From: Aplysia californica
Taxonomy: Eukaryota
Direction: 5' to 3'
Length of the DNA: 52,406 bases
NCBI RefSeq assembly: GCF_000002075.1
Contig: NW_004797426.1
Location: 392,998 to 445,403 of the forward strand
Part shown: positions 1 through 52,406 of the stretch, one piece after another
Position numbering within the stretch: position 1 is the first letter of the stretch
How the letters are laid out: each line of letters starts with the position of its first letter
Made by a program: the position numbers and the translations under genes
Notes under the pieces: model-generated
What the model was told of the DNA's origin: nothing
Database searches by the model: none
The model's input: only the letters and a program-made list of their open reading frames with translations

Positions 1-12819: not shown

Positions 12820-13262
12820 ACTATTGCAATAGATGTCAGGACTTTAGGCTTTGAACAGTATAGCAGTCTCTGCACTTAATCACAGTGATCTCTTCACTGG
12901 GCACCACAAAAAAAAAGTGGGTAAAAGTATCTCTCAAAAATGTGGTGAAAGTCGAACAAGTGGTTGCTGAGAATTCTTGCTTCAAATGTTTGCACAATTG
13001 TGTGGACGAACTATTGAGAAATTTGTGTGTGTGACTATGCAGAGAAAGAAAGGACTCTTTGCAGTTTGCTGTTGCTGTCACTTTGAGAGTTTGTCATGAT
13101 CCAGTGAGAAGACTCAAACTCAAATGGTCACAACATTGGAATGGATCTGTAAAAACTTTGTGCTTGTCCCGACAAATTGATGTCATGTAGTTGAAGCTAC
13201 TGGAACATCGCTTTACTTCAAATGTTCTGAAAGGCATAGATACATGTGTGAATGTTTTGTGT

Positions 13263-13436
13263 ACCCTGAAGGCTTTTGGTAAAGCTCGTCCACCCTGAAG
13301 GCTTTTGGTAAAGCTCGTCCACCCTGAAGGCTTTTGGTAAAGCTCGTCCACCCTGAAGGCTTTTGGTAAAGCTCGTCCACCCTGAAGGCTTTTGGTAAAG
13401 CTCGTCCACCCTGAAGGCTTTTGGTAAAGCTCGTCC
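13263..13436 (+). repeat. Perfect 29-bp tandem repeat x6 (accctgaaggcttttggtaaagctcgtcc)
   Basis: Six identical adjacent units with no spacers. Confidence 0.95.
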
Positions 13437-15151
13437 AATTTCCTCATGAAAAGTTGTGTGTACAGGTGTAATCATTTGTTTTTCTAGATAGATTTTGATT
13501 TGGGTAAGTGTGCAAGTTGAAGCAGGAAAGAAGTGGGGGGGGGGGAAGGCTTTTTGTCTGTCTTGTAATATCTGCTCTGTAGAGATATTCAAAACATATT
13601 TAGTGCATTTTAGATGAAGTACACGTGTACCTCTCAAAGTGATTATCTAGCTCAAAGATTTATAATGTGGTAAATCTTACAACTGATATTCTTTGAATTT
13701 GTCGCGCAGAACTGAATGCCTTCAACTTCATATTTCATGTCCATGAGACTTTTGTCATACATTCTTTGCTTTGTAATTCTGTATAGTTTCTTTGAACTAT
13801 TGTTTAATAAAGAAAAAAGTTTACTTTTTTATAAATTTAAATGTGCTGTTCTTTCTTGAATTTGGAATAAGAATTTTGAGTCTTGTGTTCAACTATTTTT
13901 TACACCTTTGGCTTTTACTGTCCTTTGTGGGAGGGATGATGCAGAAGGATAGTCTATTATAAAAGATGTGATCTTACGAAGATGTACCCTTTACAACTTG
14001 TTGAGAGAGTGGTTGGGGGGGGTGCTCTGGTGTGGTTTGCTCCTTCTTTCCTTTCAAACATCTATCGTCCTCATCTTGTCTATCGTCCTCATCTCGCTTC
14101 CTTCTCTTTTTTGTGCATGTTACTCTTTTGTAACAGTAACACATCTAATCTCCGGCACTTATATGACCGTATTGTGTTGCAAGTGCCCTAAAACTCTTAC
14201 TGAAACAAAAACAGCTTGTTGAGAAGGTTTCCGATACCAATTTGTCACTGGTGTCTGTGGTGTAGAGGTTAGGGGCTTTGCTGCCACATGCAGGAGACCC
14301 GAGTTTGATTCTCGAGTGGGGTGAAAATTTTTGTCGTGTATCTTTTAGTCTTTTTCTTCTGCTGGGATGTTTCCCTGTCAGCCCGGGCTGGCCCTGATCT
14401 ATATAGGGATACAGAGTTTTGGTTTTTAGTTTTAGTAGAAATTTTACGGCGCTCGCAACTACGTAAGGTCATATGAGCACCAAAATGTTTTGGCGATTGG
14501 TTTCTCTTGTGGGGGAGAACACTCTACTCTACCTCATCCTCTACTCTTTGTTTAAACTTAGATGGGTGGGTGGTTGGCGGGTGGTGCTCTGGTGTGGTTT
14601 GCTCCTTTTTTCCCATCAAATATTTATCGTCCTGATCTCTCCTCCTTCTTTTTTGTGTTTGTTACTCTCTTGTAACACCTCCAATCTTCGGCACTTATTT
14701 TTGTATGACCTTATTGTGTTGCAAGTGCCATTAAACTCTTACTAAAACTATTTTTTAAAAAAAGACTTCGATAGGATGCATCCCACAGAGACTGGGTAGA
14801 CTGTACATTTACTTTCTTTAGCCCAGGATAACAAAGAGGAATCTTGACTTTAGCAGTGGGTGGTTGGCGTGTGCTCTGGTATGGTTTGCTTCTTCTTTCC
14901 TATCAAACATCTATCGTCTTTATCTCCCCTTTTTCTTTTTTATGTTCGTTACTCTCTTGTAACACCTCTAATCTTCTGGCGCTCATGACCTTATGCAGTT
15001 GCGAGCGCCGTAAAACCTCAAAGAAAACTAAACTGACTTTAGCAGGTACTGCCAGACAGAGCAGCCTATCTCCAGAATAGTCCGATTTGTGCCCATACAG
15101 GGTGGAGGACACTGCTGAGCCCGCTCAAACTGAACTCTAAATTAAATTAAA

Positions 15152-15334
15152 CTGTCCCCGTGGTTTTAGGCACCCTGCATAATTTAGCAAAATTAGATCA
15201 TTTTTTGCATAATTTCTTTTCATATTATTTTCCGTAACCATTCTTTGTTAAAATTAACAGAATCGCATAAATTCACATTTTTAGGATCAGTTTGCATAAG
15301 TGAGATTGTATTTTGCATAACACTGCGGGGACAG
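15152..15334. mobile_element. MITE, same family as 12636-12819 (opposite orientation)
   Basis: ctgtccccgtggtttta...ctgcggggacag ends and a shared internal sequence. Confidence 0.75.
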
Positions 15335-15344
15335 ATCAACCACG

Positions 15345-15693
15345 GCACTGCCTGCCAGCCTATCAGCCTCCTCATTGCCCTTCACTTCACTTCAGAGTGC
15401 CCGGGACAGAATATCCACGTGATGGCTCTAAGTGATGAGTGTTGTATTGGGTTCATCCATTCACTCCGAAGCAGCCCTTTCTCAACCCTTCGCAGGATGC
15501 TCTGGGAGTCTGTGACAATGATGAGATGGGTAGTTCTTGGTCTTGTATTTTGAAGCCAGCCAAGCGTTCTTATTACGGCCTCAATCTCCATTTTCATGCT
15601 TGAGTTTGTTCTTTTCAAGGCCCCTGACATGCTTTGATGAACCTGTTTGACGAACGAAGTTTGTTCCCAGTGTACACTACGAAAGCCCCACCC

Positions 15694-15751
<58 letters not shown>

Positions 15752-16310
15752 GACCGATCCATCCCTGTAGATCACTGGGTCCTCTGGCTTGGAATGCTCC
15801 TCAATTAACGGTCATATGTCATTGTCGTTAATGACAGCAGCACATTCCCGTCTTCCACGACCCATAGTGATGAGAACCTTGGCCAGGCTTCTGCAATCGG
15901 GGTTCAGTTCAAACCATTCCTTTCCACAGAATATTTCATCGATGCCACAAACTGCCCTCAATGAGTCTTCAGTTTCTCCCATCCATGATCTTCCCGCTTT
16001 GATCCTGTTTCCCTTGATGCTGATTAGGTTGTCTGGAAAAGGGTGCCTCGGGTCTCCCAAAACATTCAAGTACAGCTTTGCCTGTGCCACCTTATGCCTC
16101 ACTCTGATGCTGGCCAGGTAGAGGATGTATCTCATACAGACAACATGGGTGTCCTTTGTGCAACCCAAGACAGCCCTCATAGCTGCATTCTGTACTCTCT
16201 CCAACCTGTCTATCTGAGTCTTGGACAGGGAGAGGATGCCCAGACCATAGTCTATGGTTGACAGAACAACCAGCTGCATTAGGAGTAACAGAACTCTCTG
16301 TTTAATTTCC
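15345..16310 (-). mobile_element. Truncated non-LTR retrotransposon ORF2 fragment (RT C-terminus + RNase H; I-group-like)
   Basis: LSTIDYG...LERVQNAAMRAVLG; RNase H motifs EIEAV, IIVTDSQSIL, WIFCPGHSEVK; interrupted by (CT)n at ~15697-15748. Confidence 0.8.
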
Positions 16311-16389
16311 GCTAAACAGACAGCACTAAAGACAAAACTGCGACCAAGACAATAAATAAAGCAATACCCTTTTATTGGGAGAAAAATAT

Positions 16390-16410
16390 TGGGTGGCCCT
16401 AAAAAGGGCC
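16390..16410 (-). promoter_or_regulatory. Histone mRNA 3' stem-loop GGCCCTTTTTAGGGCC-ACCCA; AATAAA/purine-rich element at 16376-16367
   Basis: Reverse complement of tgggtggccctaaaaagggcc gives a 6-bp stem, 4-nt loop and ACCCA tail matching the SLBP-binding consensus. Confidence 0.88.
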
Positions 16411-16495
16411 AGTGGTTATAAAAAAAATAAAAGAGGCGACAAAATCACCTCTCTGTCCAACGTGAGATAAATTGGCGACTTTCCTCCCAAAACCT

Positions 16496-17056
16496 TCAAG
16501 TTCCAGCGGAAGCTTTGGTTCGAGCAGGCTTCCGGTATCCCAGCTCCTGTTTCCGGTTCCGCCGGGCGAGTCTCGGAGCCGCCGTGGGGTTGGGCGCGCG
16601 AGGGTCCGCTCTGGTGCGACCTCTCTTCAGCGCCTTGTTGTTCTCCTCGGCCGTACTCCCCGGCAGGAAGATCCGGAGAATGTCCAGCCCGCCCCTGCCC
16701 AACGCCTTGGCTGCTCTCACAAACAACCAATCGGAGCTGTCGCTCTTCACGACTGCTCCCCTACGGCGGCGGGCAGGAGGCCGTTCTGGATCGCCCGAGT
16801 TCGAGTTGGACCCACGGCGCATCGCGGCGCTCTTCTTCACTTTCGCTTTGGGATTTTGCTGCGGGAGCGCCTTCCCTTTCCGGCGGCCGAGCGTTCCGGC
16901 AACGAGCTGTTTGCTACGAGTTCGCGCAGCTCTCACGGTTTCTCTGCGTGCGACGCCAAGTTGCTTCCTTCTGTAGCGGGTTCTTGGCCTGAGTCTCATG
17001 CTGGAGGAAAAGTGGCCCGGTCGGAGAGCGGTTGAGTTCTCCCCAGCCGGAGGCAT
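16496..17056 (-). CDS. Arg/Lys-rich histone H1-like / protamine-like protein, 186 aa, intronless (possibly degenerate)
   Basis: GC-rich ORF with about 34 Arg and 15 Lys. Segment LFVRAAKALGRGGLDILRIFL...NKALKRG resembles the H1 winged helix. Canonical histone 3' stem-loop 85 nt after the stop. Confidence 0.6.
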   Translation of the reverse strand: MPPAGENSTALRPGHFSSSMRLRPRTRYRRKQLGVARRETVRAARTRSKQLVAGTLGRRKGKALPQQNPKAKVKKSAAMRRGSNSNSGDPERPPARRRRGAVVKSDSSDWLFVRAAKALGRGGLDILRIFLPGSTAEENNKALKRGRTRADPRAPNPTAAPRLARRNRKQELGYRKPARTKASAGT

Positions 17057-17764
17057 TTCGCTGGCGCGACACTTCTTTCCAAGTTTGTACGGACCTCCGG
17101 GAGACACAGAGCGACGCCACACGGGAGCTGTGTTGTGCACTGTATAGGCCTATAGGTCTACACAGTAGGCCTAGGCTAGCACACTTTTGTCAGGATTAGT
17201 AAGAGTTTCACGCCACTTGCAACACAATAAAGCTGAAGATTAGAGGCGTTGCAAGGGCTGTAAAACTCTTTTATTATAAAGAAACAAAAAAGTACAATGT
17301 AAAACCCCTGTGTCCTCCAACAGTGTGACTGTGCGTGGTGGGCAGACGCTCTGATGATATCGTTGGTGTTACCTCCTTCCTTTCCTTGTTCCTACCAAAC
17401 ATCTATCGTTCTTATCTCTGCTGTTTTTCTTTTGTGGTAGTAAATTGTAGGTTGCTACTCTCTCGGTGCACTTCTTCTAATCTTCGAAACTTATACGTTA
17501 CACGACAAAATTTGTTGCAAATGCCGTAAAACTCTTTCTTAAACTATACTATATAAAACATCGTGTCTGGGTGTTTTACATATTTACAAGTCAGAAAAAA
17601 GCGTCTTCTAAATTTTTCAAGACTCACCATGAGATCTTGAAACATCTAATCAACTGAACACACACCACAAGACCCGATCCCTGCACCTAAACGCACCACG
17701 CCTGTCCGGAATTAAACAATAGAACAAACTACTCTGATCCTCCTCACCTAGCCTACCACTCCAC

Positions 17765-19564
17765 ATGGCTTTCCCAAGTCCCACAAAACCCGATATAATC
17801 AATTTCTCTCGTCCTCCTCCCTTGGGTAAGAACGGAAAAGGCATCTTCTCTCGTCACGTAGATGGCAAAAATGAGGTGAGAGGGGAGGAGGAGAGGAAGA
17901 AAATCGGTGCAGATGTTCTGCTTGGAATGGTAGAAGGAGCTCTTAGGAGAATGGAGAGGGAACATGGTTCCACCTTGCAGGTCTGTTAGACGAGTTCTTG
18001 GTTCTTCTGACTTCTCTAAGTTCTAATTATTATATAGGCCTTTCCACGATGATCCATGAAAAACAAAATTGCAGTGACACATGTAACGCGGATATGGTGG
18101 CCCCGCCCCCTGAAGAAAATTCTAAAGTCATTTTCAAGATACAGTATTTATATAATTGCATTGGAAAAAGGTTGATATGTTCTGAAACTCAAACATTTTC
18201 ACGGCAGATTTCTCCAAAACTATACTGAGCAGGTAGAACTTTAACATTCTGAGTAGGCATATTAATAACTATAGAATAATAGAAGCAAAATTAAATCTGT
18301 TCAATGCTTACTTTACCCCCCCCNNNNNNNNNNNNNNNNNNNNNNNNNNNNNNNNNNNNNNNNNNNNNNNNNNNNNNNNNNNNNNNNNNNNNNNNNNNNN
18401 NNNNNNNNNNNNNNNNNNNNNNNNNNNNNNNNNNNNNNNNNNNNNNNNNNNNNNNNNNNNNNNNNNNNNNNNNNNNNNNNNNNNNNNNNNNNNNNNNNNN
18501 NNNNNNNNNNNNNNNNNNNNNNNNNNNNNNNNNNNNNNNNNNNNNNNNNNNNNNNNNNNNNNNNNNNNNNNNNNNNNNNNNNNNNNNNNNNNNNNNNNNN
18601 NNNNNNNNNNNNNNNNNNNNNNNNNNNNNNNNNNNNNNNNNNNNNNNNNNNNNNNNNNNNNNNNNNNNNNNNNNNNNNNNNNNNNNNNNNNNNNNNNNNN
18701 NNNNNNNNNNNNNNNNNNNNNNNNNNNNNNNNNNNNNNNNNNNNNNNNNNNNNNNNNNNNNNNNNNNNNNNNNNNNNNNNNNNNNNNNNNNNNNNNNNNN
18801 NNNNNNNNNNNNNNNNNNNNNNNNNNNNNNNNNNNNNNNNNNNNNNNNNNNNNNNNNNNNNNNNNNNNNNNNNNNNNNNNNNNNNNNNNNNNNNNNNNNN
18901 NNNNNNNNNNNNNNNNNNNNNNNNNNNNNNNNNNNNNNNNNNNNNNNNNNNNNNNNNNNNNNNNNNNNNNNNNNNNNNNNNNNNNNNNNNNNNNNNNNNN
19001 NNNNNNNNNNNNNNNNNNNNNNNNNNNNNNNNNNNNNNNNNNNNNNNNNNNNNNNNNNNNNNNNNNNNNNNNNNNNNNNNNNNNNNNNNNNNNNNNNNNN
19101 NNNNNNNNNNNNNNNNNNNNNNNNNNNNNNNNNNNNNNNNNNNNNNNNNNNNNNNNNNNNNNNNNNNNNNNNNNNNNNNNNNNNNNNNNNNNNNNNNNNN
19201 NNNNNNNNNNNNNNNNNNNNNNNNNNNNNNNNNNNNNNNNNNNNNNNNNNNNNNNNNNNNNNNNNNNNNNNNNNNNNNNNNNNNNNNNNNNNNNNNNNNN
19301 NNNNNGGACATCCGGCGACACCTGGTGTCCGGTCAGCTCATCCATCAGCGCACCGACATCCGGCCGGCCGTCATCCTGGGCCTGAGGAAAGGGCGGGTAG
19401 TCCGCGCCGCTGGGGCGGTGGAGGCCGGGCTGTTGGGACGTTACGAGGTCAGAGAGGTGAGGGGAGGGCAGGTCAAGGTCAAGCCTCAGTGGAAGGCCAA
19501 GGTCAGGGGGAGACGAGCGGGGGCAACCTGCAGGAGCAGGGACCCGCGGAGCAAGAGGAAATAG
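17765..19564 (+). CDS. Linker histone H1-like (H15 domain) protein, ~157 aa; join(17765..17980,19307..19564)
   Basis: Phase-0 join of CAG|GTCTGT to ..G|GAC gives LLGMVEGALRRMEREHGSTLQ-DIRRHLVSGQLIHQRTDIRPAVILGLRKGRVVRAAGAVEAGLLGRYEV, a continuous H1 globular-domain pattern, then a short basic tail; AATAAA at 19739. The acceptor is mostly hidden in the N gap. Confidence 0.7.
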
Positions 19565-20744
19565 ACCTCTACTTGAAGTAAGAAATACTCGTCGTATTGA
19601 TTCAAGCGCCGTGTTCACCTGAATTGGCATGTCCAGTAACCTACCGTCATCTTTCTCTTTCTAACATTCAGAAACATCAGGTTTTTGAGGTGCAGAAATA
19701 TTGATTTATTGAAATTTGGAGTAAACGACATGTGTAATAATAAATGAATACCAAAGGAATCATTTTCAATTGTCATTTAGTGATAATATTATTATATTAT
19801 AGTCACNNNNNNNNNNNNNNNNNNNNNNNNNNNNNNNNNNNNNNNNNNNNNNNNNNNNNNNNNNNNNNNNNNNNNNNNNNNNNNNNNNNNNNNNNNNNNN
19901 NNNNNNNNNNNNNNNNNNNNNNNNNNNNNNNNNNNNNNNNNNNNNNNNNNNNNNNNNNNNNNNNNNNNNNNNNNNNNNNNNNNNNNNNNNNNNNNNNNNN
20001 NNNNNNNNNNNNNNNNNNNNNNGGGGGGGGGGGGGGTTTGCAAAAATACCCTGTGCCTGCTTCTCTGGTAGGAAAAAAAGTTCAACTTGAGTTCAAGGCC
20101 TTGTTAAACACAGAACATGAAAATCTTATGGTGAGGTAAATTGTAACCTCACCAAAAATTGCATGAGATATAAAAGAACGAGGAATCTAGAAGAAATCAA
20201 TTCAGAAAGGAACAAACATCAAACAGGCAACCCCTCCTCCCAACCCCCCCCCCCAACCCAAATAAATAGGAAACTTAAATTAAAATAAATTTATGAGGTA
20301 AGATACAGGATAATTTACAAAGTCAACATCCTTCTAAGACAAGGTTAAAGAAGCTTTTAAATTACTGGGGATTCAAGTAAGGGCCATCTGCACCACAGTC
20401 CAGTATGGTATCAACTGAGCTAACATTAATTAAACACTAGACTAACGCTACTGCACTCAACAAAACAGGAGGAAAAATGAGAACAACAATATAAATGAAA
20501 GTTGTAGGAATTAAATTAATTTATTCAACCTTTTTTTAGAATATTCCCTCAATATAAACAAATCGGACGTCTTGCATCGTGGACCACCTAGACAGCATCA
20601 GTAATCAGTAACAGTACCACCATACCACACACCAGGCGTAAACACCCACACAAATCCTTCAGTCATCATCAAACATTCTGAAAAAGTGGCCATTTTTTTC
20701 CTATACCCATTTCACCCGCTCAGAGTAAGAAGACAGTCACGGGC

Positions 20745-20935
20745 CTACTGTCTGTCTATACATACATGTTGCTGTTGCACATGTCTGTCATATCCAGGCC
20801 AGTCCATATTTTCATGTTGTCCATCCATGTTGTTCTTTGTCTTTCCCTGGCTCTTCTGCTCCACATCCTTCCTTCAAGCACCTCTTTCACAATGGTTTTG
20901 TGTTGTTTTTTTAAGTGGCCATAGTATTGTATTTT
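20745..20935 (-). mobile_element. Degenerate RTE-type LINE 3' fragment
   Basis: YYGHL...VLEGR...RRARERQRTTWMDNMKIWTG, typical of the RTE ORF2 C-terminus. Confidence 0.65.
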
Positions 20936-21329
20936 CCTAAATGTTATTTTATTTAGCGGGGCTCGTCTCCCGTCATACACCATTTTGAAAAGTGACCTAT
21001 GACAGTCTTACACTACTGAGCAGTCGATTTATGTTCATAGCTACTTTCGACTTGCCGAATAAATGATGACTGAAGGATTTGTCAGATCACTCAATCAAAC
21101 AGCTTGTACGATAACACAATCATATTCATATATATATATAAGCCAGTCATCACATGGACAGAAAACAAGTGCAAAATCTCTATCATACATATGTATTTAC
21201 ATACAAACTAGTAATACCAGTACATTTTTATCGTAAATGCTCATTACAATTACAGATTTAAAAGTGAAAGAGAAACCCACTCAGAAAATATCCACAGGGA
21301 GGGGATGTAGAAAAAACGTAACCCTTTAA

Positions 21330-21568
21330 CCCTATCCGTGCGTCGTGTTTTGCTATCGTATCCATACACCGTGGGGAACTCTGTGCCACCACTTTCCAAA
21401 GAGGAAATTTACTCGTTAATCCAATCCATATGCTTTGCATAGCAGTCTGTCAAAATGATTTTTGAGAAATACTGAAAGTTTCAAAGACATCTTCGTACTA
21501 GAAGTATTCTAAAATGTGAAGAATACAACCCTGGGGGTACAAAATGACCCAAGGGTGTACAAATAGGG
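21330..21568. mobile_element. piggyBac-like MITE
   Basis: TTAA|CCCTAT...ATAGGG|TTAA. Confidence 0.55.
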
Positions 21569-23604
21569 TTAATTAAGCTCTGGTTCCCTGAGCCTACAGC
21601 GGAAACCCAGAGAGACAAATAAATACATTTTAGCAAAAGTAAGAAGCCCGGAATGAGACGTGCGTTTCTTTCCATCGGCTTAACATGATTGAGAAAAGCA
21701 GGAAAGTTGATATCATGTAGGAATGTGGAGACAGCACAAATGGAAACAGACCAATAAAAGAATGTTCGCACCTGCAGAACAGTAACTTGTAACTGAGTAA
21801 GAGACGAAGCCAAATAAGAGAGGGTGAATGATCCACGAAAGTTCTCATTATGACAAGACGTTAGTGCACAGGTAAAAAAAAAAAGGTTTTAGTTTTCGTC
21901 TTAGTAAAAGTTTTACGGCACTTGCAACAAAAATTGGTCATATAAATGCTGAAGATTAGAGGGGTTACTAGAAGTAACATACAAAGAAAAGAAGGAGAGA
22001 TAAGAATTATTGATGTTGGATAAGAAAGAAGGAGCGAAGTACACCACAGCACCTGCCAACCACCCATTTTATCATAGGCATGATGTAAGTGCAAAGGTCA
22101 AGATAAAAACAGTTACCCACCATTACAAGACAAGAACTCAAGAACATACTACATCTCTCGACATTCCACTGTTGTAAAAGAAAAAAGAACAGCAGCCAAA
22201 AATTAAGGAAAAAAAACAAAAATTTTTTTTTGCTATAGAAGAAGAGCAACTCAACTGCTAGAGCAAAGGAAAAACAGCAAAACTTCATGACATTCCAGGA
22301 AATGTAGGCCTCATGTTGTCACACAAGTTTATAGTAACAAACGCTCACACAGATCCAGCAGAGAGGAATGACTCAAACTGTAAACCAATTGGTCGCAAAG
22401 AGGTCAGTGTTGTTAATATTGTGAATACCTACAGTCTCATCCCATTGCCTGACCCTGTATAGCAGTATCATCACCTCATCAAACATACAGACTTCCATCA
22501 CGAAGTGTACGAAAAGTAGTGTGAGAAACAGTGTATTGTAACGCCTCTAGCAACACTGTAAGGTTATTTCCAAGAGGCTGAACCTCTGAATTCAGTATCC
22601 ATCTCCGACATTCACACGCACACACACACTCCCATTATATACGTCCTGTGTGTGTGTGTGTGGGTGTTTGTGTTTGTGTGTGGGTGGGTGGGTGTTTGTG
22701 CGTGTCTGTGTCTGTGTGAGTGAGTGTGTGTGAGAGTAAGATAATGAGCTAAATGAGAAATTTTGTGTAGAGTCCTTTTCCTCAAGGACCCAACATTGAA
22801 CCGAGCCGAACTTCCTGTACCTGAACTTGCAACCTCATGATGATTCCGAGTCCGGTACCCTCACCACAAGACTACCAATGACATATCCATGCACTGTGAA
22901 GAATCTCAAAAGTTCAAATCAACAAAGTAATGAAAAATGACAAAAAACACAATATCTCAGAAGTTGAAAGCCCACAAAAAACCCTTAGAAAAAACAATCC
23001 TATCAGTTGTATTCTTGTCCGTGGCAACAAAAAACACACAACACAGAAAATCTCATTACACAGGCTTTCATCTCGTACAACATGAGTAACTTACATTAAA
23101 ATGAAACACAAAGCACTAGGAATAATATGTAAAGCTTTTGAAAATAAAAAATAAAATTCTCATTACATAACACTCATGCATGAGTGTGCAATATATGTCT
23201 GACACTTCCTCTTCCACTCTCTCATTATACATTTGAATTTACAACTAACTGGTTACTGCCCACCCCCCAAAAAACAAAAAAAACACAAAAAACCCCCCCC
23301 CCCCCCCCGCAAAAACCCCTAAAACAAAACCCTCCCCCGAATATAAAAAAAAAAAATCAGTTGCCACTCAACAGTGCAATAACACTGATGCCACTTGCAC
23401 AAATGTGTGTGTACATATGATACATACACATTATCGTACATAATAAACACACACTCATTTGTACATGAATCACATAGGCCTACACAACCATAAACAAAAC
23501 ATAATGTGTTAAATTGCTCATATATCATGTACATAATCTTGAACATATACACAGGTGTCTGTGCAGACACCTACATAAATACGAGCCAGATAAATAAATT
23601 AATA

Positions 23605-24800
23605 TCCCGTCAAAGACGGTTGCAGTACACTTCTGCCGAACAGGCAGACGTGTGCTGCAGCCGGATTTGACACTATACGGGGAAAGGATTCCCGTCCAGG
23701 ACCAAGCTCGTTTCCTCGGCGTCATTTTCGACAAAAAAACTTACATTCATACCACACATCAAAGACCTTCGTGTGAGGTGCCAGAAAGCGTTAAACGCTT
23801 TGAAAATTCTATCAAATCCGGAGTGGGGCGGGGACTCAAAACACCTTCTCCACTTGTACATCTCCCTTGTCCGGTCCAGGCTTGACTACGGCTGTCAAGT
23901 CTACGGATCGGCAAAACCACACGTCTTAAAAATACTAGATCCAATACAAAACCAAGGACTCCGCCTCGCTCTGGGGGCTTTCGCACTTCTCCGGTGGAGA
24001 GCCTCCAGGCCGAGGCCAACATACCACCACTCTCACTCAGACGCACACAACTCTCACTACAATACGCAGTTAAACAGAGCTCAACACCGGAAAATCCAGC
24101 GCACAACAGCATTTTTCAAACAAATCCAGAAACCAGAAACAGATTCCAAAACAACGAAAAACTCATCAAACCTTTCGGCCTCAGAATCCTCGAGGACCTC
24201 AAAAACTTACACTTTTCCAAACAAGACATCCAACAAATTCTTTTCCCCGACCTCCCTCCGTGGCACCTCACCAAGGCAAAAGTAGATTTACAGCTGACCA
24301 CACACAACAAAGAAAGCACAAACACCAAAACTTTTCAAGCAGAATACAAAAAACTAATAGATAAATACCCCGGTGCGGAGCTCATCTTCACGGATGGCTC
24401 CAAAAAAGACAATGAAGTGGGCGCCGCAGCCCTATCTCCCAACAATACACACCAGAGGAGACTCCATCCTGAAGCCTCCATTTTCACTGCGGAGGCCACT
24501 GCCATTGACATGGCACTGGACTCTGTAGAAAATTCCCCTAACAAATCTTTCCTTATCCTTTCTGACTCTCTGTCTTGCATCACCTCACTCACAAACTACA
24601 CACTCCTACACCCAAAAATAGTTAGGCTACAACAGAAAATCCATACACTATCCGAAACAGGAAAAAACATCATGTTCGCATGGATACCCAGCCATGTGGG
24701 CATCCGAGGAAACGAGCAGGTAGACGACCTGGCGAAGAAAGCTTCATCCCTTCCATTCACACAAACACACATGGACCTGCAAACAAAGTTCCAACAAACA
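23605..24800 (+). mobile_element. Truncated, frameshifted LINE ORF2 (RT C-terminus + RNase H; I-group-like)
   Basis: RFLGVIFD, WGGD...LYISLVRSRLDYGCQVYGSA, IFTDGSK, SIFTAEATAI, ILSDSLS, WIPSHVGIRGNEQVDDLAK; split over three frames. Confidence 0.9.
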
Positions 24801-24975
24801 CACACACACACACACACATGAACCATTCAAAACATATCTATGCACACATACACCCTAACACACATCCACCCACTCGGATATCCTAAGCACACACCAAAAA
24901 ATGCACCAATACACTCCCACACTAAGATACAATATATCTACTCCACCCACACACACACACATTCCCGCACAGGTC

Positions 24976-27900
24976 CTACGAGTGCGTGTGTGAGATAATG
25001 AGCCAGCTGATGACGAAGTAGAACATGAACAGTGGGTACATGGCCAGGAGTTTCCTGCCCACCGGCTGACTTTCTGACAGGAAGGCCGTGGATGCTGAGG
25101 ACGTAAATTGTTAAAATTAAAGAAAGACAACCTCATACCACGAACTTTTAATTAAACAAGATTTTCCTGAAGGGGACAGTTAGATAATAGTCTTGCCTAC
25201 ACAAAATCATCGAGGGTCTTGACATCCTGAATTGCAAATACAGCATAACACGGATAGCTTGAATTCGTCAGGACCGGCCTCGGTAGTTCGAGGGATCCGT
25301 AGTCTGAGGGACATCTTACAAAGATAAAGAATTTTTTTAAAAATGGGACCGCAGGCACAGTTCGACGGATGTGTGATTTCGAGTCTTCTGCGTTCGACCT
25401 ATCCGTGTTATACTGGAAAAGCAACCAACAAGCCATTTCTAACTACCAAGAATGAGAGAGGGGTTAGTAGAGAGAAAAGAGGAAGTATAAAGTGGCGACG
25501 CCGAACCATTAGACGGTCTACAATGATAATGCGGTCTACCGTAAGTCACGCCTGAATGACCAGTCTACCTGATGGTCTACCGTGGTAATACTCTTTACCA
25601 TGAGGCTTGTACATGGTAATCTAAAACTATCACTCCCACACAGTGATGCACTATTTTCAAGAAATCCAAGGAGGCCAGCTATAATTTTCCTGTATAATAT
25701 GTTATGAGGAAATCTGGGATTGTGGGCAGTAGTGAGTGTGAGGCAACAACGGTCGATCTAGGGGCACAGGGGCGTTCATGTAGCTGTAGTCTTTGGTTGA
25801 TCTAGGCGGGAATGAATTCAACAAAGCATTCTTTTTCTTAAAGTGCCGAGACTGAACTAGACCTTGACCATGACCATCATGATATACCATCACTTTCTTT
25901 GTTCAGATGCCCTAAGAAAAAAAAAATGGTATCATCTTAATATTTACTGGTCTGCCATCTAATCATTCGAAGTATTTTGTATTACAAATACTTCATCGTT
26001 CGGCGGCTAGCAAAATTCCCCGAGTATTCTACAAAATCGGTGTCAACTTACCGAATGTAGACCATCCAAATCCCAGGATGACAAACAGGAATCTGACGAT
26101 GAAGACAGCCACCGAGTCGACGCTGACCGCCAGCAGGATGCGACAGATGACCAGGGCAATGGCCAGTGGAGACACACAGTAGCCCAACACACAGATGCTC
26201 TGGAAGAAAGATCTGGAAGAAAAAAGCAAAATTATTGCACAAGTTTCAAAACCCTTGAAAAGCAAGCATTTGAATTAGGTAAGGAGTTTACTAATTAGTG
26301 CACCAAAAATTGTATCATTTGTATTGATGGGAAATTCAACTCATTCAATTACAACTAGACAGGATAAGAAAACGTGTGAATTGAATTCGCAACTTTTACG
26401 AGCAATGGCAAAAGGCCTCACTGTAAGAGAGAGAGAAAAAAGAAAAAGGGGAGNNNNNNNNNNNNNNNNNNNNNNNNNNNNNNNNNNNNNNNNNNNNNNN
26501 NNNNNNNNNNNNNNNNNNNNNNNNNNNNNNNNNNNNNNNNNNNNNNNNNNNNNNNNNNNNNNNNNNNNNNNNNNNNNNNNNNNNNNNNNNNNNNNNNNNN
26601 NNNNNNNNNNNNNNNNNNNNNNNNNNNNNNNNNNNNNNNNNNNNNNNNNNNNNNNAGAGAACAAAAAGCTCACATGTTCCCCCCCAGCAGCTTGATGTTG
26701 AGCGTGACGACAGCGGCGCCCATCCAGTAGATGACAAACACTTCGGCAAACTGCGGCCCCCCGTCGTTGTTCTTCATCTCATCCACTTCCTCTGCGGATC
26801 CTTGGAGCATTCTGGTACACAAATGAAGGACACAAAGATCATACGAATCATAGATAGGGTTATCAAACAAATGTACAAGAGGCAACATTTTCAGGCTAAG
26901 GCTACACTACCTAAGACATCAATTTATTGGTGGGTAAATAGTTTAGCATACACACAGCAAATGTGCTCATATTGAATAGAATTTCAGGTCCTGAATGTAT
27001 AAAAATACATTTAAAAAAACAAAAAAACAAAAAAAAAACAAGTACATTGCGAAATTCAAACACAACAAAAAGATTTCCCGCGTTATATTGATTTTTCTCC
27101 CCTGGTGGTTTCATCTTAAATCAAATGCCAGTGAAACAAAAAAACAGATTTCTTAACCCAAATGGGTGCTTTACTTTTGACATCAGTACTTCTGGCATAA
27201 CTTAACTCACTTCAGACGGGTCACACAACAGTTGCGTGACCCCCGCCGCGACGCTCGCGACGGGTCTCACAAGCCCTGCGTGACCAACTTTGGAATTTTT
27301 TTTTCGCTCTACAAATCACGCACGGATCGCGAGACCCGCCTCGTACCCTTGTTTGGCCAAGCCTGAGCTACTTAGACTTCGTTTCGTATCTCTGGGGCCG
27401 GTAGTTTTTAAGTTATTGAAGGTGAAGGACAGTGACCCCAACTGGAGTTGAACAGACCGGAACTCGCGCTTTGTTTTTTTCTATACAGCTGATAGTAATC
27501 CGACAGTCGCGTCGTAGTAACGGTCGAAGAAGTCGCATGAACAAGAATCACATAATTTCGCCGTTTTCTATACTTCTGTACGTTTTACTAGTTCTAGTGT
27601 CTCAGAATATGATGTGTCTAATAGTTAGGATCCTGGATATGTACCCGAACACGCCCGAGTCGTAGTTCTAGGGCTAGATCTAGTACTAGTACCGGTGTTG
27701 TTTTTCGTGCAACGAAATCACGTCGTGCTGTACATCTGTCTCATGTAATTCAGTGTATGGGTCTGAATCAATGCACAGACCAGCTTTTATATTTTCACCA
27801 AACACTCGCACATGTATGCAAATCAAACCAGAACACTTTGAACTTTTATTTTTGTTGTTGCAGTGAATTTCATTCTACTTGTCACGTCCCTGGAAATTTT

Positions 27901-30900
27901 TCGGAAAATCATTTTCATGCCAATTTTAAAAAAATCATACAAATTAAAGTATTAGACTTAGACAACTTTAGTTTTTTGTATTAGATTAAGCTTGAATGTT
28001 ACTTTACTGTGTCAAAAAATGATTACAATAGGGTGATTCTGAGAGTTGTGGTGATTTATTGAAATACCCCCAAAAACGCCAGTCTTCAATGCTTGTGACT
28101 GGTGAAAGGGCCCAGTCGCAAGTGAGTTAATAGATAGATCTAGCATCTCTTCAGAAATACTTTGAGAGCTCCATAAACAAAAATACTGCACAAATCAAAA
28201 TTGCTCAAATTAAACCATAACAACGAAAAAATAATTTTAGTAGAGGTTTTACGGCGCTCGCAACTGCATAAGGTCATATGAGCGCCAGAAGATTAGAGGC
28301 GTTATAAGAGAGTAACAAACGTAAAAAAGAAGAAGGGGAGATAAGGACGATAGATGTTTGATAGGAAAGGAGGAGCAAAACACACCAGAACACCCGCTAA
28401 CCACCCATGAACAAATTGAAAGAGAGGAAAAAACCCCCCCCAACTCACATGGCCAGGAAAGTGCAGAGTACGAGAGGTCCCCAGAGATCCCCTGAGGAAA
28501 ATACAGGACAAAGTTTGGCACAGTCCAACAGAGACAGCTTTCTGTACCAACATTACTCAAACCCTTTTAGATTCGGCTCATTTTAAAACTAAATAAGAAA
28601 TAAACTGCCAAAGCAAATTTTAAAAAATATATTATATATATCAAGCATTTTTACACTGTAATTAGAATGTTCATAAATTATTATACCCATTATTGTAGAC
28701 GTACCATGATTTTCTGCTTTGTGTTGCCATATCCTTTTGCAAAAAAGTTAAAAATGAAGCAAAAATCTTCAACAAATAGTATATCAGAATATAGATCCAA
28801 CTTATAATGAATGCCTCAAATTTTAGAAAGAAAACGTACTGAATTTCATCATCATTATCATCATCACTGTCATCATCACTGTCATCATTGCCTTTCTTAC
28901 CCTGCTCCAGGGTATAGAGGCCACAAACAAACACTTTCCACCTTTCTCTAACCTGGGCTCTTGGTGTTATTCCAAGTACTGAATTTACAAACAATAATTT
29001 AAAGAAACCCCCCCCCCAAAAAAACAACAACCCATTCTTAAAGTACACACTGAAAATGTTGCAATTTCCTAAATCATAGTGAAAGTGCTAGCATGAGAGC
29101 AGTTAGAAGAACAATGTTTAAGAACTATCAACAAGAGCCAAATATTTTGACCGATGTAATGATGTAATGGCAGAGACATGCAATCTGAGGGAACAAAATG
29201 GTATGATTATGATCCTTACATTCTTTCAGCAGGACTGAGCTTTTCTTGGGGATCAAAACGTGCCAAAACTTGTTCCCCACAGCCCTCAAGTCTCTCAACT
29301 GAAACAGAAATTTTAAATTTAATAAAAAATATCACATATGAAGGACCTTCTTACACAGAAATTGGTAATAAGGAATGGGAAACAATAGTAAAGCTCTAGA
29401 AAACAAAGAATGTGTTTCATAGAAGGGTTTCATAGCAAAATGCACTACATTACATACATATTGAAAATAAAACCCCTCCAAACACACATGTCACATTAGA
29501 GCTAAAGCAGGTGATTGTTCACTTACTATCATAATACAATAGATTTGATTCAGTATCAAACACTAGGTAATAAGAAAGGATGAAATTTGGTGAAACACAA
29601 AAAACCAACAAGCCAGCATCTGAACAACAAAAATTTATCTTAGAAATCTTATCTCTATACTTGTTCAGAAATGTTATCTCTATACTTGTTCAGAAATGTT
29701 ATCTCTATACTTGTTCAGAAATGTTATCTCTATACTTGTTCAGAAATGTTATCTCTATACTTGTTCAGAAATGTTATCTCTATTAATTAAGCCATTTCAA
29801 TCTGCAACTGTCTGTATGACAGAACACTGGATAGTGCCACATGAGCTCAGTTACAAAAAAAAAACAGACTGAGGAATGTTCTTGTAACACTTTACTTTAC
29901 TGATTCAGCGGCCATTTGGGTTCCAGCCCTTCGGTCTGTCGATATGGCAAAGAATTTACAGGTTTTAATCAGCTCTGCTTCGTCGCTGTATAGAGCATTT
30001 CCGATGTCTGGGGAGGCAGGTAGGTAGGTGTTCTTGTAACACTAACACTTACAATGGTGATTCTGACAGGTTCATCTAGGGTAGAGAGTTCATCGTCTGA
30101 CTTGGCAGCGCCGGGCACGTCAATGTCTCCCTCAAGAGGGACATCAACCACCTGAGAATTCAAAATTGATTCTTCATATATATATTAGTTTTAGTTTTAG
30201 TAACAGTTTTACAGCACTTGCAACACAATCAGGTAAGTGCTGAAGATTAAAGGTGTTTATGAGAGAGTAACAAACATAAAAAAGGAGGAGAGAAAGGACG
30301 ATTGACATAAGTCTTATATATAGCTTCACAAAACTGGCTCCTATGAAACAGTTCTCACAACCTAACATGACACGTGCCAGATATATCAAACCTACTCTAT
30401 AGTCTATAAATTTCTATGGAGTTAGGCCAGGACCACTTCTCCCGAAGAGAGCCTAGCAGGGATATAGTTACACGTTTTGCAGCATGCCGGAGGCCTTATT
30501 TCATTTTCAATACAAGTTCAAACCCCCTTTCCCCACTCTCACCCAACAAATGCAAAAGAACCACCATAATTGAAAGTATAAAAAGTTTTTAGGGAAATAA
30601 AAATAAAATAAGGTAGCCTAAACAACGACTCGCGTGTAGAGTGAAATCAGGTGAATGAAACATAATAATATTATAATAGAGCATAGATGATACAGCAGCT
30701 CAGCAGAGCGATGGTATTCACCGGCATTGTAGTCTAATTGTGAGCCTTGCCATCCTTATTGAGGTTGATGAAGGATTCTGAACTGTCAAGTTTTGACATC
30801 TCACTTTTCTTTTAATAATTTTAAAGATACAAAATACAATACTAGATCTAGATCTAGATTCTACAACTAGATCTACAATACTAGAATCTGGATCTAGATC

Positions 30901-31192
30901 TATAACAATGTTTACTTTAAGCCTAAGCAGGCTACTTTTACTTTTTAAGTTTATTTATTTTTTGTGTACTGTTGTACTGTGTGTAGTGTAGGCTCGTCTG
31001 GACTTTTATTTTGCGATTATATTACATTCAAAGTCAAAGGAGAACACTTCTCTAAAGTTTCAGAATATTCCTTGAAAACGACCATTTAATCTTTGCTGAT
31101 CTGACAGGAACAAAACTCAAACCATTCTTGGAAAAAGAGCATGGTGAAAAGTTTACCTCGTCATGGAAATCAACTGTGCCCACGTCAGCCAT
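24976..31192 (-). CDS. YIPF6: Protein YIPF6 (Yip1 domain), 224 aa; complement(join(24976..25094,26052..26212,26674..26811,28449..28491,29220..29298,30053..30151,31157..31192))
   Basis: Seven exons, GT-AG and phase-consistent (675 nt). Motifs STLDEPVRITILRDLRAVG, WDLWGPL, GGPQFAEVF, VTLNIKLLGGNISFFQSICVLGYC, LAMYPLFMFYFVISWL. Confidence 0.95.
27206..28126. mobile_element. Non-autonomous DNA transposon with TTAA target duplication (piggyBac-like) in a YIPF6 intron
   Basis: TTAA|ctcacttcagacggg ... cccagtcgcaagtgag|TTAA; CpG-rich interior; no transposase ORF. Confidence 0.6.
29649..29783 (+). repeat. 25-bp tandem repeat, ~5.4 copies (ttatctctatacttgttcagaaatg)
   Basis: Direct inspection. Confidence 0.9.
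29892..30028 (-). mobile_element. 137-bp 5'-truncated retro-insertion with 15-bp TSD
   Basis: tgttcttgtaacact at 29877-29891 and 30029-30043; (GTAAA)-type tail; reads PDIGNALYSDEAELIKTCKFF, like a LINE ORF2 end. Confidence 0.65.
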
Positions 31193-31452
31193 GTTGTTGA
31201 TACGACAACATCAGTCAGCGATTGCTTCCCCTGTCAGAAACGAGCAGCACAAATTTGTGTAAAAATCCGCAAACCCTTCCACTGTTTTTCGTGCAGCTAT
31301 CATAGCTCCTCGGTGAAAAAATAAGCACCGGAAATTCTGGGTGGGAGGACCGAAATACAAAGGCGTGTCTCTCGGGGCTATCATATTTCTGTCGTCATCA
31401 CTTGGGGGTTCGATCCGTGAGAATACCAGGGATCAGGCAGATATCAACAAGC
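31193..31452. promoter_or_regulatory. Bidirectional promoter region YIPF6/CCDC134
   Basis: 260 bp between divergent ATGs; CpG-containing; ETS-like ccggaaat at ~31328. Confidence 0.65.
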
Positions 31453-34400
31453 ATGTACTTTCACATCATTCTGGCGGCTGCTTTTCTTTTTGTTGTGTCA
31501 GGAGAAGCAGACATACCCGCTGACATGCACAGTAGTACTGCTGCAGGGGGAGAAACAGAAAGCGAAAGTAGCGGCCTTGATTCCGAAAAGAGTGAAGAAT
31601 CTGTCCCTTCGACGGGTGAAGCAAGCGGTTCTCAAGTGAACCTATCTCCGTTTGAAAAGTGTATCCTTGTGTATTTTAAGACGATCTTAATATTTTTAAC
31701 TCGAGCTTTAATAGCAAAAGTAATTTACTGTTTGTTTGATAAAATCAGCTTGAGGGCTAATTGATTAATAATTCGATCCTTACTGATTAATTGTTGCTTA
31801 GTTATTATGACTGTTGCCCTTACAGTGAGTGATAACTTAAGTAAAGGGAAATTGTTTATTTTGTGAAGAAGGAACACATGTAACAGTTGTACTGCACTTA
31901 CTTCCTTTTCAAACTCCACTTTTTTTCTGTTTTATATTATGCTTTTTCTGTGTAACAATATATTCAATACAAAATATGCAGAAATCTGAAATGGTCCCCT
32001 TCAAAATCATCACGGAGGAAGAACCCTTTGTATGGACTCTACCTAGACTCTAGTACTCAGGTCTTAAAACTACATATTTTTATGCTACAGTGTATTCTAC
32101 TCCCTTAGCCCTAACGATAGGAAGGCCCTCCATCACCTTGTTGCTAAAATTATTAACGGGCTTTGTCTTTGTCTTAGAGTATGATCATGTTTCAATTTTT
32201 TTTCTTTTAAATCCTTAACTCTTCAAAGATAAACGTCTGTTTAATGAACACAGGTCGAGACAGCTGGAAGCTGTGAAATCCATTCTTAATTTTGGAGATG
32301 AAAAGCAGAGATATGAACTTATTAATGTGATGTTGAAACAACTCTTCAAGGTAAAACAAAATTGATTTAATACCGTCGAACCTTCTCGAACAGCCACACC
32401 TGTATTAGACAAACTCCTGTACGAAGACGACTTCCTATCCCCCCCCCCCCCTTTCATTTTCTTTTATATTACAGTGACGCTGCTGTGTAAAATTGTCATT
32501 TACCCCCACTGGACCCCCTTACAAAGATTATACGAGGGGAATTGTTTGAGACGGCCACCCATTGTTGAGGAGAACAGAGGCTGTCTTAAACAATTCCAAC
32601 TGTATCTTGTAGGAGGGATCCAGGCTTTACTTCAGCAACAAGTGTCTTTTTGAGAACCATCGTCACATTTCACAATTGGACAATATCGACTGTATTTTGT
32701 TTTATTCGAACATGGTTTTAAAAGCCACTGTATACAGAACTTGAGTTTGTTCTCCTTGTTGGGTGTGTGTATTGTTCTAATGGTGTTTGCATGGGTGCTG
32801 AAGATAGTAAATGAGGTTTCAAATGTACTTGTCTTTTTCATAAAACTGAACTTACTTACCTTGAATCTATTTAGGACTGAGAGTTCTTGCACAGACAAAT
32901 ATTCTAACAAAAATTGTAGTTGCCGTACCTCTAGAATGCCTTCCATCATGTGCAGAAGTGTGTGTTTTCCTTTGCAGAAAGACAATTTTCTCCGTTTGTT
33001 ATGTTGATGTCAAAGAAAAGTCTTTTTTATTGGACCTCCTAATGAGTGAACGTTCCAGTCAGCACCAGTTGTTGGATGCTTTTTTGAAGTTTAAAGGAAA
33101 ATGAGAAATTGATGCTATAAAATTATTTGTTTCTCCCATGATATTTATTGGAGTAGTTGCAAGGCTCTTACTCTCTATGAGATCATGTAAAGAGTAGTGT
33201 GAAAATTCTTCTTTTCTGAAAAAATATTTTCTGTGATTCCGTGATATTGTTTTGTCTTGTCATTTTTCTGATTAAGATTTATTTGAGGAAGTTTTTAAAA
33301 GGACTATCTCTAATTTTAAAAATGTTTGAAATTGTTAAGTCAATGAGATTGTTATTGTCTTTCACAATTTCCAAATTGAGTTAATGATTTTGATATGAAC
33401 GTGTATAAAAAAATAAATACGCTTAACTCTTTTTCAGACAATCGAGCAGGCTAAGGTAAATCTGACAATGTCTGGATTTCTGCCGGGAGATCCTTTCCCC
33501 GAGAATGACACCGTCAGGGATTGTAAGTTGTGTCAGATCACTTTGATAATAATGTATAATGTATTATAGAATGGCTACTACTTAATCCCTGTGTCATTCC
33601 CCTTCCCCCCCCCCCAACAGTTACAAAAAGATCCACTGTCTACTGACAGGAAGTACACCCTCTCTAAGATTGTTGTATTGTTTACATCGATGGCAAGGGA
33701 CCCTCTGAAGTAGGTAGGAAAAGTGGCCAGATGCATAAAAATCAGTTGCACTGCAGGTTGAAAAACCAACAGTTATTTAAAGTTGAGATTTAGCAGTGGA
33801 AAGCAAGAGGAAGAAGACTAATTTACAATCTTATTTTATTAACTTCATTTTGGTATTTGGTTTCAGCTCTGTGTTTGTCCGGTGGGTACCATTGCGCGAC
33901 GCCAGCGCTTTCTTGTTGAATGTCCATTTTTAATAACAGTGAAAATAGTTCATAACAAAGAGTGAGCTTTAGAAAACGAAACGTTTTCACTGTAAAAAAA
34001 TGGAGATACGACAAGAAAGCACTGAGGTCATGATTGGTAGGTCCTACTTTTTTTCTTTTCCTCTTTTGTTTCTGCCTATCTGTCTTACCTCTTCCTTGTA
34101 CTATATATGACAGTTATTGTGTTGATGTATTTCTCTTTACTCCAGTGGGTGGTTGGCGGGTGCTCTGGTGTGGTTTCTCCTTCTTTCCTATCAAACGTCT
34201 ATCGTCCTTATCTCCCCTTCTTCTTTTTTATGTTTGTTACTCTCTTGAAACACCTCTAATCTTCTGGCGCTCATATGACCTTATACAGTTGCGAGCGTCG
34301 AAAAACCTCAACTAATCTTTACTCCAACTCAAAACTGAACTAACTGTGTTTGCCCCCCCCCCCCAGATGTGTCGAAAGTGTTGGAGAACACGGCCATGTT

Positions 34401-36638
34401 TGGCGACATGGTTCTCCGCCTGCCCGACCTGGTTCACGACCTCTACGACCGACAGCGGGAGTGGCAACTGCTGCTAGCCTGGAGCTACGGCTTCTGCACG
34501 CAGTCCGGCGCCTTCGAGGGACCCAATGAGCAGCTGCTGCATTTGGTGAGTACCCCGTTTGTATTTGTTTGTAGACCCACCAAATACCTGATAAAATTGG
34601 AGGAGCTCTGTAGGTGGTTGGCGGGTGCTCTGGTGTGGTTTGCTCCTTCTTTCCTATCAAACAACTATCGTCTTTATCTCTCCTCCTTCTTTTTTGTGTT
34701 TGTTACTCTCTTGTAACACCTCTAATCTTTGGCACTTATATGACGTTATTTTGTTGCAAGTGCCGTAAAACTCTTACTAAAACTTAACTAAAATATCGGA
34801 GCTCTCTTATGTTTTTTTTACCATTGAAGAGCTCTGATAAGATTTTTGTACAATCTGAATTTTTTTCTTGAATTCGGCTTCTGTCAGGTCATATGTGAGG
34901 TATATATATGCTGTCTAGTATATGGGTGGTGAACATGCACATAGAGAGTAGATGTTCAAATTCCAAATTTTTTCTTTCATGTATATTTTTAAAATTTAAA
35001 ACATGTAAATTGGCCTACATTGTTCTTATCAAAAATATTTCTGCTTCCTGCTGGGGAAAGAAAGTGGAGATGAAAGCTGATGACAGATTATGTTTAGCTG
35101 TCAGGTTTTGAACCTGGGATCTATTGAATGAGAAGTGAAGACCTTACCTCTTGATCACGAGAGCCCCCGAAGCGGCCCTCATTTCATCATGCAACGCGAT
35201 ACTTCTTTTGATTTCTGACGTCCAGTGGTTGGGTGACTGGGGATGAGGGCTCTTGAACTTCCCTGTCAAGCTTTGTGATTTTCAGAACGGAGAACTTGGT
35301 CAGAACGGAGAACTTGTTTCTAATCTGAGACATGATTTTTCAAGTTTTTGTTTTTTTGTCTCTACAGATGGCTCAGGAAGTGGGCATTATAGCAATGGAT
35401 CCAAATTATGTGAACCCCTTTAAAGCTGCAAATCAAAAGGTAAAGTGAAAATGTGTCTCACTGCCAAATAAATTGTATGCATAAAAAAAAAATTGTTTTC
35501 TCTTGTTTATTTAGAGTGGGGGTGTGATATGTTTGCAACTCTGATCTCTGGTAATTTTTGTAAAAACTGAAAATGTGTTGTGTGTCTTTTATGCAGGAAG
35601 CCTGTCAATTTTTCCATGACAGTTGAACGTAATATAGATGTTACTTTATATATATGTATTTACCGTTTTACCAATTGTTGGCATTTTACATAATATATTT
35701 ATCATACTTTTATTGATATTTAAAAAAACATTTTTGTCTTTGACCTCTGTTGCAAAGGAACTGGATTTGAATCCTTATAAGGCCTTTTCCGCCATACTGT
35801 TGTTCTTTTTAGTTTCTTTTCCCAAGCTCCTGATGTTTTTTATTCAGAGATAGGAACTGGACAAGTTCTTTGATCTTTCCTGTGAGATGACCTGTATTGT
35901 GATGCCTTGTTTAAGGTTATTTAACACAAACAAACAAACAAACAAACAAACAAACAAACAAACAAAAGAACAGGTTGATTGCCGATGTTGGTTTTATGGA
36001 GATAAGTCTTCACTCCCTATTACTTTACTCACTGAATGTAAAAACGTCTTTGTCTGTAAAACTTTGTCTGTCTTTCTGCTGTCCTTAACTCTATATGTTC
36101 CCCTGTCATGCACCCTCATCAAAAGTGGCACATCAAAGACTCAACGGCAGTGACATGTCTCTTTTTAATCATTTCGAAATGCTTTTGATAACCCTTGAGG
36201 CATTTTTATATTATAATCATCCTAATGGATCAATTTCTTTTTATATATATCGTCAGCAAGCTGTTAAAATGTTCTATCCCTGAAAGCAAAATTTTATAGG
36301 AGAGAGAAAAAAATTGTTTAATTCTTTTTACATTTATAATTACGTTATGTACTTTTTCGTACTCTTTTTAACTTAAAGAATGTGAATTTTGACAAAATAT
36401 TTCTTGAACACACGCAGAAATACCACAAATGAAGAAATTGCAATGAGAAAAAAATAAAAATTTTATGGGCGGCTTGGTATAGTTTAAAAAATTGTGAAAT
36501 CCCATCTATAGAAATGTTTGTGAATGTCTGTTTGCTTTTTATTTGCAGAAGAAACGATATGAGGAGCCGGCCAAACCTGCGAAGAAAAAGCAGAAGAAAA
36601 TAAGACGAGGCCCAAGGTTGAGCCACTCAGAGTTGTAG
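31453..36638 (+). CDS. CCDC134: CCDC134 (ER-luminal), 251 aa; join(31453..31660,32229..32350,33438..33522,34367..34545,35368..35439,36549..36638)
   Basis: Signal peptide; YKRLF..R.RQLEAVK, VMLKQLFK, PGDPFP, VLENTAMFGDMVLRLP, MAQEVGI...NYVNPFK; C-terminus RRGPRLSHSEL (KDEL-like); phases consistent (756 nt). Confidence 0.93.
31661..32228 (+). other. U12-type (minor spliceosome) GT-AG intron, CCDC134 intron 1
   Basis: 5' site GTATCCTT; branch point TCCTTAAC at 32212-32219 just before the AG; the join restores TAT (Tyr) in frame. Confidence 0.9.
34146..34315 (+). mobile_element. Representative of an abundant ~170-bp SINE-like / LINE-3'-end element (15 or more full or partial copies)
   Basis: gggtggttggcgggtgctctggtgtggttt...cctatcaaac...cacctctaatctt..ggcgctc..gagcgccgtaaaac, then a ctaaaa-type tail. 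Approximate other copies: 5889, 11085, 14008, 14420(-), 14563, 14857, 17200(-), 17337, 21886(-), 28235(-), 30186(-), 34611, 37905, 38856, 39942, 42933. Confidence 0.8.
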
Positions 36639-37309
36639 CCGAGTGATGGGGGGGGCGACGAAGTGTTGAGATGGATGTTTTCCTGTGCTTTTGTCGACTG
36701 TGCGACTGTTTGTGTGTTTTACTTACTGCATGTGAAATCTTGGGGGGGAAAAGTAGTGGACCATGTTTTTCATATGAAAAAGTTTTCCACACGTTGATCC
36801 CAGCACGTCTGAACTGCACCTGTCTCAAATGTTTTGAAGTATACTATATTCTATATCATATATGTAATATATGCGCTCCCTTGTTACGTAAAGCCAAATT
36901 CCTGTTCAGTTATTATTGCATCCTTGATTTTTAGCTTACTGAAGATTGTACATATATATATTTGTTCTTTGAGTGTTGCTGAATTATTTTCGGAGAGTTC
37001 ATGAAAGATAACGGTTAACTGATATAATATGTGTACGTGAGTTGTATTGAGTTTCTTTTCATCTGATTGTTGACGATTTTATAGTGCTTTTCCCCATAGT
37101 TCTTTCTTATATGTATGTATATATACAGGTGGGCCATTTGCTTGTGGTCACATTATTAATTATCGATGGCTTTGTTGATTGATTATTACTTCCTTGTGGC
37201 GGGATGTACTGACTAAGCTATGAGTGAGCCATACTTGTTTTTCCTTCTGTTGTGTAAATTTCTCTGTGCCCTCCTGCCTTTTTTTTCTTTTTTTTTCTTT
37301 CTTTTTGGT

Positions 37310-37522
37310 GGCGTCGGTAGCCTAGTGGTTAGGCTACCGGACTCGTAATCGTGAGATAGCGGGTTCGGGGGTTCGAGCCTCAGCTCGGTCCGACGTTGTG
37401 TCCTTGGGAATGGCACTTTACACGAACTTCCCACATGGCTCGGTCCCATCGGAGACGGACGTTAAATTAGGAGGTCCCCGCCTTTTAAATAACCTAATAG
37501 TCTTGATAGGGGCGTTAAACTC
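37310..37522 (+). mobile_element. SINE with the same tRNA head but a different 3' body
   Basis: ggcgtcggtagcctagtggttaggct...cgacgttgtgtccttgggaatggcactttacacgaac, then diverges (ggagacggacgttaaattaggaggtcccc). Confidence 0.65.

Positions 37523-52406: not shown

What the first reader, a model, noticed from the sequence alone, without database searches (positions are those of the whole stretch)
16365..17056. Arg-rich H1-like ORF with perfect histone stem-loop plus poly(A) signal, and H1 motifs scattered across frames
Seen: GGCCCTTTTTAGGGCC-ACCCA 85 nt after the stop, then AATAAAAGGG 14 nt further on. Arg outnumbers Lys about 2:1, the reverse of somatic H1, and there is a ~105-aa basic N-terminal arm. 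H1-like pieces (AGEYG, SG/TLARP, GGS before RLAR) sit in the alternative frames, suggesting small indels in the globular domain while one frame stays open. Known: dual stem-loop/poly(A) signals occur in mollusc histone genes, and Lys-to-Arg shifts mark H1-to-protamine evolution. Inference: an H1 remodelled by frameshifts towards a protamine-like protein, a young pseudogene, or consensus errors.
Basis: partly seen in the sequence, partly recalled or inferred. Interest (0 to 1): 0.7.

Follow-up and report, generated by a model that had tools for sequence, protein, structure and literature searches.

The report
Basic orphan gene with histone-type ends
This stretch reads as an intact, intron-free gene for an arginine-rich protein with no recognisable histone fold, set between a promoter word and RNA-end hairpin that it shares with about 25 scattered genes of the same genome (odd linker histones and acidic non-histone proteins), so it likely makes a sperm DNA-packing protein by the histone message route, although expression is untested.

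Summary
The stem-loop, its spacing, the AATAAA and the 34:15 Arg:Lys ratio are real. Contigs from three samples match the locus letter for letter, which rules out assembly error. The reading 'H1 remodelled by frameshifts' is not supported. A frameshift-aware H1 globular-domain profile scores the gene within shuffles (-4 to -17 bits), whereas eight true variant H1s carrying 2-4 simulated indels average 18-59 bits. Codon bias shows the open frame is the long-standing one over codons 106-145. Only a short shift near 16617 stays possible. The AATAAA lies inside a conserved downstream element; 0 of 13 sister elements carry AATAAA there. The gene belongs to a dispersed class: 26 of 31 non-canonical stem-loop loci share a promoter word one base away from the canonical H1 promoter. 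The class holds variant Arg-rich H1s, 20 acidic non-histone ORFs and, by promoter, short non-coding units. Best reading: a 167-aa basic orphan, likely an eroded H1 variant acting in sperm chromatin and made as a non-polyadenylated message (0.5); pseudogene 0.25. The scan noted non-histone genes with histone-type ends before, in other genomes.

The parts
17087..17102 (-). Promoter word (core CCCGGAGGTCCG) shared by the class; resembles the H4-box type element of H1 genes (label from PMC6027317 passages; its letters were not checked against a paper)
   Evidence: present at 26 of 31 non-canonical stem-loop loci; 50 exact hits genome-wide against 4 for the reversed control; canonical H1 carries a one-base variant 128-134 nt before ATG in 3 of 4 printed
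17054..17056 (-).
   Evidence: 23 of 26 other class members have an in-frame ATG 58-93 nt after the word
16496..16999 (-). Likely coding sequence: 167 aa, Arg 20%, Lys 9%, net charge +38, no recognised domain (186 aa if the first ATG is used)
   Evidence: other frames hold 6 and 2 stops; no homologue
16547..16741 (-).
   Evidence: GC4 32/36 against 24/44 and 23/39; GC3>GC1,2 p=0.003; AF2 pLDDT 54-60
16591..16617 (-). Only segment where a local frame change cannot be excluded (frame-1 word TLARP in the wing position)
   Evidence: shift at 16617 recurs; upper 0-9% of shuffles in forced alignments of a hand-picked segment, scores still negative; codon bias uninformative here
16390..16410 (-). Histone-type stem-loop (6-bp stem, 4-nt loop) plus ACCCA; predicted mRNA end at 16390
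16346..16377 (-). Class 'A-type' downstream element (purine-rich TAAAAGG core, TTGC, then TTGTCTT); the AATAAA at 16376-16371 overlaps its core
   Evidence: 8.8 bits against a model of 13 sister elements, 1 of 300 shuffles as high; sisters score 11.8-31.4 leave-one-out
17196..17270 (.). High-copy palindromic repeat upstream of the promoter (not part of the gene)
15385..16313 (-). LINE fragment (RNase H) just downstream of the 3' signals (not part of the gene)

Best explanation
A single-copy, intron-free open frame for a 167-aa Arg-rich protein without a detectable histone fold sits between an H1-type promoter word and a histone stem-loop with its downstream element; it is likely transcribed into a non-polyadenylated message cut after ACCCA by the SLBP/U7 route, and the protein is predicted to bind DNA by charge in developing sperm. 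Shown: the sequence is correct, the frame is open, and the promoter and 3' signals are those of a dispersed class of at least 26 loci that includes variant Arg-rich H1 genes and acidic non-histone ORFs. Inferred from established metazoan histone biology: stem-loop-dependent 3' end formation. Inferred from class membership (8 of 10 basic members keep a winged helix): descent from a variant H1 gene whose domain eroded mainly in frame. Inferred from composition only: germ-line chromatin role, as a transition-protein-like or protamine-like packer.
For: Identical contigs in three samples. Promoter word at 26 of 31 non-canonical stem-loop loci; about 0.002 such neighbours expected by chance. Canonical H1 promoter differs by one base. 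Second ATG at the class distance. Perfect stem. Downstream element above 299 of 300 shuffles. Open frame has 0 stops against 6 and 2 in the others, with GC4 0.89 over codons 106-170; GC4 picks the true frame in 7 of 9 known H1-type domains. Sister genes with Arg-rich tails have PF00538 hits (3 over cut-off, 4 weak) and two have relatives elsewhere, the L034 group in named gastropods, so the basic branch of the class is old. A second basic member (L024) also lacks the domain.
Against: No homologue in 5.8 billion proteins (lengths 102-326 only), in 1.84 billion representatives or in the own genome, unlike two of its sisters. No DNA or protein likeness of the coding body to class members: best z 1.6 of 26; in 21 pairwise tests four topped their 25 shuffles, at unrelated places. 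An open frame this long arises in 7.5% (185 codons) to 16% (167 codons) of shuffles. The downstream element is the weakest of its type. The synonymous-codon score picks the true frame in only 13 of 25 known genes, so it adds little. The last 16 codons show no frame-0 bias. U7 snRNA was not found. Tissue and function are untested.
Confidence: 0.5

Rival explanations
1. Young pseudogene or decaying copy of the class: the signals persist but the open frame is a by-product of GC-rich, T-poor sequence and is not under selection.
For: No orthologue; open frame has 7.5-16% chance probability; weakest downstream element of 14; repeats inserted close on both sides.
Against: Promoter word and stem are intact; strong GC4 bias in the open frame; a young dead copy should resemble a parent, and none is found in the genome; no variant letter in contigs of eight laid runs where they cover the ORF (contigs drop rare variants).
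Confidence: 0.25
2. One reading: an H1 whose globular domain was rewritten by several small frameshifts, giving a protamine-like protein.
For: Class kinship with variant H1s. In the 270-nt segment chosen by eye, a +1 shift at 16617 recurs and forced alignments reach the upper 0-9% of shuffles; sister proteins have similar short words at that place. An off-frame acidic start after the second ATG resembles sister N-termini by eye (not tested).
Against: Whole-ORF frameshift-aware scores equal shuffles (32 of 100 as high at penalty 5), while 8 of 8 held-out variant H1s with 4 simulated indels average 18-52 bits. Frame 0 carries the codon bias across AGEYG. Different profiles give different shift paths apart from 16617. 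Arg enrichment is spread over the whole ORF, not confined to a shifted part.
Confidence: 0.15
3. The promoter/stem-loop cassette captured a non-H1 sequence (for example a homeobox remnant or a de novo frame), as it seems to have done for the acidic family.
For: Residues 1-58 resemble engrailed homeodomain, E 0.04-0.2 in PDB sequences; forced alignment to 27-28 own homeodomains is in the upper 1-13% of codon shuffles; the class holds 20 non-histone ORFs.
Against: Score -2 bits against 48-60 for real divergent homeodomains; the invariant WF is missing; no Pfam hit at E<=10; DNA match to the own engrailed exon is at chance, 35 of 300. H2A, H2B, H3 and H4 comparisons are at chance.
Confidence: 0.09
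4. Assembly consensus errors hide an ordinary H1.
For: The assembly does hold frameshifted or gapped canonical H1 copies (L003, L005).
Against: Contigs of X1, X2 and X7 span the whole gene with 0 differences and 0 gaps; no DNA likeness to canonical H1.
Confidence: 0.01

Closest known systems
Replication-dependent histone genes of animals (stem-loop RF00032, downstream element, SLBP, U7 snRNP)
   Same: No intron, short UTRs, 6-bp stem with 4-nt loop, ACCCA, purine-rich element 15-25 nt downstream (features as described in passages of PMC5011920 and PMC13525598).
   Different: Product is not a recognisable histone; gene is solitary; UTR of 85 nt is longer than the 30-51 nt of intact canonical H1 here; downstream element is of a class-specific type.
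Variant Arg-rich H1 genes of the same genome (L017, L019, L021, L034, L047, L048, L052, L084) and gastropod relatives P0001-P0011
   Same: Same promoter word, same type of 3' end, similar length (137-213 aa) and net charge (+16 to +49; window +38).
   Different: They keep a detectable winged helix (leave-one-out 27-68 bits); the window gene does not, and its basic region is mainly N-terminal.
Protamine-like (PL) sperm proteins of molluscs and tunicates
   Same: Arg-rich, H1-related sperm proteins (passages of PMC13251019); a frameshift origin of a tunicate PL is recalled, the paper was not held.
   Different: No winged helix detected; Arg+Lys 29%; expression unknown.
Bivalve 'orphon' H1 genes with stem-loop and poly(A) signal
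   Same: Solitary H1-type gene with both signals in the 3' flank (poly(A) signal in mussel orphon H1 mentioned in a passage of PMC6210712).
   Different: Here AATAAA overlaps the downstream element, is private to this copy, and canonical H1 loci of this genome lack it.
Non-histone genes with histone-type ends noted earlier by this scan (e1-9828411, e1-10589364, e1-7908639)
   Same: Intronless non-histone ORFs ending in stem-loop plus downstream element.
   Different: Other genomes; unchecked notes; kinship with this class was not tested directly (a sequence look-up with one acidic member found nothing).

Membership tests
Linker histone H1 | Winged-helix globular domain by sequence (PF00538 or own profile) | tested here: not met
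Linker histone H1 | Winged-helix fold by structure | tested here: inconclusive
   Single-sequence AF2 models, pLDDT 60.5 and 54.5; Foldseek no match at E<=0.001; VIA rows cover only the N-terminal helix
Linker histone H1 | Long Lys/Ala/Pro-rich C-terminal tail | tested here: not met
   Lys 9% against 28-29% in canonical H1; only about 20 residues follow the putative domain
Linker histone H1 | H1-type promoter element | tested here: met
   One base from the element before canonical H1
Frameshift-derived H1 | Domain recovered when frameshifts are allowed | tested here: not met
   Whole ORF within shuffles, controls far above; marginal only in a hand-picked segment
Replication-dependent histone-type gene | No intron | tested here: met
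   Continuous frame between promoter word and stem-loop
Replication-dependent histone-type gene | Stem-loop plus ACCCA | tested here: met
   (33 bits, gathering 34)
Replication-dependent histone-type gene | Downstream element pairing with U7 | tested here: inconclusive
   Conserved purine-rich element at the right place; U7 not found
Replication-dependent histone-type gene | Non-polyadenylated message, S-phase expression | not testable with these tools
   Needs 3' end mapping
Protamine-like PL-I | Winged helix between basic tails | tested here: not met
   As for H1
Protamine-like PL-I | Major protein of sperm chromatin | not testable with these tools
   Needs proteomics
Protamine | Small (30-106 aa; 3-10 kDa), built of Arg clusters | tested here: not met
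   167 aa, Arg 20%; sizes from passages of PMC12216123 and PMC13251019
Homeodomain | Three-helix domain with invariant WF..N | tested here: not met
Promoter-word/stem-loop class of this genome | Promoter word, ATG 58-93 nt later, single ORF, stem-loop, A- or B-type downstream element | tested here: met

The most novel reading that the evidence does not exclude
This gastropod runs a whole non-histone programme through the histone message pathway: one H1-derived promoter/3'-end cassette, dispersed over dozens of loci, drives variant H1s, domain-less basic proteins such as this one, about 20 acidic proteins, short non-coding RNAs and tandem stem-loop arrays that could titrate SLBP, as a germ-line regulon invisible to poly(A)-based annotation; this gene has put a true AATAAA on top of its U7 element, making a switch between two 3' ends.
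Probability: 0.35. Interest if true: 0.8.

Novelty: new variant of a known kind. Interest (0 to 1): 0.5.

Why it matters
The stem-loop route is taken to be reserved for histone messages. A genome with about 20 acidic non-histone ORFs and domain-less basic ORFs that share the H1 promoter word and the histone 3' signals makes that assumption testable, and points to a set of genes that annotation misses (0 of 10 tested sequences are in a 15-billion-protein collection by exact match; start choice can cause misses).

Tried and rejected
Expression: no RNA holder listed. Contigs of runs only guessed to be RNA cover parts of the ORF (X14 16563-17029; X18 16610-16804 and 16850-17057, same study; X20 16397-16665; X19 runs on upstream; X2 spans everything); this is not counted as evidence either way. 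Runs labelled organism B match with 0 differences, so they gave no orthologue. Homologue searches were blank: ORF, acidic family alignment A2 (only the 7997 best candidates scored, lengths 95-373). Frameshift-aware H1 alignment: first profile, enlarged profile of 22 sequences, five sub-profiles: none significant. Core histone likenesses seen by eye (H3 tail, H2A, H2B, H4) fell within shuffles, 4-37 of 50 as high. Engrailed likeness rejected. Structure: Foldseek no match; VIA only long-helix rows at Z<=5; the 81-aa domain model was too poor to search. U7 snRNA: 7 weak hits, none over cut-off, with 11 of 14 control genomes also ringing; a pattern search found none. Synonymous-codon frame score unreliable (13 of 25). 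Papers: eight searches listed no paper on non-histone stem-loop genes in gastropods; most subscription papers are not held, and two recalled papers (early evolution of histone 3' processing; H1 and the origin of protamines) could not be opened. No supplements were read.

Full report
Observation. On the minus strand an ORF runs 17056-16496 (186 aa, 34 Arg, 15 Lys). A perfect histone-type stem-loop lies 85 nt after the stop at 16410-16395; Rfam Histone3 scores it 33 bits, E 2.1e-7, just under the gathering score. AATAAA follows at 16376-16371. The locus is single-copy and lies between a high-copy palindromic repeat and a LINE fragment; no other histone gene or stem-loop was seen in the window.

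Assembly error is excluded. Contigs from runs X1, X2 and X7, three samples of which X1 may be the assembly's source, span 16227-17225 with no other letter and no gap. Five more runs match where they cover.

Is it an H1? Pfam finds nothing in any frame, and the genome-wide linker-histone search lists 21 places without this one. I built globular-domain profiles from the genome's own H1-type genes and 11 database relatives and aligned them to the DNA with frameshifts allowed. Over the whole ORF the forced alignment scores -8 to -10 bits, with 9-32 of 100 shuffles as high; five sub-profiles give -4 to -17. As a control, each of eight variant H1s was held out with its family, given 2 or 4 random indels and rescored: means 18-59 bits, lowest single value 11.5, against shuffle maxima of at most 9. 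The method sees frameshifted divergent H1s and does not see one here. Codon bias argues that the open frame is old: over codons 106-170, GC at four-fold sites is 32/36 in the open frame against 24/44 and 23/39, and 17/18 against 10/23 and 10/22 over codons 106-145, which include AGEYG. It is uninformative for codons 146-156 and absent in the last 16 codons. Single-sequence AF2 models are poor, profile comparison gives 0.65% and fold searches found nothing useful. Likenesses to core histones and to engrailed were tested and dropped.

What it belongs to. The genome has 54 exact matches to the stem-loop pattern and 0 for the reversed control. Upstream ORFs: 13 canonical H1, 9 H3-type, 1 H4 and 31 others. 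The 31 are 8 basic ORFs (this gene among them), 20 acidic ORFs of one loose family (alignment of 11) and 3 unrelated hits. 26 of the 31 carry the promoter word (core CCCGGAGGTCCG, up to 2 mismatches) 575-880 nt upstream; of the five without, three are the unrelated hits. Chance expectation is about 0.002. The canonical H1 promoter has the same word with one base changed (3 of 4 printed). An H4-box element in differentiation-type H1 promoters is described in passages of PMC6027317; equating the two rests on recall. A genome search for the word gives 50 hits against 4 for the control; 29 further hits were fetched and hold another variant H1 (L084), two more acidic-type copies, short non-coding units and stem-loop arrays, as well as about ten hits with neither stem-loop nor class ORF. 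Of 10 basic members, 8 keep a winged helix; this gene and L024 do not. The L034 group has relatives in Bulinus, Elysia, Plakobranchus and Candidula, and L019 has one unnamed relative; the window ORF and the acidic family have none. In 23 of 26 other members an in-frame ATG lies 58-93 nt after the word; here the ATGs lie at 33 and 90 nt, so the protein is likely 167 aa from 16999, with net charge +38.

The poly(A) signal. The flank after the stem-loop aligns with a conserved element of 13 sister loci (purine-rich TAAAAGG core, TTGC, TTGTCTT): 8.8 bits, 1 of 300 shuffles as high, sisters 11.8-31.4. The AATAAA overlaps the core and no sister has it there; 12 canonical H1 loci have no such signal within 100 nt. 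The same element ends short non-coding units that have no histone stem-loop, so it is a signal in its own right: most likely the U7-pairing element by position, possibly an snRNA-type 3' box or weak poly(A) signal. U7 was not found. The AATAAA may work, since U/GU-rich sequence follows, but it is a private change, not a class feature.

How it likely works. Shown: intact promoter word, open frame and stem-loop, correct sequence, class membership. Inferred from established histone biology (passages of PMC5011920, PMC13525598): transcription from near 17060, SLBP binding, cleavage after 16390, no poly(A) tail, which would explain why 0 of 10 class proteins tested are on record. Inferred from composition and from the Arg-rich sisters: a mostly disordered protein that binds DNA by charge in spermatids or sperm. 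Descent from a variant H1 by in-frame erosion is favoured by the 8-of-10 prior and cannot be shown from sequence. A pseudogene remains the main rival: the frame has 7.5-16% chance probability, there is no orthologue, and the downstream element is the weakest of its type.

Comparison and novelty. It works like a histone-route gene and probably like a sperm basic protein; it fails membership of H1, PL-I and protamine on tested features. Papers were seen as search listings and as passages (PMC13525598, PMC6027317, PMC13251019, PMC6210712, PMC5011920, PMC3256202, PMC12216123); none seen describes this class. Earlier unchecked notes of this scan report non-histone genes with histone-type ends in other genomes. 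Verdict: new variant of a known kind, interest 0.5; the class around the gene is more surprising than the gene.

Noticed in passing
L072, L073, L089 (G000 C14, C42, C635): Promoter word plus TATA-like box followed by tandem arrays of 13, 18 and 23 histone-stem-loop-like units, then a type-P1 twister ribozyme match (46-52 bits, gathering 67, E 5e-9 to 3e-7); could be SLBP decoy RNAs.
   Followed up: partly
L068-L070, L080-L082, L085, L090, L091, L095: Family of short (about 130-180 nt) non-coding units: same promoter word plus TATA-like box, a long hairpin, then the A-type downstream element with no histone stem-loop; no Rfam match at E<=0.05 for the six tested (six of ten printed).
   Followed up: partly
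L029-L033, L035, L037-L046, L049, L058-L060, L071, L093: Acidic non-histone intronless ORFs (those measured 106-213 aa, net -18 to -31 in 11 measured) with a basic amphipathic start ending in Cys residues and a short hydrophobic C-terminal motif, about 100-220 nt before a stem-loop; no Pfam hit in 11 tested and no homologue.
   Followed up: partly
L025, L051, L053-L056, L061: Seven near-identical H3 variants with a shortened, altered alpha-N/L1 region and a 10-residue insertion in helix 2, each with a stem-loop.
   Followed up: no
L086 (G000 C566, 1.6 kb from L017): Promoter word followed by a 174-aa ORF that joins an acidic-family start to a basic Arg/Lys/Cys block; no stem-loop found.
   Followed up: partly
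L034 and P0001-P0011: A variant H1 with a distinctive wing, conserved across heterobranch gastropods and named only as hypothetical or H15-domain protein.
   Followed up: partly
window 47865-52122 (-) and 34339-34713 (+): Otopetrin exons and an ERK-JNK inhibitor domain exon; ordinary neighbours (150 of 271 longer frames scanned).
   Followed up: no
window 23671-24818 (+) and 15385-16313 (-): Two LINE fragments with RNase H domains.
   Followed up: no
window 17196-17270 and 17513-17539; L048 upstream: High-copy palindromic repeat; a copy also sits just upstream of the promoter word in L048 and in several other class loci.
   Followed up: no

Follow-up and report, generated by a model that had tools for sequence, protein, structure and literature searches.

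Linker histones whose production is independent of replication, such as H1.0, H5 and the oocyte protein B4 (H1.8), combine an H15-type winged helix with a long, lysine-rich basic tail and are made from polyadenylated messages. Replication-dependent histone genes lie in clusters, are intronless and finish in a stem-loop with a downstream element; stem-loop 3' ends are regarded as a hallmark of these genes in animals. The PL-I type sperm proteins of molluscs are H1-derived, fast-evolving and basic, and have both a winged helix and a long arginine tail.

Two genes that stand head to head in Aplysia californica can be set beside these systems. They are found in a stretch of 52,406 nucleotides of contig NW_004797426.1 (the window, to which all positions refer). 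The explanation that best accounts for the locus, and that is considered probable, is that two unrelated single-copy genes, a divergent H15 gene (gene B) and an orphan gene ended by a histone stem-loop (gene A), diverge from a region of about 0.7 kb that is half filled by a later MITE-like insertion. An earlier note on this DNA had described a pair of H1-like genes. Most of the layout it gave was recovered: the minus-strand ORF at 16499-17056 with its ATG at 17056, the plus-strand ORF from ATG 17765, and a divergent spacer put at about 710 bp, which measures 708 bp (17057-17764). Both ORFs are basic and GC-rich as claimed (63.6% GC in gene A and 67.5% in gene B exon 2, with about 40% in the window), and on comparison they show no similarity to each other. 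The pairing itself did not survive. Only gene B is recognizably H1-related, since gene A is arginine-rich, has no detectable relatives and merely ends in the hairpin; H1 winged-helix-like patterns, reported for both, were confirmed in the former alone.

Gene B is split by one intron. The coding part of exon 1 (17765..17980, plus strand) has 72 codons, which encode the N-terminal region together with the first helix of the winged-helix domain and end in ..GSTLQ. The intron (17981..19306) opens with GT at 17981-17982 and holds the whole of the gap at 18324-19305; of the 3' splice site the last G (19306) alone is readable. The coding part of exon 2 (19307..19564), with 85 codons and the stop, supplies helices 2-3, the wing region and a basic tail of 38 residues, and shows a GC3 of 0.82 and strong codon periodicity. 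The 3' UTR (19565..19753) carries AATAAA at 19739-19744. A contig of 631 nt and depth 170 from run X5 (X5 and X4 are classed as RNA-like by guess) joins 17797-17979 to 19306-19753 and ends 9 nt past the AATAAA. The joint (17979/80 to 19306/07, with two letters ambiguous) skips the gap and stays in frame (..TLQ|DIRR..), and the corresponding residues of a paralogue without an interruption are ..TLK DIRK... The N-terminus is unproven because ATG 17765 lies 32-37 nt upstream of the points where the RNA contigs start (17797 in X5, 17802 in X4). It is the sole in-frame ATG able to give the full domain; the next one, at 17927, is preceded by three out-of-frame ATGs. The predicted product is small and basic, 157 aa long, and would carry a divergent winged helix of the H15 type and then a short basic tail.

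Membership of the H15-like family comes from relatives. Scanned apart against Pfam, the two exons give no match to the linker histone family PF00538, even at E 10, and this is how standard tools would overlook the gene, as the earlier note had anticipated. Exon 2, for example, is 43% identical to a paralogue (L003, at G000:C131; E 1e-11), and exon 1 aligns with helix 1 of the paralogues. L003 itself scores 16.6 bits against PF00538, where the cut-off is 22.4. A family profile that includes the gene B exons matches the linker histones B4/H1.8 (2e-4), H1.0 and H5 in the PDB (range 2e-4 to 2e-2), and also the winged helix of KAT6B; five of the nine rows of the alignment match PF00538, the best with an E of 8.6e-11. 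A word search with this profile gave two hits only, because basic words of low complexity overwhelmed it. In the AlphaFold model of L003 (the paralogue and not gene B was folded), residues 101-160 have a pLDDT of about 90 and form no beta wing. The top Foldseek match of that model is the globular domain of H1.4 (probability 0.95, rmsd 1.7 A, TM 0.58 on the target, E-value 0.54). At least four further members of the family occur in this genome, and related genes are present in other heterobranch snails, namely Biomphalaria, Bulinus and Plakobranchus. Gene B is a real, spliced gene and probably a divergent H15 (linker-histone winged-helix) one.

Among the nearest known systems, the replication-independent linker histones resemble gene B in the probable H15-type winged helix, the basic tail and the polyadenylated message, and B4, H1.0 and H5 are the nearest solved relatives of the family profile. 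In contrast to these proteins, gene B is far more divergent, with exons that fail PF00538; its tail is short (38 aa), arginine-rich with a mixture of R and K, and not the long lysine-rich C-terminal tail of an H1; its globular domain is cut by an intron; and no strands are predicted for the wing in the model of its paralogue. With the domain interrupted by an intron and the message ending at a poly(A) site, it has the layout of a replication-independent variant, unlike the paralogues L003, L023 and L021, which are intronless and each have a 3' histone stem-loop. The most likely role of the protein would be to bind linker or nucleosomal DNA by means of this winged helix.

Gene A has the opposite kind of 3' end. 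Its stem-loop (16395..16410, minus strand), GGCCCT-TTTT-AGGGCC followed by ACCCA, lies within a match to Rfam RF00032 at 16369-16415 that scores 33.0 bits (E 1.4e-6; gathering score 34). It is the third best in the genome, with a score that matches or exceeds the scores of the H2A, H4 and H1 genes found there, and by this measure is a genuine histone 3' stem-loop. Downstream of it (16361..16376) are an AATAAA at 16371-16376 and the block GGGTATTGC at 16361-16369, a candidate downstream processing element that also occurs in the stem-loop genes L032 and L003. The 60 nt downstream of the stem resemble those of L032 with a z of 5.7, reached by none of 300 shuffles. A U7 snRNA, with which the downstream blocks GGTATGATACAA and GGGTTTGCAT might pair, was sought with RF00066 and not found. 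The contrast drawn earlier between the two 3' ends is correct for the stem-loop of gene A and for the intron and AATAAA of gene B; the words "AATAAA only", used of gene B, draw the contrast loosely, as an AATAAA also lies 18 nt past the stem of gene A. A contig from X4 (4.9x) stops at 16397, within the stem, with no depth beyond, although a contig end may differ from the true RNA end. No gene A reads occur in two poly(A) libraries. Gene A thus appears to be an intronless unit whose transcript ends at the histone stem-loop. Such an end would come from the stem-loop-binding-protein pathway and not from polyadenylation, as sequence and one contig end suggest.

Ending in the hairpin does not qualify gene A as a histone gene, because the same hairpin ends non-histone genes in this genome: histone stem-loops elsewhere are preceded by non-histone ORFs. 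Several non-histone genes here end in the histone 3' module, and gene A is one of them. It is like replication-dependent histone genes in its seeming lack of introns, its near-consensus stem-loop with ACCCA and the contig end at the stem. It differs from them in having neither a histone fold nor an H15 domain, in lying outside the histone clusters and in the AATAAA that follows the stem, and its stem-loop flanks resemble those of the non-canonical set instead of those of the H1 cluster genes. The T-run, the stem type and the downstream block are common to gene A and the non-histone stem-loop genes, especially L032. Those genes, however, encode proteins of an acidic family and lie partly in tandem arrays, whereas gene A is a basic, single-copy gene whose sequence is unrelated to theirs. 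Three low-scoring stem-loop matches (L028, L033 and L034) were set aside, as they fall within a repeat that carries no ORF.

The ORF of gene A (16499..17056, minus strand; stop at 16496-16498) has 186 codons, with 18% R, looks intronless and is probably coding. Contigs of the RNA-like runs, with a depth of about 4, fall at 16610-16804, 16850-17057 and 16397-16665; jointly they cover 16397-17057, limits that coincide with the stem-loop and the ATG. The contigs carry no strand, so the strand of gene A rests on the stem-loop and the orientation of the ORF. If translated, as is probable, it would yield a largely disordered, basic, arginine-rich protein.

The alternative that survives best, and that is still unlikely, is that gene A is a non-coding divergent transcript of a bidirectional, CpG-rich promoter of gene B, ended by a captured histone 3' module, with the ORF a by-product of GC content. 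The region has 64% GC and a CpG observed/expected ratio of 1.05, its opposite strand also carries long ORFs, and an R/A/G/P-rich composition is expected from any frame of such DNA. Codon periodicity is weak (p about 0.06), language-model recognition is low, depth in X5 is about 40 times below that of gene B, and the single-sequence AlphaFold model (pLDDT 57) is mostly disordered and too poor for a fold search. All of this would suit a transcript without a protein, as would the lack of relatives: none was found among 1.84 billion protein representatives by word search and a full HMMER search, and two Atlas searches likewise returned nothing. The stop-free run of 214 codons, however, is long for its composition (124 ± 31 in shuffles, of which 0.8% reach 214). 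The long frame is, moreover, opened by the first ATG of the covered transcript, there being no ATG upstream in 17057-17140, and the stem-loop and downstream block are kept as well as in coding genes. These points argue for a coding gene A.

The histone character claimed for gene A was not borne out. No core or linker histone was recognized in it by Pfam, PDB, HMMER or tblastn searches; Pfam is blank even at E 10, hhalign against the H15-like family gives a probability of 0.1%, and composition-corrected tblastn finds no signal of H1 or of the H15-like family in any of the six frames of 16300-17200. Apparent H1 motifs scattered across frames were rejected as uncorrected matches to basic tails, and engrailed matches in the PDB sequence search were dismissed as chance. 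As far as these searches reach, gene A is an orphan without a recognizable fold family and is not demonstrably H1-derived. They weigh against the earlier suggestion that both genes are H1-derived and encode a co-regulated pair of sperm nuclear basic proteins. On such a reading gene A would have diverged beyond recognition from an H1 or protamine-like gene, for example by a frameshift that turned lysine into arginine codons. Several points speak for it. Protamines are described in reviews as cut from winged-helix precursors (PMC13251019), and an H15 gene with poly-arginine elsewhere in this genome (L019) resembles a protamine-like precursor, so that the route from H1 to protamine exists here. 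Gene A is very basic, has the histone stem-loop and is head to head with an H15-like gene, and runs X5 and X4 contain both genes and the two poly(A) runs neither. On the other side, the stem-loop is not confined to histone genes in this genome, and a partner resembling gene A is absent from the gene B paralogues and other H15-like loci of the genome; the Plakobranchus and Biomphalaria orthologues of L003 lack a stem-loop, and no neighbour within 4 kb of them resembles gene A. Gene B lacks the long arginine tail of a PL-I type protein, or of its look-alike L019, and gene A lacks the winged helix, so neither has both parts. A literature search gave nothing usable on Aplysia sperm basic proteins. 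The sperm pair is judged improbable.

Between the genes, a multi-copy, MITE-like repeat occupies about 17185-17552 of the spacer. A first look gave 814 candidates for it, found in the two orientations at the same loci; its inverted arms are at 17235-17253 and 17467-17485, and foreign reads accumulate on this repeat only. Since this part is a repeat, the ancestral spacer was probably about half its present length, before the insertion. The notion that both ORFs are parts of a multi-copy transposon or assembly artefacts near a gap, which the repeat, a LINE fragment just to the left (15382-16279) and the gaps bordering gene B might encourage, is scarcely credible, as copy-number searches refute it (gene A, whether searched as DNA or as protein, is single copy in 927 Mb, and so is exon 2 of gene B) and an independent spliced RNA contig crosses the gap cleanly.

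With gene A and gene B read as two unrelated genes, gene B is a spliced, polyadenylated addition to a poorly described, fast-evolving H1-like family of heterobranch gastropods, and bears on the diversification of linker histones towards protamine-like proteins. Gene A matters more. An orphan basic gene, H15-like genes and acidic families with a common 3' module suggest that in this lineage the reach of the stem-loop-binding-protein pathway extends to a wider set of messages. A bolder proposal, which we regard as improbable, is that the module (the stem-loop with its distinct downstream block) spread to non-histone and H15-like genes as a separate post-transcriptional regulon of this sea-slug lineage. 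Gene A would then be a new arginine-rich chromatin protein of the regulon, confined to this lineage and sharing a bidirectional promoter with a polyadenylated H15 variant, possibly for the packaging of germline chromatin.

The surroundings of the two genes agree in part with what had been described. Core histone genes were said to be missing, and neither an H1, H2A nor H4 gene, nor any second stem-loop, was found in the window in a search that covered these three histones. GM2A and YIPF6, named as neighbours, were not recovered: two family scans of the window (Yip1 and ML domain), which are weak for split exons, were blank. In the Pfam scan of both proteins and the neighbouring ORFs, the one match obtained was a weak one to RNase_H, in the LINE fragment immediately left of the locus.

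The head-to-head pair lies largely as the earlier note described it. The gene A ORF (16499-17056, minus strand, 186 aa) opens with an ATG at 17056, and ORF reading places the ATG of gene B at 17765 on the plus strand, 708 bp away. A MITE-like multi-copy repeat with inverted arms (more than 800 first-look candidates) fills the spacer from about 17185 to 17552, and the spacer reads of both poly(A) libraries are all stacked on it. Other copies of this repeat are abundantly transcribed in all four runs examined. Both genes, for which the co-regulation and germline role put forward in the note are hypothetical, are represented in the same two RNA-like runs, X4 and X5 (tissues coded), and in neither of the two poly(A) runs. 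The note states that the window lacks core histone genes; scans for H2A, H4 and H1 found no such gene there, and no histone stem-loop besides that of gene A. A divergent basic partner was found at none of four other loci with genes like the linker-histone domain (H15). On the minus strand at 15382-16279, about 110 bp short of the gene A 3' end, stops a fragment of a non-LTR retrotransposon (LINE) with a weak RNase_H match (E 2e-4) and a reverse-transcriptase-like tail.

Gene B is spliced, as had been proposed. A 631-nt X5 contig of depth 170 spans 17797-17979 and then 19306-19753, with a two-letter ambiguity at the exon joint. X5 (31.7 million letters, its label a guess) falls short of what an assembly of single-copy DNA from a 927-Mb genome would need and is therefore almost certainly RNA. 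With the GT at 17981-17982, the contig joint defines an intron at 17981-19306 that encloses the entire assembly gap at 18324-19305; of the acceptor site, just the final base falls outside the gap. The spliced message is in frame across the joint (..GSTLQ|DIRRHL..) and is matched there by an uninterrupted paralogue (..GSTLK DIRKCL..), so the gap hides no coding sequence and is harmless. The contig's 3' limit, 19753, lies 9 nt beyond the AATAAA at 19739-19744, where a poly(A) site would be expected. Homopolymers adjoin both assembly gaps, C7 before the first (18317-18323) and G15 after the second (20023-20037), and are the likely technical cause. Run X4 is labelled as another organism, yet is identical in sequence. 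Its depth over the readable intron (17980-18245) is 3-7, similar to that on the exons, which suggests that the library contains unspliced or nuclear RNA.

The RNA contigs start at 17797 (X5) and 17802 (X4), 32-37 nt 3' of the ATG at 17765. That ATG is the sole in-frame start giving the whole domain, with an in-frame stop just 5' of it. Because the N.V.GEEE motif common to gene B and its paralogues (residues 35-44) is encoded in this frame after 17797, we think that the contigs are truncated at the 5' end and that the ATG at 17765 is the putative start codon.

Gene B can be placed in a divergent H15-like family, as a new member that is spliced. Its two exons, searched separately and unjoined, have no Pfam match. 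In the genome (927,310,431 bases, 4,332 contigs), exon 2 finds a paralogue, L003 at C131 (43% identity, E 1e-11), whose intronless ORF of 255 aa weakly matches PF00538, the Pfam H15 model. Alignment to the paralogues makes exon 1 helix 1 and exon 2 the remainder of the domain. Relatives of L003 occur in Biomphalaria, Bulinus and Plakobranchus, the Plakobranchus protein being named 'H15 domain-containing' in UniRef. PF00538 matches five of the nine rows of the family alignment, which against PDB retrieves linker histone B4/H1.8 (2e-4), the KAT6B winged helix, H1.0, H5 and H1x. The AlphaFold model of L003 has a confident three-helix core (residues 101-160, pLDDT about 90), and Foldseek ranks the H1.4 globular domain as the closest structure to it; disorder over most of the chain keeps the E-values weak. 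When the genome was scanned with PF00538, canonical H1 clusters turned up at other places, along with several divergent single genes. In paralogues L003, L023 and L021 there is no intron and the gene closes with a histone stem-loop, whereas in gene B an intron interrupts the domain and the 3' end has a poly(A) site.

Both genes had been proposed to be H1 winged-helix-like; the family alignment supports this for gene B, while gene A is not demonstrably H1-like. It has no Pfam match, a 0.1% hhalign probability against the H15-like family, and no composition-corrected similarity in six frames to that family or to canonical H1. Matches to PDB are at chance level, there are none in the Atlas, and no relatives emerged by word search or by HMMER among 1.84 billion representatives. 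Modelled from its sequence alone, the protein comes out largely disordered (pLDDT 57) apart from a few short helices. There are signs that the locus is real: both its protein and its DNA sequence occur once in the genome, and low-depth contigs (16610-16804 and 16850-17057 in X5, 16397-16665 in X4) have outer limits coinciding with the ATG and the stem-loop, depth ceasing before the AATAAA. There is moderate evidence for coding. Among shuffles, 0.8% reach the 214 codons of its stop-free run, and periodicity by codon position is marginal (p about 0.06); the R/A/G/P-rich make-up is what 64% GC DNA yields in any frame, and the opposite strand also bears long ORFs. Gene A is possibly a non-coding unit with a histone-type 3' end; we regard it as an orphan arginine-rich gene with such an end.

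That end is a histone 3' stem-loop (Rfam RF00032, 16369-16415, minus strand; 33.0 bits against a gathering score of 34, E 1.4e-6). The stem GGCCCT/AGGGCC with loop TTTT lies at 16410-16395, followed by ACCCA, and ranks third in the whole-genome scan, level with the stem-loop of an H2A gene. The earlier contrast, a stem-loop at one gene and only AATAAA at the other, holds for the stem-loop, but an AATAAA (16376-16371) also follows it in gene A.

The histone stem-loop is not histone-specific in this genome. The best examples follow H2A, H4 and an acidic non-histone family (L025 and L026 at C358, L029 at C63, L030 at C157, L031 at C57, L032 at C244) with an N-end of the type M..KKLRKLFSSC and a core ..YTPVIP.TP..F.DLS... 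Two kinds of 3' module were observed. One, in the H1 cluster genes, consists of GGTCCTTTTCAGGACC with a downstream sequence of their own. The second, common to unrelated ORFs, those of the acidic family and those of the H15-like genes, runs from a T-run through GGCCCTTTT(A/T)AGGGCC and ACCAAAAA to a conserved block about 25-35 nt downstream, GGTATGATACAA or GGGT(A)TTGC(A)T, from which the downstream sequence of canonical H1 genes differs. The block follows the stem-loops of L023, L021, L026, L029, L030, L031 and gene A (16361-16369); in gene A, L003 and L032 it reads GGGT(A)TTGC(A)T. Gene A carries the second module, and over the 60 nt past its stem it is similar to L032 (z 5.7, 0/300 shuffles) but not to H1 or H4 genes. 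The block may serve as an alternative downstream element in 3' processing; a search for U7 snRNA, its possible pairing partner, located none. Spread of the module looks lineage-specific, because no stem-loop was found at the L003 orthologues of Plakobranchus and Biomphalaria. RF00032 matches of 27-30 bits at L028 (C853), L033 (C422) and L034 (C1093) lie in one repeated element without an upstream ORF, and an RF00032-like match in this genome need not mark a gene.

A protamine-like look-alike occurs elsewhere, at L019 (G000:C566:412376-412546, minus strand). Its 181-aa ORF (L019:1189-1731) has a clear H15 domain (PF00538, 43.7 bits) and then a tail of about 80 residues, nearly all arginine, and by its sequence resembles a protamine-like precursor. 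The 10-kb stretch around the locus yielded no stem-loop. In tandem beside it is an ORF (L037:7654-8178, minus strand) with an N-end similar to that of the acidic family.
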